DNA of 64,000 bases, from assembly GCA_963846575.1 (NCBI GenBank), contig CAWJWJ010000002.1, positions 2,112,001-2,176,000 of the forward strand. Reading direction: 5' to 3'. The DNA is from an uncultured Nitrospiraceae bacterium. Lineage in GTDB: Bacteria; Nitrospirota; Nitrospiria; Nitrospirales; Nitrospiraceae. Each line of letters starts with the position of its first letter. Within the stretch, counting starts at the first letter, position 1. Of this stretch, positions 1-64,000 are shown one piece after another. The notes under the pieces were generated by a model, which saw only the letters and a list, made by a program, of their open reading frames with translations, ran no database searches and was not told the origin of the DNA. Position numbers and translations under genes: made by a program.

Positions 1-397
1 TGCAGGAAATGGATTGGATCTTACCTGCGTTCACGTTAAAGCATTGAAATGGAGGGGGCGGTATATTCGGGAGATCGGCATGGGTTTGACGGGGCAAGGC
101 ATCCTGCACCAGCCTCGCCATTTCCTGTGGCGTCGCCTGAGGGTACTGTCGCTGAAACCGTACGAAAAGTGCCTGTTGTTGGAATTTCATGTCCCGGTAG
201 AAGGATAATGCGGTGTGTACGGACTCAGGTGTCTGGAGGGCGGTCGGGTATACCCTTCGCACGCGATCAAGATACGACAGCTCGCGTTCATCTCCGGTAA
301 ATGCTCCCAACGCCGGCCGTACCGGCGGACTAGTGCATGCACCGAAGTGCAGTGCCCCAACGGCCATACCCGCCACCCAGAGCAGAGCAGTTTTCAT
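1..397 (-). CDS. Putative lipoprotein, partial (runs off the window start)
   Basis: Manual translation from ATG at 397: MKTALLWVAGMAVGALHFGAC-TSPPVRP... is open to position 1. Hydrophobic signal with lipobox-like FGAC. Absent from the ORF track because there is no stop in the window. Confidence 0.55.
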   Translation of the reverse strand, partial: MKTALLWVAGMAVGALHFGACTSPPVRPALGAFTGDERELSYLDRVRRVYPTALQTPESVHTALSFYRDMKFQQQALFVRFQRQYPQATPQEMARLVQDALPRQTHADLPNIPPPPFQCFNVNAGKIQSISC

Positions 398-962
398 TCT
401 CCATGTTCCAAATGCCCTAAATGGCACTGTCGCCGTCTTGATCAGACCTGTCATTTTTATCTCCAGCTCCAGATTACAAATACAATAGATTGTGCGCGAC
501 TTCGCCAGCTGCGTTCTTTCCGACATCGTCCGACGACAGCTGTTCCGGTTCAGATCCTACCCTGCGCATGGACGATAATCGGTAATGCGTTTGACCAACT
601 TCTCCCGAACAGCAGGGCGAACTTCCCAGAGGGATGTATCGTGAATCCACAATGACTCTCGGCGCTCATCCGATCCGGGACCCCAGCTTTACATATTTCC
701 CAACACAATCCTATGAATAATTCCTGCCTGTTCCTTCCATTCAGATTTCCACCATACACACCTCATGCTTCATGGCCCGCTGCGTTCCTCACAATTCACC
801 TCCTTTTAAGCCCAACCGCTCCGCTGCTCTGCAACGTGCTGATGCCGCATGAGTACGGGGCAATGGAACGTGTCTAGGCTCGCTCTTCCGTAACGCGATC
901 AAGGGCCTTTTCTAGTAGCGGCCCTACTTTCATACATCTATAGATAGATGAGGAGGTGCCTA

Positions 963-1457
963 ATGACACATGCAGCCAGACCGTTTCTGAGACAATCGTG
1001 CCTTTCCGGAACGGTATGTGGGCTGATGCTGTCGACCGTCGTAGGTCTCACGAGTCGGTTGACGACGGGCCGAAGTAGCCTAGGATTGAATGCGATCAGT
1101 CACATAGTCTGGGGACCGAAGGCGGCTCGGCAAACATCTTGGACGTCCCGCTACACTGGAACGGGACTCCTTCTGAATCAGGGAGCATGTCTCTTTTGGG
1201 CCGGATGTTATGAGGCCCTACTCAGGAAACAACCCCCACATAGCGTAACCAAGTCTGTGGCAGATGCCATGAAGATCGCCGCCCTGGCCTACGTCGTTGA
1301 CTACCACGTTATTCCGAAGCGATTTACACCGGGTTTCGAGTTCGTATTCCCACGTCGGCTATTTCCTCTGCTGTACGTAGGTCTCGCGGCCTCACTTTTT
1401 GCCGGCGCAACATTCTGCGCGCGACGGCCTCGCTCGTCAGCAGAGAACCCATCCTGA
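963..1457 (+). CDS. Hypothetical integral membrane protein
   Basis: AGGAGG RBS at 951-956 before ATG 963; several hydrophobic segments; motifs LNAISHIVWG and YVVDYHVIPKRFTPGFE. Confidence 0.7.
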   Translation: MTHAARPFLRQSCLSGTVCGLMLSTVVGLTSRLTTGRSSLGLNAISHIVWGPKAARQTSWTSRYTGTGLLLNQGACLFWAGCYEALLRKQPPHSVTKSVADAMKIAALAYVVDYHVIPKRFTPGFEFVFPRRLFPLLYVGLAASLFAGATFCARRPRSSAENPS

Positions 1458-1879
1458 TCAGCTGCCGTAGTTTGCCGATCCCACTCGGCGTTATACCAAG
1501 TATTGCCGAGGAAAACTATTTGCTCACGAGGTTGCAGAGGTGGCACCCGACCCTGCTCATTCATTTGTAGTGGCCCAGCGAACATAAACCAGGCCACCGC
1601 ACCAGGTTAAAGCCAAATCCGGTGGTGTTTCTCATGAGAACTGAATTCACACGCTCTTCCCCCGTTCATAACGTTTATGTTCATCTCTGACGATCGCTAC
1701 CAACATCCGAGGTGGACTATCCCTGGCCTTTGCACGTCGGCACTAACTCTTCCATTCCTTGCCTTTCATTAATTTTCTGATACACAAATCGAGGAAGCAA
1801 GTGCCTATTGTCTGCTGTGGATTCGCATGGAGGGACAGGGCAGACCCGGCCAAACTATGTGGCTTTTGGAGGAATGGCG

Positions 1880-2320
1880 ATGACGATTTCCCATGTAAAG
1901 CTAGGAACCATCATGTTTCATGTGCTGGGGATACTGGCGTGTGGCTCCCTTATAGGATGCGGTTCCATTATTCATGGGAGTAAACAGGAGATCTCCTTCG
2001 ATACCAAACCTCAGGGAGCGACCATTAAACTGGATAGTGGACTCCGCTTTACAACGCCCCAGACCGTAGAGTTACGGCGAGCCGTTGATCATGTGGTGAC
2101 GATCGAAAAGGAGGGGTATGAGCCTGAGAGAGTCACCATCAATCGGAGTTTCAACCCCGTGGCGACCATCCTGGGAAACATCCTTTGGATTACTCCGGGA
2201 GTAATCGTGGACGTCCTCGTTGGTGGAGCATGGACGCTAGATCCCGAACACGTTAGTGTTGATCTGGTTGCTGAGAAGGCTAAAACGCCAACTACCGTCA
2301 GCATTGGAGAGACCAACTAG
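1880..2320 (+). CDS. PEGA-domain-like lipoprotein
   Basis: GGAGGA RBS before ATG 1880; lipobox LIGC; PEGA-like pattern TKPQGATIKLD...TTPQTVEL...VTIEKEGYEP; C-terminal hydrophobic hairpin. Confidence 0.75.
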   Translation: MTISHVKLGTIMFHVLGILACGSLIGCGSIIHGSKQEISFDTKPQGATIKLDSGLRFTTPQTVELRRAVDHVVTIEKEGYEPERVTINRSFNPVATILGNILWITPGVIVDVLVGGAWTLDPEHVSVDLVAEKAKTPTTVSIGETN

Positions 2321-2495
2321 GACGATTGTGACTCTAATTCCTCCGTCTATCTCCTCTGTCATTGCCCTCCCTCGAAGCTTCTCGGTTCATGCGCGCCAAC
2401 GCGGTCTATGGTTTCAGCAATCTACTATCTCGGCCGGGTGAACGACCCACCCTCCGCTGGATCCCGGCGCATCCTGAATGGTACTGTTGACTGCT

Positions 2496-3293
2496 ATGCG
2501 CGCCGTCTGGGTCACGGACATTCATCTCGATATTTTGAGCGACGCGGCATGCGCGAACTTCTCCGCGGCAATGGCTGCAGAACGTCCGGATGCCGTCTTT
2601 ATCACGGGGGACATTTCTATCGCTCCCTCCCTGATGGCGCATCTTCGTGCCCTGGCAGACCACATCCAAACACCTCTGTACTTCGTCCTCGGCAACCACG
2701 ACTTTTACCGAAGCTCTATTGCGCAGGTACGAGCCACTGTCAGTGACTGCTGCCGGACCCATCCCCTGCTTCGATATCTGCCGGATTTGGGCGTGGTGGA
2801 GCTGACTGCCTGCACCGGACTGGTCGGTCATGACGGGTGGGGAGACGCGCGATACGGCAACTATGCCGCATCCCCGGTGCGGTTAAATGATCATGTGCTC
2901 ATCCGGGAATTGACGCAGCTCGATCCTGGTACGCTGCACACGCAGCTCAATCAGTTAGGAGACGAAGCGGCCAGTTATCTCCAAGAAATTTTGCCTGGCG
3001 CGCTTGACCGCTATCAGCATGTGATCCTCCTGACCCATGTCCCCCCGTTCAAGGAGGCTTGCTGGTACGAGGGTCGGCTGGGTAACGATGACTGGCTGCC
3101 GTTCTTTACCTGTCAGGCGGTCGGCGATGTATTACGCGAGTTGATGATCCGGTATCCGGACCGACGCCTGACGGTGTACTGCGGGCACACCCACCACGCC
3201 GGTACAGCCCAGGTCCTGCACAATCTTCAAGTCGTCACCGGTGCCGCAGAGTATGGGAACCCGAGGGTGAACGAGGTGATCGAGATTGTGTGA
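2496..3293 (+). CDS. Calcineurin-like metallophosphoesterase
   Basis: Motifs DIH, GD, GNHD, TH and GHTH. Confidence 0.9.
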   Translation: MRAVWVTDIHLDILSDAACANFSAAMAAERPDAVFITGDISIAPSLMAHLRALADHIQTPLYFVLGNHDFYRSSIAQVRATVSDCCRTHPLLRYLPDLGVVELTACTGLVGHDGWGDARYGNYAASPVRLNDHVLIRELTQLDPGTLHTQLNQLGDEAASYLQEILPGALDRYQHVILLTHVPPFKEACWYEGRLGNDDWLPFFTCQAVGDVLRELMIRYPDRRLTVYCGHTHHAGTAQVLHNLQVVTGAAEYGNPRVNEVIEIV

Positions 3294-3483
3294 GAACGGC
3301 TGACACCGGGGCCTGCCTGTAATTGGTGGAGATCACACTGTCGGTATAGAGAAGAGCAGGACGTGGGGCTTCGCATCACAAGGCAGACACCACTGATCGT
3401 GCCTGCCGGCCCATCCCAGAATCCCAGCCGGGAGGCTCCCCTAAGGCAGGCGGGCCCCATAGGTCCCGCGGAACTCCGGAGCA

Positions 3484-3663
3484 TCATGAATGTTGATGAT
3501 CATGGGCTCCGTGGTCGCCCTGGTGTTCATGGTCATGGTCTGCGGCTGTTTCATGGGTGTGGCCATGCACATGTTCGTGAACATGCGGATGAGTGTGATT
3601 GTCAGACTGTCCATGGCTGTGCGCGTGGCTGTGTTCATGCTTGTGCTGGTGGGAACCCTGCAT
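3484..3663 (-). CDS. 59-aa histidine-rich mini-protein (Hpn-like candidate Ni-binding/storage peptide)
   Basis: Manual translation MQGSHQHKHEHSHAHSHGQSDNHTHPHVHEHVHGHTHETAADHDHEHQGDHGAHDHQHS* has 22 His in 59 aa. GAGGAGGAG directly upstream. Co-directional downstream of hypB. Confidence 0.8.
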   Translation of the reverse strand: MQGSHQHKHEHSHAHSHGQSDNHTHPHVHEHVHGHTHETAADHDHEHQGDHGAHDHQHS

Positions 3664-3849
3664 AACTCCTCCTCATGATCGGGACTCGTGGAAACGATCA
3701 TCCGCCGCCATGGTTAAAAGCTACCATAGCCTAACCCTCTTCCCGTAGTATTTTCGTGGTTACACCTGGCAACGTGGCCTTCCTCCCCGCCGGCCCGCGC
3801 TCTGGGAGAAACGTGGGGCCCACCTCAGCATCCACCCCGACCGTCCTGA

Positions 3850-4677
3850 TCAGCGTAAAGGGGCCTGGACCACTGCCCGAACCTGCTTGCGGAGCCAATC
3901 GTACCACCCCTGCATCCCGTCACCGGAAACCGCAGAGACCAGAAAAATTTCCAAACTCGGGTTCACCGTCCTGGCATGTGCCAGGCATCGCTCTACATCA
4001 AAGCTGAGATGCGGGAGCAGATCGATCTTGTTCAGCAATAACACCTGCGCAGCACGAAACATGTGGGGGTATTTGAGCGGCTTGTCCTCGCCCTCGGTCA
4101 CGGACAGGATCGCCACCTTCGCCTGTTCGCCCAAATCGAACAGCGCCGGACAGACCAGGTTTCCCACATTCTCGATCAGCACCAGGGAGTGAGCCGGTGG
4201 CGCCAGTTGCTCGACTGCCCGGGCCACCATGTCTGCTTCTAGATGACATCCCACCCCCGTATTGATTTGCATGACGCGGCATCCGGTCCTTCGAATCCGT
4301 TCGGCATCGTTGACCGTGTCTTGATCGCCTTCGATCACCTGAATCGGCAGCTCGCCCTTCAGGTCAAGAATGGTCCGTTCAAGAAGGGTGGTCTTGCCTG
4401 ACCCGGGGGAACTGACCAGATTGAGCGCCACAATGTCCCGGCCTTGAAACCAACCACGGTTCCGCTCCGCTAGACGGTCGTTCTTCGCCAGCACGGCCTC
4501 CCGCAGCACAATGGTCTTGCCGTCCACATGAACATGCTCGCCATCGGGATGCCCATGGGCGGGACTGTGAGGGTGGTCATGAGGTTCGTGATGTGACTGC
4601 AGTTTCACCGTCTCTCCGGTAGTCGGATCAGTCATCCGGGGCACGGCGTCCTCAGAGCATCCGCATGTCGTACACAT
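3850..4677 (-). CDS. hypB: Hydrogenase nickel-incorporation GTPase HypB
   Basis: N-terminal MCTTCGC Ni site, His-rich linker, SSPGSGKTT P-loop, GCHL, ENVGNLVCP, NKID. Start overlaps the hypA stop (TGATG). Confidence 0.97.
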   Translation of the reverse strand: MCTTCGCSEDAVPRMTDPTTGETVKLQSHHEPHDHPHSPAHGHPDGEHVHVDGKTIVLREAVLAKNDRLAERNRGWFQGRDIVALNLVSSPGSGKTTLLERTILDLKGELPIQVIEGDQDTVNDAERIRRTGCRVMQINTGVGCHLEADMVARAVEQLAPPAHSLVLIENVGNLVCPALFDLGEQAKVAILSVTEGEDKPLKYPHMFRAAQVLLLNKIDLLPHLSFDVERCLAHARTVNPSLEIFLVSAVSGDGMQGWYDWLRKQVRAVVQAPLR

Positions 4678-5006
4678 CAGAGCGTCACCATTTCCGTAAT
4701 GAGCAGTTCCTCGCCCGATAGCCGATGGAGATTCAGCGAGCCGCAGCGGCAGCGTGCAACCAGGTGTTCCACATCCATATCGATTCCACAGTCGCGGCAC
4801 CGGGCTCTCCCGGGCACGTCTATCACTTCGAGTCTCGCACCTTCCAGCAGCGTCCCCTTGGCTACGACGTCAAAACAAAACCGGATCGCATCGGGAAGAA
4901 CCGCGCTCAACGCCCCCACTTTTAACGTTACCTGCGTGACCTTGGAGCCGTTCGCGCGTTCGCTCACAATCGCCACGATGTTCCGCGTGATGCTCAGCTC
5001 GTGCAT
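4677..5006 (-). CDS. hypA: Hydrogenase nickel metallochaperone HypA
   Basis: MHELSI N-terminus; CRDC and CRCGS Zn ligands; GEEL. Confidence 0.97.
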   Translation of the reverse strand: MHELSITRNIVAIVSERANGSKVTQVTLKVGALSAVLPDAIRFCFDVVAKGTLLEGARLEVIDVPGRARCRDCGIDMDVEHLVARCRCGSLNLHRLSGEELLITEMVTL

Positions 5007-5560
5007 GCCAGTCCCGTCTGCTGGGGGTGATGAGCGGCTTCCGTCACGTCAAAGAGATGATCGAACGACTCCGCCCACAACCGTCTTGTAAGATCTGCCT
5101 TCATGTGACGAAGCCGTAGTTGATCCCCTGGCCGCTCCCTCGGCGTGCTAAGGCGGTCGACCAGGACGAAGAACCCCTTGGGAATGAACCCTTCCCTCAC
5201 GGCCACCCGGACCGTTCGCGCCCCGTCGTCCACCCACCAGGTGAACTGCAGATCTTTATGACATTGGCCATCGAGCTCCGGCTGTGTTAACCGGTACCGG
5301 CCTCTGCTGACACAGCGCGTCACGTACTCAACAGCGTCCCGCACGCCAGGCCCGGGATGCCCACTGGTCACCGTGAGCGACCGTCGGTCCCATACCGCCA
5401 CCTTTGAGAAATAGTCTCCCATCCGCTGCATCGCGCGGAACGCAACCGTGGCACCCCAGATAGCTCCGCCCTGATGAAAGTGCAGCAAGCCGTCGTAATC
5501 GAGCCGCTCGAGCCGGCCGTCATCGAGGATCTCCAGAGTCTGTATAGGCGGAGTCACCAT
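4994..5560 (-). CDS. FmdE-like hypothetical protein within the hyp operon
   Basis: 188 aa; LLHFHQGG..G...AFRAM and HPGPGVRDAVEYVTR resemble FmdE-like metal-binding proteins; overlaps the hypA start. Confidence 0.55.
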   Translation of the reverse strand: MVTPPIQTLEILDDGRLERLDYDGLLHFHQGGAIWGATVAFRAMQRMGDYFSKVAVWDRRSLTVTSGHPGPGVRDAVEYVTRCVSRGRYRLTQPELDGQCHKDLQFTWWVDDGARTVRVAVREGFIPKGFFVLVDRLSTPRERPGDQLRLRHMKADLTRRLWAESFDHLFDVTEAAHHPQQTGLACTS

Positions 5561-5575
5561 GCGGTCACACCTCGT

Positions 5576-6706
5576 TCAACAGATCCGCGGCAACTGATCG
5601 CCGACCAGGGTGTCGACCACCCGCAGGCCGCCGAACGCCGTCGCCATCACCACCGCGCCCTTCGGGCTTTCCTTGACCTCTCCGATGATCGCACTGCCGC
5701 GCCCGGCCGGGTGCCGGTGCATGGTCTCCAGGACGGCATCGGCTCGCTCGCGAGGCAGGATTGCCACCAGCTTGCCCTCGTTGGCCAGGTACAGGGGATC
5801 CAGGCCCAGAATTTCACAGGCGCCCCGCACCCGTTCTTGAACGGGAATCGCCGACTCCGTCAGATGAATGCCGACTCCGGACGTGGAAGCAAATTCGTTC
5901 AACACCGTGGCGACACCGCCTCGCGTGGCATCCCGGAGGCAATGGATGTCGGGGCAGACCGTCAACATGTCCTGCACCAGCTCATGGAGCGGTTGCGTGT
6001 CGCTTTCCACCGACGACTCCAGCGCCAGCTCGTTGCGCGCAAGTAGGATTGCAATGCCGTGATCGCCGATATGGCCATTGGTCATTACGAGATCTCCCGG
6101 ACGCGCACGGGCAGCCGAAATCGCCACCTCATTTCGGATGACGCCGATCCCGGCCGTGTTGATGAACAGTTTATCGGCCGCCCCACGTTCCACCACTTTC
6201 GTGTCTCCCGTAACAATGCTCACCCCCGCCCCCCTGGCGGCGGCCTTCATGCGGAGCACCACCTGGCCCAACGTGTCGATCAAGAGCCCCTCTTCGAGAA
6301 TCATGCCGCAGGATAGAAAGAGAGGGATCGCCCCGCTCACCGCGAGGTCGTTGATCGTCCCATGCACCGCCAGTTCCCCGATGCTGCCGCCCGGAAAGAA
6401 CAGCGGGTTGACGACATAACTGTCGGTGGTGAAGGCCAGCCTCGTGCCTCGTTGCCGGAGGTCATCCAACGACAGGACCGCTTGATCCTCCAGTGCGGCC
6501 AGCAGCGGATTATCGAACGCCGTCACAAACAGCTCTTCGATGAGCTCCCGCATCGCCTTGCCGCCGCTCCCATGGGCCAGCGTGATGCGCTTGTCGCGCA
6601 TGCACTCGAGCCAGGAGATGGCAGATTCCTCGGTCGACGATGGCCGAGATTGCGGGTCGAGCATGGGGTGACGCATGACGCATCCTTTGTCCCGTTGCGG
6701 CATCAT
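5576..6706 (-). CDS. hypE: Carbamoyl dehydratase HypE
   Basis: ITLAHGSGG, FTTDSYVV, GDTKVV, RDATRGG and C-terminal PRIC. Start is 6706 or 6676. Confidence 0.97.
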   Translation of the reverse strand: MMPQRDKGCVMRHPMLDPQSRPSSTEESAISWLECMRDKRITLAHGSGGKAMRELIEELFVTAFDNPLLAALEDQAVLSLDDLRQRGTRLAFTTDSYVVNPLFFPGGSIGELAVHGTINDLAVSGAIPLFLSCGMILEEGLLIDTLGQVVLRMKAAARGAGVSIVTGDTKVVERGAADKLFINTAGIGVIRNEVAISAARARPGDLVMTNGHIGDHGIAILLARNELALESSVESDTQPLHELVQDMLTVCPDIHCLRDATRGGVATVLNEFASTSGVGIHLTESAIPVQERVRGACEILGLDPLYLANEGKLVAILPRERADAVLETMHRHPAGRGSAIIGEVKESPKGAVVMATAFGGLRVVDTLVGDQLPRIC

Positions 6707-7848
6707 GCCGGAACCTTGAGGGGCTTCAGACTATCCCGATCGATCCACCCGTAATTGTAATACGCGGCGCAGGCGCCTTCCGTGGAGACCATGAGGGCGC
6801 CGAGCGGATTTTCAGGGGTACAGGCAGTCCCGAAGACTTTACATTGAGGCGGTTTGATGACGCCCTTCAAGACCTCACCGCATTGACAGGAGGTCGGATC
6901 CGCAATGGTCACGTTCGGCATCGAGAACTTGCGCTCCGCATCGAAGCCGGCAAAGGCCTGCCGGACGCGCACGCCGGAGTAGTCGATTGAGCCCAGGCCG
7001 CGCCACTCGAAAAACTCCCGCAATTCAAACACGGCTTGCATCGCGTCGAGCGCTTGCGCATTGCCTGCTTCGGGCACGACACGCCGGTACTGATTCTCCA
7101 CCTCGCAGCGTCCCTCCGCCATCTGCTTGAGGACCATCCAGACGGATTGGAGAATGTCCAACGGTTCGAACCCGGCCACCACGATCGGTTTTCGATACCG
7201 TTCCGCGATAAAACCATAGGGCCGCGTACCGATGACCATGCTCACATGACCCGGCCCCAGAAACGCATCCACCTGGAGGTCAGGCGAATCCAGGACCGCT
7301 TTGATGGTGGGAATGATCGTGATGTGATTACAGAACAGCGAGAAGTTGGATAGGCCCTCCCGTTGCGCCTGCAGTACCGTAAAGGCGGTGCTCGGCATCG
7401 TGGTCTCAAACCCCAGCGCCAGAAATATCACCTCCCGCTCGGGATTGGCCCTGGCAATTTTCAGCGCGTCCAGCGGTGAATAGACCATGCGGACGTCCGC
7501 CCCTTCCGCCTTGGCTTGAAGGAGACTTTTCTTCGAGCCGGTGACGCGCATGGCGTCCCCGAACGTCGTCATGATGACCTCCGGACGCTGCGCCAACGCC
7601 ACGCAGTCATCGACGCGCCCGCGGGGAAGGACACAGACCGGACAACCGGGTCCGTGGATGAACTCCACTTCCTCCGGCAGCATCTTACTGACCCCGTAGC
7701 GGAAAATGGTGTGCGTATGCCCTCCGCACACTTCCATGATGCCGAGGGGGCGCTTTCGGCACAGCTCGATGCGGCCGACCAGGCCGCGAATCTCCCGCAG
7801 CAGCCATTGCGCTTTTTCCGGATCGCGAAACTCATCCACGAATTTCAT
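6703..7848 (-). CDS. hypD: Hydrogenase maturation factor HypD
   Basis: Start MKFVDEFRD; MEVCGGHTH, GPGCPVC, GFETT, PGHVS, EGACAAYY. Confidence 0.97.
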   Translation of the reverse strand: MKFVDEFRDPEKAQWLLREIRGLVGRIELCRKRPLGIMEVCGGHTHTIFRYGVSKMLPEEVEFIHGPGCPVCVLPRGRVDDCVALAQRPEVIMTTFGDAMRVTGSKKSLLQAKAEGADVRMVYSPLDALKIARANPEREVIFLALGFETTMPSTAFTVLQAQREGLSNFSLFCNHITIIPTIKAVLDSPDLQVDAFLGPGHVSMVIGTRPYGFIAERYRKPIVVAGFEPLDILQSVWMVLKQMAEGRCEVENQYRRVVPEAGNAQALDAMQAVFELREFFEWRGLGSIDYSGVRVRQAFAGFDAERKFSMPNVTIADPTSCQCGEVLKGVIKPPQCKVFGTACTPENPLGALMVSTEGACAAYYNYGWIDRDSLKPLKVPA

Positions 7849-8530
7849 GCTGTGCCTCCCCGTTGCCCCGCCCTCGGTCATCGGCCAGGAGGGTATGCAC
7901 CAGATCCCACAGGATGTGATAAATGGCGACGTGGCATTCTTGGATCCGGTGAATGCTGGTCGTGTCCACCACCAGGCAGTGATCGAGGGCGGGAGACCGC
8001 GCCATGAGGCCGCCGTTACCCCCTGATAATCCGATCGTGACGAGCCCCAACTCCTTGGCTTTTTCGAAGGCGCGCAGGAGATTCGGGGAGTTGCCGCTGG
8101 TGCTGACGCCGACGAGTCCATCGCCGGCTCGCGCATGGGCGATCACTTGACGCACGAACACATGTTCGAAACCGACATCGTTCCCGACCGCGGTGAGCAT
8201 CGCCACATCGGCATCCAGATTCACGGCGGGCAATGCAGGCCGGCCGGCGGTCACCGGGTGGAGAAACTCCACGGCGATGTGCGCGGCATCACAGCTTGAG
8301 CCGCCGTTCCCCATCGTCAGCAATCGGCCGTTTCGACGATACACCCCGGCCATGGTGTTCGCGACCGCGACGACCTCGGGGCCTTTGTTCGCAAAGAACC
8401 CTGCCTTGACGGCGAGACTGTCCTCGGCCTTCAGCTTGACCGATGCCAACAATTCCGCATCGAGACGGGCAGGCGCGGGCAACTGCTCATGTAAGAACGG
8501 ATAGAGTCCGTGCAAAAAATCGTGCGGCAT
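7832..8530 (-). CDS. SIS-domain protein, phosphoheptose isomerase (GmhA)-like
   Basis: GNGGSSCDAAH, TAVGND.GF..VF.RQ, STSGNSPN, RIQECH; lies between hypC and hypD. Confidence 0.88.
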   Translation of the reverse strand: MPHDFLHGLYPFLHEQLPAPARLDAELLASVKLKAEDSLAVKAGFFANKGPEVVAVANTMAGVYRRNGRLLTMGNGGSSCDAAHIAVEFLHPVTAGRPALPAVNLDADVAMLTAVGNDVGFEHVFVRQVIAHARAGDGLVGVSTSGNSPNLLRAFEKAKELGLVTIGLSGGNGGLMARSPALDHCLVVDTTSIHRIQECHVAIYHILWDLVHTLLADDRGRGNGEAQHEIRG

Positions 8531-8537
8531 CACATCC

Positions 8538-8819
8538 TCAGGTTTGTCCGGACACCCGCATCGCCCGAAGCTCTGCCTGTACCTCACCGAGTTCGCTCAA
8601 TAGCTCGAGAGTCCGCTGCGCTTCCTCCGGGTCGACCCGGCTCATGGCAAACCCCACGTGGACTAACACCCACTCTCCGACGCAGGATTCAGGGGAATGC
8701 TGCTCGTCCACGATACAGGCGATGTTCACCGTCCGCCTCACTCCGCCGACGTCGACGACGGCCAGCTTCGGCTGCTCGCGGTCCAGTTCGACAATACGTC
8801 CTGGAATTCCCAGACACAT
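8538..8819 (-). CDS. hypC: Hydrogenase chaperone HypC
   Basis: MCLGIPG N-terminus; VGEWVLVHVGFA. Confidence 0.97.
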   Translation of the reverse strand: MCLGIPGRIVELDREQPKLAVVDVGGVRRTVNIACIVDEQHSPESCVGEWVLVHVGFAMSRVDPEEAQRTLELLSELGEVQAELRAMRVSGQT

Positions 8820-8826
8820 GGCGACC

Positions 8827-11235
8827 TCATCGGTATTGAGTCAGGGCCCTTGCGGCCGCAACGGCGGCCTGGCCAAGGGACAGCCCCCCGTCATTGGAAG
8901 GCACCTGATGATGGGAGAGTACGGTCAACCCCATCCTCTCCAAGCGGGCCGTGACCAGTTCGCAGAGCACCTGATTCTGAAACACCCCTCCGGAGAGCGC
9001 CACGTGACCGACGGTTCGCTCGCCTTCCCCTTCTTTCATCCGCGTAATCTTGTCCGCCATAGCGCAGATGGCCTGTGCCAATCCCTTATGAAACCGGGCA
9101 GCCATCACGGGGTGCGGCGTCTTCAGGATGAGGTCACCGAGGAGCGCGGACCACATGGCCAACGGCTCAATGTAAGGAAGCGTCGTGCCTCTCAGGTAGG
9201 GAATCGTGAAGGGGTACGCGAGGATGTCGGCTTCCTGCTCCAAGGTCGATCGATCGACGAGCGCTTCCAGCTCCACCGCGGCCTGACCTTCATAACTGGC
9301 ACGGTCTCGGCAGATTCCCATCGCCGCAGCCACGGCGTCGAACAGCCGTCCGCAGGAACTGGCCGGAGGACTGTTGATTCGCCGCGCCAGCATCTGGTCG
9401 AGCAGGCCGCGCGGCTTTTGCTCCAGAAAGTGATAGAGGTCCAATTCGTGATAGTTCATGGCAAATCGGGCCCACCCCAGTTCAGCCATCAGATGGGCAT
9501 AGGTATTTCTCCAGGGTTCCATGACAGCCTGTTCTCCGCCTAGCATCGGCACCGGCTTAAAGGTGCCCACTCGCGTGAACGTTCGATAGTCTGCGAGCAG
9601 GAACTCGCCGCCCCAGAGTTGCCCCTCATTCCCGTATCCCAGCCCGTCGAGCGCGATGCCCAGTACAGGGGAATGATCGAGGGGAATTCCGTTCTCTACG
9701 AGACAGGCGGCGATATGCGCATGATGATGCTGGACCTCGTAGACCGGCAGGTCACGCTCGGCCGCGAGTTTCTGCCCGTATTTGCGTGAAAGATATTCCG
9801 GGTGGTGATCGACGGCGAGGAAATGCGGCACATGCGCGAACAGTTCCGCGTAATGACGAAGCGCCCGTGTGAAGTCCGCCTGGGTCAGCGCGTCCGCCAG
9901 ATCTCCGATGTGATGGGAGATCACGGCCTGGCCATCCTTCAACAGGCAAAAGGTGTTCTTCAACTCCCCGCCCATGGCGAGCACGCGTGGTGCCCCCTTG
10001 AATCCTGCCGGGAGCGGGATCGGCGCCGGAGCATAACCCCGGCTGCGACGCAGGAGTCGCGGGCGGCCGCCGATCACCTTCGTCACGGAGTCATCGACCC
10101 GCTGGGCAATCGGACGGTCATGCACGAGAAAATACTCCGCGATGGTTCCCAGATGCATCCTGGCCAAATGATTATCGATCCATTGCGGTTCATCGGCACG
10201 GTTTCCGCTCGTCAGAACGATCGGCCGTTCCATACGCCTGAGCATCAGATGGTGAAGCGGCGTGTTGGGCAACATGACCCCCAGGGTGCGAACGGCCGGC
10301 GCGACGCTTGGAGCCACACCGGCTCCGGTCCCGCATTTCAGAATGACAATCGGGGCTTGAGGGCTTTGAAGCAGCAACCGCTCCTGCTCGGAGACTTCAC
10401 AATACCTTCTGACGACCCGGAGATCGCGCGCCATCAGCGCGAACGGTTTGGCTTCTCGAGCCTTCAGGCCTCGAAGCCGGGACACGGCCTCTTCTTGCGT
10501 CGCGTCACAGGCGAGCTGCACACCTCCCAAGCCCTTGATGGCAACAATCTGTCCTTTTTGAATGAGGGTACAGGCGGCATCCACGGGGTCCATCATCGTC
10601 ACCGCCTCGAGCGCGATGGGCTTTCCATCCGTCCGTTCCAGCGTGACCCTGGGTCCGCACCGGTGGCAGGCAATCGGCTGGGCGTGAAACCGCCGGTCGT
10701 CAGGGTCCTGATACTCGGCCTCACATTCGGCACACATCGGAAAGCCGCTCATGGTCGTCCCGGAACGGTCATAGGGAATCTTCTCTTGAATCGTCACACG
10801 CGGTCCGCAGTGGGTGCAGTTCGTGAATGGGTAGCGGTAGCGTCGAGCGAAGGGATCGAGGACCTCCTGCACGCAGTCGGGACAGGTCGTGGCGTCCGGC
10901 ACGACGCCTGTGCTTACTTCACCGCATCCGCTGTCAAGGATGAGGAAGCCGGGCGGCAGATCCTCAACTGAAGCCGGTTCGGAGATGACCTCATCGATCC
11001 GCGCCAGGACCGGTGGCTGTTCCTTCAAGTGGTCGACAAACCGCCGGAGGCTTTCAGAGGTCCCGATCGCATAGATCCGCACACCCTGTCCGTCATTCAA
11101 GACATGGCCCCGAAGCTGATGCTGCCGCGCCAGACGCCATACTGTGGGGCGAAATCCAACGCCCTGAACGAGACCGTGAACCCGGATCAGGACCGCGGCA
11201 GGTTCTGCGGTACGTAGAAATCCAAAGGGGGTCAT
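8827..11235 (-). CDS. hypF: Carbamoyltransferase HypF
   Basis: Acylphosphatase VQGVGFRP; Zn fingers (CPDC/CTHCGPR, CAEC/CHRCGP); YrdC-like KGLGG; HHHAH; LSGGVFQN; NDGGLSLGQ. Confidence 0.97.
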   Translation of the reverse strand: MTPFGFLRTAEPAAVLIRVHGLVQGVGFRPTVWRLARQHQLRGHVLNDGQGVRIYAIGTSESLRRFVDHLKEQPPVLARIDEVISEPASVEDLPPGFLILDSGCGEVSTGVVPDATTCPDCVQEVLDPFARRYRYPFTNCTHCGPRVTIQEKIPYDRSGTTMSGFPMCAECEAEYQDPDDRRFHAQPIACHRCGPRVTLERTDGKPIALEAVTMMDPVDAACTLIQKGQIVAIKGLGGVQLACDATQEEAVSRLRGLKAREAKPFALMARDLRVVRRYCEVSEQERLLLQSPQAPIVILKCGTGAGVAPSVAPAVRTLGVMLPNTPLHHLMLRRMERPIVLTSGNRADEPQWIDNHLARMHLGTIAEYFLVHDRPIAQRVDDSVTKVIGGRPRLLRRSRGYAPAPIPLPAGFKGAPRVLAMGGELKNTFCLLKDGQAVISHHIGDLADALTQADFTRALRHYAELFAHVPHFLAVDHHPEYLSRKYGQKLAAERDLPVYEVQHHHAHIAACLVENGIPLDHSPVLGIALDGLGYGNEGQLWGGEFLLADYRTFTRVGTFKPVPMLGGEQAVMEPWRNTYAHLMAELGWARFAMNYHELDLYHFLEQKPRGLLDQMLARRINSPPASSCGRLFDAVAAAMGICRDRASYEGQAAVELEALVDRSTLEQEADILAYPFTIPYLRGTTLPYIEPLAMWSALLGDLILKTPHPVMAARFHKGLAQAICAMADKITRMKEGEGERTVGHVALSGGVFQNQVLCELVTARLERMGLTVLSHHQVPSNDGGLSLGQAAVAAARALTQYR

Positions 11236-12446
11236 CCAGACACCTCACGATGCAACGACCGGATCATCACCCGATTGTTTCCACTGTCGGCAATGGCCAT
11301 CAACCCCTCCCCTATCGACAGCCCATAGGGCCAGCAGAGCGTGTCGCGCGAGGGGAACATCCATTGGTTGTCGCCTTTCAGGTCAAAGCGCGGTTGACCT
11401 GCCAAGGCACGTGCGGGTGCTCCGGTTGCGAGGTCTGGCTTGTACCACCCCAGGAGACGCGAATTGGCGGTATCTGCCACCAAGAGCCAGTCCCCCGCAG
11501 CGGCCAGACCATAGGGCATGTTGAGCGTGCCGGCATGCGGCCAATATTGCCCGGCGTTATGGTCCACCTGCGAAGGGTTGCCCTGTCCGACGATCCACCG
11601 GCAGCCGGCGCCGGATTCCGACGGCACCTCGTCCCAGATCATGATCCGATTGTTGCCGGCATCCGCTACACAGAGCGCCCCACCCCAGCAGGCCATCGCA
11701 TGGGGCCAGCGCATACTCATGCCTGTAGGTGTTCCGCCGGCATTTTCGTCCCGGCGATCGAAGCTTGTCTGTCCCAGGACGAGGTCGGCCGGCTGCCCGT
11801 TGTGTTCCGGTGGTGTGAACCAGATCAACACCCGCCGGTTGCCGGTATCGGCGACCATCAAACTTTCGCCGCGGCAGGACAGGCCATATGGCCAATAGAG
11901 GCTCTCGGCCGATGGCAGCGGCCGCCCACGATTGATCTCCACTGCGCCAAAGTGGAGCTGCCCCAGCACCAGGTCCGGCGGACAATGACTGGCGGATGGC
12001 AGTTCTTTCCAGAGGAGCACGCGATGATTCCAGGCATCCGCAACGGCGAGGCCCCGGCCATAGGCGCACATGCCGGTGGGTACATTCAACGTCGTGGCGG
12101 AAGGCTCGGTCTTCGCGTTTCGCCCTTCCGAGGAGAAGTCTGGCTGTCCGATCACCCAATCGGCGGGAGTGCCATTCGCAGATGGGCAATGCATCCATCC
12201 CAGCAGGCGGTGATGGCCGGTGTCGGAGACCCAAAGCGGCCCGTTGCTGCCGGCCACACAACAGCCGCGCGGTCCGAACAGAGTGTGTGACGAAGGGGTG
12301 ATGGGAAGAGGAAACCCTTCGGCATCCCGACATTCTCCCAGGACCGTGGGCGGCCTCTGCTCGTCCCACAGGGGAATCGGACTCACCGGCTCGCGGCCCG
12401 CGAAGCCCGGATGCCTCGGCGCTGTCAATCGGACCGTGAGCGCCAT
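11232..12446 (-). CDS. NHL-repeat beta-propeller hydrogenase accessory protein
   Basis: Repeated L..P.G....L.VADxxNxRV...W and GQP motifs; same position as NHL proteins in extended hyp operons of group 2a hydrogenases. Confidence 0.88.
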   Translation of the reverse strand: MALTVRLTAPRHPGFAGREPVSPIPLWDEQRPPTVLGECRDAEGFPLPITPSSHTLFGPRGCCVAGSNGPLWVSDTGHHRLLGWMHCPSANGTPADWVIGQPDFSSEGRNAKTEPSATTLNVPTGMCAYGRGLAVADAWNHRVLLWKELPSASHCPPDLVLGQLHFGAVEINRGRPLPSAESLYWPYGLSCRGESLMVADTGNRRVLIWFTPPEHNGQPADLVLGQTSFDRRDENAGGTPTGMSMRWPHAMACWGGALCVADAGNNRIMIWDEVPSESGAGCRWIVGQGNPSQVDHNAGQYWPHAGTLNMPYGLAAAGDWLLVADTANSRLLGWYKPDLATGAPARALAGQPRFDLKGDNQWMFPSRDTLCWPYGLSIGEGLMAIADSGNNRVMIRSLHREVSG

Positions 12447-12451
12447 TGCCG

Positions 12452-13348
12452 TTACCCCTTCACATTGATTTCGACCTTCGTTCCCACCACCCGCACGGCG
12501 CAGGGCACCAGTTGCACGTCCGGAGCCGTCAGGCATTCCCCCGAAGACAGATCGTAGCGAAACCCGTGATAGGGGCATGTAATCACCCCATCGACCACGA
12601 TACCCATATCAAGCGGCATACCCATGTGGGCACAGGCATTCTGGAAACAGGTCACGCGATGATCCTGTCGGCTGAACAGCAGAGAATGCCCGTTCAATTC
12701 CAACACCGTGATGCCCCTGTCGGGAAGCTCCTCGATATCCAGCGCCGTTTGCCAACCCGACGCAGCGCTGAGGGCAAAGGGACTGATGAAGGACCAGGGA
12801 GCCGCATTCCCGTCTGAACCGGCATAATTTCCCTTCACCTTGGTGATCGTCACGATCTCCGGACAGTATTCGCGGATGGCTTTTTCGATGCCCTCCGACA
12901 GGGTGAGAGCCGAGGCGGGACACCCGTCGCAGGCGCCCAACAATTTGATCTCCACGCAGTCCGGCGGATGAACCTGCACGAGTTCGACGTTGCCCCCATG
13001 CCCCTGCAGCATCGGACGTACCGAGGCGAGAGCCTGTTCGATTCGTTCGTTGAGCGAGGGTTTAATCAAGTCCAGATGCCGGAGCACGGCATACACGACT
13101 TCATCACCCGCCGTCCGTTTCAGGGCCTCGAGGGCACCGGCGTCGCTTTTGAGAGCACGGATCATGCGGGCCATGGCTTCTTTATGGAGATCATCGATGG
13201 CCCTTCGAAGCGCCGCGACCGTCAATCGCTGTGCTTCATCCCACCCCTGCACGATCGTGTCCAGGCTTTCGATGCTTTTCACGAGGGACGCCAGCGTGAG
13301 TTCCATCTTCGGCATCGTCTGATTCCGCTCAGTCATAAGAAGGCTCAT
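12452..13348 (-). CDS. NifU-like + Rieske domain protein (HucE-like Fe-S protein)
   Basis: NifU C-terminal-type VRPMLQGHGGNVEL...GACDGC; Rieske ligands CAH and CPYHG; start overlaps the upstream stop (ATGA). Confidence 0.88.
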   Translation of the reverse strand: MSLLMTERNQTMPKMELTLASLVKSIESLDTIVQGWDEAQRLTVAALRRAIDDLHKEAMARMIRALKSDAGALEALKRTAGDEVVYAVLRHLDLIKPSLNERIEQALASVRPMLQGHGGNVELVQVHPPDCVEIKLLGACDGCPASALTLSEGIEKAIREYCPEIVTITKVKGNYAGSDGNAAPWSFISPFALSAASGWQTALDIEELPDRGITVLELNGHSLLFSRQDHRVTCFQNACAHMGMPLDMGIVVDGVITCPYHGFRYDLSSGECLTAPDVQLVPCAVRVVGTKVEINVKG

Positions 13349-13569
13349 TGATACTTCAAGTCGCGAAACAACCGCGGCTGCAAGGCTCCCGCGCAGAGAC
13401 CGGCGATCATGACGGCGAGCCACAGGGGGACCCCCGCCATCGCCAGGGCGATGAGCATGACGGCAGCTAAGGCTATGCCGGTTCCGGCCAGCAGCATCAC
13501 CTTGGGCAGGTCATGAAACAGTTTGCCCTGAAAAAAAAGCGAGACGGAATTCCAGAACATGTCGAACAT
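13345..13569 (-). CDS. Small membrane protein, hydrogenase accessory
   Basis: 74 aa with two hydrophobic segments, ending LQPRLFRDLKYQ; lies between the TPR and NifU genes as in cyanobacterial extended hyp operons. Confidence 0.75.
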   Translation of the reverse strand: MFDMFWNSVSLFFQGKLFHDLPKVMLLAGTGIALAAVMLIALAMAGVPLWLAVMIAGLCAGALQPRLFRDLKYQ

Positions 13570-13582
13570 GCTCTTGCTCCCT

Positions 13583-13807
13583 TCACATCATCAGTGCCAG
13601 CAGGAAGAGCGCCACCGCCACACCCGGCACCGACGCCACCGGCCCGTAGCACGCGCCCATCATGGCCGCCAGTTCATTGCCCAGGGCCTTCCCCCCGACC
13701 AGGATACCGCCGATGGCTCCACCGATCGCCCCGGTCGCCAGCGCGACGAGCATGAGGATGAGTCCGTTCACCAGCGTGAGTTCGTCGTGCGAAAACATGG
13801 TCGCCAC
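13583..13807 (-). CDS. Small Gly-rich membrane protein, hydrogenase accessory
   Basis: 74 aa; GAIGGAIGGILVGGKALGNELAAMMG glycine-zipper-like helices. Confidence 0.78.
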   Translation of the reverse strand: MATMFSHDELTLVNGLILMLVALATGAIGGAIGGILVGGKALGNELAAMMGACYGPVASVPGVAVALFLLALMM

Positions 13808-13849
13808 AATGCCCGCCTTCCCTTGAAGAAAAACGGCTCGAACGAGCCC

Positions 13850-14860
13850 TCATGCACCCGACTCGCGTGAGGACGCAAGCACATTGCTCCCAGCCTGTGC
13901 CAGGCGCTCCCCTTGAAGCTCGTTCAGAGCCTCCCGCGTGAGCCGGACCTTTTCGCGATCTCCGCACCGTTCGAAGATGTCTTTCGCCTCCGCGAAGTAC
14001 CGGAGCGCCTGATCGAGATTGCGCCGATTGCCATCGGCCGGCCTCCCAGGATCATCGGGCACGTTCCGCAGGGCATTGGCCTTATTGGACACCGTGTTCG
14101 CATATTCCAGCGGCTGATCCCTGGAATTCCGCACCTTCAGGGCTTCGTCATAAGCCAGGAGCGCGCGAAGATTGTTTTCGACGCTGTGACTGCTCGAGGC
14201 GTATTGCAGGGCGTTGCCCAGATTGTTTTGCAGCATCGCGTACTCAACCGGCTGATCCACCAAGGTCACGACCTTCAGCGCCTCTTCGAAGGATTGAACC
14301 GCCAGGGCTTCTCGCATCTTTCCGCTCGACTCGGCCATCGGCATGGAGAGATAGGCTGCCGCCAGATTGTTGTGCAAGATGGCGAATTCCGTCGGATATG
14401 TTTCACGGGTGAAGGTTCTGAGTGCGCGCAAGTAGGCGGCAATCGCGTCGGACAGGCGGGCCCGCCCCATCGTCGAAAGGGTCTGAAGCGCCAGGCCGAG
14501 ATTCATCTCGGTTTCAGCCACCTCTTCGGCTGATCCTCCAGCCTGGAAGCCAGCCAACGCAGACTCGAACAGCTGACGGGCCTGTTCGACGTATTCCATC
14601 CCCTCGTGAGGGATCGCGTTCAGCGCGGTTCCCTTGCGAGCATGGATACGTGCATGAAGCAGCGGTTCTCCCGACGGACACAAGGCCAATGCGCGGTCAT
14701 AGAGGGAGACGGCCTGGTGCAGATCCTGTACAAAGCGGGGTTTGTGTTGCAGGCCGATGGCGATCTCGATCAGGAGATCGATTTTATCGCGGATCGGAAC
14801 GTCGGGCATTTCAACGGCGGCAAGAGCAGCTTTGACATGTTCGTCGGCAAGCGAACTCAT
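13850..14860 (-). CDS. TPR-repeat protein, hydrogenase accessory
   Basis: Repeated NNLG/NLG.AL...A...Y..AL TPR-like motifs; GGAGG RBS; first gene of the accessory operon. Confidence 0.88.
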   Translation of the reverse strand: MSSLADEHVKAALAAVEMPDVPIRDKIDLLIEIAIGLQHKPRFVQDLHQAVSLYDRALALCPSGEPLLHARIHARKGTALNAIPHEGMEYVEQARQLFESALAGFQAGGSAEEVAETEMNLGLALQTLSTMGRARLSDAIAAYLRALRTFTRETYPTEFAILHNNLAAAYLSMPMAESSGKMREALAVQSFEEALKVVTLVDQPVEYAMLQNNLGNALQYASSSHSVENNLRALLAYDEALKVRNSRDQPLEYANTVSNKANALRNVPDDPGRPADGNRRNLDQALRYFAEAKDIFERCGDREKVRLTREALNELQGERLAQAGSNVLASSRESGA

Positions 14861-14907
14861 GATCGATCCTCCGCACGGTAAATGGCACGAAGCGACGCGA
14901 TGAATTC

Positions 14908-14936
14908 ACTCTACGAACCGCCCCTAGGCATGTCAA
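14908..14936 (-). promoter_or_regulatory. Sigma70-type promoter for the TPR-...-hypB operon
   Basis: Minus strand TTGACA, 17-nt spacer, TAGAGT; about 47 nt upstream of the TPR start. Confidence 0.65.
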
Positions 14937-14948
14937 CTACTTATCCTT

Positions 14949-14969
14949 ACTGCAAACATTATTTGCAGT
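14949..14969. promoter_or_regulatory. Palindromic operator candidate ACTGCAAA-N5-TTTGCAGT (TGCA-N9-TGCA)
   Basis: Perfect 8-bp inverted repeat just upstream of the -35 box. Confidence 0.5.
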
Positions 14970-15080
14970 GCCAAGTATCGTGCCGGGTGGTTTTTTCAGG
15001 TGGGCAGGCGTGACGCGCCCCGCAATCAGTTCACGGGGGACGGGAACGACCCGGGAACGCATAATCGGCGCCGGCGGGTT

Positions 15081-15953
15081 CTACAGGGCTTGAACGCCTG
15101 GGTCGTGCGGGGCAGGCCAGCGGGCGACAAGGGCGGCCAACCCGCTATCCCAACGGACAGGGAGCGTCCATGCCAGGCCTTCGTCGACCGCCTGATCCCG
15201 AAGAAACTCCTGGGCATGGACCACCCGGTCGCCGCGGCTGTTTTTCAGCTTGATCAAGAGCCCTCCCGATGCCACATGACGCACGGGCAGCAACAGCAGC
15301 GCTTCGTCCTTCTTGAGCAGCACCAGACTCTCCAATCCATTGAAATAGGTCGCATAGACCTCCGCCGTAAGATAGATATTGCCGTGACGTATGTGTATCT
15401 GAGCTGTGTTCGCCGACCCTGTCAGGGAGGAGGTGTCAGCATCCGCCCTGTCCGGCTCGCCCGGTGGTCGGCCTCTTTTCTCGCGGAGCTGAGCCTGGAT
15501 GGAGGCCACGACCCGATCAGCCGCCCGGGACACCTCCGGACTCAATTCGCATCCGAGGTTCGTGGTAGCCGCCTCCACCAGGTAGACCGTCACGTCGCGG
15601 GGAAACGTCGCGCCGAATATTTTCTTCCCCGCATACAGTGCATGGTCCCACCGGAAGTTGTGGAGACTGTACCCGGGCTCCGGCCGGTGTGCGAGTTCTT
15701 CACCCGGCACCTTGAAGACCGAGCCGGGCTGCGACCCACTCGCGCAGGCATCCACGAGAATCAAGGAGCGGGAGCCTCGCGCCTGGAACATGACGTCCAT
15801 GCCTGCCGTCCCGGCATCGAACACCGCCACTTCCTCGCAGGGGCTGGCGGCCAGCCATTGTTGTACGCGGCGGGCCACGATGACACCGACCCCGTCATCG
15901 CTGCGGTTCAGATTGCCGCAACCGATGACTGTATGCATGCCTGTCGAGGCCAT
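15081..15953 (-). CDS. Hydrogenase maturation protease (HupD/HybD family) fused to an extra C-terminal domain
   Basis: VIGCGNLNRSDDGVG, DAGTAG, LILVDA, SLHNFRW; low-complexity linker followed by a ~95-aa domain; start overlaps the upstream stop (TGATG). Confidence 0.88.
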   Translation of the reverse strand: MASTGMHTVIGCGNLNRSDDGVGVIVARRVQQWLAASPCEEVAVFDAGTAGMDVMFQARGSRSLILVDACASGSQPGSVFKVPGEELAHRPEPGYSLHNFRWDHALYAGKKIFGATFPRDVTVYLVEAATTNLGCELSPEVSRAADRVVASIQAQLREKRGRPPGEPDRADADTSSLTGSANTAQIHIRHGNIYLTAEVYATYFNGLESLVLLKKDEALLLLPVRHVASGGLLIKLKNSRGDRVVHAQEFLRDQAVDEGLAWTLPVRWDSGLAALVARWPAPHDPGVQAL

Positions 15954-16282
15954 CAGATCCTCCACAACCGGCAGGACCAATCCTTTTCAACAGGAAGGCG
16001 AAGTTCGGGCAGGTCGCAGAACCGGCGATGCGTCACAAAATACATGCAGGTTTCGCAGGATTGTGTGAGATCGTCGTCCGGCTCGCCGGACAGATAGGGA
16101 GCGAGGGTCATTCCCGCCACCACGAGTTTACGGTCATAGTCGTCGGATGGAAGGGCCTGGAGACGGGTTATTAGATCCCGCACTTCGTCGCTGTCATAGG
16201 CGCGGGGCTCTACTTCAGTCTTGAGCCCGTCGGCCAGTCGCTGCCGGAGTCTGGTTCGAACGCTGTCCTCATCCATATCCAT
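15953..16282 (-). CDS. Small 4-Cys protein, HiPIP-like (paralog B)
   Basis: C-terminal CETC-x9-C-x14-CRLWRI; no signal peptide. Confidence 0.75.
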   Translation of the reverse strand: MDMDEDSVRTRLRQRLADGLKTEVEPRAYDSDEVRDLITRLQALPSDDYDRKLVVAGMTLAPYLSGEPDDDLTQSCETCMYFVTHRRFCDLPELRLPVEKDWSCRLWRI

Positions 16283-16312
16283 CGGTAGACCGCCAGACCG
16301 ATGTACGCGTGC

Positions 16313-16627
16313 TTAGATTCTCCACAGCCGGCACCACCAATCCGGTTCTACCGGAACGGCCAACTCGGGCAAATCGCACCACTTGCGATGAACCAGATAA
16401 TACATACATTCCAGGCAGCGCATCTGGTCCGGACCATAGGGCTTGTGGGTGAAACCTCCAAGGACGAGTTTGCCCTCGAGATCGTCGGGGGACAGCGCGC
16501 GCAGTTCGTCCAGCAGTTTGGTGAACTCCACGTGGGTTTCCGGGAACGGCTCAGTCTGAGTCTCCAGGCCGCTCTCCAGAATGCGGGCAATCTTCTGCCG
16601 GAGTTTCTCTTCTTCTTCGGGGCGCAT
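16313..16627 (-). CDS. Small 4-Cys protein, HiPIP-like (paralog A)
   Basis: Start MRPEEEEK after a GAGGGGA RBS; CLEC-x9-C-x14-CRLWRI; no signal peptide. Confidence 0.75.
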   Translation of the reverse strand: MRPEEEEKLRQKIARILESGLETQTEPFPETHVEFTKLLDELRALSPDDLEGKLVLGGFTHKPYGPDQMRCLECMYYLVHRKWCDLPELAVPVEPDWWCRLWRI

Positions 16628-16705
16628 CAAAAAGTCCCCTCGTCCACAAGGAGCTCTGTTGATCCCCTCATGAGAATGGCACCGGCCAAGTGCTATGGAA
16701 CATGA

Positions 16706-16737
16706 CTCGCCCGGTTGTTTTCCAACAGCCGGGCGAG
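16706..16737. other. Strong stem-loop downstream of hucL
   Basis: CTCGCCCGGTTGTT-TTCC-AACAGCCGGGCGAG, 13 of 14 positions complementary; no U-tract on the minus strand. Confidence 0.55.
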
Positions 16738-16796
16738 AAGGAGGCCACTGTACGCTTCTCTCATGCGCATTACCAGTTGCGCCCGGTCGAGCCTGT

Positions 16797-18392
16797 CTAT
16801 CCGATTTTAAACCGGGCGAGTTCCTTCCCCGTCTTGGCGTCGTGTGCATGGACCGTGCAGACCAGGCAGGAGTCGAACGATCTGGCGACATGCCCGACTT
16901 CCACGGGATCGGTGGGATCGGCGATCGGCGCCCCCATCAACGCCTCTTCGATCGGTCCCTTGCTGCCCTTTGCATCTCTGGGTCCGACATTCCAGGTGGT
17001 TGGCGCCACGATCTGATAGTTCTTGATCTTCCCTCCCTTCACCTCGATCCAATGACAGAGCGCACCGCGAATCGCTTCCGTCGCACCCCAGCCCCGCCCG
17101 TCTTTTTCCTGAGGCTTGATGTACCAGGGTTCGTTCAATCGGAACTCTCGCAGGCAATGCTCCGCCTGCCGGTAGAGTTTGATCGTTTCGTGCATGCGCG
17201 CCAGCTGCCGCAGGTGCAGGCTCGGGCCGCCCATTTTCTTATACATGTCCAGAATGAACCCGTCGTAATGCTGCCAGGATTCGCCATGCCTGCCGCCCGC
17301 CACGACCTGCCTGGCGAAGGGCCCCGCTTCGAGGCGCCCCAGTTCCGTATGACTCACCGCCGTACACCAGGAGTAGGCCCCGTTGAAATCCGTCGTATTG
17401 TTCGTCATGGCCTTGGTCACCCGATCATAGGGGTGGGTATCGGTCCTGCCCTCGTCGTACCAGGAATGCATCGTGTTCTCCCGCGTGAACTCCTGGCTCA
17501 TGATCGTATGCCGATCGGTCGAACCGTCGTAGACCCCGCCCTTCATAATGAGCGAGGCATTGCGGCCTTCGATCGTGGGTTTTTGATACTTATCTTCGTG
17601 GGGCAGATAGCCCCAGGAGATGTATTTCCCGACTCCACCGCCGTACTCATGCAGCCCGATGTCCATTCCCATGCGCCAGTAGAATCCGAGATCCGAATTG
17701 GCATGCCCAGGCTTTTCGTCCAGCCAGGCCATGAACTCTTCGTGGGTCTTGATCTGCTCGTACCGTTCCAAGGAACAGCCGAGCCAGACCGGTTCGAGCC
17801 AATTGTTCTTGTAGTATTCCAGGATCGACCAGGATCTGGTCACGTCGGACAAGGTGGGGGCACACATCACTCCTCCGGGGACCATGTAACTGGAATGCGG
17901 CCACTGGCCTCCGAGGAGGGCATAGATTTCCACCGGTTTTCCGGAAATCGTGACCCCGATCTCGTACGATTTCCCTGTAAAGGGTGCGAAACGCTTGCAG
18001 GCCTCTTCGTAAAACCGGCTGTTACGGTACTTCCTGTTTGTGAGATCGATGACATACAGACCGTAGAAATAACGCGGTTGGCTCTGGAGGCTCTCGGCAA
18101 TCTGACCGAGGTTGCGGGCCAGGATAGCATTGCGTGGTACGGTGGTCTGCCAGGCCGTATCTAGCGCCCATGCCGCGCAGGTCAGATGCGAAGCGCCGCA
18201 TATGCCGCAGGCTCTGGGGGTCACCACGAGTCCGGCCTGCGGATCTTTGTCGCGGAGGATGATCTCAAACCCGCGGAACAATTCCGCCTGGGTCCAGGCA
18301 TTGGTGACGACGCCGTTGTCCACTTCGACCCGCACGTCCAGATCTCCTTCAACGCGGCCAACCGGGGAGATATCGAGAGTTTGAACAGCCAT
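16797..18392 (-). CDS. hucL: Group 2a [NiFe]-hydrogenase large subunit (HucL/HupL)
   Basis: VGRVEGDL; L1 PRACGICG; L2 SFDSCLVCTVH followed by a cleavable C-terminal extension. Confidence 0.95.
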   Translation of the reverse strand: MAVQTLDISPVGRVEGDLDVRVEVDNGVVTNAWTQAELFRGFEIILRDKDPQAGLVVTPRACGICGASHLTCAAWALDTAWQTTVPRNAILARNLGQIAESLQSQPRYFYGLYVIDLTNRKYRNSRFYEEACKRFAPFTGKSYEIGVTISGKPVEIYALLGGQWPHSSYMVPGGVMCAPTLSDVTRSWSILEYYKNNWLEPVWLGCSLERYEQIKTHEEFMAWLDEKPGHANSDLGFYWRMGMDIGLHEYGGGVGKYISWGYLPHEDKYQKPTIEGRNASLIMKGGVYDGSTDRHTIMSQEFTRENTMHSWYDEGRTDTHPYDRVTKAMTNNTTDFNGAYSWCTAVSHTELGRLEAGPFARQVVAGGRHGESWQHYDGFILDMYKKMGGPSLHLRQLARMHETIKLYRQAEHCLREFRLNEPWYIKPQEKDGRGWGATEAIRGALCHWIEVKGGKIKNYQIVAPTTWNVGPRDAKGSKGPIEEALMGAPIADPTDPVEVGHVARSFDSCLVCTVHAHDAKTGKELARFKIG

Positions 18393-18430
18393 GATCAGTC
18401 TCCTTTGGGGTCCTGTTTCGATGTCCTGAT

Positions 18431-19393
18431 CTAGACCACGAACATGTCTTGTTCAGCCCATGCCGGGGCCGCGTTCTTGGCAGCGCTCGTGAGGGCAATG
18501 TAGCCCTTCTTGTCGACGCCTTGCGGGAGATCTTTGGGAACACCCATCACGGTCTGGGTCTTGAACACGGTCCCCGGTGCCAGGTCGAAAAAGGGGAATT
18601 CAGGCTCCGTGCAGCCCAGGCATGGCATGCCGGCACGCGTTTTCGAGGATTGCCGGTTCCACAGTATCCGGTTGCAGGGAGAGTGCGTCATGGGTCCGCG
18701 GCAGCCGAGGTCATAGTAGAGGCAGCCTTTGCGTTGTCCGAACTCGGTGGCGGACACTTTGTAGGCGAAGTGCATGTTGCGGGTGCAACCGGTCTGCGTG
18801 AAGCTTTGGAAAAAGGTCTTGGGTCGCTGAAACTCGTCGAGGCCGATGTCGCCTCCGCGGCCGGTGGCGACGGCGACGACGATTTGCGTGATCCAGTCCG
18901 GATGGGCGGGGCAGCCGGGAATATTGATGACAGGGAGACCGGCTTTGGAGCGGAAGTGCTGTCCAAGAAATCCACCATGGCTTCGTTTGAGAAACTGCAA
19001 GCCTTGCGAGTCGCTCGGGTTGGGGGCGGTCGCGGGGATGCCGCCCCAGGTCGCGCAATCGCCGACGGCCACCACAAAATTGGCCGCGTCGGCCAGTTCC
19101 TTGACCCACTGTTTCATGGCACGGCCGGCAAATCGATTCCACTCCCCCGTTCCGTTGGGGGCATTGACCACGGTGCCTTCAAACACGAAGATGTCCAGGA
19201 CGATCTTGCCGGAGATGCAGTCCTTCAGAATCCGCTGAAGATTGTCTCCCAGTTCCACGCCCAGAGAAGGATGCCAGAGCACGTTGATGCCAAAATCCGT
19301 GACAAGGTCGCAGGCACTGGGCTCTTCTGCATTCAGGAAGGACATCGTGTTACCGGAGCAAGCCCCGCCTTGTAACCAGAGTAGATTTGCCAT
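18431..19393 (-). CDS. hucS: Group 2a [NiFe]-hydrogenase small subunit (HucS/HupS), cytoplasmic
   Basis: MANLLWLQGGACSGNTMS, GDCA, PGCPAHP, FTQTGCTR, GCRGP, PCLGC; no Tat signal or membrane anchor. Confidence 0.95.
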   Translation of the reverse strand: MANLLWLQGGACSGNTMSFLNAEEPSACDLVTDFGINVLWHPSLGVELGDNLQRILKDCISGKIVLDIFVFEGTVVNAPNGTGEWNRFAGRAMKQWVKELADAANFVVAVGDCATWGGIPATAPNPSDSQGLQFLKRSHGGFLGQHFRSKAGLPVINIPGCPAHPDWITQIVVAVATGRGGDIGLDEFQRPKTFFQSFTQTGCTRNMHFAYKVSATEFGQRKGCLYYDLGCRGPMTHSPCNRILWNRQSSKTRAGMPCLGCTEPEFPFFDLAPGTVFKTQTVMGVPKDLPQGVDKKGYIALTSAAKNAAPAWAEQDMFVV

Positions 19394-19590
19394 GATGCAG
19401 TCCTCCGTTCGATCAGGTCGAGAATGAAGACGGTCGACTCATTGCCATGAAGATGCAACAATCGGGCACATCAGCCGTCACCGGAAGTCCGAACAGAGGG
19501 AGCGAGGATTACGTAACAATAAGCGATTGTTAGGAGCTGAGCCGAGTCGGAAGGCTCGAACGATGCACAGGATGGATGTGGTAACTATCT

Positions 19591-19607
19591 TTGCAGGAGG
19601 CCAGCCA
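19591..19607 (-). promoter_or_regulatory. Sigma54 -24/-12 promoter candidate for hucSL
   Basis: Minus strand TGGCTGGCCTCCTGCAA fits GG-N10-GC; about 200 nt upstream of hucS; the adjacent gene is a sigma54 activator. Confidence 0.5.
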
Positions 19608-19608
19608 T

Positions 19609-19625
19609 TGCATAAGGACTATGCA
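19609..19625. promoter_or_regulatory. Palindrome TGCATA-N5-TATGCA (TGCA-N9-TGCA)
   Basis: Perfect 6-bp inverted repeat abutting the -24 box; same geometry as 14951-14967. Confidence 0.5.
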
Positions 19626-19890
19626 TGTCTTTATCGGCTAACCTTCCTATCCCTTGCGACTGCCACAGACGGGACATTGGACTTCCAGCGTGTACCCGTA
19701 CCAGGTTCCCTGACAGCGGCTACACCAGTGGCCGTTCGTCTACTCCTCGGCTAAGCCGAGCTGACGCGCGAGCGGAGTCGTCCCCAATTCACGGATGGGA
19801 CCGGTTGATTCGGACAGGCCGGACGAGGGGCGTTCCTGCGCCCGGAATGATCTCCAGAGACGGTGGCTGTCATCAGCTGCGTCGCGGCGC

Positions 19891-21378
19891 TCACGGTCGT
19901 CTGGCTTCGACATGCGGCGCTCCTCCGGCATGAGCAGTCGTCAGGTTGTATCGGCGAATCTTATTGGCCAACCCCACCCGCGACAAGCCCAGCTCCCTGG
20001 CCACCTTACTCTGGTTCCAACGGAACTGCAGGAGTGCCTGGGTCAAGATCTGCACCTCCAAACGCTCCACCTTTTCCTTGAGCGTCCCGCCGCTGTGGAT
20101 CAAACCGGCTTCGCGCTGTCGCGGATCCGGGGCGACGATTGCGGCCAGGTCATCAGATAAATGGTCGAGCGCGAGGAACTCTCCGTGGCCTGCCAGCGAC
20201 ACCATCCGCCGGACCTCTGTTTCCAGTTCGCGCACATTCCCGGGGAACGGATAGGCCTGCAGCTGTCGCAGGACCTGTACTGTCATGCCCGCCACATGGC
20301 GATTGGTGAGTTGCGCATACTTTCTCGTGAAGTATTCGGCCAGTACGGCGATATCCTCGACCCGCTGGCGTAATGGAGGAATGTTCACTTCGAACCCCCG
20401 GAGGCGGTAATAGAGATCCCGGCGAAACCGGCCCGTCTCGACAAGCTCTTTGAGCGGTCGACTCGAAGCCGCGAGAATCCTCACATCGGCCCGCCGGGTT
20501 TTCTCCGACCCGAGCGGTTTGACCTCTCCCTCTTGCAAGACCCTCAGAAGGCTCACTTGGAACGAAGGCGACACTTCGGAAATTTCATCAAGGAACACCG
20601 TGCCTCCGTCCGCCGCGACGAACAGGCCGAGCCGGTCGCCGACCGCCCCCGTGAATGCCCCGCGCTTGTGTCCGAATAATTCCGATTGCAGGAGATCGTC
20701 CGGCAGGGCTCCGCAATTTTGCGCGAGAAACGGAAAGGCTGTGCGCTGGCTGAACCCGTGGATGGCACGCGCCATGAGTTCCTTCCCTGTGCCGGTTTCC
20801 CCCTGGATGAGCACGGGCAGGTCGGTGGCCGCTGCCTTCCGGGCCAGATTGCACACCTCCAGCATGGAATCGCTGGCAAAGACGAGCTTATCGAATTCAT
20901 AGCTGTCCCGGATGAGTCGGGTCACATTTTCTTTGTGGTTGCGAAAGGCGCCGTCGGACAGCTTCAGATCACGGCTCAATTTGCGGTGCCGCCGCGACAG
21001 CTCCCGACTTTCCAGGGCCCGGTCGATCAGCAGCCGCAGATGCCACGGAGGACAGGGCTTGGGAATCACTTGATAGACCGCGGCCTCCTGAATGATTTTC
21101 ATGACATCGGGGTAGTCGCGCGATTCCGTCACCAGCACTCGAATGACGTCGGGGTACCGCACCCGCGCCTCGTGATAAAAATCCACTCCGTTAACATCGG
21201 GAACACCGTCGTCGAACAGAATCAGATCGATCTTCTCGTCGGCAAGCGTGGCCCAGGCCTCCATCCCCGACTTTACTCCGAGCACACGGTAGTCATGTTT
21301 GAGAAAGGTTGCGAGGGTCCTGCGGACAGTAGGATCCGCTTCGACGATCAGGAGGGTTTCCTCGTCACGGCGTGACAT
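19891..21378 (-). CDS. hoxA: Sigma54-dependent response regulator, HoxA/HupR-like
   Basis: REC domain, AAA+ domain (GETGTGKE, ELFGHKRGAFTGA, FLDEI, RFRRDLYYRL, PGNVREL) and Fis HTH (WNQSKVARELGLSR); GAGGAG RBS before ATG 21378. Confidence 0.85.
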   Translation of the reverse strand: MSRRDEETLLIVEADPTVRRTLATFLKHDYRVLGVKSGMEAWATLADEKIDLILFDDGVPDVNGVDFYHEARVRYPDVIRVLVTESRDYPDVMKIIQEAAVYQVIPKPCPPWHLRLLIDRALESRELSRRHRKLSRDLKLSDGAFRNHKENVTRLIRDSYEFDKLVFASDSMLEVCNLARKAAATDLPVLIQGETGTGKELMARAIHGFSQRTAFPFLAQNCGALPDDLLQSELFGHKRGAFTGAVGDRLGLFVAADGGTVFLDEISEVSPSFQVSLLRVLQEGEVKPLGSEKTRRADVRILAASSRPLKELVETGRFRRDLYYRLRGFEVNIPPLRQRVEDIAVLAEYFTRKYAQLTNRHVAGMTVQVLRQLQAYPFPGNVRELETEVRRMVSLAGHGEFLALDHLSDDLAAIVAPDPRQREAGLIHSGGTLKEKVERLEVQILTQALLQFRWNQSKVARELGLSRVGLANKIRRYNLTTAHAGGAPHVEARRP

Positions 21379-21751
21379 ACAACTCTCCTCGCAGGACGAC
21401 AAGAGGATGTACAGTCTAGCAACCAAGACGTGCTCGATCAAGCTGAGCACCTGCAGCCCTATCACGTCAGGGGCCGATGAATTCAGACCGGGAGGAAATC
21501 CCCCCACAGGCCATTGGCCGGCAAAGCGAACGACCATGCCATGATGCGGGAACCTCGCTCAGGATAAACTACATTTCTGAGGGTCTGGTCAGGTCCGCTG
21601 CGTTTGAACTGAATATCAATGGTTAGTCGCCCGAGGTCTGAACTCAGGAGTCGTCCAGGGAGTTCACCACCTGTTTGGCCCTCAGGCGCGACAGGATAGG
21701 TCTCCATCTCATGACCTGTCACGGCAGGTCTCTACGTAGCACTTCATCGGC

Positions 21752-21780
21752 TTGTCCTCACTCCCGGATCGGGGTATGAT
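21752..21780 (+). promoter_or_regulatory. Sigma70 promoter giving a probable leaderless transcript
   Basis: TTGTCC, 17 nt, TATGAT, then 6 nt to ATG 21787; no SD sequence. Confidence 0.5.
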
Positions 21781-21786
21781 CCAGAC

Positions 21787-22002
21787 ATGACGAATGAATG
21801 GTCCAAAGAAAAGCCGGCGCATACCGGATTCTACTGGTACAAAGATGCGACCCGCCAGCCTGCTGACGCTCAGCCCTATGTCACCATCGTCGAAGTTGTC
21901 ATCTGCGAGGATTCCTTCGTGGCGGAACTTGGCAAAGAGGGTGATGAGGACCTGGAAAGATTCAGCGGCGAATGGATGGGTCCGCTGGATGTCCCCCAAT
22001 GA
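21787..22002 (+). CDS. Small acidic hypothetical protein
   Basis: 71 aa; W...KP...GFYWY and EWMGPL motifs; promoter directly upstream. Confidence 0.7.
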   Translation: MTNEWSKEKPAHTGFYWYKDATRQPADAQPYVTIVEVVICEDSFVAELGKEGDEDLERFSGEWMGPLDVPQ

Positions 22003-22225
22003 ACTGACGGCTCGGCCAGTTCACCGACGCAGGCTGGTACCGGGAACCGCGACTGGCCCCAAGAGGAGTATCTCCCTCCATGCGCCGGGCGTCTGAAATT
22101 TTTGGTAGGCTCCACGCCTGGTGCGCGGGTCGGGGTGATCTTGACAGGGTTCTGAATGCCACCGCTGGGGACCGCACCGCATGGATGACTGCAGGGATTG
22201 TGATCTGGACGATGGAGGCAACAGA

Positions 22226-22468
22226 ATGAGCGACCATCTCCCTTTCAGCCATCGAGGGTATGTGCTCACGATTCGTTCCCACGAAGCCCCCCAGGGAGGA
22301 TGGATTGCCGACGTCGCGGTAGAAAGAGTGACCGACGACAAGGTAGACCGCCATACCGTGACATGGGATCCGGACCACCCTCTGGCGACCAGGGACGCAG
22401 CGATTGCGGGCGCCAAACAACTAGCCATCGAATGGGTCGATGCCCAGTTCACGCCGACCGGCAATTGA
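22226..22468 (+). CDS. Small hypothetical protein
   Basis: GGAGG RBS 7 nt before ATG 22226; protein-like sequence ending AKQLAIEWVD. Confidence 0.65.
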   Translation: MSDHLPFSHRGYVLTIRSHEAPQGGWIADVAVERVTDDKVDRHTVTWDPDHPLATRDAAIAGAKQLAIEWVDAQFTPTGN

Positions 22469-22688
22469 CGAAACGCACCTGTGCGAAGGCTCCATTCTCG
22501 CGAACGATTAGGCGAACAGGACCATAGCAGCGAGATTCGTCCGGAACATGAGCACCCGGGCACCCTGCCCGATCAAACCAGCGGTCATCATCCTGAACGT
22601 GACCAACGGCAGACCATTCGTCTCAGTCGTGATGGCACGTCTCGAAACGAAGTCCTCAAAAACCAGTCGTGCTGGAAGTCTCTGCCTG

Positions 22689-22860
22689 TTACCGCTGGAA
22701 CAGCATGAACTGTTCCCGTCTTCGAGTTATTGTTGTGGCAGCCATGTGCATTTGAGCCAGTTCCGAGCCCGGTCCGCTGAGGGCAATCGCTGCCTCAACT
22801 TCCTTCTTTGCCTGATCCGGTAAACCTCTCTGACCATAACCGATTCCGGTGTAATACCGG
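22689..22860 (-). pseudogene. Possible remnant of a TPR-protein C-terminus
   Basis: Start-less frame RYYTGIGYGQRGLPDQAKKEVEAAIALSGPGSELAQM resembles one TPR repeat. Confidence 0.3.
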
Positions 22861-23215
22861 ACAGTCCGGGTCAGGGCTCGGCTGCGTGCCTCGCACGGGA
22901 GAACAGGGCTCGCGATTCATCGTATGACTTGAGTTGCTGAGAAGCGAGTCTCTTAGAATATCAATCAAGAGAGTTATCCGGAGACAGCCGCTCCGCAGAG
23001 GCAAGGGCGCGTATGGATTTGTGTGACTTGCAGAGGCCGACTTGGGCGCTCCCCGACCCCGGCAACCCACGGACAGAATCAGGCTCGTAGGTGACCCGCC
23101 GTGAATCACGTATGGCGCATGGCGTGTGTTGCGCGCATGCATGACGACTCTGCTCAAATCAGCCTGGGCGTGCGTTCTGCCGGTTTGGTCACGACCGGCG
23201 GAGACAGACAAATCT

Positions 23216-24559
23216 TCAATGGCCCTCCTGACAGGTCTGGAAAGGGCCCAGGGTGACGCGGTAGGCATCCGAGTGGTTAAACTGCGGCAGGGTGAAGGAG
23301 ACTGTATCTTCGACCGGCAGGTCACGATCCAGCATCAAGACCGGGGCCTCGAGAGGACCCGATCCCACATCCGGAATTTGCTCGGCACATAGATGCAGGG
23401 TGCTACCTGGACGAGTCGCAAAGATCTGCCCGACGTTCTGAAGAAGAATTTTCGTTTCATCCCCGGAGCGTTCGTCATACTTGCCCAATAATAACCGGAG
23501 GGTGCCTGGTGCCTTGTCGAATGCCGCGAGGGCATGCAGGCCAGGATTGTCGGTCATGGTATAAAGGCGCACCCCCTGCATATCAGCGTAGGTCTTATAG
23601 ATGTGCCAGGTCGGCCGTTTTGACTGCCGGTCCACATAGAGCAGACCGTCCAGCGTGGGGTTATCACAGGTATTCTCGACCCAGTCTCGGCTGGTGTCTT
23701 GAGGATCCGGCCAACAGGCGCGCATTGCGCTCAGGACATCGGCTCGTTCGTATGCGGCAATCACCCCCGCGGTGTACCCGGCATTAGTCCAAGACTCCTG
23801 CCCGAGCACTTCATTCACCGAAATCGGGCGTTCAAGGCCCTGGGCTTTGAGGTAGGCCCGCAGATCGTGCACAAACTCGAGGGCTCCCGAAGGATGTCCA
23901 TACTCATGATAGGCCACGACATCCGGGAATACCCCTCGCTCGCGACTCCATTCCAGAAAGGGCTTGAGCAGCCGATATCGGCTCACACTCGGTCCGACAA
24001 TCAGGGCGTGAGGCAGCCGTTCCTTGATCCGCCGGTAGGCCAGCCGCCACCCTTCTTTCAACCGTTCATTCTCATTCATCGGAACAGCCGCAAGATCAGG
24101 CTCGTTATAGATATCCCACAACACCGACAGCTTTCGCTCAATCACCTGGTCAACGATGTGATCGACATGGGCCAGCCAGGGAGAAAAATCGCCGTCGCGC
24201 CCAATTTGATTGATATCAAAAATCTGTAGCGCGAGATGATGGAACACCAGTCCCAGGGTGAGTTGAAACTCCGTGACCCCTGCCTCTTTCAGCCGGTCAT
24301 AGTTGTGAAAGATATACCCGGCGTTCCCTCGAAAACTGGTCGGTTTCAACGGCAGAATCAAATCCATGGACGGTTGGGACGGCTCGATGCTGACCAAATA
24401 CCCGTTGGCACGATGATTCATCGGCCCTTGCTCCACAGCGAGATCGACCGTGATCGTACCGGCCCAGGTCCCCGTCACGTTCCACCAGAACATGCCACAC
24501 ATCAGAAGACTGACGGCGGCACCCACACGTCGGAGTCTGTCGGTCGAGCGTCGCAGCAC
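23216..24559 (-). CDS. Secreted glycoside hydrolase, GH39-like (clan GH-A)
   Basis: Signal peptide; WDIYNEPD acid/base motif, IVGPS, AYHEY, ISVNE nucleophile; C-terminal beta-sandwich. Confidence 0.75.
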   Translation of the reverse strand: MLRRSTDRLRRVGAAVSLLMCGMFWWNVTGTWAGTITVDLAVEQGPMNHRANGYLVSIEPSQPSMDLILPLKPTSFRGNAGYIFHNYDRLKEAGVTEFQLTLGLVFHHLALQIFDINQIGRDGDFSPWLAHVDHIVDQVIERKLSVLWDIYNEPDLAAVPMNENERLKEGWRLAYRRIKERLPHALIVGPSVSRYRLLKPFLEWSRERGVFPDVVAYHEYGHPSGALEFVHDLRAYLKAQGLERPISVNEVLGQESWTNAGYTAGVIAAYERADVLSAMRACWPDPQDTSRDWVENTCDNPTLDGLLYVDRQSKRPTWHIYKTYADMQGVRLYTMTDNPGLHALAAFDKAPGTLRLLLGKYDERSGDETKILLQNVGQIFATRPGSTLHLCAEQIPDVGSGPLEAPVLMLDRDLPVEDTVSFTLPQFNHSDAYRVTLGPFQTCQEGH

Positions 24560-24637
24560 GGGTCCTCACGCTATGCGCAATCAATGCAAACCTGGTTGTA
24601 CTGCGTGAGGCGAGGGAGGGTCAAGATGGGGACGGGA

Positions 24638-25831
24638 TCACCCTCCGGTGCAAAGTGCACGCCATCGGGGAAGCCGCGACAGCAGATGTTCTCGTGCGAT
24701 ATAGGTCTGATCGAGGCCGGTCAATTCCCCGGCACCTTCGCCAACCCGCTTCTCCATCTCCGCCAGGGCATTTGCCGCATGGAGAGCCGTGACCGCGCCA
24801 AACCCCGAGGCAATATACTCGCCGGGATGGTGGTGATAGGCGAGCGCCTCGACAATTCCGTCACTCAGTCCCCAGATCCCCAACAAATAGGCGCCGACGT
24901 GGGCATGATCAGCTCCGAACACTTCTCGCTCCGCGACCCAATCGGAAACCCCCGTGGAACGGACAAGTTGCAGCACGCGCCCGTAGTCATCCGGCCGGTT
25001 GGCCACCAACACCAACACGCCGACGTCATGTAACAGCGCGGCGGTGAACGCCTGGTCTACGACCTGCGGACTTGCGCCTTCCTCCTTCGCAATCCGGCGC
25101 GCGTAGGTGCCAGTCAGCATCGCATGCCGCCACAACTCGTCGAGTGAAAACGATGACAGCTTCGCCTGATCGAACTGAGCGAACACCTGGCTCGAAAGCA
25201 CCAGCGACTTAATGGTATCGAACCCCAGGAGCGCGACGGCCTGTTCAGGATCTGAGACATGGGTACGAAGCCCAAAGAAGGCGGAATTCACCAATTGAAG
25301 GATCTTCGTGACCATTCCCAGGTCTTTTGCCACGATGCGGGCGGCCTTCTTCAATGATGCTTGCGGGGCTTGCATTTCCTGCATCAGTTCCTGATAGATC
25401 GACGGTAGACTGGGGAGAGTCTGAATCTCATTGACCAGGTTGCGGAGCGCCGGGTTACCCAGCACCGCGCGCAAGGCCTCAGCCTGATCAATCGTTGATT
25501 TCAATACCGCGGTATCGAAGGGCTTCTGAAGAAACCGATGGGCAACCGAAGCGGAACGCACGTAGTTATAGGGACTCTGATCCCCAGAGAGAATAATGCG
25601 AATAGCCTGCGGACAGGCTTTGCAGACTTCTCCCAGGAATTTGGCGCCATCCATCCCTGGCATGATCATATCCGACACGACCACATCACAGGGTGCCTCG
25701 CGGATCGCGGCCAAGGCCGGCGTGGCTGCATCAAAAAACTGCATCTGCCACTCGGTTTGCATAGGAGCCAACAATCGACGCAGGTGCTGTAAAATCTCCG
25801 GCGCATCATCGACAAAGATCACACGACGCAT
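24638..25831 (-). CDS. Response regulator with REC and HDOD domains
   Basis: FVDD, VVSDMIMPGMDG, ILSG, LQKP; HDOD motifs LPSLP, LVNSAFFG, ALLHDVG, HHHP; exact start uncertain. Confidence 0.92.
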   Translation of the reverse strand: MRRVIFVDDAPEILQHLRRLLAPMQTEWQMQFFDAATPALAAIREAPCDVVVSDMIMPGMDGAKFLGEVCKACPQAIRIILSGDQSPYNYVRSASVAHRFLQKPFDTAVLKSTIDQAEALRAVLGNPALRNLVNEIQTLPSLPSIYQELMQEMQAPQASLKKAARIVAKDLGMVTKILQLVNSAFFGLRTHVSDPEQAVALLGFDTIKSLVLSSQVFAQFDQAKLSSFSLDELWRHAMLTGTYARRIAKEEGASPQVVDQAFTAALLHDVGVLVLVANRPDDYGRVLQLVRSTGVSDWVAEREVFGADHAHVGAYLLGIWGLSDGIVEALAYHHHPGEYIASGFGAVTALHAANALAEMEKRVGEGAGELTGLDQTYIAREHLLSRLPRWRALCTGG

Positions 25832-25967
25832 CATCATCTCCCCTCGAGCCATCTGTCCCATCTCCTCATCGGTTGATCCAATCACAAGCTTAAATTGAAC
25901 CACCAGGAACTTTCTAAGCCGGTACCAGCGCAGGGAGACGAATTGGCCATATGGACGCAGCTGTTTT

Positions 25968-25989
25968 AAAACGTACGGGCGCCGTACGT
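25968..25989 (-). terminator. Possible intrinsic terminator after gspG
   Basis: 8-bp stem ACGTACGG-N3-CCGTACGT followed by a short U run on the minus strand. Confidence 0.35.
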
Positions 25990-26108
25990 GATGGCAGTTC
26001 TACGAGGAGTGACCTGCCGGCCTCGGAGTGGAATCTCGGCCTAGAGATCGCGAGTAGTGAGGGAGGTCGTCCAAGGGAGGCTACTACGGAACGGCACGGG
26101 ACAGGAGA

Positions 26109-26654
26109 TTAGTTACGATCGAGGTCCCAACTGACAATGTCCGCGTTTTTTCCCTCTCCGCCAGGCGTGCCGTCGGCCCCGAACGAAATGATCTCGAACT
26201 CTCCGCCCTGCGTCGAAGGAGTCGCGTACTTATAGTCAAAGCCCCAGGGATCGGCCGGCACTTTGGGCAGGTAACCACCGGTTTTCCAATTGGGCGCGGG
26301 TGGGCCCGTGGAAGGGCGGACGACGAGAGCCTTTAGCCCCTGCTCGGTCGTGGGCAGGTCGCCATTGTCGAGCTTATAGAGCTGCAACGCGCCTTCGATG
26401 TTCGAAATTTGAGCTTTCGCGGCCGCCCGCTTGGCATCTTCGGTCCGACCCATGACTCGGGGAATCAAGAGTGTCGCCAGGATAGCGAGAATCACCACGA
26501 CGATCATCACCTCGATGAACGAGAACCCGTCGCAGCGCTGCAGCCTGAGTGTCCAAAAACGCGAAAGACCGATCCTGCTGTTCTGGCAGTTGCCGGAAAA
26601 GTTATGACGTTGGGGCCAACCCATGTGCCGGATGCTCCTTTGCGAATATTTCAC
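26109..26654 (-). CDS. gspG: Type II secretion major pseudopilin GspG
   Basis: G/FSFIEVMIVVVIL prepilin motif; YKLDNG..PTTEQGL.AL; PADPWG; SFGADG..GGEG.NADI; start uncertain. Confidence 0.93.
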   Translation of the reverse strand: MKYSQRSIRHMGWPQRHNFSGNCQNSRIGLSRFWTLRLQRCDGFSFIEVMIVVVILAILATLLIPRVMGRTEDAKRAAAKAQISNIEGALQLYKLDNGDLPTTEQGLKALVVRPSTGPPAPNWKTGGYLPKVPADPWGFDYKYATPSTQGGEFEIISFGADGTPGGEGKNADIVSWDLDRN

Positions 26655-26827
26655 ATTGCGGGAAGGTCCGAATAAACTCGGATTGTAACAGAGATTCCAA
26701 ACAGACGCTGCGCCACCTTCCGAGTCTCGTTTACGGTCAGAACCTCAGCGGTCACTCGTGCATTCATGGGCAGCGGTCCGTAGGATAGTCCGGCGGTATC
26801 TGATGATCAACCGTTGCCGCGTCCTCC

Positions 26828-28612
26828 CTAGCCCCGCTGCGCGATCTGGTAGAGAACCAGACCGGGCTTCAACTGCGCTCGCGGGAGAATACTCTGATGC
26901 ATGCGAAAGGTTGACAACTTCATCACGGGAGTAACGGACTGAACTTGAACTCCCGCGATAGTGCATGCATCTGCGACCGTCGCCGGGCCAACGACAAACA
27001 CCACCGATCCTGGCGCCAGGATCGGGGTCAGCCATTGAATCCGCGCTCCAATCTCCTCCGGTTTTTCGTACATGCTGAATGGTATCCACTCATACACGAG
27101 GTCATAGCGCCTCGTCTGTGCCTCCGCCTGGTCTGCACGTGGCCGCATACGCACCTGGGGCAACCACGCCAACCGTTGTGCTCGAGCCCATTTATTCCAT
27201 AACAGCTGCGCTTGCCGCTGAACAAAGGCCGGATGATCGTATAGGACCGTATAGGTCCGGCAGCGATCATTGGTGAGGTACGTGGTGAGCGCGCCGTCGA
27301 AGCCGCTGATTAATACATGGCCGGCCTGTGCCAGCCGTGTTGCCAATGACCGGTCCTCCTCGATGAGGTCCTGGAGATAGTCCGCCACAAAGGGTTGAGT
27401 CGCGAGTTCTCCGATTTCACGGTCGTCTTCAGGATAGAGCAGGACGGCTCCGAACGCCGCCTCGGGGCTGACTGATGGTACGACGCCTGCAAACACAGAC
27501 GTCCAATCATCAGCCATCTGAGCAGCCTCCGTTATGGGAGGATCGGTCGGTCTGCCCCAATTGTCTTTCAACGGAACGACCTGCCTGACTGCCCGGTCGA
27601 TCAATACAAGATTCTCCCGATCGACTGCGAGACCGCGTTGACCGGCCGCTATCCCCCGCTGATCGAACGGTTGGTAGGACAAGCCTGCCGGATCATTCGC
27701 GAAGGTGGCCTTCACAACCCGTTGTCCCCGGATCGTCACGCATAGCGAATGCGAGGCTTCGAAATACCGTCTTGGCGGATCAGGCTCGGGATGCCAAGTG
27801 ACGAGATGAGATCGCGGTGGATCCATAAATACTGGAAAGGGATCGCCACCTCCCGATAGACGGGGACGAAAGAAGCCGCTGAAAAGCCGGTACGCCGCTT
27901 CGGAAGGGTATGTCGGAATACCCCGATAACGCAGGGCGCGCGGAGCCGGCTTCTCGCGATTCTGATCGTCGTAGAATCCGCGGATGAGTTCGAACATGGC
28001 AGATCCCGTGCCGGGGAGGAGCGACAGGAACAGTTCCACGACCGGCAAGAAATCGATATTCTCCCAATGCATGGCTCCCATGCAGGCCATGAACTGCTTC
28101 CGTTCAAAAGTCCCGTCCGGCAACAGGAAGATGGCGTCTTTCCGGTGCCGAATCTTCGCAATCCCCTTCGCATCGATGGTCACGTCCTGCTCGCCGTAGA
28201 AAAAACGGACTTCCTCCAACGGCACCTGCATCGCATTCGCCGCCATCCCACGAAGATCGTCAGCACGCAGGCGTTCCCATCCGGACTTTCTGGAGAGGTC
28301 GAGCGTCATGCTATTGACCAGGCCGCTGGGCATCAGCCCGACCCACACCCCCCAATCAAGTCGCAAGCGGGCGCGCGCCAGGCTCGGCGTTCCCTGAACA
28401 AGCTCCCATTCACATTCATGTAACGGATGGCCATCCGGATCGGTCGCAAGCACTCGGTGGCCATGGTGTCCGTAGAAGACGAGATGGCCGGTTGGTTCGC
28501 GCCTCCAGGAAGCGGAGTCCGACAACAGTTGCGGAAGGGCGGAGCGGTTGGAGGGAAAGACAAACGTACCGGGACGTGCGAGGATCTCCTGTATCACGGG
28601 ATCGGACAACAT
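26828..28612 (-). CDS. Hypothetical 594-aa protein
   Basis: Long ORF translationally coupled to proA (TAATG overlap); no recognisable motif. Confidence 0.8.
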   Translation of the reverse strand: MLSDPVIQEILARPGTFVFPSNRSALPQLLSDSASWRREPTGHLVFYGHHGHRVLATDPDGHPLHECEWELVQGTPSLARARLRLDWGVWVGLMPSGLVNSMTLDLSRKSGWERLRADDLRGMAANAMQVPLEEVRFFYGEQDVTIDAKGIAKIRHRKDAIFLLPDGTFERKQFMACMGAMHWENIDFLPVVELFLSLLPGTGSAMFELIRGFYDDQNREKPAPRALRYRGIPTYPSEAAYRLFSGFFRPRLSGGGDPFPVFMDPPRSHLVTWHPEPDPPRRYFEASHSLCVTIRGQRVVKATFANDPAGLSYQPFDQRGIAAGQRGLAVDRENLVLIDRAVRQVVPLKDNWGRPTDPPITEAAQMADDWTSVFAGVVPSVSPEAAFGAVLLYPEDDREIGELATQPFVADYLQDLIEEDRSLATRLAQAGHVLISGFDGALTTYLTNDRCRTYTVLYDHPAFVQRQAQLLWNKWARAQRLAWLPQVRMRPRADQAEAQTRRYDLVYEWIPFSMYEKPEEIGARIQWLTPILAPGSVVFVVGPATVADACTIAGVQVQSVTPVMKLSTFRMHQSILPRAQLKPGLVLYQIAQRG

Positions 28613-29925
28613 TACTCGCGGATCTGACCGCTTCCGAGCACCACGAATTTGGAACAGGTCAGTTCCTCAAGCCCCATCGGGCCTCGAGCGTGGAGGCGGG
28701 AGGTACTGATGCCGATTTCTGCTCCCAGCCCGAACTGATATCCATCATTGAGGCGGGTCGACGCGTTGACGAGCACGGCGCCCGCATCAACCTCGCGCAA
28801 GAACCGCATGGCGTGACCGTAATCCTTTGTTACGATCGCTTCCGTATGCCGAGATCCGTATCTCGCAATATGGTCCAGGGCTTCCTCCATATGCTTCACC
28901 ACTTTAATCGCCAGGATGAGGTCTAAAAACTCGTTGCCGAAATCGTCATCGGCAGCCGGCTTCACGTCGGGACACAACTGACAGGTCTTCGCACAGCCTC
29001 GAACCTCTACCTGGGCGGCCGTCAGTTGTTTGACCAGTGAAGGAAGCCAGGTGCGCGCGAGGCTTTGATGGACCAAGAGGGTTTCCATGGCATTGCAGGT
29101 CGAGGGACGTTGCACCTTTGCGTTCAGACAGATCCGTTCCGCCACCTTGGGGTCGGCATCCGCATCGACATAGATGTGGCAGACCCCTTTGTCATGCTTG
29201 AGCACGGGAATCGTTGCATGCTCGGCGATGGTCTTCATCAGGGAATCGCCGCCTCTGGGTATGATCAAATCGATGAACTGATCCTGCTTGAGCAGCAGCT
29301 GGACAATCTCCCGTTCAGGGCGATCGACAAAACTGATCGCTCCCGGCGGCACGCCGGCCTTCTCGGCTGACTCGCAGAGGACTTTTGCAATGGCCGTATT
29401 CGAATGGATCGCTTCCGACCCCCCGCGCAAAATACAGACGTTCCCTGATTTAAGGCAGAGAGCGGCTGAATCGGCCGTCACGTTAGGCCGGGCCTCGTAA
29501 ATGATACCGATGACGCCGATGGGAACCCGCATCCGGCCGACTTGCATGCCGTTCGGTCTGGTCCACATCTTAGGCATGTCACCGAGAGGGTCCGGCAACC
29601 GGGCGATGTCGCGTATCCCCGCAGCCATCTCTTCAATGCGCTCTGTTGTAAGGCGCAAACGGTCGGCCATTGCCTTGCGGTCGGGCGACGCGTCGAAGAG
29701 TTCGAGATCTTTTTCGTTTTCGGCCAGGAGTTCGGTCACATGTTCCTCGAGACCGTCGGCCATCGCCAATAACGCCTCATTTTTGGCTGCCGTTGGAAGA
29801 GTCGAAAGTCGGCATGAGGCTCCTTTGGCCGATTTGACCAAAGCCGCGATGTAGTCTTCCGGAGACAGTATTTCAGCGGGAGTTTCTTGCTCGGTGGCTG
29901 AGGATTCGGTGAGATCTTGTTCCAT
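28612..29925 (-). CDS. proA: Glutamate-5-semialdehyde dehydrogenase
   Basis: VPIGVIGIIYEARPNVT, IIPRGG, CNAMETLLVH, NASTRLNDG, GAEIGIST.RLHARGPMGL. Confidence 0.97.
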   Translation of the reverse strand: MEQDLTESSATEQETPAEILSPEDYIAALVKSAKGASCRLSTLPTAAKNEALLAMADGLEEHVTELLAENEKDLELFDASPDRKAMADRLRLTTERIEEMAAGIRDIARLPDPLGDMPKMWTRPNGMQVGRMRVPIGVIGIIYEARPNVTADSAALCLKSGNVCILRGGSEAIHSNTAIAKVLCESAEKAGVPPGAISFVDRPEREIVQLLLKQDQFIDLIIPRGGDSLMKTIAEHATIPVLKHDKGVCHIYVDADADPKVAERICLNAKVQRPSTCNAMETLLVHQSLARTWLPSLVKQLTAAQVEVRGCAKTCQLCPDVKPAADDDFGNEFLDLILAIKVVKHMEEALDHIARYGSRHTEAIVTKDYGHAMRFLREVDAGAVLVNASTRLNDGYQFGLGAEIGISTSRLHARGPMGLEELTCSKFVVLGSGQIRE

Positions 29926-30049
29926 GTGCTGGTTTCCTGCTGCCTGGCGACATTTCGGTACTGGGGTCCCGGTATATCAGCCGATTCAAGGGTGAACGTG
30001 GGTCTGACAGATCATAGCGCGACAGGATACTGTGGGATTCGGAGTGGGG

Positions 30050-30691
30050 TCAAGGGTTCCGGGCCGGACCCGGTGCTGCGGGGGCGCCAGGGGCCGGAGC
30101 GCCGGGGAGCGCACCAGGACTTCCCATTTGCGGAAGCACGCCACCCGGCGGCATGCTACCGGGAGGCATGCCGCCGGGAAGCACACCCATCATCGGCGGC
30201 ATCAGCATAGTCATAGAGGATGGGTTGGGATGTTGAAACATCCAGTCGTGATACGATTTGCGGCCCTCGAAATGACGGATCGCCAGGGGAAAATCCCGCT
30301 CTTTGATCGGCTTCATTTTGCTCTTGCTTCGCACGCCCATGATACCACCGGTCGGTGCGCGCAAATATTCCCAGTCTCCTCCTCCCACGGGATCTTGGTA
30401 GACCTTCCGGAGGTAAGGCTTCGGTCCCCGGGTCAGTTCCGACAATGACTGCGGATAGACCTCGGCGCTCATGATTCGCCCGATTTTCATGGTAGCCGAA
30501 TAAAGCGTTAACGCATTCTGGATCTCGATCCCTTTTGCCATGAGGTCGGCCTCTTTATCGCGCTGAACGATGAGCGACCACTGCCGTGCCGTAGCGGAGG
30601 CGGAGATCCCGATCAGTACGATGGAGAACATCAGCGCCAGATAGGTAACGCCGCGGTTATTGCCGATATGCGCAGCCGCGCTCCTTCGCAT
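30050..30691 (-). CDS. Type II secretion minor pseudopilin-like protein with a Pro/Gly/Met-rich tail
   Basis: G/VTYLALMF prepilin-like N-terminus; YPQSLSEL..LRKVYQDP. Confidence 0.8.
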   Translation of the reverse strand: MRRSAAAHIGNNRGVTYLALMFSIVLIGISASATARQWSLIVQRDKEADLMAKGIEIQNALTLYSATMKIGRIMSAEVYPQSLSELTRGPKPYLRKVYQDPVGGGDWEYLRAPTGGIMGVRSKSKMKPIKERDFPLAIRHFEGRKSYHDWMFQHPNPSSMTMLMPPMMGVLPGGMPPGSMPPGGVLPQMGSPGALPGAPAPGAPAAPGPARNP

Positions 30692-30692
30692 C

Positions 30693-31358
30693 CTAGTTAG
30701 GCTGCCCCCCCGTTGCCGACTCCTCGGTGACCGGGATTATCTGCGTAATCTTTGAGCCTATGTCCTGCAACGTGATTTCGGTCGGCGTCATCGCCTTCAC
30801 CAACACTTCGCCGGCAATCGTCTCCCCCACTTGCAGCAGATGCATTTGATCGTCCTTTACCACGACGGCCATCGTCTTCTTCTTCTGAGGTCCGTCTCCC
30901 ACCGCCATGAATCCCACGTATCTGTACAGGTTGAGTTCTGTGGCAATTCTCAACCGCTCAATGTCCTCAGCACTCGGCCCCTTCTCCTCTTCAATTTCCG
31001 GTTCGGGGGTTTGGGGAGGCGGGACGGGTTTGGCCGGCCCGCGGGAACGGCGCCGGGGCGTCGGCTCCGGAACAGGAGGGGGCGCAGGAGGCGGGAGCAG
31101 ACTGGCAAAAATATTGCGCGGCGCCGAAAAGGTCGCCTGGCGCTGTCCTTTAATGGCGGCAAGCCGTTCCAGATGAACCTGTAAACTACCGCTGACCGGA
31201 GTCACCGTAGTACGAGTGGCTACTTTAGGCCCGCTGACATGCGTCAACGGCACTCGCTGAGGCTCAGTGGAATAGCCGAACTGCCAGATAAGCAGCCCGA
31301 TCCATAGCGCCACCAGGCTCGATAACAGCAGAATCTGGTTTTTGCTGATTCGATTCAT
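30693..31358 (-). CDS. PilP/GspC-like assembly protein
   Basis: N-terminal TM, RNIF motif, Pro-rich linker, small beta domain; position after PilO. Confidence 0.6.
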   Translation of the reverse strand: MNRISKNQILLLSSLVALWIGLLIWQFGYSTEPQRVPLTHVSGPKVATRTTVTPVSGSLQVHLERLAAIKGQRQATFSAPRNIFASLLPPPAPPPVPEPTPRRRSRGPAKPVPPPQTPEPEIEEEKGPSAEDIERLRIATELNLYRYVGFMAVGDGPQKKKTMAVVVKDDQMHLLQVGETIAGEVLVKAMTPTEITLQDIGSKITQIIPVTEESATGGQPN

Positions 31359-31363
31359 AGGAA

Positions 31364-31936
31364 TTAGGGGGTCGGGGATTGAAGATGCTCGCCTCGCAAA
31401 TAGGTCGAGATCCGAATGTTAAACGTCAGCTGCTGGTCCTGAACATTGCCCGAACGCACCAGATTCAAGTCCTCAATAAACAGCAGCTCTTCTGCGGACT
31501 CCAGGTTGTGGAGAAACCGCCGAAGGTCTTCGTAATGACCTGTGACCGTCCCCTGCAAAACCGCCTTGGTGGCATTCGGCACCCCGGTTTTCTCCGTCTT
31601 GTAGGACAGCGCCGGTAACGTGACCTGATCGCGCTTGGCCTCTTCGGTCACACCCAGGGCGAGCGGAGCAAAGTCTCTGAATAACGGCAGGACCGCCCAT
31701 ACGCGCTGAAGATCTGCCTTGGCCTTCTTCGCTTCCTTATGTCGGCTGAGTTGCTGCCGCGCCTTCACCCCTTCCGCCTCCAGTCGGACCTGTTCCTGCT
31801 CAGCCGCGCCCAACACCAACGAGTGAATTCCATACGCCAGCACACACAATGTGGCCAGAAACGCGACCCAGGGCAGGATCGGCGCATAGGGTTGCCTCAA
31901 GGCCTGTTGGAATCGGTCAAGACCCGGCAGCATCAT
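31364..31936 (-). CDS. PilO/GspM-like protein
   Basis: TM, coiled coil, then GHYEDLRRFLHNLE ferredoxin-like domain. Confidence 0.8.
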   Translation of the reverse strand: MMLPGLDRFQQALRQPYAPILPWVAFLATLCVLAYGIHSLVLGAAEQEQVRLEAEGVKARQQLSRHKEAKKAKADLQRVWAVLPLFRDFAPLALGVTEEAKRDQVTLPALSYKTEKTGVPNATKAVLQGTVTGHYEDLRRFLHNLESAEELLFIEDLNLVRSGNVQDQQLTFNIRISTYLRGEHLQSPTP

Positions 31937-32559
31937 GGATTACGATTCCGATACTTGATCGACAAATCAAATTCAACCAAACCATTTCCCATATCACGAT
32001 GTTGCCCCAGGACAGGCTCTGTAAATTGAGGATGATCTTGAAAGGTGACGGTCAGGGACGTCACATCCTCCAAGGCCCTCGCGGAGCCAGTCAGCATGAT
32101 CGTGGAACTGGCAGGATCGAGCCGAATACTGTTCACTGCGATTCTCTGCGGGATAGCCCGTTCCAACTCCGTCAGGAACTTCGTCCAGGAGAAACTGCGC
32201 TTCTCGATCAGCTGATTGGCAAATTCGATCTCCTTCGGCAGTATCAGCAAGGCCGCCTCCGAAAGATCGATACCTTCCTGTTGCGCATCTTTCAATAGTT
32301 CACGGTCCCGGTCCAGAACCTGGGTCAGGGCCGATTCCATAGATTCAACCTCCTGCCAAGCCAGCCAGACCCGTGAAACGTCCCAGAGTATAATCACCCC
32401 GATCGCCCCCGCCAGCAGCATGATTCCCAGGCGAAGCGGCGCGAGATACCAGCGGTACCGGCTGCTTAAGTTTATGGCGAATAGGCCGTCACGAGCAGAC
32501 GGCTGCCCCAAACGTGCCACCACGTCACGAAGTGCAGCCATGACATTCCCTACGGCCAT
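31933..32559 (-). CDS. PilN domain protein
   Basis: INL motif, TM, coiled coil, SFSWTKFLTELERAIP. Confidence 0.82.
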   Translation of the reverse strand: MAVGNVMAALRDVVARLGQPSARDGLFAINLSSRYRWYLAPLRLGIMLLAGAIGVIILWDVSRVWLAWQEVESMESALTQVLDRDRELLKDAQQEGIDLSEAALLILPKEIEFANQLIEKRSFSWTKFLTELERAIPQRIAVNSIRLDPASSTIMLTGSARALEDVTSLTVTFQDHPQFTEPVLGQHRDMGNGLVEFDLSIKYRNRNP

Positions 32560-32562
32560 GCG

Positions 32563-33570
32563 CTACACAACCCCCGCGATCGCCGGCAACGTGGCGCTCG
32601 TCTGTGGACCCACAATCGTTCCCCCACCGTATTGCTGAACCCGGTCCCACTCCAGCCCTTTCACAGGCACACCCAGGCCCTTTTCCAACTGCTGCTGCAA
32701 CCCAGCCCCCATGAGTTCATCGGCGACAAGGACCGTTTGAGTAATAGCCAAATCCGGCGTCTGCTGTTGGCAGGCATAGATAGAATCGGCACACTCCTGG
32801 ACAATACGGTCGAGGCCCGCTTGTTCGGACCCCGGCGGCCATGACCCTCCCGATCCGATCCCGGCTTGCAGTTTTGAACGCAGGAAGACCAGCTCCCCCT
32901 TGTGAAAAATAAACGCCGTCACACCGCCGTCCGTCGCATTGACCCACAAAAAGTCGGCCGTCAGCCGTCCGGCTGACAACAACCCCTGCGACCAGAGATT
33001 AAACAGGCGCAGACTCGACACATCCACTTCCTGAGGAATCAGTCCAGCGGCCTCACAGACGGATTCGTACTGAGCCAGCACAGATTCCTGAACCACGACG
33101 GCCAACACCGTACAGGGGCCGTCATCGGCTCCACCAGGCTCCGACAATATCTGCGAAAACACCCTGGCTCCGCTCAAGGATAGCAACTGTTCCTGCCCCA
33201 ACCGCCAACGCACGAGCGCATCGCGTTCCTGGGAACTCCAGGGCAACTCCTGGAGACGCAATACCGCCAGGCGTACGGCGAGATCAGGAAGGATCACGGT
33301 CGCCGCCCGAGGAACCCCTGCTGCTGAGGGTCGATCAGCGGAGCGGGAAATGGCGGATCCGGCGATCGCCCGAATATGAGATTCCAGCTCATGGGGCAAT
33401 ACGATATTAGGCTCCAACGGCGACAGCCGCATGACGCCTTCCGGAAGGGCCGACACCACGCACTGATAGCGCGGCCTCCCTCGCCAGTTCCGATGCACCT
33501 CGGCCCAGGCCAGATCATGGGCGCCGATCTTCAGGCAATATTGCGGACGGCTTGTGGTCCAATCCCACAT
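32563..33570 (-). CDS. PilM/GspL-like cytoplasmic protein
   Basis: Actin-like PilM pattern (VILPD, YESVCEAAGL.P..VD); lies between GspE and PilN. Confidence 0.75.
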   Translation of the reverse strand: MWDWTTSRPQYCLKIGAHDLAWAEVHRNWRGRPRYQCVVSALPEGVMRLSPLEPNIVLPHELESHIRAIAGSAISRSADRPSAAGVPRAATVILPDLAVRLAVLRLQELPWSSQERDALVRWRLGQEQLLSLSGARVFSQILSEPGGADDGPCTVLAVVVQESVLAQYESVCEAAGLIPQEVDVSSLRLFNLWSQGLLSAGRLTADFLWVNATDGGVTAFIFHKGELVFLRSKLQAGIGSGGSWPPGSEQAGLDRIVQECADSIYACQQQTPDLAITQTVLVADELMGAGLQQQLEKGLGVPVKGLEWDRVQQYGGGTIVGPQTSATLPAIAGVV

Positions 33571-33573
33571 CAG

Positions 33574-35307
33574 TTATCGCTCTTCACTAAACGTCACGCG
33601 GTTGATTTCACGGAGCGTGGTTTCGCCGGCCAGCACTTTCTTCACCGCGGATTGCCGCAGCGTGATCATGCCATCCGTCACCGCGCGGTACCGAATTTCG
33701 GACAGCGCACGGTCGGCCAGGATCATTTCCTTGATCTCGTCCGTCAGGTCGAGGAATTCAGTGATGCACTTCCTGCCCCGGTACCCCGTCTCATGGCATT
33801 CGGAGCAGCCTTTCGCTTCATAAAACGGCGCGTTTTTGTACTGGTCGTAATCGAGGCCGGATTCCTCTGCCAGGTCAGGATCAAGTGTGACTTGATGCCG
33901 GCAATCGGGACAAATGATCCGGATCAACCGTTGCGCCAATACGCAAGTCAACGCCGCCAGAAAATTGTACGAATCGATGCCCATGGAGGCGAATCGCCCG
34001 ATCACGTCAAACACGTTATTGGCATGCACCGTCGTCAACACCAGATGGCCGGTCAACGCCGACTGAATGGCAATTTGCGCCGTTTCCGCGTCCCGAATCT
34101 CCCCGACCATGATCTTGTCCGGATCGTGCCGCAGAATCGACCGCAACCCCCTGGCAAACGTGAGTCCCTTTTTTTCGTTGACCGGGATCTGCACCACCCC
34201 CGGCAGCTGATATTCCACCGGATCTTCGATGGTAATCAGCTTGTCTTCCTGAATGTTCATTTCGCTGATGGCTGCGTAAAGAGTGGTGGTTTTCCCGCTT
34301 CCGGTCGGCCCGGTGACCAGCACCATTCCGTACGGTCTCGTAATTGCGCGACGGAATCGCTTGAGGTCTTCGGGATTGAATCCCAGCCGATCCAGCCGAA
34401 GAGTCGAGACGCCGGTGGTAATCGCTTCACGGTCCAGAATGCGGATCACCACAGACTCACCAAACACGCTCGGCAAAATCGAGACACGAAAATCGACGGT
34501 TTTGCGGTCCAGCCGCATCCGGAAGCTCCCATCTTGCGGCACCCGGCGCTCAGCGATGTCGAGATCCGACATGACTTTCAGGCGGGAAACCAAGGGGGGA
34601 TGCAGTTTGACGTCGAGTGGATCCATGGCCGACACCAGAATTCCGTCCACTCGAAACTTCACGGAGGTGGCGCGGTCTGACGCTTCAATGTGAATGTCGC
34701 TGGCCCGCCGCTGCATGGCGCTTAACAGAATCGTATCCAGCAATTTAACGACGGGGTTCTGGTCTTCACCGAAGTGATCGACGGTCAAGACCTCCTCGCC
34801 TCGTTCATCCTCCTTGACCAGGACTGACCGGTACTCGGCTTCCAGCTCGCGAAGCGCTTGACTCGACCCCTCGCTGCGCTCCAAGGCGGCCTGAATGGCT
34901 GACCGGGAACTGACCACATAATGCAAGGTACGATTCAAGAGGATTTCCAGCTCATCCAGAGCGAGGAGGTTTTGAGGGTCCGATATCGCAATGGTCAAGA
35001 CACCCGCCTCATCCTTCACGGGCACGAACGGGTGACGCCGCATCAGCTTCACCGAAATGGTGTGATAAAATTCGGAATCCACGCGGAAACCCGTGAGGGG
35101 ATCGTAGGGAAAGCCGTATTGCGAGGCTAATGCCTGCGCCAATTGAGCTTCTGAAATCACGCCCTCTTCGACTAACGTTTGCCCCAACGCCGTGATGTTG
35201 CCACCTAGACGAGCTATAGCCTGGTCGACGGTCCGCCTCGGCAAAATTCCCTCGCGGACCATCACATCGGCCAGTGATGGACGAGTGAGATGACGTTGCA
35301 TCAGCAT
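33574..35307 (-). CDS. gspE: GspE/PilB family assembly ATPase
   Basis: ASDIHIE, PQDG, GPTGSGKTTT, TIEDPVEY, RHDPDKIMVGEIRD, CPDC/CSEC; MshEN-like N-terminus. Confidence 0.95.
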   Translation of the reverse strand: MLMQRHLTRPSLADVMVREGILPRRTVDQAIARLGGNITALGQTLVEEGVISEAQLAQALASQYGFPYDPLTGFRVDSEFYHTISVKLMRRHPFVPVKDEAGVLTIAISDPQNLLALDELEILLNRTLHYVVSSRSAIQAALERSEGSSQALRELEAEYRSVLVKEDERGEEVLTVDHFGEDQNPVVKLLDTILLSAMQRRASDIHIEASDRATSVKFRVDGILVSAMDPLDVKLHPPLVSRLKVMSDLDIAERRVPQDGSFRMRLDRKTVDFRVSILPSVFGESVVIRILDREAITTGVSTLRLDRLGFNPEDLKRFRRAITRPYGMVLVTGPTGSGKTTTLYAAISEMNIQEDKLITIEDPVEYQLPGVVQIPVNEKKGLTFARGLRSILRHDPDKIMVGEIRDAETAQIAIQSALTGHLVLTTVHANNVFDVIGRFASMGIDSYNFLAALTCVLAQRLIRIICPDCRHQVTLDPDLAEESGLDYDQYKNAPFYEAKGCSECHETGYRGRKCITEFLDLTDEIKEMILADRALSEIRYRAVTDGMITLRQSAVKKVLAGETTLREINRVTFSEER

Positions 35308-35377
35308 CTTGAATCCCCTCCCAACCTACGCGGATACGCCATGCGGACATCGCCCGCCCGCCTCATGCTAACCGTAA

Positions 35378-36592
35378 CTACTGAACAGTCCCCGCCATTT
35401 GGAAAATAGGCAGATACATGATAATGACGATGCCCCCGACCAGGAGACCCATCACCAGCAAGAGGACCGGTTCGATCCAGGTGGTTAACTGACTGAGCCG
35501 CACATCGAGGTCGCCTTCGTAAAATTCAGCCACGTCTCGTAGCATCGGCTCCAAGGAGCCCGTCTCCTCTCCGACCGATAACATTTCAATTGCGAGCTTC
35601 GGCAAGATTTGCGGTCGCTCGATGGCCGCGGCCAGCGTGCTGCCTTCCCGAATTTCATTCACGGCCGAGACCAATCCACGCGAGACAAACCGGTTGGACA
35701 CGGCGCCGCGGGCAATTTCCAGCGCTTCAACTAGAGGCGTGCCGCCGGCCAGAACGGTGGCCAGCGTGCGGGTCAACTGAATCGTATGGTGCTCTACGAG
35801 AATCATCCCGAGGAGAGGCAATCGCAACAACTGCCGGTCCACGGTCAATCGACCGGCTGAAGTCTGGTACCAAGTCCGCCCCATGACCGTCGCCACCGCG
35901 ATGACGATCGCCACCGGGATCAGCTGCGCCTGTCCGATGTGGATCGCCGCAATCAGCACGCGTGTCGGCGTCGGCAAATTGGCCGATGATTCTCCATAGA
36001 CCGACACGAACGTCGGCATGACATAACTCAAGAGAAAGCCGACCACCGCGATGCCGACAACTACCAGAAAGGCCGGATAAGCCAGCGCTTTGGTCACTTT
36101 CTGTCGCAGAGCAATCATTAGTTTTAGATAGGCGATGTACCGCTGTAAAACCTCCGATAAATTCCCCGATTGCTCTCCCGCGCGAATCGTGGCGAGATAT
36201 AACTCCGAAAAATAGGTGGAATGCTTCGCCAGGGCCTCGGAAGCCGAGGCGCCTCCTCGAATATCCTGCCGAACGGCTTTGAGTGCCTCTCGGAACGGAG
36301 CCCGCTGGGTACGATCGATGAGGAGATCCCAGACCCGTAAGACCGGTAATCCGGCCTTGATCAATGCCAGCAGCTCTTGATTGAAGACAAGGAAGTCTTG
36401 AAGGGGAAGTTTGCCCCACCGTCCCCCGCTAAGCCCCGGGACGCCCAAGCCTGTTCCCCGCTTGGCGATACGAAACACCAGGAGCCCGTCGGATTCAAGC
36501 TTTGCGCGCACCAGTTGCTCGTCATCGCCTTCGATATGGCCCTCGAAGGTGGTTCCATCCGCGCGAGCCGCTCTGTAAGCAAACACAGCCAT
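35378..36592 (-). CDS. gspF: GspF/PilC inner-membrane platform protein
   Basis: AGEQSGNL, ALAYP, VGEETGSL, IEP, MYLPIF. Confidence 0.95.
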   Translation of the reverse strand: MAVFAYRAARADGTTFEGHIEGDDEQLVRAKLESDGLLVFRIAKRGTGLGVPGLSGGRWGKLPLQDFLVFNQELLALIKAGLPVLRVWDLLIDRTQRAPFREALKAVRQDIRGGASASEALAKHSTYFSELYLATIRAGEQSGNLSEVLQRYIAYLKLMIALRQKVTKALAYPAFLVVVGIAVVGFLLSYVMPTFVSVYGESSANLPTPTRVLIAAIHIGQAQLIPVAIVIAVATVMGRTWYQTSAGRLTVDRQLLRLPLLGMILVEHHTIQLTRTLATVLAGGTPLVEALEIARGAVSNRFVSRGLVSAVNEIREGSTLAAAIERPQILPKLAIEMLSVGEETGSLEPMLRDVAEFYEGDLDVRLSQLTTWIEPVLLLVMGLLVGGIVIIMYLPIFQMAGTVQ

Positions 36593-36634
36593 GGGATCAT
36601 TGGAGGCAACATATTGCCCGGCTATCGCCGGCGT

Positions 36635-37470
36635 CTATCGAACGAACGCGCCGATGGAGGCTTGCGAGTCCATCTGCTGGATACGGGGCTCCGGCAACCG
36701 GAGCGTTCGACCAGTCACGATGAGGTTGCCGGACAACCGGTTGAGTGATCGAAGCGCATCGAGGCTTACCTTATGACGACGCGACAGCCGCCACAGCGTA
36801 TCGCCTTCCTGGACGGTAACCGTTCGTACTGCTGTCAGTGGTACAATTTCCGGCGTCGCCGCCGGCCCGGTCTCGGATTCTTCTGCACCCTGTCCGGTCT
36901 CGCCTGGAACCGGGGCATTTTCCGGGATGGAGACATCCTCTTTGGCCAGCGGCAGGACGATTGCCTTCTCGCGGGGACCAGCTAGTGCCGGTACGACACT
37001 GTCCGGGCCGGACGAGCCATCTTGCCCATATAGGGCAAGACGGTCGTGGGCTGTCGGAGCCGGCTATGCTGCGGTCGAACGGCTTGCGCGATTCGTTCCC
37101 GTTCCACCCGGGCAGACGCTAATTCCTCACGCTGCAACTCAATGATTTGCCGTGCCTCCCCCAGGCGACGTTCCGTCTCACGCAACATGCCCTGGAGTTG
37201 TGCCTTGGCGACCTGGGCATCTGCCAGGTCTTTCCGCTGATCCTCAAGCTCGGTTCGCAAATCTGCAGCCGTTCGCTGGGCTTCGCGTACCGCCATTTTG
37301 AGCGAGTCCGCCGCCACCTGCAGGTCGGAATGGGGCGGCTCGCCGATCGGCTCCAGTCTTGCGCAGCCAACCCACAGGGGGATGAGCAGCACACTTGCCG
37401 CCCAGCATGCGGCTCTCAGACCGAGGGTTTCTCGACGCACGGGAACATATCGTTGGATCAGGGTGTTCAT
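36635..37470 (-). pseudogene. Frameshift-split lipoprotein with coiled coil and C-terminal LysM domain
   Basis: 5' part (ATG 37470, lipobox WVGC, coiled coil) stops at 36982. The -1 frame is open 37063-36635 and encodes LysM TVTVQEGDTLWRLSRRHKVSLDALRSLNRLSGNLIVTGRTLRLP. Confidence 0.75.
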
Positions 37471-37474
37471 AACA

Positions 37475-37882
37475 TTACCATTGGTTATAAGGAACGCCAT
37501 TTGTGCCCACGAGCTCGGATCCTGAAAACACATCGACCATGCCGCCTTCTCCCTGGTCTACCATTTCCTGCCATGACGAGGTAGACGCCGTGATCGGATC
37601 GGTCGGTACCCGCCGGAGATATCCGGCCGATACCAGGGCCTCAATACTCTCAGGATACTTCCCTTTATCCGCCCGATGCTGATCGATCACATCCCGCAAG
37701 GAGAACAGATCCTGGCGCAACGCGCCTTCCTTGGCCTTGATGATCGCAGCGTGGTAGGACGGAACCGCTAGAGTAGCGAGGATTCCGACAATCGTCACCA
37801 CAATCATCAACTCGATAATCGTGAATCCCCGAGGGGACGAAATCGGCCATGCGCGATTACCACTCTCGGTACTTACTCCCAT
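37475..37882 (-). CDS. Pseudopilin (GspG/OxpG-like)
   Basis: G/FTIIELMIVV; LRQDLFSLRDVIDQHRADKGKYP; YLRRVPTDP; start uncertain. Confidence 0.88.
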   Translation of the reverse strand: MGVSTESGNRAWPISSPRGFTIIELMIVVTIVGILATLAVPSYHAAIIKAKEGALRQDLFSLRDVIDQHRADKGKYPESIEALVSAGYLRRVPTDPITASTSSWQEMVDQGEGGMVDVFSGSELVGTNGVPYNQW

Positions 37883-38363
37883 CCAAGGCAAGATCTTGAC
37901 TCTGGCTCGTGACATCGTACACGTCTTCTCCACACCAATCTTTGACGCTGGGCGGATCTCGGTAACACCGCATGCGCCAATCCGTGGCTCCGGTCATAGG
38001 ATCCGGGGGGATTGAACGCAGATACCGCTTGATCGTCGTTCCACGCACGTTGGCCTGCTCGCCCGTCAGCTTCACTCCCAGTAAGACGTCCAGTGATTTC
38101 GGATACCCGAACGGACCGGTCACATCCTTACAGCTTAACCGATTCTTCACACAGGCTGGTCCGGTCAACGTATCACCGTCACGCGACCATTCGAGACGGA
38201 ACGCATCAATCGCCCCTCGAATTATCCTCAGGTTCTGCCGCAGTTCGATTTCTTTCGTGCGCTTGGATGACACCTTCGTGAACGGCAGCGCAACCGAGGC
38301 TAAGATGGTGAGAATGGTCAACGTGACGAGCAACTCGAGCAGCGTGACGCCGGACTGCTTCAC
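37857..38363 (-). CDS. Pseudopilin (PulG-like)
   Basis: G/VTLLELLVTL; YPKSLDVL; YLRSIPPDPMTG; DVYDV. Confidence 0.88.
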   Translation of the reverse strand: MKQSGVTLLELLVTLTILTILASVALPFTKVSSKRTKEIELRQNLRIIRGAIDAFRLEWSRDGDTLTGPACVKNRLSCKDVTGPFGYPKSLDVLLGVKLTGEQANVRGTTIKRYLRSIPPDPMTGATDWRMRCYRDPPSVKDWCGEDVYDVTSQSQDLALDGSKYREW

Positions 38364-40753
38364 CGCACTCTCACCACTCCCTTAGCTTCGACCACGTCTT
38401 CCGGCCCCTCCACCCCAGCGTGCTTTGCTCCGAGCAGATGTACCGACGACACGCCCGGAGCCTTGGCCAGAAAGGTTACCCTCAGAAGCCGCCCTTCATC
38501 TTTGTGAGCAGTCGTGGCGCGATGGAGACGCAGCTCGACGACCCCCTCTGCCGAATGCGGGGTCACCGCTACCGCAGCCTTACCCGCTTCCATGCCCAAC
38601 ACTTCGCCCTGAGCCGCATCCCGAAACTCGAGAATCTGAGGATCATAATTGAGTTCAAACGTCTCGCGCTCCAGCCCCAACACATGTTTACCTATGACAT
38701 CGAGGCGAAACTCCTTGCCCAGCTGCACAACCGCATCGGCCGGCTGAATGGACAATTCCAACCCAGTCGGGACCACTTCCGTCACCGAGGCTTCTCCTTT
38801 GGCCTTTTTCGAAGCACTCTTTTGAAAGCCCGTCGCCAAATCGGAGGAGACCGAGGCGCGAGCCACCACTTTCTTCGGCTGCATGGCAAACAACGGAGAG
38901 GTCGCATACACGGACTCGGTCCCAGACCAGAAGGCCTGGTCTTGTGGTCCCGGAATTCTGACGGAATTCATGATATGCGGAGTGATTGTGAGGATGACCT
39001 CCGTCGTGACGCGCTGGGTTTTAAACGAACTGATGAGATTGCCCAGGAAAGGAATGTCGCCGATCCAGGGGATCGTGACTTTGGTCCGGCGATCTTCTTC
39101 CTGCAAGAGGCCCCCCAGCACAATGGTTTCCCCGTCACGTACATTCAACATTGTTTCGGCGGACCGGTTGCCGAACTTAAACTGCGTGATCGGCGGAGAT
39201 TGTTGCAACAGCACGGTGTCCCCCAGGCGAATCACTTCGATCTTCATCTTCAGGGAGAGCTCGCTTCCCAGATGGATGTTCGGTTCGACCGTCAATTTCA
39301 CCCCGGTGTCGCGAAACTCGATGGAAGTGACCGTGGAGGTGGTGGGGACGGCGCCGGTTGCCGCCTGCCCCGGCAACACGTTCGTCGTGGACAACAGGAT
39401 CGGTTGCTTGTCGCCGATATTGACCTCGGCTTTCTTGTTGTTCAGCACCCGCACCTTCGGCGCCGCCAGGGTCTTCGCATCGGTAATCTGTTTGAAAAAA
39501 TCCAACTGCACATTCGTGGGGACTTTGAACAAGTAACTATCCTGTCCCAAGCCGGCAAGGTTCCGATAGGTGAACTGCTGCGCGATGTCTCCCGCGATCA
39601 TCCCCGTGAATCCCGGTGGAACCAGCGAGGCCCCGATTTGTTTCGGATAATTCAATCCATAGGTCTGGTCGACCGTTCGATTGACCTCCAATACCTCTAC
39701 GTCAAAGAGCACCTCGGAATCCTCGCGATCATTGGCGTGAATGATTTTTTCCGCGAGCTCGACCTTCTCGGGTTGGTCGCGAATGACAATGGTATTCAGA
39801 GGCTCGTTGCCATGGATATGCTTCACATCCAGCATAGTCTTCAGCAAGGCAACCATGTCCTTGGCCTTGGCAGTGGACAGGTAAAATGTCCGTATGATGA
39901 GATCCTGATACTGCTCCTGCTTCTGTTTGGTGTTCGGGCTGATGATAAAGAGAGACGGTCCCGCCTTCTGGGCGAACAGACTGTTGCTGTTCAGCACCAG
40001 CGTGAGCGCCTCGTCAAAGGGTTTATCTTCCAAGGATACGGTCACGGGATCATTGCGCACATCCTTGTCGAACACAAAGTTGACTCGCGCTGCCTTACCC
40101 AACGCTTCCAGGACTTCCTTCAATCCGGCATTTCGGAACTGCAATGTCACGGGCTGTTTCTGTCGGTCGTCGCGACCCACGGCATGTTGTTCCTCGGAGA
40201 GTCGTGCCACCCCCTCAATGGCTTCCTTATATGTCGGATCCAGTTCAATCGCCCGCTGATACACCTCCATCGCCTCACTCACTCGACCGAGCTGCACCAA
40301 GCGTTCCGCCTCTCGAAAGCGATCCCGAGCTTCCTTTAATCGAAACGCTTCGGCCAGACCAGACTCGTGGTCTTTGCTGGTCGGTTCGATCGTCAAGGCT
40401 CGTTTAAACTCTTCAGCGGCCTGATCCAATTGACGATCCTTCAAGAGTTGACGTCCCCGCTCCTCATGCATGGCGGCCGCCCGCTCCCTGGAAATCGCAT
40501 ACTTGTTTTGCAGCGAAGGCTCAAACGGGTCATCCTTCAACGCCTGACGATAGGCAACCGAGGCTTCTTCCCAGTTGCCAGCAGCGAGATGCTGATCGCC
40601 ACGTTTGACATCAGGAGACGTCAGCGTTCCACACGCTGTGGTGATGAGGGCACCACACAGCACCCCGACTACTGCGAGGAAGCGGTGGCGGATCGAAATA
40701 TGCGTCATGGCATGCGTCACAGGGAGGGGTGAAGACATAAATCGGATCAACAA
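38360..40753 (-). CDS. gspD: Secretin (GspD/PilQ family) with lipoprotein signal, TPRs and C-terminal cohesin-like domain
   Basis: Lipobox-like TTAC; TPRs; secretin motifs LAAPKVRVLNNKKAEVNIGDK, GVKLTVEP, DGETIVLGGL, IPFLGNL; C-terminal LNYDPQILEF cohesin-like beta domain; start uncertain. Confidence 0.9.
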   Translation of the reverse strand: MLIRFMSSPLPVTHAMTHISIRHRFLAVVGVLCGALITTACGTLTSPDVKRGDQHLAAGNWEEASVAYRQALKDDPFEPSLQNKYAISRERAAAMHEERGRQLLKDRQLDQAAEEFKRALTIEPTSKDHESGLAEAFRLKEARDRFREAERLVQLGRVSEAMEVYQRAIELDPTYKEAIEGVARLSEEQHAVGRDDRQKQPVTLQFRNAGLKEVLEALGKAARVNFVFDKDVRNDPVTVSLEDKPFDEALTLVLNSNSLFAQKAGPSLFIISPNTKQKQEQYQDLIIRTFYLSTAKAKDMVALLKTMLDVKHIHGNEPLNTIVIRDQPEKVELAEKIIHANDREDSEVLFDVEVLEVNRTVDQTYGLNYPKQIGASLVPPGFTGMIAGDIAQQFTYRNLAGLGQDSYLFKVPTNVQLDFFKQITDAKTLAAPKVRVLNNKKAEVNIGDKQPILLSTTNVLPGQAATGAVPTTSTVTSIEFRDTGVKLTVEPNIHLGSELSLKMKIEVIRLGDTVLLQQSPPITQFKFGNRSAETMLNVRDGETIVLGGLLQEEDRRTKVTIPWIGDIPFLGNLISSFKTQRVTTEVILTITPHIMNSVRIPGPQDQAFWSGTESVYATSPLFAMQPKKVVARASVSSDLATGFQKSASKKAKGEASVTEVVPTGLELSIQPADAVVQLGKEFRLDVIGKHVLGLERETFELNYDPQILEFRDAAQGEVLGMEAGKAAVAVTPHSAEGVVELRLHRATTAHKDEGRLLRVTFLAKAPGVSSVHLLGAKHAGVEGPEDVVEAKGVVRVR

Positions 40754-41014
40754 GGTTACAACCTCTTTGGTATATCAAACTGCATCAGGTGCGACAATCA
40801 GTTTCTCGCTTTACAAGAGCGGCGCAGGGCCATCGTCTCGTTCCTCTTCGGCAGAAACGAGACGCGGCATGAGCCTGCTACAAGGTCACCGGCTATGAAA
40901 AGGCAAGAAAACGGGACGATGTCTGCGGACAGTGAGAGAAAACGTCTTGAACGGAATTCGATAGCACGATGGGAAGAGAGACCCGAGAGACTCGCTCCTC
41001 AGACCGACGACTCT

Positions 41015-42310
41015 TCACAATCTCCAGTACTTGACCGAGCCCGGTAATGCATCCGGGTTCAACACACTCCTGACATCCACGACGACGTTATTGCGCTGCT
41101 TGCGCAAAGGTCTGAGCAAATCAGGCAATGCCATTTGCACGTACTCCCGATGCGCGACGGCCAATACGATTCCATCTAGCTGCTTCAACTGATCCCACGA
41201 GGACAGTCGCAGCCCATACTCCCCGACCGCTTCTTCCGGTTCAGCAAGGGGATCATGGACCACCACTTGAATGCCATACTCTCTGAGCTCGTTTACAATA
41301 TCCGGGACCCGACTATTTCGCAAATCAGGCACGTTCTCTTTGAAAGTCAGGCCCAGTACCCCGACCCTTATATCGCTGACCGGTCGTTCGACCTGACTCA
41401 ACAGTTTCATTGTTTGTTCCGCCACATACTTCCCCATACTATTGTTGATTCGCCGCCCGGCCAGAATGACCTGGGGATGATATCCGACGGACTCAGCCTT
41501 GGCGGTCAGGTAATAGGGATCGACGCCAATGCAATGCCCCCCCACCAACCCTGGGTTGAACTTCAGAAAATTCCATTTCGTCCCCGCCGCTTCAAGCACC
41601 GACCTCGTGTCAATTCCAAGCCGATGGAAGATCAGGGACAGCTCGTTCATGAGCGCGATGTTGAGATCACGTTGAGTGTTTTCAATCACCTTCGCCGCCT
41701 CGGCGACCTTGATGCTGGACGCGCGATGGATACCTGCTTTCACGACGATCGCATAGGTCTGTGCGACGATTTCCAAGGATTCTTCATCCTGGGCCGAGAC
41801 CACCTTAATGATTTTTTCCAAGGTGTGTTCTTTGTCCCCGGGATTGATCCGTTCGGGGGAATAGCCGATTTTGAAATCGATACCGCTCTTAAGACCGGAC
41901 GCCTTCTCTAGGATCGGCAGACAGTCCTCTTCGGTGGCACCGGGATAGACCGTCGACTCGTATACGACGATAGCGCCATGAGACAGGTTGGACCCGATGA
42001 GCTCCGAGGCCTTCTTGAGTGCGGTCAGATCGGGTTGCAGCGCCTCGTTAATAGGGGTCGGCACGGCCACGATAATGAAGTCAGCCGTTTTGAGATCGGT
42101 CGGTTCCGAGGTATAGCGCACCCGACTGGCTTTCAAATCCTTCGTTGAGACTTCCCCGGTCCGATCCACCCCTTTGCGCAATTCATCCACTTTGGTCTTG
42201 TTGATGTCGAATCCGATGACTGGGGCATACTTCCCGAACGCGATCGCGATCGGTAACCCGACGTATCCCAACCCCACCACTGCAATCTGCCGCTGCGTCT
42301 TCTTCGCCAT
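41015..42310 (-). CDS. Nucleotide-sugar dehydrogenase (UDP-GlcNAc/GalNAc 6-dehydrogenase, TviB/WbpO type)
   Basis: GLGYVGLP, YESTVYPG, SPERINPGD, AEAAKVIENTQRD, GGHCIGVDPYY, FKENVPDLRNS. Confidence 0.93.
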   Translation of the reverse strand: MAKKTQRQIAVVGLGYVGLPIAIAFGKYAPVIGFDINKTKVDELRKGVDRTGEVSTKDLKASRVRYTSEPTDLKTADFIIVAVPTPINEALQPDLTALKKASELIGSNLSHGAIVVYESTVYPGATEEDCLPILEKASGLKSGIDFKIGYSPERINPGDKEHTLEKIIKVVSAQDEESLEIVAQTYAIVVKAGIHRASSIKVAEAAKVIENTQRDLNIALMNELSLIFHRLGIDTRSVLEAAGTKWNFLKFNPGLVGGHCIGVDPYYLTAKAESVGYHPQVILAGRRINNSMGKYVAEQTMKLLSQVERPVSDIRVGVLGLTFKENVPDLRNSRVPDIVNELREYGIQVVVHDPLAEPEEAVGEYGLRLSSWDQLKQLDGIVLAVAHREYVQMALPDLLRPLRKQRNNVVVDVRSVLNPDALPGSVKYWRL

Positions 42311-42868
42311 GTCGCTCCCCTCGTCAGTAAACGTCCTCGGCACCTCGGTCTAGTAAAAAAGAATGGCAGAATAAGTCTAATCCGTCAACGAAATCCCATG
42401 AGGACGTTGAAGAAATCGTGAAGCCGGCACCGTCCAGGAACAGCCCCTGCCCTTCCAACTTGCGCCACCATCGTTCCGGGTATTTTCCAAAGACGCCGCG
42501 CTGGCAGACTACAAGCTCTCCAAGCCTTGCCAGGTAAGCGCTCGCGCTGCTCGTGGGAATCACGCTCCACGAAAACAGGAGAGCTGCTGCTGGGATACTC
42601 AAACCATAGTTCTTCGTAAGCGACCGGGGACGGGCAGATTCTGTAAAAAAGGATGAGACGAATTTGCAAACATTAAAGGGTTTGCAAGCCGACAAACGCT
42701 GCTGATAAGGTACGCCTAAAAATTAGGCAACCGATCGCGAATTTCTCCAGCGTCCCAAGCCAGTCGCATCCCGCTTCTCGCGCCTCGAATCGCATCGCAT
42801 CCTTAGTCGCTGGAACCCGGATCGTAAAACCCATTACCATCATTCAATCCCGCGAGGAGAGTAAGACC

Positions 42869-43786
42869 ATGAAGGGCACTGTAATTCTCCACACCTTCAA
42901 TAAACTCTGTGCATTGGGAGTCATGTTTTCAGCATGTGTGGGAATAGCGAGTACTCCGCAAAGTTATGGGGCCGGAGCCTGGACGAATGAACCATCGGGA
43001 TTTTCCGTGGTAGTAGACTGTCCCTTTTCCAACTCCCTCTGTCCCGGTCTGTGGGATGCCTACAACTCAGCCTCATTCGCAAATGTCCCAGGTGGACCAG
43101 TATCGCCGAACACCGTCCTTGACGACTATATTGGGGCGGGATCCTCTACAGGCAACGGCATGTGGGGTGCGAATCTTTCTGATGCGAAGGAATTGTACAT
43201 AGGAACCTGGTGGAGCACTAATAGCGACTTCCAGGGCATGTGTAATAACGCCAACAAGATGTTGTTCGCGCGCAGCCCCTCGATCGACAACAACTTCCTC
43301 GTTTGGCAAGGCCCACCAGGGTCTCCCAAAACACTAAAGTGGTACATGCAGGCCACATATGATAACTGCGGACATCCTGGCGAGTTTGGAATGTGCTACT
43401 CCAAGGGTGATGGAACCGGCTGGTTTGAGCCGAATGTTGGCAATGGAACGGTCTCGCACGGTTCGGGCTGGCACAGGATCGAAATTTATCTTAAGACTAG
43501 CACCACAAAAACATCACGAGACGGGAGCGTAAAATGGTGGATTGACGGGCAACCTGTCGGCAACTATCCAACGATCAATCTTTCTCCTGGTGGCCTGCAG
43601 GAGTTCCAAATCAACCACACCTGGGATGGAAGTAATTGTCTGGTGGCGCCGAATCGTGACATGAGTAAATCTTGGCACCATTATTGGGACCACCTCCACA
43701 TATCAACAGGACGAGGAGGAGGTTCGACCGACCAGCCTGCGGGGCCACCCGCCTCCCCGACCCTGCGGAGTGTAACTACTCCGTAA
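42869..43786 (+). CDS. Secreted beta-jelly-roll protein, polysaccharide-lyase-like (paralog 1)
   Basis: GAGGAG RBS; signal peptide; WHRIEIYLK...DGSVKWWIDG...YWDHLHIS pattern. Confidence 0.65.
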   Translation: MKGTVILHTFNKLCALGVMFSACVGIASTPQSYGAGAWTNEPSGFSVVVDCPFSNSLCPGLWDAYNSASFANVPGGPVSPNTVLDDYIGAGSSTGNGMWGANLSDAKELYIGTWWSTNSDFQGMCNNANKMLFARSPSIDNNFLVWQGPPGSPKTLKWYMQATYDNCGHPGEFGMCYSKGDGTGWFEPNVGNGTVSHGSGWHRIEIYLKTSTTKTSRDGSVKWWIDGQPVGNYPTINLSPGGLQEFQINHTWDGSNCLVAPNRDMSKSWHHYWDHLHISTGRGGGSTDQPAGPPASPTLRSVTTP

Positions 43787-43936
43787 ATGTGCATCAGACC
43801 TTGGAAAGTTCATACACACGGACCAAGGTGGTCTGCCAGGATGTTTTCCGCTGGGGGGAGTAACCTGAGGCGCTATCAGCCCGATTAGTTGGCATCTCTA
43901 GGTTTTCCACTATGAACCCTGTCCGGTCAGGACGGG

Positions 43937-45514
43937 TCATGGGTCCGCCAATTCAAAAGATGACGGTCGAAGCCTCCGCGGCATTCTGCCGATTCGGAAT
44001 AGCGCTGCGTCACCCGACTGGACAATCAATTCTCCTTCCGAAGCGAGAAATCGTCTAAATTCGTCCGGCAACTTATATCCCCACAGGTAGTCGTAGTGCG
44101 TAAAAATCCTGTCCCATGCGACGCGATTGAATGGAGTATTCCTCTCGATTTGTGCATAGTCAGATTCGGCTGATCGCAGGCTTAACGGATGCGCTTCCCT
44201 CCAGGCATAAATGGTCGGCACGAACGCATGTCGATAAATAGTCGCGTAATGAGCAGAAAAGAAAAAATGCATATCCCATAGCCAGTCCTGGACAGAAGAC
44301 TGATCATGGACAACCATAGGATACAGTCGAGCTCCATCGGGCAAACGGTCCAACATATGAACCTGATCTTGCACCCCCTGTCCGATACGATTCCAGTAAT
44401 GCCAGACTTCGACAACTCTCACGACCGAAAGGGTCATTAAACCAACCAACACATAACACCCCACGACTTTCGAGACATGGATGCGAATACCTAACAGGAG
44501 GAAAACAGCTACGGGCAAAAGAAACCGCCGATCGACATAACTGGACTGCGCCCCACTCATTGGAGCACAGGCGTACAGAACCACAAATACCCCTGCCATG
44601 AGAACTAAATCCCGGCTGACTACACGCGCCCCCCTTTCTCTGAGCGAGAAAAGCAATAACGATACGAATACGACACCGAGAAGGAGATCTAGGATCAGGT
44701 TGTAACTCAAAAAAGGATAGACCAGTCCTGTGATTTTTTTTACGAGGAGGGGATGCCACCATATCATAGGTGTCTTCTGCTCGATTCCCAGGCTGTACCA
44801 GAGATAGGCCAACGTGGGAAGTACGACGGGCACAAAATCGATAACATCTCCGAGTCGAACCGTCCTGGTCTTGATCATCCGTAGTCCGGTCAAGCATACG
44901 ATACATATCGCCAAAAATATGAACGCTGAGAGGTGGGACACGTAGCCCACCATGGCAAACGTCGCAACCAGTAAAATGCGATTCCAGGTCCAGTTTGAAC
45001 GGAAGCGCAGCCACATCGCGAGAGTGATGAAGAAGAGGCCTAGTCCGAACATGTAGTTCACGAACCCGAAGGACCAGGCGAAATTGTACGTGAAGAAGGT
45101 GGCAGCCAACACGTTCCAATGAGGACGACCGTTGATGGCGAAGCCCAGTTGATGTAGCCCCAGGTTGAACACCACTACTACCAATGAGAGGAAGATCTTG
45201 CTGGATGCCTCTATGCTCACAAAATTCATGAGTGCGGGCACAATCAAATCCATCGACAAATTGGGTATGAGGCGCCCATCGCGATGGTATGTAGCTTGAT
45301 ATTCTCGACTATCATTGTATTCGTGAAGAATGTGCGCCCGAGCCAGGTGGTTGGGATAGTCATGCATTGCCGGATATGCAGCCAACCAGATTGGACAGAG
45401 CTGAAGCACTAGCAACATAACAAAAAGCAGGTAATAGCCCGTCTGTTGGCCACAACCTCCCGTTATTGAGTTGTTTCTCCATTTGGCAACCAGAGAATTG
45501 ACTTGCACTCGCAT
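43937..45514 (-). CDS. Polytopic membrane protein, GT-C-like glycosyltransferase candidate
   Basis: About 10-12 TM segments; first-loop DYPNHLAR acidic motif; GFVNY; C-terminal soluble domain. Confidence 0.65.
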   Translation of the reverse strand: MRVQVNSLVAKWRNNSITGGCGQQTGYYLLFVMLLVLQLCPIWLAAYPAMHDYPNHLARAHILHEYNDSREYQATYHRDGRLIPNLSMDLIVPALMNFVSIEASSKIFLSLVVVVFNLGLHQLGFAINGRPHWNVLAATFFTYNFAWSFGFVNYMFGLGLFFITLAMWLRFRSNWTWNRILLVATFAMVGYVSHLSAFIFLAICIVCLTGLRMIKTRTVRLGDVIDFVPVVLPTLAYLWYSLGIEQKTPMIWWHPLLVKKITGLVYPFLSYNLILDLLLGVVFVSLLLFSLRERGARVVSRDLVLMAGVFVVLYACAPMSGAQSSYVDRRFLLPVAVFLLLGIRIHVSKVVGCYVLVGLMTLSVVRVVEVWHYWNRIGQGVQDQVHMLDRLPDGARLYPMVVHDQSSVQDWLWDMHFFFSAHYATIYRHAFVPTIYAWREAHPLSLRSAESDYAQIERNTPFNRVAWDRIFTHYDYLWGYKLPDEFRRFLASEGELIVQSGDAALFRIGRMPRRLRPSSFELADP

Positions 45515-45892
45515 ACCAGTAGCTTCCACAGTTTTAAAATTGTTCAGGAGTCACACTAAGAGTTCGCCCACTACCACTCTGTTCAGGGAGGTAGCGACTA
45601 TCCGTTGCCATAGACATATCGGGGGATTCTGAAAGTTTCTCGCTCTACTTGCGCAACGCGCCATCTTAGTTCCCATCGATGTCAACCACGATCTACCGAT
45701 AGGAAGCGTATGCGCCTAGGACGTTCTGGGGAGAACCGAGGAGCTGCCCGAATGGCGAGGCCATCAGAGCCAGTGAGCACTTAGAAATTTCCTCGCAGGT
45801 CCTCATTAAACCATGGATTAACTCATTCGCCCTTGCTTGCAACGAAGTTCCCGACACGAGAACCATTCATCACTCAATCCGGCTTGACAGAT

Positions 45893-47140
45893 TCAGCGGC
45901 TCTCTGACCGCGAAAGGTTAAGCCGACGCTGTAAGCTTGACCATCGACTTTCCTTGACGGACAGCAGGCCAAATGCAGCAAAGGCGATCACATACGGCAT
46001 GATCGGAAGCATGTAGCGAAAAAGAGGCAGGGTGAGCCAATGTATTATCACGAAATATACCACCAAGCCTAGCAGCATTAATGGCAGGCCATTTCCTCTT
46101 TTCCAGGCAGCGAAAACTCCTATAATAGAAAGGACGTATATGCCTGCATTGACGGCCAATGTGACACTATGATTCCTCCCCGATTCCGTCGAATACCAAA
46201 GCCGGAAAAACTTTTGTAGCATAAACCCCGCCAATCCAATCGGGTCCGACTGCAAACGCTCTCGGTAGTTCTCGATCGCTACTTTTGCCAAGAAGCCATC
46301 GCGCTCTGCTGGTCCGCGCTCCTCCCCGGGAGGAATAATTCCTTTCGCCTTGGCCTTAGCAAAAAGCCTGGTCAACTCTGCTTGTCTTGTATCGATAGTC
46401 AAAAGGGGTTCGTAAGTTCCATATAAGATTACGGTGCTATTAGCCCCAACCGGAATAATTTCATTCAGAACTACATAATTGCGTAGCCCCCAGGGCAAGA
46501 TTACGATAATGAAACAAGCCAAAGACACCACATAATTTCGCAACCACTGAACACCTCCTCTACTGAAAGCGAAAAGGACGAATGGGAGGGCCAGAGGTAT
46601 AAATTGGGTTGTCCCTCGTACAAGCGTAGCCAAGCCGAGCACAATACCCGCCGCACAGTAGAAGAACCATTTTTCAGTTTGAATTCCATATGTTATCAGC
46701 ACAACGAACATTGCGATAAAAAAAGCAAAAAATACTTCGGTCCCAATGTATAGAGTCGAGTAAATCGCAAACGGATACAAAGCCCACGTAAGTCCAGATA
46801 GAAGGCCAGTACGGTGACCAAACGATTTTTGAGAAAGTAGATAGATAAGGGCAGCCGTGAAGGAATCTACGATAATTTGGAGCACCTTAATTGCGAGAAC
46901 TCCATTACCAAATAAAATAGTTGAGATGGCAATTAAAACCGAATACAGAGGAGGTGTGTAAACAGGAAACAGCGGGTCTGAGAAACCCTGCCCTTCAATC
47001 AGAATCTCTGCTCCCTTAAGATAGGCAAAGATGGCATTGTATGCCAGATGTGGTTCTGGCAGAATCCAGAATGCTACGACTCGGGCAAAAAGCGCCGTCG
47101 CAAAAATCATAGACATGCATCTTGCAGTGGACATAAACAT
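45893..47140 (-). CDS. ArnT/PMT-like (GT-C) membrane glycosyltransferase
   Basis: PPLYS, TE, GLATLVR, PWGLRNY, RYMLP motifs; multiple TM segments. Confidence 0.8.
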   Translation of the reverse strand: MFMSTARCMSMIFATALFARVVAFWILPEPHLAYNAIFAYLKGAEILIEGQGFSDPLFPVYTPPLYSVLIAISTILFGNGVLAIKVLQIIVDSFTAALIYLLSQKSFGHRTGLLSGLTWALYPFAIYSTLYIGTEVFFAFFIAMFVVLITYGIQTEKWFFYCAAGIVLGLATLVRGTTQFIPLALPFVLFAFSRGGVQWLRNYVVSLACFIIVILPWGLRNYVVLNEIIPVGANSTVILYGTYEPLLTIDTRQAELTRLFAKAKAKGIIPPGEERGPAERDGFLAKVAIENYRERLQSDPIGLAGFMLQKFFRLWYSTESGRNHSVTLAVNAGIYVLSIIGVFAAWKRGNGLPLMLLGLVVYFVIIHWLTLPLFRYMLPIMPYVIAFAAFGLLSVKESRWSSLQRRLNLSRSESR

Positions 47141-47622
47141 AACAACAGCACCCTCGGTTGATGATTAAACTCGCTTTGATCGAATTACAATCGCTGGCGT
47201 AACGTCAGACGACACCTCATTGTCTGAACACACCTTAAGTGATTCTGGTTGTTCCAGAAAGTGAGCGACCGCATGAAGGGATTCCAAGCGTCCTGCCATT
47301 TTCATCTCACAATGTCTGTTAGTCTGTTCTATGTATCGCCCAGGGGAGACTGTCAGAAATCCAGAGATCGGTCAAATAATTGATGGCCCCCGGTAGTCAC
47401 ACCCCTTACCTCTATCGATCAGCCAGGCGACAGGACAGCATATTGTTCAGTAACGCATGTGCGATCGCGAACCTACCTGGTGGTGTAAGCCTACACATGC
47501 CACGAGAACTTAAACCCCTAGGGCTTCTGATATTACGCGGCAGCTGACGATTACTCCTTGAGAAGATGCATATCCTATGGGATCTTTGGTTTTTCAGCTC
47601 TGTCAATCGCCAATGCTCTCGC

Positions 47623-47638
47623 TGGCACAACTGTTGCG
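47623..47638 (+). promoter_or_regulatory. Sigma54 -24/-12 promoter
   Basis: TGGCACAACTGTTGCG matches TGGCAC-N5-TTGC; about 60 nt before ATG 47697. Confidence 0.75.
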
Positions 47639-47696
47639 TCTCACAGCCACAAGTCATACACTTGGTCGGAAAATCTATGATGCTTGGAGGCGACCG

Positions 47697-48596
47697 ATGA
47701 AGGTCAACCGTTGGATAGCTGTGGCCCTGCTGATCACCATCCCCAATCTCATGCCCAGCCGGACCGGAGGCATTGCAGAGGCAGCTGGAGGCTGGCCAAA
47801 CGAACCAACAGGATCAACGGTCATCGTGGACTGTCCTTTTTCCGGTAACCTCTGCCAGGGCATGTGGGACGCATATAACTCTGCTTCATTTTCAGTAGAT
47901 GCAACAGGTCCACTTTCACCAGGAAAGGTTTTGGACACCTTTATGGCCGTGAATTCGGTCACGGGAAACGGACAATGGGGTGTGGCATTACCTGATGCGA
48001 AGGAACTGTATATCGGTACTTGGTGGAGCACAAATTCAGATTTTCAGGGTTATTCAAACAACCAGAACAAAATGTTGTTCGCCAGGCGACCTGAGATCGA
48101 CAATAATTTTCTCGTCTGGCAAGGTTTTCCCGGACAGCCTAAGACCTTAAAGTGGTACGGCCAGATGACTTACGACAATTGCGGTTTGGCCGGCACATTC
48201 GGCATGTGTTATTCCCGGGGTGATGGGACTGGCTGGTTCGAACCGAACACTGGAGCCAATGCCACAGTGGCGGCGGGTTCCGGGTGGCACAAAATCGAAA
48301 TCTACCTTAAAACCAGCACGACGAAAACTTCGCGCGATGGCATCGTCCGATGGTGGCTGGACGGAGCAATGGTTGGTAATTATTCAGGTGTAAATCTCTC
48401 ACCAGGCGGCCTGCAGGATTTCCAAATCAACCATGCCTGGGACGGTTCAGGCAGCTGCGCGACACGTGATTGCACCAAGTCGTGGCACCACTACTGGGAC
48501 CACTTATACATCGCCGTGGGTCGAGGAACACCTTCCGCTGACCAACCGCCAGGCCCGCCCGCTGCCCCTAGAATAGCGGGCATAACAGTTCCTTAG
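47697..48596 (+). CDS. Secreted beta-jelly-roll protein, polysaccharide-lyase-like (paralog 2)
   Basis: GGAGG RBS; signal peptide MKVNRWIAVALL...AEA; long blocks identical to 42869..43786. Confidence 0.65.
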   Translation: MKVNRWIAVALLITIPNLMPSRTGGIAEAAGGWPNEPTGSTVIVDCPFSGNLCQGMWDAYNSASFSVDATGPLSPGKVLDTFMAVNSVTGNGQWGVALPDAKELYIGTWWSTNSDFQGYSNNQNKMLFARRPEIDNNFLVWQGFPGQPKTLKWYGQMTYDNCGLAGTFGMCYSRGDGTGWFEPNTGANATVAAGSGWHKIEIYLKTSTTKTSRDGIVRWWLDGAMVGNYSGVNLSPGGLQDFQINHAWDGSGSCATRDCTKSWHHYWDHLYIAVGRGTPSADQPPGPPAAPRIAGITVP

Positions 48597-48700
48597 TATT
48601 GAACCTCAGCGCCGGATTTTCTGAGACAGTCGATTTCAAGCAGAGCAGAAGTTTAGACAGATGCTAGGGTGACCGGTGTACCCTAATTTACGAGCGACCG

Positions 48701-48723
48701 CCCTCACCTAGCTCAGGTGAGGG
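48701..48723. terminator. Hairpin between convergent genes (possible terminator)
   Basis: CCCTCACCT-AGCTC-AGGTGAGGG 9-bp stem. Confidence 0.45.
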
Positions 48724-48765
48724 GCGCCGATACGACCTCGGACATGGTTCCCAAAATGCAACCTG

Positions 48766-50022
48766 TTAATTGGACCCGCTCGCGGCCTTTTCAGTTAATC
48801 CTCTTCGCCGGGTAGCGGCCGTGGCATAGGCTTGAGCCAGGCTATGCCCTATTATCTCCCACGAATAAGTGTTACCAACAATTGCCCGGCCTGCGTTACT
48901 CAGGTTGTGTCGCAAGGCCCCGTTCGTCAACAATCGCACGATCCCCGCGATAAACTCTGCGGGAGTGTTGGCCAAAATCAAATGCTCTTCGTGACTCAAA
49001 GATAGCCCAGAGGCCGCAAAGGTGGTACTCACCACTGGCATACCCATGGCTAAAGCATCCAGGATTTTCAAGCGAGTCCCACCCCCATCAGTGATCGGAC
49101 ATATGAACACCGTCGCCTTCTGAAAATAGGGACGGACGTCGTCCACAAAGCCAGGAACATGGATCCGTGGATCGCGCCGGCTCAAATCCAACAGCCAGCC
49201 AGGAGGATTTTTTCCAACCACATCAATTTCGAGATCTCTTACTTTCTCGCACAACCCAGGCCAGATCGAATCGAAGAAATAGGTAATGGCGCCCTTGTTC
49301 GCGAGTTGGTCCAGCCGGCCGCAAAATAACAACCTCTTCCCGCCAGGATCGGAGCGCGGCGTAAAATACGTGATATCAACACCGTTGGGAACTACACAGA
49401 TTGTGCTCTCTCCGCACAATGGTTTTAGCAATTGTCCTTCATCATTCGATACCACCATGTTGACATCAAACGCTGGACACCATTGTCGTTCCGCAGCAAG
49501 CAAGTGTGCAGCCTCTTTTGCCCAGAATATACGCCACATCAGTCTGCGTTCATTGGCGGCTCTCCTTTGAACAAGCGCGGATTCGATGTCATGATGATTC
49601 AGCACCGTGCCGGCATTAGGCACTAAGCGGACATACGGAGACAGCCCCAGTGTATCTACGTGGACCACATCAAATGGGAAACGACTCGCCAGACGCCGAA
49701 GCCGTCTGACCATCTCCTTGGATCGTAGCCACCGGAACTCATATGGCTCGCCCGTCATCAATCCGCCAAACGCACGCCAATGTCGTTCTATACCGAGCAC
49801 ATCCTTAGAGAGCGGCACCCACTCCACGCTGGCACAGAATTTCAACAAGGCGTTCACACAGTCCTGGGGGCTGACATCGTTGGGCCTAGATGCCGGTTGA
49901 TCAAAAAGAAGCGCGTGCACTTCGTGGCACTTTGCCGCTTCCTTCAGCAAATTATAATTTCTCTGGAGAGGCCCACCCTTGGGTGGATAAGCAAGATTAT
50001 GCCCTAGCCAAAGGATCCTCAT
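48766..50022 (-). CDS. Glycosyltransferase family 4
   Basis: YPPKGG..QR, HHDIES, VPNGVD, GGGTRLKILDALAMG. Confidence 0.9.
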   Translation of the reverse strand: MRILWLGHNLAYPPKGGPLQRNYNLLKEAAKCHEVHALLFDQPASRPNDVSPQDCVNALLKFCASVEWVPLSKDVLGIERHWRAFGGLMTGEPYEFRWLRSKEMVRRLRRLASRFPFDVVHVDTLGLSPYVRLVPNAGTVLNHHDIESALVQRRAANERRLMWRIFWAKEAAHLLAAERQWCPAFDVNMVVSNDEGQLLKPLCGESTICVVPNGVDITYFTPRSDPGGKRLLFCGRLDQLANKGAITYFFDSIWPGLCEKVRDLEIDVVGKNPPGWLLDLSRRDPRIHVPGFVDDVRPYFQKATVFICPITDGGGTRLKILDALAMGMPVVSTTFAASGLSLSHEEHLILANTPAEFIAGIVRLLTNGALRHNLSNAGRAIVGNTYSWEIIGHSLAQAYATAATRRRGLTEKAASGSN

Positions 50023-50081
50023 TATTCAATACCCCTTGCCAAGCTGAATCCAACTGGCGGCATGTGTTGGGGAGTTGCCAA

Positions 50082-50870
50082 CTATTCTTTGGCCATTATG
50101 TGATCGACGTGGCGAAAATGCCCCGGCTGGAGCATGAGGTAGTTCACAGACCAATGACCCTTAGGTCTTCGACGCAGATCTTTCCCATCAAAGAAGAATA
50201 TTTCATATCCATAGTTCCGCATAATACTAAACAGTTGGTGCGGTGGGGTTCCTTCAGCATCCGGATCCCCTCCTACCTCCATCAGCCACGCCGGTCTAGA
50301 CTGCTCAAAGAATCTTGCAGCCCCCTTGATCACAGCGAGCTCATGTCCCTCAACATCGCACTTAATGAATGTGATCTTGGTGGCCACGTCGAGAAATTGC
50401 GAGTCCAAAGATCTCATGGGGACATTGTAGGTCCCCTGTCCGCTACAAGCCTCATTCTCTTTGGGCTCGATCTGTGCCCGATAAAAGTTGTTTCCGCCAT
50501 ACGCATGTTGTGGAACCCGCATGATGGCCATTCCATCGACGCTCGACATCGCGTAATTCAAAGGGAGAACATTCGCGAGCCGGAGCTTTCGGACAACACC
50601 ACTCAAAACTTGAAAGGTATCTGGTATTGGCTCGATGCTGTATACCTTTCCACTTGGACCCACCGACGAAGAAAGCACATTCGTGTACCACCCGAAGTTC
50701 GCACCCATATCGATCACAGTATCACCAGGCTGCACAAGTGCTTTAACAGGCACTACATCGGTTTCCCAAAACGTTTTTACGTCACCCGCATAGTACTGCT
50801 TCTTGACCCATGTCAGAACAGGCAGAGGAAGAGCATTAGCTGCGAGGAGCCTGATTAGATATTTGGACAA
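50082..50870 (-). CDS. FkbM family methyltransferase
   Basis: DMGANFG, SIEP, IKCDVEGHE. Confidence 0.9.
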   Translation of the reverse strand: MSKYLIRLLAANALPLPVLTWVKKQYYAGDVKTFWETDVVPVKALVQPGDTVIDMGANFGWYTNVLSSSVGPSGKVYSIEPIPDTFQVLSGVVRKLRLANVLPLNYAMSSVDGMAIMRVPQHAYGGNNFYRAQIEPKENEACSGQGTYNVPMRSLDSQFLDVATKITFIKCDVEGHELAVIKGAARFFEQSRPAWLMEVGGDPDAEGTPPHQLFSIMRNYGYEIFFFDGKDLRRRPKGHWSVNYLMLQPGHFRHVDHIMAKE

Positions 50871-50966
50871 GGCGATGCTCCTCTTAACATTTCATTGCAT
50901 GGTGGATAAGCGAGGACTGAATCTGAACTATTGACACAAACGTGATTCAGCAGCTCAACGGTCGGC

Positions 50967-52118
50967 TCAACTGAGCAAGGCTTGATACATCGCAGCAGTT
51001 CGATTCGCCATGAGGCTGGCATCGAACTCATGTTCGACTTGCCTTCGCCCCGCGAGGCCAAGCTCAACCGACTTAGGCTGATCTTGAATCATTTCTCTAA
51101 GAGCTATCGCCAGTTCGCTGGCATCGGTCGGACTCACTAATATACCTGAAACGCCTTGCGAAACGACTTCCGGAATTCCACCGACCCGGCTGGCAATCAC
51201 CGGACGGGTAAGGGCAAGGGCCTCCAACAGGACCATTGGAATTCCCTCGTGCAGAGAGGGCAACACAAAGATATCCATCATGTTGATAAAATCATACGAT
51301 TGCTCTTGGTGGCCTCCGAATATCACAGCTTGTTCCAAGCCGCGGCGTTTGACTTCTTCCTCGAGGTGCTCACGTAACGGCCCCTTCCCAATGAGAAGTA
51401 GCTTCACATTGGGGTTCGTCTCGTGCAGAATTTGCAGTGCCGCCAGTAATGTAGCATGGCCTTTGACGGGAACCAACCGTCCCACCGTTCCAACCAGAAC
51501 GGTCTTGTCGTCAATATTCCACTCCGTGCGCTTCAGCGATCTCTGAACAGTTACGCGAACTGCTTCCAAATCAATCCCATTGTGAATACAGACTACCCGG
51601 TCAGCCCCGTAGATCTGAACCAAGCTCCTCTCGATGTCGGAAGATACGGCGACGACCTTGTCGATGAACCACCTGGTGGCAAACCTGTCCGCAAGGGAAT
51701 AGAGGGCCATCTTCAGATTCTTAAGCCCATTGAATGGTTCAGGCATTCCATGCACCACTCTCACCACGCGTGGCACCTGCAAGCATCGCGCAACGAGGGC
51801 CCCAAGAACCGAATCTTTGTACTTGTGAGTATGAACAATGTCCGGACGGATCTGTCGCAACTGCTTCGCTACATGGTATGCAATGGTGAGGGGATTATAA
51901 TGGCTTTCTGGAATGACCGTCAGTGAAACGGGAAGCTTCCGCAGTTCATCCGCCAGCTTTCCCTCGTTAAACAAGATAACGGTCCATTCATATCCAGGAA
52001 GGCGAGCTAGATACTTCATGAGCGCAAGTAGTTGAACTTCTGCCCCGGCCCATAAGTCCCCCATAGCCAGATGGCAGACCTTTATCGTAGAGGCCCGCTT
52101 CGAGGGCTCAGGCATCAC
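50967..52118 (-). CDS. Glycosyltransferase family 4
   Basis: GAE, IHNGID, VGRLVPVKGH, PSLHEGIPMVLLEA. Confidence 0.93.
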   Translation of the reverse strand: MMPEPSKRASTIKVCHLAMGDLWAGAEVQLLALMKYLARLPGYEWTVILFNEGKLADELRKLPVSLTVIPESHYNPLTIAYHVAKQLRQIRPDIVHTHKYKDSVLGALVARCLQVPRVVRVVHGMPEPFNGLKNLKMALYSLADRFATRWFIDKVVAVSSDIERSLVQIYGADRVVCIHNGIDLEAVRVTVQRSLKRTEWNIDDKTVLVGTVGRLVPVKGHATLLAALQILHETNPNVKLLLIGKGPLREHLEEEVKRRGLEQAVIFGGHQEQSYDFINMMDIFVLPSLHEGIPMVLLEALALTRPVIASRVGGIPEVVSQGVSGILVSPTDASELAIALREMIQDQPKSVELGLAGRRQVEHEFDASLMANRTAAMYQALLS

Positions 52119-52187
52119 GCTTCATCTGATCCATATGCGCACAAGGTCCGACCATATATACAATGACTATCCCGCCCGCGAAGCGGC

Positions 52188-53312
52188 TCACCGACAGGAT
52201 CGTAGGCATCCATCGTACAGAGTTTCATAGGCTCGCGCCATGGTGCGTAAACTGAATTGTCCTTCTGCGCGATGCTTACCGCGTTCCGCAAACTTCATTG
52301 CCTGCTCCCTATCTACCAGCAATTTTGTCACGCTCTCTGCTAAGGCCCTGCTGTCTCGGGGAGAAACGAGAAATCCTGTCTCTCCGTCGAGGACGAGTTC
52401 AGGATTGCCGCCCACGTTAGTCGCCACCACAGGTTTCTCTGCAATCATCGCTTCCAGGATCGCCATTGAAAGTCCTTCTGACAGAGAAGGGAGTACAAAC
52501 ACATCGAGGAGAGCAAGTATCCTGGAGATATCCTGCCTCAGACCAAGGAAATGCACTCGCCTATCCAGGTTCAGCCGGTGAACTTGCTCCTTCAACTCAG
52601 TCTCGAGATGGCCTCTCCCGGCAAACAGAAAGGAAGTGTTCGGACATTTTTCCAATATCGAAGGGATACCATCGATCAGATACTGATGCCCCTTCACTGG
52701 GTACAGATTTCCTACAACCCCTACGATGCGATCTTGCTCGGGCAGGTCCAACTCTTTTCTAAGCAGGTCCACCTCAGTGGCTTCACAATACGGCAGTGTG
52801 TCCACCCCGTTATAGACGACCCTGAGACGATCTGGAGAAACCCCGACCTTCTCAATAACAAATTGTTTCAGGTTCTGCGATACGGCCACCATGGTTGTCC
52901 AATGACTCACACACCGATAGGCTAGGCGACGCCGGAGTTTTTCCCAGAAATAGTTTTTGCCATGGATGGTTGCAACAAGCGGAATCCCGAGGAGAGCTGC
53001 AACAAAAGCTCCTTGCACATTGGCATCGAACTCATGTGCGTGAATTAAATCCACCCGCTCTTGCTGCAAAAGCCGTTTAAATCGAACCGCCCAACGCCAG
53101 TCTGCCATGCCGGAAGTTGGAATGATATATGTACGTACGCCGCGACTTTCGCTTCGCTCCTGAATCCACCCCGGACGAAACAGACAAAGAATAGCCCGAT
53201 ACCTCTCTGGATCTAGTGAGACAGCCAAATTACTAATGACCCGCTCAGCACCGCCTGGTCCGCTGCTCGTCGACAGATATAAGATCGTTCGAACCGATTC
53301 CGTATGTGCCAT
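52188..53312 (-). CDS. Glycosyltransferase family 4
   Basis: GGAER, VYNGVD, VGNLYPVKGH, PSLSEGLSMAILEAM. Confidence 0.93.
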   Translation of the reverse strand: MAHTESVRTILYLSTSSGPGGAERVISNLAVSLDPERYRAILCLFRPGWIQERSESRGVRTYIIPTSGMADWRWAVRFKRLLQQERVDLIHAHEFDANVQGAFVAALLGIPLVATIHGKNYFWEKLRRRLAYRCVSHWTTMVAVSQNLKQFVIEKVGVSPDRLRVVYNGVDTLPYCEATEVDLLRKELDLPEQDRIVGVVGNLYPVKGHQYLIDGIPSILEKCPNTSFLFAGRGHLETELKEQVHRLNLDRRVHFLGLRQDISRILALLDVFVLPSLSEGLSMAILEAMIAEKPVVATNVGGNPELVLDGETGFLVSPRDSRALAESVTKLLVDREQAMKFAERGKHRAEGQFSLRTMARAYETLYDGCLRSCR

Positions 53313-53435
53313 GTTCGTCGAACACCAGCCATCGCCCTGCGCATATACAACACAACAACGGCTTGCTTCAAGGCGCAGGAGCAGCACCGATACTGTACGC
53401 AGAAACTATCGTGGTCACCAGTGGGAACTCACGTG

Positions 53436-54797
53436 CTACCTCACAGGTCGAGGTCGCAACCAAGGCGATACCTTTGCCACACCATGACTGGCTGTGAGTA
53501 CAGGCTCAGCCGCAGCAAATCTTTGAGTCGTGTTTCTGAGCGCCACGGCAAGACCCATCATAATCCAGAAGGTTGGATAGTATAATGTAGAGATAAAGGT
53601 GCTGGTCACAAGATAGCCTAACATTCCACCCAATATTGCATTTCCATACAAAACGGCGCGCACGAGCTGAACATTTTTTATCGGATTAGGTTCCGCTGTA
53701 GGTCGAGCCGGCGAACGAGGTATTAAGTCCTTGACCCTGGTATCCCTATAATTGAAATACACCATCGACCCAAAAATAATCACTCCAACCAGTCCTAATT
53801 CCGGCAACAGCGTGAAGTACAGCGAGTGTGCCTGGCGTCCAGATAACGATTTGGTCTGCCATGTCCTTCCGGCAAGATATTCTCCAGACGTCCAGGGAAA
53901 GTTACTTTGCCCGACACCGAGAACTGGGTTTGCCAAAAACATTTCCCACCCTATGCCCCATGTAAATACCCGCTGCCCTGCGGTTCCTGTCTCCATTGTA
54001 CTGTCGTCGGTGATGGAAGCAATGCGGTCCCAATATTCCTGAGGAGCCGCAATGAGCACGAGCCCAGCTAGACAGAGACCCACCATCAACGACATGATTT
54101 TTCTGGGGGAATAAAACCAACAATATGCTCCCACCGCTAGCAACCCGAGAAAGCCCCCTCGAGAGCCAGTTGAGACCAGGGCCATCACAAACAGTCCGAG
54201 CAATGCCAGGTAGAGTGGTTTGATTCTACCTATGGCGCCCTGGTACATGAAGAATGCGACCGGAATGGCTACATTCATCTCCATTCCAAAATCGTTTTCA
54301 TCTCCCATCCAGCCCCCGACCCCGCGCCCGTGGTGCAGCAACCCATTAATCGCCAGCACCGTGTGCACCCCCAACCACATGAGGATAAGCTTGTGCATGC
54401 GGTTCGTGCTATCAACGAAAGCGACAATTCCCAAGTAGAAGAAGAAACATAATGTCATGTCTTTCAAAGTCATGAGCGCATGGTAATTGTTGTTCGCGAA
54501 TGGTACCCACAAGGCCATCACAACGAGCAGTGCCATCCATAGCTTCGTCTGCTTATTCGAAAAATTAGCCTTGCCTGCCATGAAGATCGCCGCTGCAAGA
54601 GAGACGTCAATGAGAGTTGGAATCGGGATGACTTTTAGCGGAGGAAAGAGGTCTTGGGGACGGCCAAACTCAAACAGCATGGCCATCATGACGAGGTAGA
54701 ATCCAAGCTTGGACTCTTGTTTTGCCGGTTGATGACGGGCCGAGGCTCCGAACCGCCCTCCCCCACCACCCTGAACCTTTTGAGTGGACTGTAGCAT
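53436..54797 (-). CDS. O-antigen ligase / Wzy-like membrane protein
   Basis: Polytopic; DENDFG, TGSRGGFLGL, GVG..NF and AHSLY..L.ELG Wzy_C-like motifs. Confidence 0.85.
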   Translation of the reverse strand: MLQSTQKVQGGGGGRFGASARHQPAKQESKLGFYLVMMAMLFEFGRPQDLFPPLKVIPIPTLIDVSLAAAIFMAGKANFSNKQTKLWMALLVVMALWVPFANNNYHALMTLKDMTLCFFFYLGIVAFVDSTNRMHKLILMWLGVHTVLAINGLLHHGRGVGGWMGDENDFGMEMNVAIPVAFFMYQGAIGRIKPLYLALLGLFVMALVSTGSRGGFLGLLAVGAYCWFYSPRKIMSLMVGLCLAGLVLIAAPQEYWDRIASITDDSTMETGTAGQRVFTWGIGWEMFLANPVLGVGQSNFPWTSGEYLAGRTWQTKSLSGRQAHSLYFTLLPELGLVGVIIFGSMVYFNYRDTRVKDLIPRSPARPTAEPNPIKNVQLVRAVLYGNAILGGMLGYLVTSTFISTLYYPTFWIMMGLAVALRNTTQRFAAAEPVLTASHGVAKVSPWLRPRPVR

Positions 54798-54842
54798 TAG
54801 GTGTCTGTTTTGGCGCTCAGTTTCACGATAAATTCTGCAGAG

Positions 54843-55589
54843 TTAGTTTGCTTTCCTCAGCGCCACAATCATGTTCGTTCTAAGTGAACGGAACGGCTGC
54901 GTCATAAGCAACCGAATCCACAGTAATTCCAAGGCAGCCAAAGGCGGAAGCATGGCGAAAATCGCATCGGTCGTGATGAGGTCGAGCTGTAATACATCGA
55001 AGTTGTTCGCTTGAGCTAGCGCTTTGACTTGGGCTTCGGTATTGGCTTTGTAGTGCGTTGGAAAAACATCGTGCTCTTGTCGTCCTTCTAGCAGGTAAAT
55101 CAACTTACCCTTCAGCCATTCTGGTACGACTTTGGATAATATCACCCCGTACCCATACGCATTGGGCGTGTGAAACAAAAATATCCCTTTCGGCTTAAGA
55201 ATTCGACTGATTTCCCGGAATTGCTCATCAGGATTATCGAGATGCTCCACTACCATGTTAGCTGTCACCAAGTCGAAGGCCTCGTTTCTAAAGGGCAACT
55301 TTGTCACATCGCCACGTAGCTTCTTCGTAATATTTGGATGGGCCTTCAGTGAAGGCAGATCATAGTCGATGCCAAATATCGCTTTGCACGTCTTTACCAG
55401 TTGACGTTCTTCGTTAATTCGCCAGCTTGGGAGGATCGAATGTCCACAGCCAATTTCCACCCACTCAACTGATGGCGTAACGTACCGCTTCAGAGCCTCC
55501 TCATACCAAGACTGAGAGTATCTCAGGGTCGGTGCAATGGCCCCTCTTAGCGTCCAATAGATATTGAACAGTCGTGTCCGTACGCTCAT
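54843..55589 (-). CDS. Class I SAM-dependent methyltransferase
   Basis: EIGCG, GDVTKLPF, FDLV, VVEHL, RILKPKG, TPN. Confidence 0.9.
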   Translation of the reverse strand: MSVRTRLFNIYWTLRGAIAPTLRYSQSWYEEALKRYVTPSVEWVEIGCGHSILPSWRINEERQLVKTCKAIFGIDYDLPSLKAHPNITKKLRGDVTKLPFRNEAFDLVTANMVVEHLDNPDEQFREISRILKPKGIFLFHTPNAYGYGVILSKVVPEWLKGKLIYLLEGRQEHDVFPTHYKANTEAQVKALAQANNFDVLQLDLITTDAIFAMLPPLAALELLWIRLLMTQPFRSLRTNMIVALRKAN

Positions 55590-55662
55590 GTCGATGCCGG
55601 GCCTCCCTTGATGATTGCCATCTGCAGTTTATCGATCCCAAGTCGCTTAGGCTTCATACTTG

Positions 55663-56265
55663 CTAGGTTTTTGCGAGCATCTTTGCCACCAAGACATCAC
55701 AGGCCTGACGGATCATCGTAAAACAGGTCTGAAAATCTTCCAAGGTGCCGCTGTAGGGATCCGCCACCTCTCTCACCGACTGGTCGTAAAACTGTCGCAG
55801 CAGGAATACCTTGCGCCTCGCCGCGGGATATAATTTGATCACCCGTTTGCGCTGCGGCCACTCCATGACGAGAATCATATCAGCCCGTTCGATCTGTTCC
55901 TTATGTAAAGGCTGAGTGGCATGGTTGCCAATCAAAAGCCCGCTCTGTGTGCCCACCACCTGCGCAAAGTGATGGGCAGGCTTTCCAAGCGATGTTTCGA
56001 GACCGGCCGATTGAATCACAGTCGTTAAGCCATGTTTTTTGACTTGTGCTTTAAGATATGCCTCCGCGAGAGGACTTCGACAGATATTGCCCTTGCAAAT
56101 GACTAAGATAGAGTGCACCGGATTCGGAAACGTCTGTCGACTGACAAGCATGCGATAACGGAAGACATTTAGAAGAGAGCGTAACGAGCGTCTGGAGGAA
56201 CGCGCAATCTCGAAGAGTGAACCGTTGCTCACATTGATCTCTGACCGAGAGTGAATCTGTGACAT
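55663..56265 (-). CDS. Low-molecular-weight protein tyrosine phosphatase
   Basis: CKGNICRSPLAE P-loop; SAG; DPY. Confidence 0.92.
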   Translation of the reverse strand: MSQIHSRSEINVSNGSLFEIARSSRRSLRSLLNVFRYRMLVSRQTFPNPVHSILVICKGNICRSPLAEAYLKAQVKKHGLTTVIQSAGLETSLGKPAHHFAQVVGTQSGLLIGNHATQPLHKEQIERADMILVMEWPQRKRVIKLYPAARRKVFLLRQFYDQSVREVADPYSGTLEDFQTCFTMIRQACDVLVAKMLAKT

Positions 56266-56274
56266 CGAATCTCC

Positions 56275-57462
56275 CTATACCAGCTTGACGTACTGCATGA
56301 TCTCGAATCGACTGGGACCAAGGTCCTCACAATCTTCAATCTCATAAAACAGGTCTCGCTCAAAAAAGCGACAGAATGACACCACCGATTGTATTTTTGA
56401 GGGTGTCCCAGGCGGGAGATTAAGAGCGCGATCGCTCTTGCTCATACGCATTAGGAGTTGGTCGACATCACCCAACAACCATCTTGATTTGACTCCCACG
56501 CGATAATTGTTTTCAGGAACCGTCTCAGGCCTTCCCATCGCCATGTTCAGGAGGAGCAGCGGAAAGTTTATCCCCGCGTCAATGGCCAATTGCAGAGATC
56601 CCCAAAAACGCCCGTTGATTTCCATGAGCAATGGAACCTTCCCGGACGCATCTCGCTTAAATTCCACCATGGCCACGCCATGCCAGTTCACACGCTGAAG
56701 GAGCTTGAGGGTAGCCTCAACCATATCCTTGGGCAACGCGATGCTTTCGCGCAATACGCTGACTCCGCCCGACGGTGGGCGCTCGCGTATTCGCCGATGA
56801 GCAAACATGCCCAACGGCTTACCCTGCTGCATCAGGACGAACAATCCCTGACCTTCGCCGATGACCCGCCGTTGAATCAACGACGGTTGGCGCAAATATG
56901 GTCGATCACGATAGAGACGCTCGAGGTCTCCAAGGGATTCGGCGTAACAGACACTGGTCTTCGTCCATCGACCGCCTTCCTTAACCAACGAGCAGCCCGG
57001 TTTCACCACCACCGGAAATTGAGTGATTCGCTCGCGCACTTCCTCAAGTCGACCATCAGGCACAAAGATGGTCTCGGGGATGGAAACCCCCGCCTCCATC
57101 GCTTCGCGCATTAATCGGTACTTATCGGAAGTTTCCTGGAACACCTGTGAGCCAGGAGTCGGAATGCATGTGTGAGGTTCGAATCGTGCTTTTTCAGGCC
57201 CAAGCACATGCATCGCAATATCCGAGACCGGGAATAACGCGTCCACCCTATGCTCACGAGCTACGTCCACTAGACGGGTAACAAACCGCTCAGGCTGTTG
57301 ATATGGAGACGGGTAGACAATGCGGTGGCGACAATAACGCGATGAACCAGCAAGAGATCGGAGGGATTCTGCACCGACGATCACCTCAACCCGCTCTCGT
57401 CCTAGCGCCCTCGTAATCGCCAGCGCCGCTCGCTCGTTTCCGTCGGTAATAAGGACTTTCAC
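56275..57462 (-). CDS. ATP-grasp domain ligase
   Basis: DKY, PVVVKP, RIRERPPSGGVS, GVAMVEFK, LMEINGRFWGS. Confidence 0.92.
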   Translation of the reverse strand: MKVLITDGNERAALAITRALGRERVEVIVGAESLRSLAGSSRYCRHRIVYPSPYQQPERFVTRLVDVAREHRVDALFPVSDIAMHVLGPEKARFEPHTCIPTPGSQVFQETSDKYRLMREAMEAGVSIPETIFVPDGRLEEVRERITQFPVVVKPGCSLVKEGGRWTKTSVCYAESLGDLERLYRDRPYLRQPSLIQRRVIGEGQGLFVLMQQGKPLGMFAHRRIRERPPSGGVSVLRESIALPKDMVEATLKLLQRVNWHGVAMVEFKRDASGKVPLLMEINGRFWGSLQLAIDAGINFPLLLLNMAMGRPETVPENNYRVGVKSRWLLGDVDQLLMRMSKSDRALNLPPGTPSKIQSVVSFCRFFERDLFYEIEDCEDLGPSRFEIMQYVKLV

Positions 57463-57513
57463 AGCTTTAGTGGTCCCACGAGACTGTCCATTGCAACCTT
57501 TTCCACATACTCC

Positions 57514-58581
57514 TTACGCCGAACCTGGCATAGGACCAAACAATCTAAACGCAAACAGAGATTGGGTACTCGTCACATCATTGTGAATTCCGACACGATT
57601 AATGGAAAATTTGTTTGTAGGTCTTCGGCCTTCGACTCCCATTTGTACCGAAACCGCTGCCTCGTACCCACAGGTCTGAACCTGGTGTTGAATGTGGACA
57701 TCGCTGTTCCCGTTGGGATAGCAAAAGACTGGCACGTAGTTCACACGCTGTCCTAGAAGAACTTCCCTGGATTTTATGAGTTCGTCCGACACTTCATCCG
57801 ATGTCACGGTGGTGAGGATACGATGGGAACATGAGTGAGATCCGAATGAGATGCCATTGGCAGACATTTCTCGCACCTCGTCCCAATTCACGATTACCCG
57901 GTGCTTCGGCAGTGGCACACGAAGCACAGACCCGAGAGCCGCTATGAGCTGCCGGATCTGTTGTATAGGCAGGTGCTTACAGCGCTCGATCATCAGGTCG
58001 ATAACCTGTGCTCGACGAGCTAATCCCTCCACAAACAGGCGATCCTCTTCGTGTAAAACAGGCGAGAGTACTCGCTCCACGGCCTGTCTATCCTCGACCT
58101 GCCCCTGGCTATCGACTCGAACGTTCTTCAATAGAAAAGACAACTGATCCGGCCAGAACCACTCATCGCGTCCCACATAGTCTGTGGGAAGAAAAATTGT
58201 GGCAGGAAGTCTTAACCGCTTCAGGATAGGGTACGCGTGGCAATAATTATCTAACCAGCCATCATCAAATGTCACCACGCAATACCGAGCCTGCTCATTC
58301 CATTTCCCTGTCTTCCACAGGCTAAGAAGCTCCCGCAACGACAAAACCGTAAAATTCGCTTTTAAAAACGACATATGTTGCGCAAAGACATTGTCGAGCA
58401 CATACATGCCCGGCTGTACAGATTGTTGATTGACCTCCGCAGTTGTCAAAACCCGGTGATACATCAGCACAACGACCTTGCCACGGTGCCGCCACCGGTA
58501 GAGCGACGACGCATACATTGCCCGAGCAATACTAGCCCGAATGTGTGCTTTGAGGTTATTGATTGCCAGCATAGCGGGCAT
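57514..58581 (-). CDS. Polysaccharide deacetylase (CE4/NodB-like)
   Basis: LMYHRV, TFDDGWLDNY, GSHSCSH, FCYPNG. Confidence 0.92.
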   Translation of the reverse strand: MPAMLAINNLKAHIRASIARAMYASSLYRWRHRGKVVVLMYHRVLTTAEVNQQSVQPGMYVLDNVFAQHMSFLKANFTVLSLRELLSLWKTGKWNEQARYCVVTFDDGWLDNYCHAYPILKRLRLPATIFLPTDYVGRDEWFWPDQLSFLLKNVRVDSQGQVEDRQAVERVLSPVLHEEDRLFVEGLARRAQVIDLMIERCKHLPIQQIRQLIAALGSVLRVPLPKHRVIVNWDEVREMSANGISFGSHSCSHRILTTVTSDEVSDELIKSREVLLGQRVNYVPVFCYPNGNSDVHIQHQVQTCGYEAAVSVQMGVEGRRPTNKFSINRVGIHNDVTSTQSLFAFRLFGPMPGSA

Positions 58582-58667
58582 GTAGGATTCTCGCTAGTGT
58601 TAAGCCCATAACGGGTTAGGACGGAAAGTTGGCACTGTTTCAGCCACCTTAAGCAAGGCCTAGAGCT

Positions 58668-59468
58668 TTACTCCGAGCGACAGTCTCCAAGTCGTTGACC
58701 TTCAAACTGGACAATCGTATACTCGCCAGAGCGACCCGCGCGATGATTCTTCCCTACTAATGCATTGGCAAGCGCCTGGCTACAGCCAGGCTTAATATTG
58801 TCGTGCAATTCGACAGCAATTACACCAATGTGATCGATCCATTTATCCGTCTCATTTTGAAATACTTCTTTTTCAGCTCCTTCTATATCAACTTTCAAGA
58901 GATCAATTCGTCGAGAATCGAAGTACTCAAATAGATCGGATACCCCAAGCCCCGCAATCGAGGCACAATCCCCGCCTGTAACCTTGCCGACTCTGAACGC
59001 CCATGGTTCGTCTGTGGGATTGAGAATGCTCAACTGCGCTTGCTCAAACCACAGAGCTTTTTGGATGCAGGTGATGTTGGGATACCCGCTGGTGTTTTTG
59101 GTCAACAGGTCAAAGTTAGCCTGATCAACCTCCAACGCCACAATTCTTGATTTTGGAAAGCGCTGGGCAAAGTACAGGGACGCCAATCCAATGTTAGCTC
59201 CCGCATCGACGATGCTTGTTGGTCCTTCGGGCATATCAAACTCTAATTCTCTTTCGATAAATATCTGTATAAACACTAATATATCAGAGGTTCCTGCCCG
59301 CAAATAAACTGGAGCACGGAGGTCTGGAACGCGCACCTTATGCAAGGCTCCTCGAGTAACTCGCATATGCTGGCGAAGCTGGAGCCACAGTCGCAACCCA
59401 GCTATGTGTCCGTACCGCCTCCGATACTTCTTACTAGCGCGCATTGCCCTGGTTATCATATTCAACAT
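58668..59468 (-). CDS. FkbM family methyltransferase
   Basis: LRAGTSD, DAGANIG, LKVDIEGAE, VELHD. Confidence 0.9.
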   Translation of the reverse strand: MLNMITRAMRASKKYRRRYGHIAGLRLWLQLRQHMRVTRGALHKVRVPDLRAPVYLRAGTSDILVFIQIFIERELEFDMPEGPTSIVDAGANIGLASLYFAQRFPKSRIVALEVDQANFDLLTKNTSGYPNITCIQKALWFEQAQLSILNPTDEPWAFRVGKVTGGDCASIAGLGVSDLFEYFDSRRIDLLKVDIEGAEKEVFQNETDKWIDHIGVIAVELHDNIKPGCSQALANALVGKNHRAGRSGEYTIVQFEGQRLGDCRSE

Positions 59469-59694
59469 GGAATTATTTGGTCTCTGTTAGTCTAGGTGGA
59501 GGTGCGTGCAAGGAAATTGTGAGTGAAGCGACAGAATCTGCTGACATCTCCCGGTCCTGGGACCCCGCAGGGGCCAGCTGGCATTGCACGTCACACTAAT
59601 TACCAACCATCGATGAAGCGAGTTGCTTCCCGTCTAATTCGACAGTATGGGATCCTGTCGGACGATGTCATGCATGGAAACCTGGCATGGAAGA

Positions 59695-60771
59695 TTAGGC
59701 TTCACGCGCGATGTTAAGCGTCCTCCAAACGAGGTTATCAGGCATGACGTAGGCCTTGAAGTAGTCCCAGTTATCATCCATCATTCTTTCTCTCAATTGC
59801 ACATCCTCAACCAGCTGCATAGTTTTCTGCAAACACATTTCAGGAGTTTCAAATTCAAGGTAATTTTTATTCGCTTGGAAATCTCCGGGAACCGCACACT
59901 TCAACCTCTCCGACACGATTGACTTGGAAAAAGCCACGTACTCACCCATCTTCCAACCAATTGACCCATGCAGACCAGTTGTAGCGATGCAAATCGGAAA
60001 TTGCCTGAGCATCGATAGGTAGACTTTTTTTCCTGAAACCAATGGGCTCTCCAAGAGTAAGTGCGAGTATTTTTCGACCGCATACCGTGTCTGGGAGAAT
60101 CCCCCATAAAATTTCGGCCCCAGCTCTCGACGTAGTAACTCGATACAACGGGCTCGAGTCTCATTGATTTGTGCTCTTTCAGTCTTTTCTTTCACTGATA
60201 CTGTGGCCGATTCGCCATCTGGATCCCATGCACGGGCCATAAACAGAACTCGAGCATCCTGATTTCGGACTGGTGGCGCGCACATGGTAGCAATCGTTGG
60301 AAGAAAGCTTACTGAAAAAAGCTCCGCCAGACGCGTTAGTAAGTCTTTGGGGAAATTCTTGAACAGCTGCCTGCGAAAGAGAAATCGTGAGATTTCGTAA
60401 CGGTTGAGGTTCCCTCCATACAGCTCATAGTTGAGCCCTAGCGCATGCACACGAGAGCTGTAGCATTCTGGGATTGAGGTGCGCGCATAACTCCGTTTGA
60501 AGTAGGCGTCGCATATTTCCAGGGCATCCTGACGGACATCAGAAGTATCACTAGTATCGTAGAAGATGAGTTTGTTGTCATTTAGAAAAACGAATAAGCC
60601 ATTAAGATCTTGAGGACCAAGGGCTCTCATCGACTCTAGACGCTTGTGAACGTAGTTGTGCAACCTTTGTCTCAGGCGGATTCTCCCGCGAGCAGCAAGG
60701 ATCGAGAACCCAGTGTAAATCTGAGAGACATGGGGAGAGGTGCTGTAGGCGAACAGGGTGCATGTCATCAT
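59695..60771 (-). CDS. Hypothetical GT-B-like glycosyltransferase
   Basis: YFKRSY; C-terminal ICIATTGLHGSIGWKMGEY...SIVSE resembling GT-B nucleotide-binding domains; EPS context. Confidence 0.6.
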   Translation of the reverse strand: MMTCTLFAYSTSPHVSQIYTGFSILAARGRIRLRQRLHNYVHKRLESMRALGPQDLNGLFVFLNDNKLIFYDTSDTSDVRQDALEICDAYFKRSYARTSIPECYSSRVHALGLNYELYGGNLNRYEISRFLFRRQLFKNFPKDLLTRLAELFSVSFLPTIATMCAPPVRNQDARVLFMARAWDPDGESATVSVKEKTERAQINETRARCIELLRRELGPKFYGGFSQTRYAVEKYSHLLLESPLVSGKKVYLSMLRQFPICIATTGLHGSIGWKMGEYVAFSKSIVSERLKCAVPGDFQANKNYLEFETPEMCLQKTMQLVEDVQLRERMMDDNWDYFKAYVMPDNLVWRTLNIAREA

Positions 60772-61040
60772 CTCAAGCTCTAACCCAGAAGCGAATACAG
60801 AAGATTACAAACTCCCTGTCATAATCCATTCTCACGGCGCTGGCCTAGCTAGAAACTCAGAATCCTTGCACTTCTCAGCTCTGGCGAAAAGTATAGGCCC
60901 GGAAAGGTCCACTTGTAATGATTCACTTGTGCTGGCCTTCACGCCTTCCTCCTCGTCTTTAATTCTCTGACATTCCAACACGGCTATAGGTTGGAAGAGA
61001 CTGCTTTGCTGCCAGAGTGTAAGGATTGGTGACCGAATAA

Positions 61041-61193
61041 CTAAAACAGCGTGTAAATAAAAGGCGCAACCGCCGACCCCTGAGTGAGCACGATCAAGCT
61101 GCCCAAGAGGACAAGCATCACGATAATAGGTAACAACCAGAATTTCTTACGTTCTTTCATGAACGCCCAAAGTTCTGCCAAGAATTCGCCCAT
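61041..61193 (-). CDS. SxtK-like (DUF5989-type) small membrane protein, 50 aa
   Basis: Manual translation MGEFLAELWAFMKERKKFWLLPIIVMLVLLGSLIVLTQGSAVAPFIYTLF*; GGAGGAG RBS; family signature RKKFWLLP...APFIYTLF. Confidence 0.9.
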   Translation of the reverse strand: MGEFLAELWAFMKERKKFWLLPIIVMLVLLGSLIVLTQGSAVAPFIYTLF

Positions 61194-61209
61194 ATTCTCC
61201 TCCGTAATC

Positions 61210-61605
61210 TTAGAACTGCCTCGTCATGTGGCTTCGTGGCCTCGCCTGGCGCACAACTCGATAACTCTCGGCATCTCGACTTAGAGCTCTTCGCATCGAA
61301 TCCCAACCGAATAGCCGCATGACGACCCCCATCGGGGTGATGAGTCCAAAGTATAGAACTCCGAGGATAAGCCTTGTGTTAATCCATCCCATTACATGGC
61401 CGACCTTCATCCACGCCTTGAAGAGAGGGGCGAGGACTGTTGGCGCCACTAGTCCCAACGGGATGAGAACAGATCCCGGGATGAGCGCCCAAAAACGTAT
61501 CCCTTCGCCGTGCCGAATCATCGGCCAGATGCCGATCAGGCAAAAAGCCCCTCCCACGATTAAGCCAAAATTCCGCAGTTCTTTTTTTTCACATAGACCA
61601 TCCAT
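61210..61605 (-). CDS. SxtJ family membrane protein
   Basis: LRNFGL, WMKVGHVMGWINTRLILGVLYF..ITPMG...R, ends RQF. Confidence 0.88.
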   Translation of the reverse strand: MDGLCEKKELRNFGLIVGGAFCLIGIWPMIRHGEGIRFWALIPGSVLIPLGLVAPTVLAPLFKAWMKVGHVMGWINTRLILGVLYFGLITPMGVVMRLFGWDSMRRALSRDAESYRVVRQARPRSHMTRQF

Positions 61606-61690
61606 TCAGCACCTCCTCATGTCCTCGTCAAGTTACCCACTATAGGCCAGTAAAGCCATCATCTCGCCCAAAATGGATGGTGTCCTCATC

Positions 61691-62830
61691 TCAACGCTTG
61701 GACGGCTCCCATCGAAACACTCGATCTCCCCGCACATAGCGTATCCAAGCATCGAGGATCGATAGGTTGACCAGAACAAAAAAAGATGGCAATCGCAACA
61801 AACTATTTTTTGGCATCCAGTGACATGCTGCATAGGCCGACGCTATGACATAAAAAAGAACGTGTCCGACCAAAAGCACTTGATAAAACATAGACTGTGT
61901 AGCCAGCGCGACGTTGGAGATCAACGCTCCGATCATCGCAAATGGTACAAGCCATCGACACAATTTGTGACTGAACAACTGCCAGGCGAACACCCCATAT
62001 GCAAACGGATTTAACATCGGCAGACTGCGCATCAGCACGGCAATGCCCCTTAGGACGGTCCGAACCTTGCGCTGGTATTCTTTCTTCTCGTCCGTCAAAT
62101 TCTTATAATATCCAACACTTCTCGAATCTGACACTCCCCGAAGCCCTGCCTTCACAGAGTTCAGTAAGGTATTGAAATCACTTTGCAGATCATCGGCCCA
62201 CGGACTACAGACGGTTCTTCTGGCGGCAAAAAATGATCCACTGAGACCTACCAACGTATTGAATCTGGTCTCCAATTGACGAAGCAGCATTTCATACTTA
62301 ACGTATGCGCCCTCTCCACTCAGGTTTCCCTTTGCATCCACAAATTGATCCACACTACTCACGCATCCCACGGTTGGATCATTAAAAGACTTTACAATGT
62401 TAGCAATGCCCTGCGGTGGAAGCGTGGTGGCCACATCGGAGAATACCAAAATTTCTCCGCTCGTCTGGCTGACCGCAATTTTCTGAGCTGCCTCCTTACC
62501 CCGTCTTTCTGGTGCGCGTATAAGCTTTACACCCGACGAGGCATAGGCTCGCACGATGTCGTCCGTTTGATCCGATGAGCAGTCGGACGCGACCACTATT
62601 TCGAGACTGTCTCGAGGATATTGCTGCTGGAGGGTGTTGTCGATCTTGTCGCTAATGCGTGTTTCCTCGTTATAGGCTGTGATTACAAACGAAACCGTAG
62701 GCTGAATATCCGCCACCAACACGGGCTTAGGTCTGATACGAGACAAAGTAAGTAGGATTAGCAAATATCCTGCGTAAGCGTAAAAAATAAAGCCCAGCGA
62801 ACCCCAAAATATTCCTTCAGCGAACCACAT
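61691..62830 (-). CDS. Glycosyltransferase family 2
   Basis: ITAYNEE, SDCSSD, GKEAAQ, FSD, EYQRKVR; N- and C-terminal TM segments. Confidence 0.92.
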   Translation of the reverse strand: MWFAEGIFWGSLGFIFYAYAGYLLILLTLSRIRPKPVLVADIQPTVSFVITAYNEETRISDKIDNTLQQQYPRDSLEIVVASDCSSDQTDDIVRAYASSGVKLIRAPERRGKEAAQKIAVSQTSGEILVFSDVATTLPPQGIANIVKSFNDPTVGCVSSVDQFVDAKGNLSGEGAYVKYEMLLRQLETRFNTLVGLSGSFFAARRTVCSPWADDLQSDFNTLLNSVKAGLRGVSDSRSVGYYKNLTDEKKEYQRKVRTVLRGIAVLMRSLPMLNPFAYGVFAWQLFSHKLCRWLVPFAMIGALISNVALATQSMFYQVLLVGHVLFYVIASAYAACHWMPKNSLLRLPSFFVLVNLSILDAWIRYVRGDRVFRWEPSKR

Positions 62831-62894
62831 TATTCTTCATCCTGCGTGTACCGCCCGCTTCCTGGATCCCTCACACACGCTATTGACTACTCAC

Positions 62895-64000
62895 TTAACT
62901 CGCAGCTGGTCGATTATTATGGCGCTCCCCTCGAGCGCTGGACGTATAGTTGGGTTTCGTTCCTTCAGCCCGCTGAAGACCATGAATGGCATTACAAATC
63001 CGTCTGAGATCTTGCGCAGTTAGTAGTTCGTGTGTCGGAAGAGTGATGAGTCGCTCAGCGAGGATCGTTGATTTCGGCGAGTCTTGCGTCATCAGTTCTT
63101 CACGAAGTTCGGGAATAGATCGAATCGGCGACGGATACATTGAACTTACACCAAGTCCCTGATGGCCCGACTGACGGCACAATGCCTCCTTCTCTTGTTT
63201 GGAACGCATGAGAACGGGCAATCGCAGATACACTGAACGCCCCCTGGCAGGCGGCTTCATCATCTGAACACCCTCCGATACGAGCGAGCGGCTCAACTCC
63301 TCGGCATGCGCCATACGACTTGCCGTGGAATGGGTCAGTCGCTTTGCCCAGTTTCGCAACAGTCCCGCCCGGACGGGATCCATGCGCGCAACTGGGAAGT
63401 CCGTGTCAAACGTTGTCTCTCCCAACTTCAAGTTGGGAAGTCCCGCTGGTAACCAATAAAGGGAGGGGTTGATTAACACCTTCGTTGCTGCCACTTCCAG
63501 CCAATTCCTGAGCATGCCGAGCAGAGATTCCTGAGGAACCTGCTGGTACTCGCGTGCCACCGCTTCACCGATACGATCACTATTGGTTAAAATAGCTCCA
63601 CCGGACCCACAGGTGACATTTTTACCTCTCCCGAAACTCAGGAAAGAGACGTCCCCCATGGCACCGAACTTTATTCCATCGCGATCGCCGCCAAACGCTT
63701 GAGCCACATCTTCCACTACGAAAATGCCTCGCTGCTTACATAGTTCGATCGCACGTGGCACATCAACGCCCAAACCAAACAGATGTGTTGCCAACACACA
63801 CAACACCTCAGAATCCACCCTTTGCGTCAGCTGAGCAAAGTCGAAATCTAACGTGTGTAAATCCAAATCACACAATGCAACCGACAATTGAGCTCGAGCC
63901 ACGGCCGACGGAACTGAGAAACACGTATAGCCAGGAATGATCACCTTCCGCCGCCCGGACAAACCATGAATGGCGCGGAGTATGAGGGTGAGGGCAGCTT
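62895..64000 (-). CDS. DegT/DnrJ/EryC1/StrS family aminotransferase, 5'-partial
   Basis: PGYTCFSVPSAV, HLFG, VEDVAQA, SFGRGK (PLP Lys), LPTH; frame continues beyond the window end. Confidence 0.85.
   Translation of the reverse strand, partial: AALTLILRAIHGLSGRRKVIIPGYTCFSVPSAVARAQLSVALCDLDLHTLDFDFAQLTQRVDSEVLCVLATHLFGLGVDVPRAIELCKQRGIFVVEDVAQAFGGDRDGIKFGAMGDVSFLSFGRGKNVTCGSGGAILTNSDRIGEAVAREYQQVPQESLLGMLRNWLEVAATKVLINPSLYWLPAGLPNLKLGETTFDTDFPVARMDPVRAGLLRNWAKRLTHSTASRMAHAEELSRSLVSEGVQMMKPPARGRSVYLRLPVLMRSKQEKEALCRQSGHQGLGVSSMYPSPIRSIPELREELMTQDSPKSTILAERLITLPTHELLTAQDLRRICNAIHGLQRAEGTKPNYTSSARGERHNNRPAAS

Follow-up and report, generated by a model that had tools for sequence, protein, structure and literature searches.

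A conserved histidine-rich mini-gene beside the hydrogenase maturation genes of a Nitrospiraceae bacterium, and its possible role in nickel buffering

Introduction

What is a protein of 59 residues, 22 of them histidine, doing next to the genes that insert nickel into a hydrogenase? The window analysed here, a 64,000-nucleotide stretch from an uncultured Nitrospiraceae bacterium, raises this question just past hypB. An earlier note had read the frame as a stand-alone nickel reservoir or chaperone for a group 2a hydrogenase, closing the maturation operon. We asked whether the frame is a gene, what accompanies it in relatives, and which function fits both its sequence and its neighbours.

Results

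The hydrogenase locus and the histidine-rich frame

The hydrogenase genes of the window lie on the minus strand. A NiFe hydrogenase of group 2a type is encoded at 16797–19393, with a large subunit of 531 aa and a small one of 320 aa. The large subunit is closest to PDB entries 7uus and 7utd (E 1e-183; next 1e-62), which we take to be the group 2a enzyme Huc. According to entries in Table S1 of PMC9381531, HucL and HucS of Nitrospira moscoviensis have the same lengths as the present subunits. The locus also has accessory genes and a sigma-54 regulator. After the large subunit come two tandem paralogs of about 105 aa (15953–16282 and 16313–16627, minus strand), whose tail reads CxxCMY...CxLPEL..PVE..W.CRLWRI; they have no Pfam or NCBIfam match and are conserved in relatives. 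Elsewhere in the window, a polysaccharide cluster holds two paralogous Trp/Gly-rich, apparently secreted proteins of about 305–340 aa (42869–43786 and 47577–48596, plus strand), which end in PAGPPA/PPGPPA-type tails.

Among the maturation genes, hypE, hypD, a SIS/gmhA-like gene, hypC and hypF occupy 5576–11235 (minus strand). Between hypE and hypA lies a conserved frame of 188 aa (4994–5560, minus strand) with no Pfam, NCBIfam or PDB match, whose N-terminus may resemble FmdE-like proteins. The frame is present in the hyp clusters of relatives and in nine of 80 hypB loci, and both it and the histidine-rich gene are missing from the fetched parts of the clusters in genomes G203 and G204. The nickel metallochaperone gene hypA (PF01155) follows at 4677–5006, and then hypB, encoding the nickel-insertion GTPase (3850–4674, both on the minus strand). 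HypB has a His-rich N-terminal tract, and its start is assigned here to the Met of MCTTCGC.

The hypB stop (3850) is followed, after 186 nt, by the histidine-rich frame, which runs from ATG to TGA at 3484–3663 (minus strand). It encodes 59 aa with 22 His and no Cys, and its N-terminus has no hydrophobic stretch and no signal peptide; on all these points the earlier note was right. The His residues fall into blocks of 7 (positions 5–17), 8 (23–37), 3 (43–47) and 4 (51, 54, 56 and 58), with no HH pair. The minus-strand run ends at a convergent metallophosphoesterase gene (2478–3293, plus strand), which stands outside the hydrogenase and His-gene system.

For histidine density this frame ranks first among the 47,310 open reading frames of the genome, with 16 His per 40 aa against 11 in the runner-up. 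When the peptide was shuffled, only 4 of 200,000 shuffles contained two alternating-His runs of at least seven. The His pattern is therefore not due to chance.

Conservation and spread of the gene

Within the same family, Nitrospiraceae, 38 of 371 genomes gave peptide matches, at 43 places in total, five genomes having two matches each. A profile search placed the gene in 31 of 244 genomes, all at least 90% complete. None of 250 genomes from other families of the phylum gave a match, and none was obtained in viral contigs or in plasmids, the latter searched with the low-complexity filter on. The C-terminal motif occurred in one of 50 genomes reached via hypB loci, and that copy was the sequence of a known member. 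As far as these genome sets go, the family lives mainly in Nitrospira-type bacteria.

Forty full-length copies were extracted and 39 rows were aligned. All 40 encode 58–63 aa with 21–24 His and no Cys, and 32 have no HH pair. Twenty His columns are invariant in 39 of 39 rows and two are conserved in 38 of 39, in the same blocks of 7, 8, 3 and 4, so that the His frame is conserved in relatives. The last block has the consensus HxHxHxx[DE]HGxHxHxH with an invariant Gly (Gly52 here). Residues between the histidines vary freely and are mostly polar; within the strands these positions are chiefly taken by Glu, Ser, Ala, Thr, Lys and Gln. Both His codons are in use at every His column, and the median dN/dS is 0.11 for the 118 of 741 pairs with pS between 0.05 and 0.6. 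Between the present copy and three close relatives pS is 0.70–0.77 and pN 0.13–0.16. Purifying selection acts on the gene.

We also considered whether the frame is spurious low-complexity sequence, or is what is left of a lost nicO/ureH gene with its His-rich loop, because in relatives the gene after hypB has an HxH-rich loop and is missing here. The selection just described speaks against this, as does the conservation of an ATG, a ribosome site and a stop in 40 of 40 copies, which also bears out the earlier description of a stand-alone small gene. Of the two other sense frames, one is open in 3 of the 40 copies and the second in none; the antisense frame is open in 18. Moreover, the mini-gene stands beside an intact nicO in six genomes, and the window contains no nicO remnant. 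We regard this explanation as scarcely credible; on the sequence evidence the frame is a genuine gene, and its family has no name yet.

Some copies are degenerate, with a lost start, an early stop or shortened blocks. The one in G378 (L152:5900-6250) has lost its start and the one in G266 (L191:4973-5074) stops after the first block; a third is found in G140 (L190:4676-4978). The gene thus decays in some lineages. Integrase, Tn3, rve, Fic or Gp49 genes adjoin several copies.

Upstream signals

The strong ribosome-binding site described earlier is confirmed: the Shine-Dalgarno-like sequence GAGGAGGAG lies at 3666–3674 (minus strand), separated from the ATG by 2 nt, with 4 nt between its AGGAGG core and the ATG. 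A Shine-Dalgarno-like word (GGAG, GAGG or GGGG) precedes all 40 copies. Further upstream, at 3718–3726 (minus strand), is an extended −10-like motif, TGnTAnnnT, likely to belong to a promoter of the His gene itself. The motif occurs within 100 nt upstream of 32 of the 40 copies; in 1000 shuffles the number averaged 3.3 and never exceeded 10. A sigma-70 scanner found no full promoter at the gene. The gene probably has its own promoter. As the present copy is among the 32, the description of the gene as closing the operon is doubtful where transcription is concerned.

The −10 motif is spanned by a spaced palindrome (3711–3737), whose core, GTTA-N15-TAAC, agrees in sequence and spacing with that of a perfect palindrome at the start of the genome's nikR (G000:C1:1222745-1222771). 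The nikR palindrome is unique in the genome. After nikR comes a 683-aa gene that, read by eye without a family scan, resembles a TonB-dependent receptor; the palindrome is a likely NikR box, and nikR with this gene a likely nickel-uptake unit. The GTTA-N15-TAAC core occurs seven times in the 4.2-Mb genome, nikR and the His-gene promoter being among the seven, and the His-gene palindrome differs from the nikR site at 5 of 14 positions. None of the other 43 upstream regions contains the core, so that it is not conserved in orthologs, and the best matches to a NikR box upstream of family members have 6.0 mismatches compared with 5.7 in shuffles. A family-wide NikR box was accordingly rejected. 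The palindrome at 3711–3737, recognised post hoc, is a possible NikR site of the present copy.

No riboswitch or structured leader was found, there being no Rfam match in 20 loci, and four flanking stretches showed no unusual RNA fold (z −1.1 to 1.7). Both results bear on a role without metal, as a proton buffer, a histidine reserve or a leader frame that senses His codons. A protein with 37% His would be expected to buffer near neutral pH, but none of these roles requires the fixed 7-8-3-4 register or the invariant Gly. No his biosynthesis gene follows any mapped copy, and here the next gene is convergent. We consider such a role very improbable, and a hisL-type attenuator, in which consecutive His codons precede his genes and RNA hairpins alternate, was rejected on the lack of downstream his genes, Rfam match and stable fold.

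Genomic context in relatives

In five genomes (G033, G075, G295, G161 and G271) hypB is followed by a NicO-family gene and then by one resembling tonB, and the His gene comes last; L031 and G271 are identical and were counted once. In G382 the His gene directly follows the NicO gene at a contig end. The present window has neither a nicO nor a tonB neighbour between hypB and the His gene, which we read, from the gene orders, as local loss of nicO(-tonB) with the His gene kept.

The earlier note had argued that buffering may matter because no nickel transporter is recognisable at the locus. The observation stands for the 64-kb window, where no such gene was found, and does not extend to the genome. 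Its only NicO-family gene lies at G000:C2:785216-785935 (L112:5217-5936), away from urease and hydrogenase genes; searches of the genome found neither HupE/UreJ nor CbiM. By eye, the NicO-family gene sits among molybdopterin genes (moaC, moaE, moaA-like) and accD/folC-like genes. The argument from a missing transporter therefore fails, both because of this gene and because five of the six hup-linked copies, plus one more at a contig end, follow a NicO-family gene. The urease cluster of the genome is at L189 (G000:C2:600000-614000). UreE was not found in the genome and, in the part of PMC7522533 that deals with it, is reported missing from other Nitrospira as well.

A divergent copy in G292 lies tail-to-tail with hypB. 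The AU test rejected its placement inside the hup-linked clade (p 0.007; one long-branch row was left out, and the group was named after the tree had been seen). This rejection suggests a second arrival of the His gene at a hyp cluster. G033, G075 and G295, which represent three genera, share one near-identical island (98.6–100%). Beyond the cluster end in these genomes (L111, L193 and L194) come genes for an integrase and the beta subunit of DNA polymerase III, and the island, which carries the group 2a hydrogenase, has likely moved recently.

A PF00374 search at E 1e-15, which probably misses group 3b enzymes, gave matches in 12 of 244 genomes. The His gene is carried by eight of ten group 2a genomes and by 23 of the 234 others, although the single island in G033, G075 and G295 means that the first figure overstates independence. 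Six of the eight have the gene at the end of hypB-(nicO-tonB); the G165 copy is away from its hydrogenase, and the G137 copy is lineage-resident, 3.5 kb upstream of hucS. Within genus g1, the only two of 39 genomes with the His gene are the only two with the group 2a hydrogenase.

These associations would suit a dedicated chaperone that hands nickel directly to HypB/HypA of the group 2a hydrogenase, the more so as the gene has been kept beside hypB here though nicO is gone, the G292 copy also adjoins hypB, and in P0013 a similar His module is fused to CooT, which we take to be the nickel chaperone of CODH. Against this, among the genomes that are at least 90% complete, 23 of the 31 carriers lack the large subunit of group 2a. 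Two of the ten group 2a genomes have no match to the His gene, and a hup cluster without it is present in G203 and G204. The C-terminal motif is missing from 49 of 50 other hypB-bearing genomes. Finally, the free variation between histidines leaves little conserved surface for a partner. A dedicated chaperone thus appears improbable, and a core accessory gene of group 2a hydrogenases was rejected on the same distribution.

The proposal that the protein is a nickel store for the group 2a hydrogenase holds in so far as the gene travels with hup maturation and nickel-import genes in several lineages; its specificity for that enzyme is not supported, given the carriers that lack it. The synteny downstream of hypB for which the earlier note proposed a search was found for the six hup-linked copies and G292, whereas 35 of 43 copies have neither a hyp nor a NicO neighbour (within flanks of about 4–8 kb, shorter at contig ends). 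Urease genes are present in 27 of the 31 carriers, and the remaining four have the hup island or hyp genes. Of the 213 non-carriers, 152 have them as well (Fisher p 0.08, the genomes compared being non-independent kin), so that 152 genomes combine urease with the lack of a His-gene match. UreE_N was detected in 4 of 27 urease-positive carriers and in none of 8 urease-positive non-carriers; loss of UreE thus does not explain the distribution of the His gene, and replacement of UreE was rejected. Judged by gene neighbourhoods, the nickel link of the family holds only in part.

The main rival to a nickel buffer is a general chelator that binds Zn, Cu, Co and Ni alike against excess, its location on hydrogenase islands reflecting carriage with mobile metal-related DNA. 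Five copies follow a PF13801 heavy-metal-resistance gene (G165, G223, G219 and G277, one region also having a Cu,Zn-SOD) or a ZIP transporter gene (G236), neighbours that speak for Ni no more than for Zn, Cu or Co. Downstream of the G231 copy lies a DUF326 gene, and the second G219 copy has a cupredoxin; further copies adjoin Fe-S cluster genes, two-component systems or mobile elements. The patchy spread (31 of 244), the genomes with two matches and the mobile-element genes beside several copies also fit a chelator. On the other hand, nickel-specific neighbours recur in separate branches (the hup clade, G292 and the look-alike L188, described below), most copies have no adjacent efflux pump, and each of the 31 carriers encodes a nickel enzyme or the maturation proteins of one. 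We consider a general chelator a serious possibility, though on balance an unlikely one.

Database searches and look-alikes

The family has no Pfam, NCBIfam (0 of 39 members) or PDB sequence match; as HMMER discounts biased, low-complexity sequence, the lack of matches says little about true absence. Foldseek gave no match at E 0.001 or better, a lone hairpin being a weak fold query, and the highest VIA Z, 3.5, was for long hairpins of a generic kind. A collection of 15 billion proteins contained none of 16 members or look-alikes with a correct start; the ESM Atlas contains the L185 protein. A profile search of 1.84 billion representatives returned seven proteins of 96–178 aa. In five the module is preceded by a long N-terminal stretch or a short extension, while the other two are partial and end differently; from their layout we read them as mis-called frames. 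The databases thus have a blind spot for this family. We found no description of it in the literature, mostly freely accessible papers, and no entry of about 59 aa was among the matches listed by a term search of Table S1 of PMC9381531, a result that is uninformative if the protein was absent from that study's database.

A metagenome scan with a pattern for the family's motif gave 599 matches, of which five were confirmed: three family members and two look-alikes, L185 (87 aa, MKG start, same C-terminal motif) and L188 (97 aa). The L188 gene stands in the order exbD-tonB-HoxN-his, convergent on nikR. L185, L188 and P0013 are tied to the family by motif layout and composition only, and lie outside the top 25 of 98 His-rich segments scored against the family profile. 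A strict layout pattern matched 39 of 40 members and, among the 98 segments, only L031, L184, L185, L186 and L188, none of which is a HypB or NicO tract. On this result, and because the gene has its own ATG, ribosome site and stop instead of being fused to a catalytic, chaperone or membrane domain, we rejected a tract detached from HypB or NicO.

By language-model features the nearest proteins are unnamed ESM Atlas clusters of 83–96 aa (0.91–0.93), to which the L185 protein is also nearest. They are longer than the present protein, come mostly from Thermodesulfobacteriota or Pseudomonadota and have no Pfam family or function; the recognition value of this comparison is below the tool's threshold, and it serves as a lead only. 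Separately, P0009, P0010 and P0014–P0021 are proteins of about 145 aa with an N-terminal HxH-turn-HxH tract followed by a helical domain. They belong to a large family, PF26551 in precomputed annotation, which is missing from the Pfam copy scanned.

Predicted structure

AlphaFold2, run on the 39-row alignment, paired residues 3–15 and 23–35 as a beta-hairpin (pLDDT 72–80, pTM 0.29; the alternating pattern may itself favour a hairpin in the model). Residues 36–59 have no assigned structure in the model. A longer hairpin, with pLDDT about 90, was predicted for the 97-aa L188 look-alike from its single sequence. From beta-strand geometry, we infer that the histidines of each strand line one face. 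The earlier suggestion that alternating histidines could form beta structure agrees with this prediction. The mostly polar residues between them leave no hydrophobic core, and folding is therefore likely to be driven by metal.

Discussion

The closest functional comparison is with Hpn and Hpn-2 of Helicobacter. In the parts of PMC4671568 that describe them, these are very His-rich, stand-alone cytoplasmic proteins of about 60 aa that annotation missed, in a host with both urease and NiFe hydrogenase, and nickel sequestration is likely to be the job they have in common with the present protein. The same source gives Hpn as 60 aa with 28 His, binding 5 Ni per chain and multimerising. Hpn, however, has its histidines mostly in runs and has one or two Cys-Cys motifs, whereas the present family has alternating His and no Cys; Hpn-2 has a Gln-rich tail that the present family lacks; and both are described there as confined to gastric Helicobacter, whereas the present members occur in Nitrospiraceae, the closest titled records being Nitrospira. 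Expression of Hpn and Hpn-2 is under NikR control; in the present family a NikR-like core lies over the promoter of the present copy only. Membership in Hpn was rejected for the lack of His runs and Cys pairs and the other lineage. By analogy, the 59-aa protein likely works like Hpn, though unrelated to it.

The tails of HypB, UreE and SlyD, and CooJ, have HxH runs near nickel pathways, and some HypB tracts and EamA tails contain HxH-turn-HxH stretches similar to the present protein. The loops of NicO, UreH and RcnA, too, have HxH runs near nickel pathways (for RcnA, as far as PMC11247825 covers it). The tracts of HypB, NicO, UreE, SlyD and CooJ, however, are parts of larger proteins and variable in length, whereas here the whole protein is the module, with constant His count and spacing, and the strict layout pattern fits none of these tracts. 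SCO4226 of Streptomyces is also a small His-containing nickel-binding protein proposed as a store, but it has 82 aa and a ferredoxin-like fold as described in part of PMC4186839, and the present family has no PDB sequence match.

We hold it somewhat probable that the 59-aa protein is a cytoplasmic divalent-metal buffer, most probably for nickel, with about five ions per chain, filled via NicO/HoxN and serving HypB/HypA or urease. An imidazole row built from His i and i+2 of adjacent strands would take up about five ions per chain, assuming four His to an ion, and the metal would be covered by the C-terminal HxHxHxx[DE]HGxHxHxH block or by a second chain. Nickel would enter by a NicO/HoxN-type permease, be held loosely by the protein, and be released to HypB/HypA for the hydrogenase, or to urease maturation in genomes without one. 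An accessory gene with its own promoter may have joined hydrogenase and nickel-import clusters more than once, and in the present genome would have been retained after its nicO(-tonB) neighbours were lost. Poly-His proteins bind several metals in vitro, according to the section of PMC4671568 on them. The readings as a HypB partner, as a protein without a metal role and as a spurious frame are less likely than a metal buffer or chelator.

The near-invariant 22 histidines and the drifting residues between them are unlike the known His-rich nickel stores, with their runs or variable tracts, and indicate a defined metal-binding geometry. A designed peptide, IHIHIQI, likewise has His at every second strand residue and binds metal across strands, and designed alternating-His peptides bind Zn in this way (PMC8431744). 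Those are synthetic 7-mers with a hydrophobic back face, whereas the present strands are polar between histidines, which makes a dry amyloid core unlikely. Tentatively, and with the chances rather against it, the modelled protein may be a natural histidine ladder: a coreless hairpin or three-stranded sheet that takes its fold by binding Ni(II) ions in a fixed row and is joined through metal bridges into sandwiches, tapes or barrels.

For Nitrospira-type bacteria, the analysis adds a missed gene to the cluster of the group 2a hydrogenase, the enzyme that, in the section of PMC9381531 devoted to it, lets Nitrospira use atmospheric H2. It also puts forward a candidate for nickel buffering in a lineage most of whose genomes lack UreE (present in 4 of 35 genomes; compare the relevant part of PMC7522533). 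The histidine ladder, if true, would be reused with other strand lengths in other phyla, having been overlooked by gene callers and HMM filters, and would be a natural counterpart of the designed alternating-His peptides and a new architecture for bacterial metal storage.
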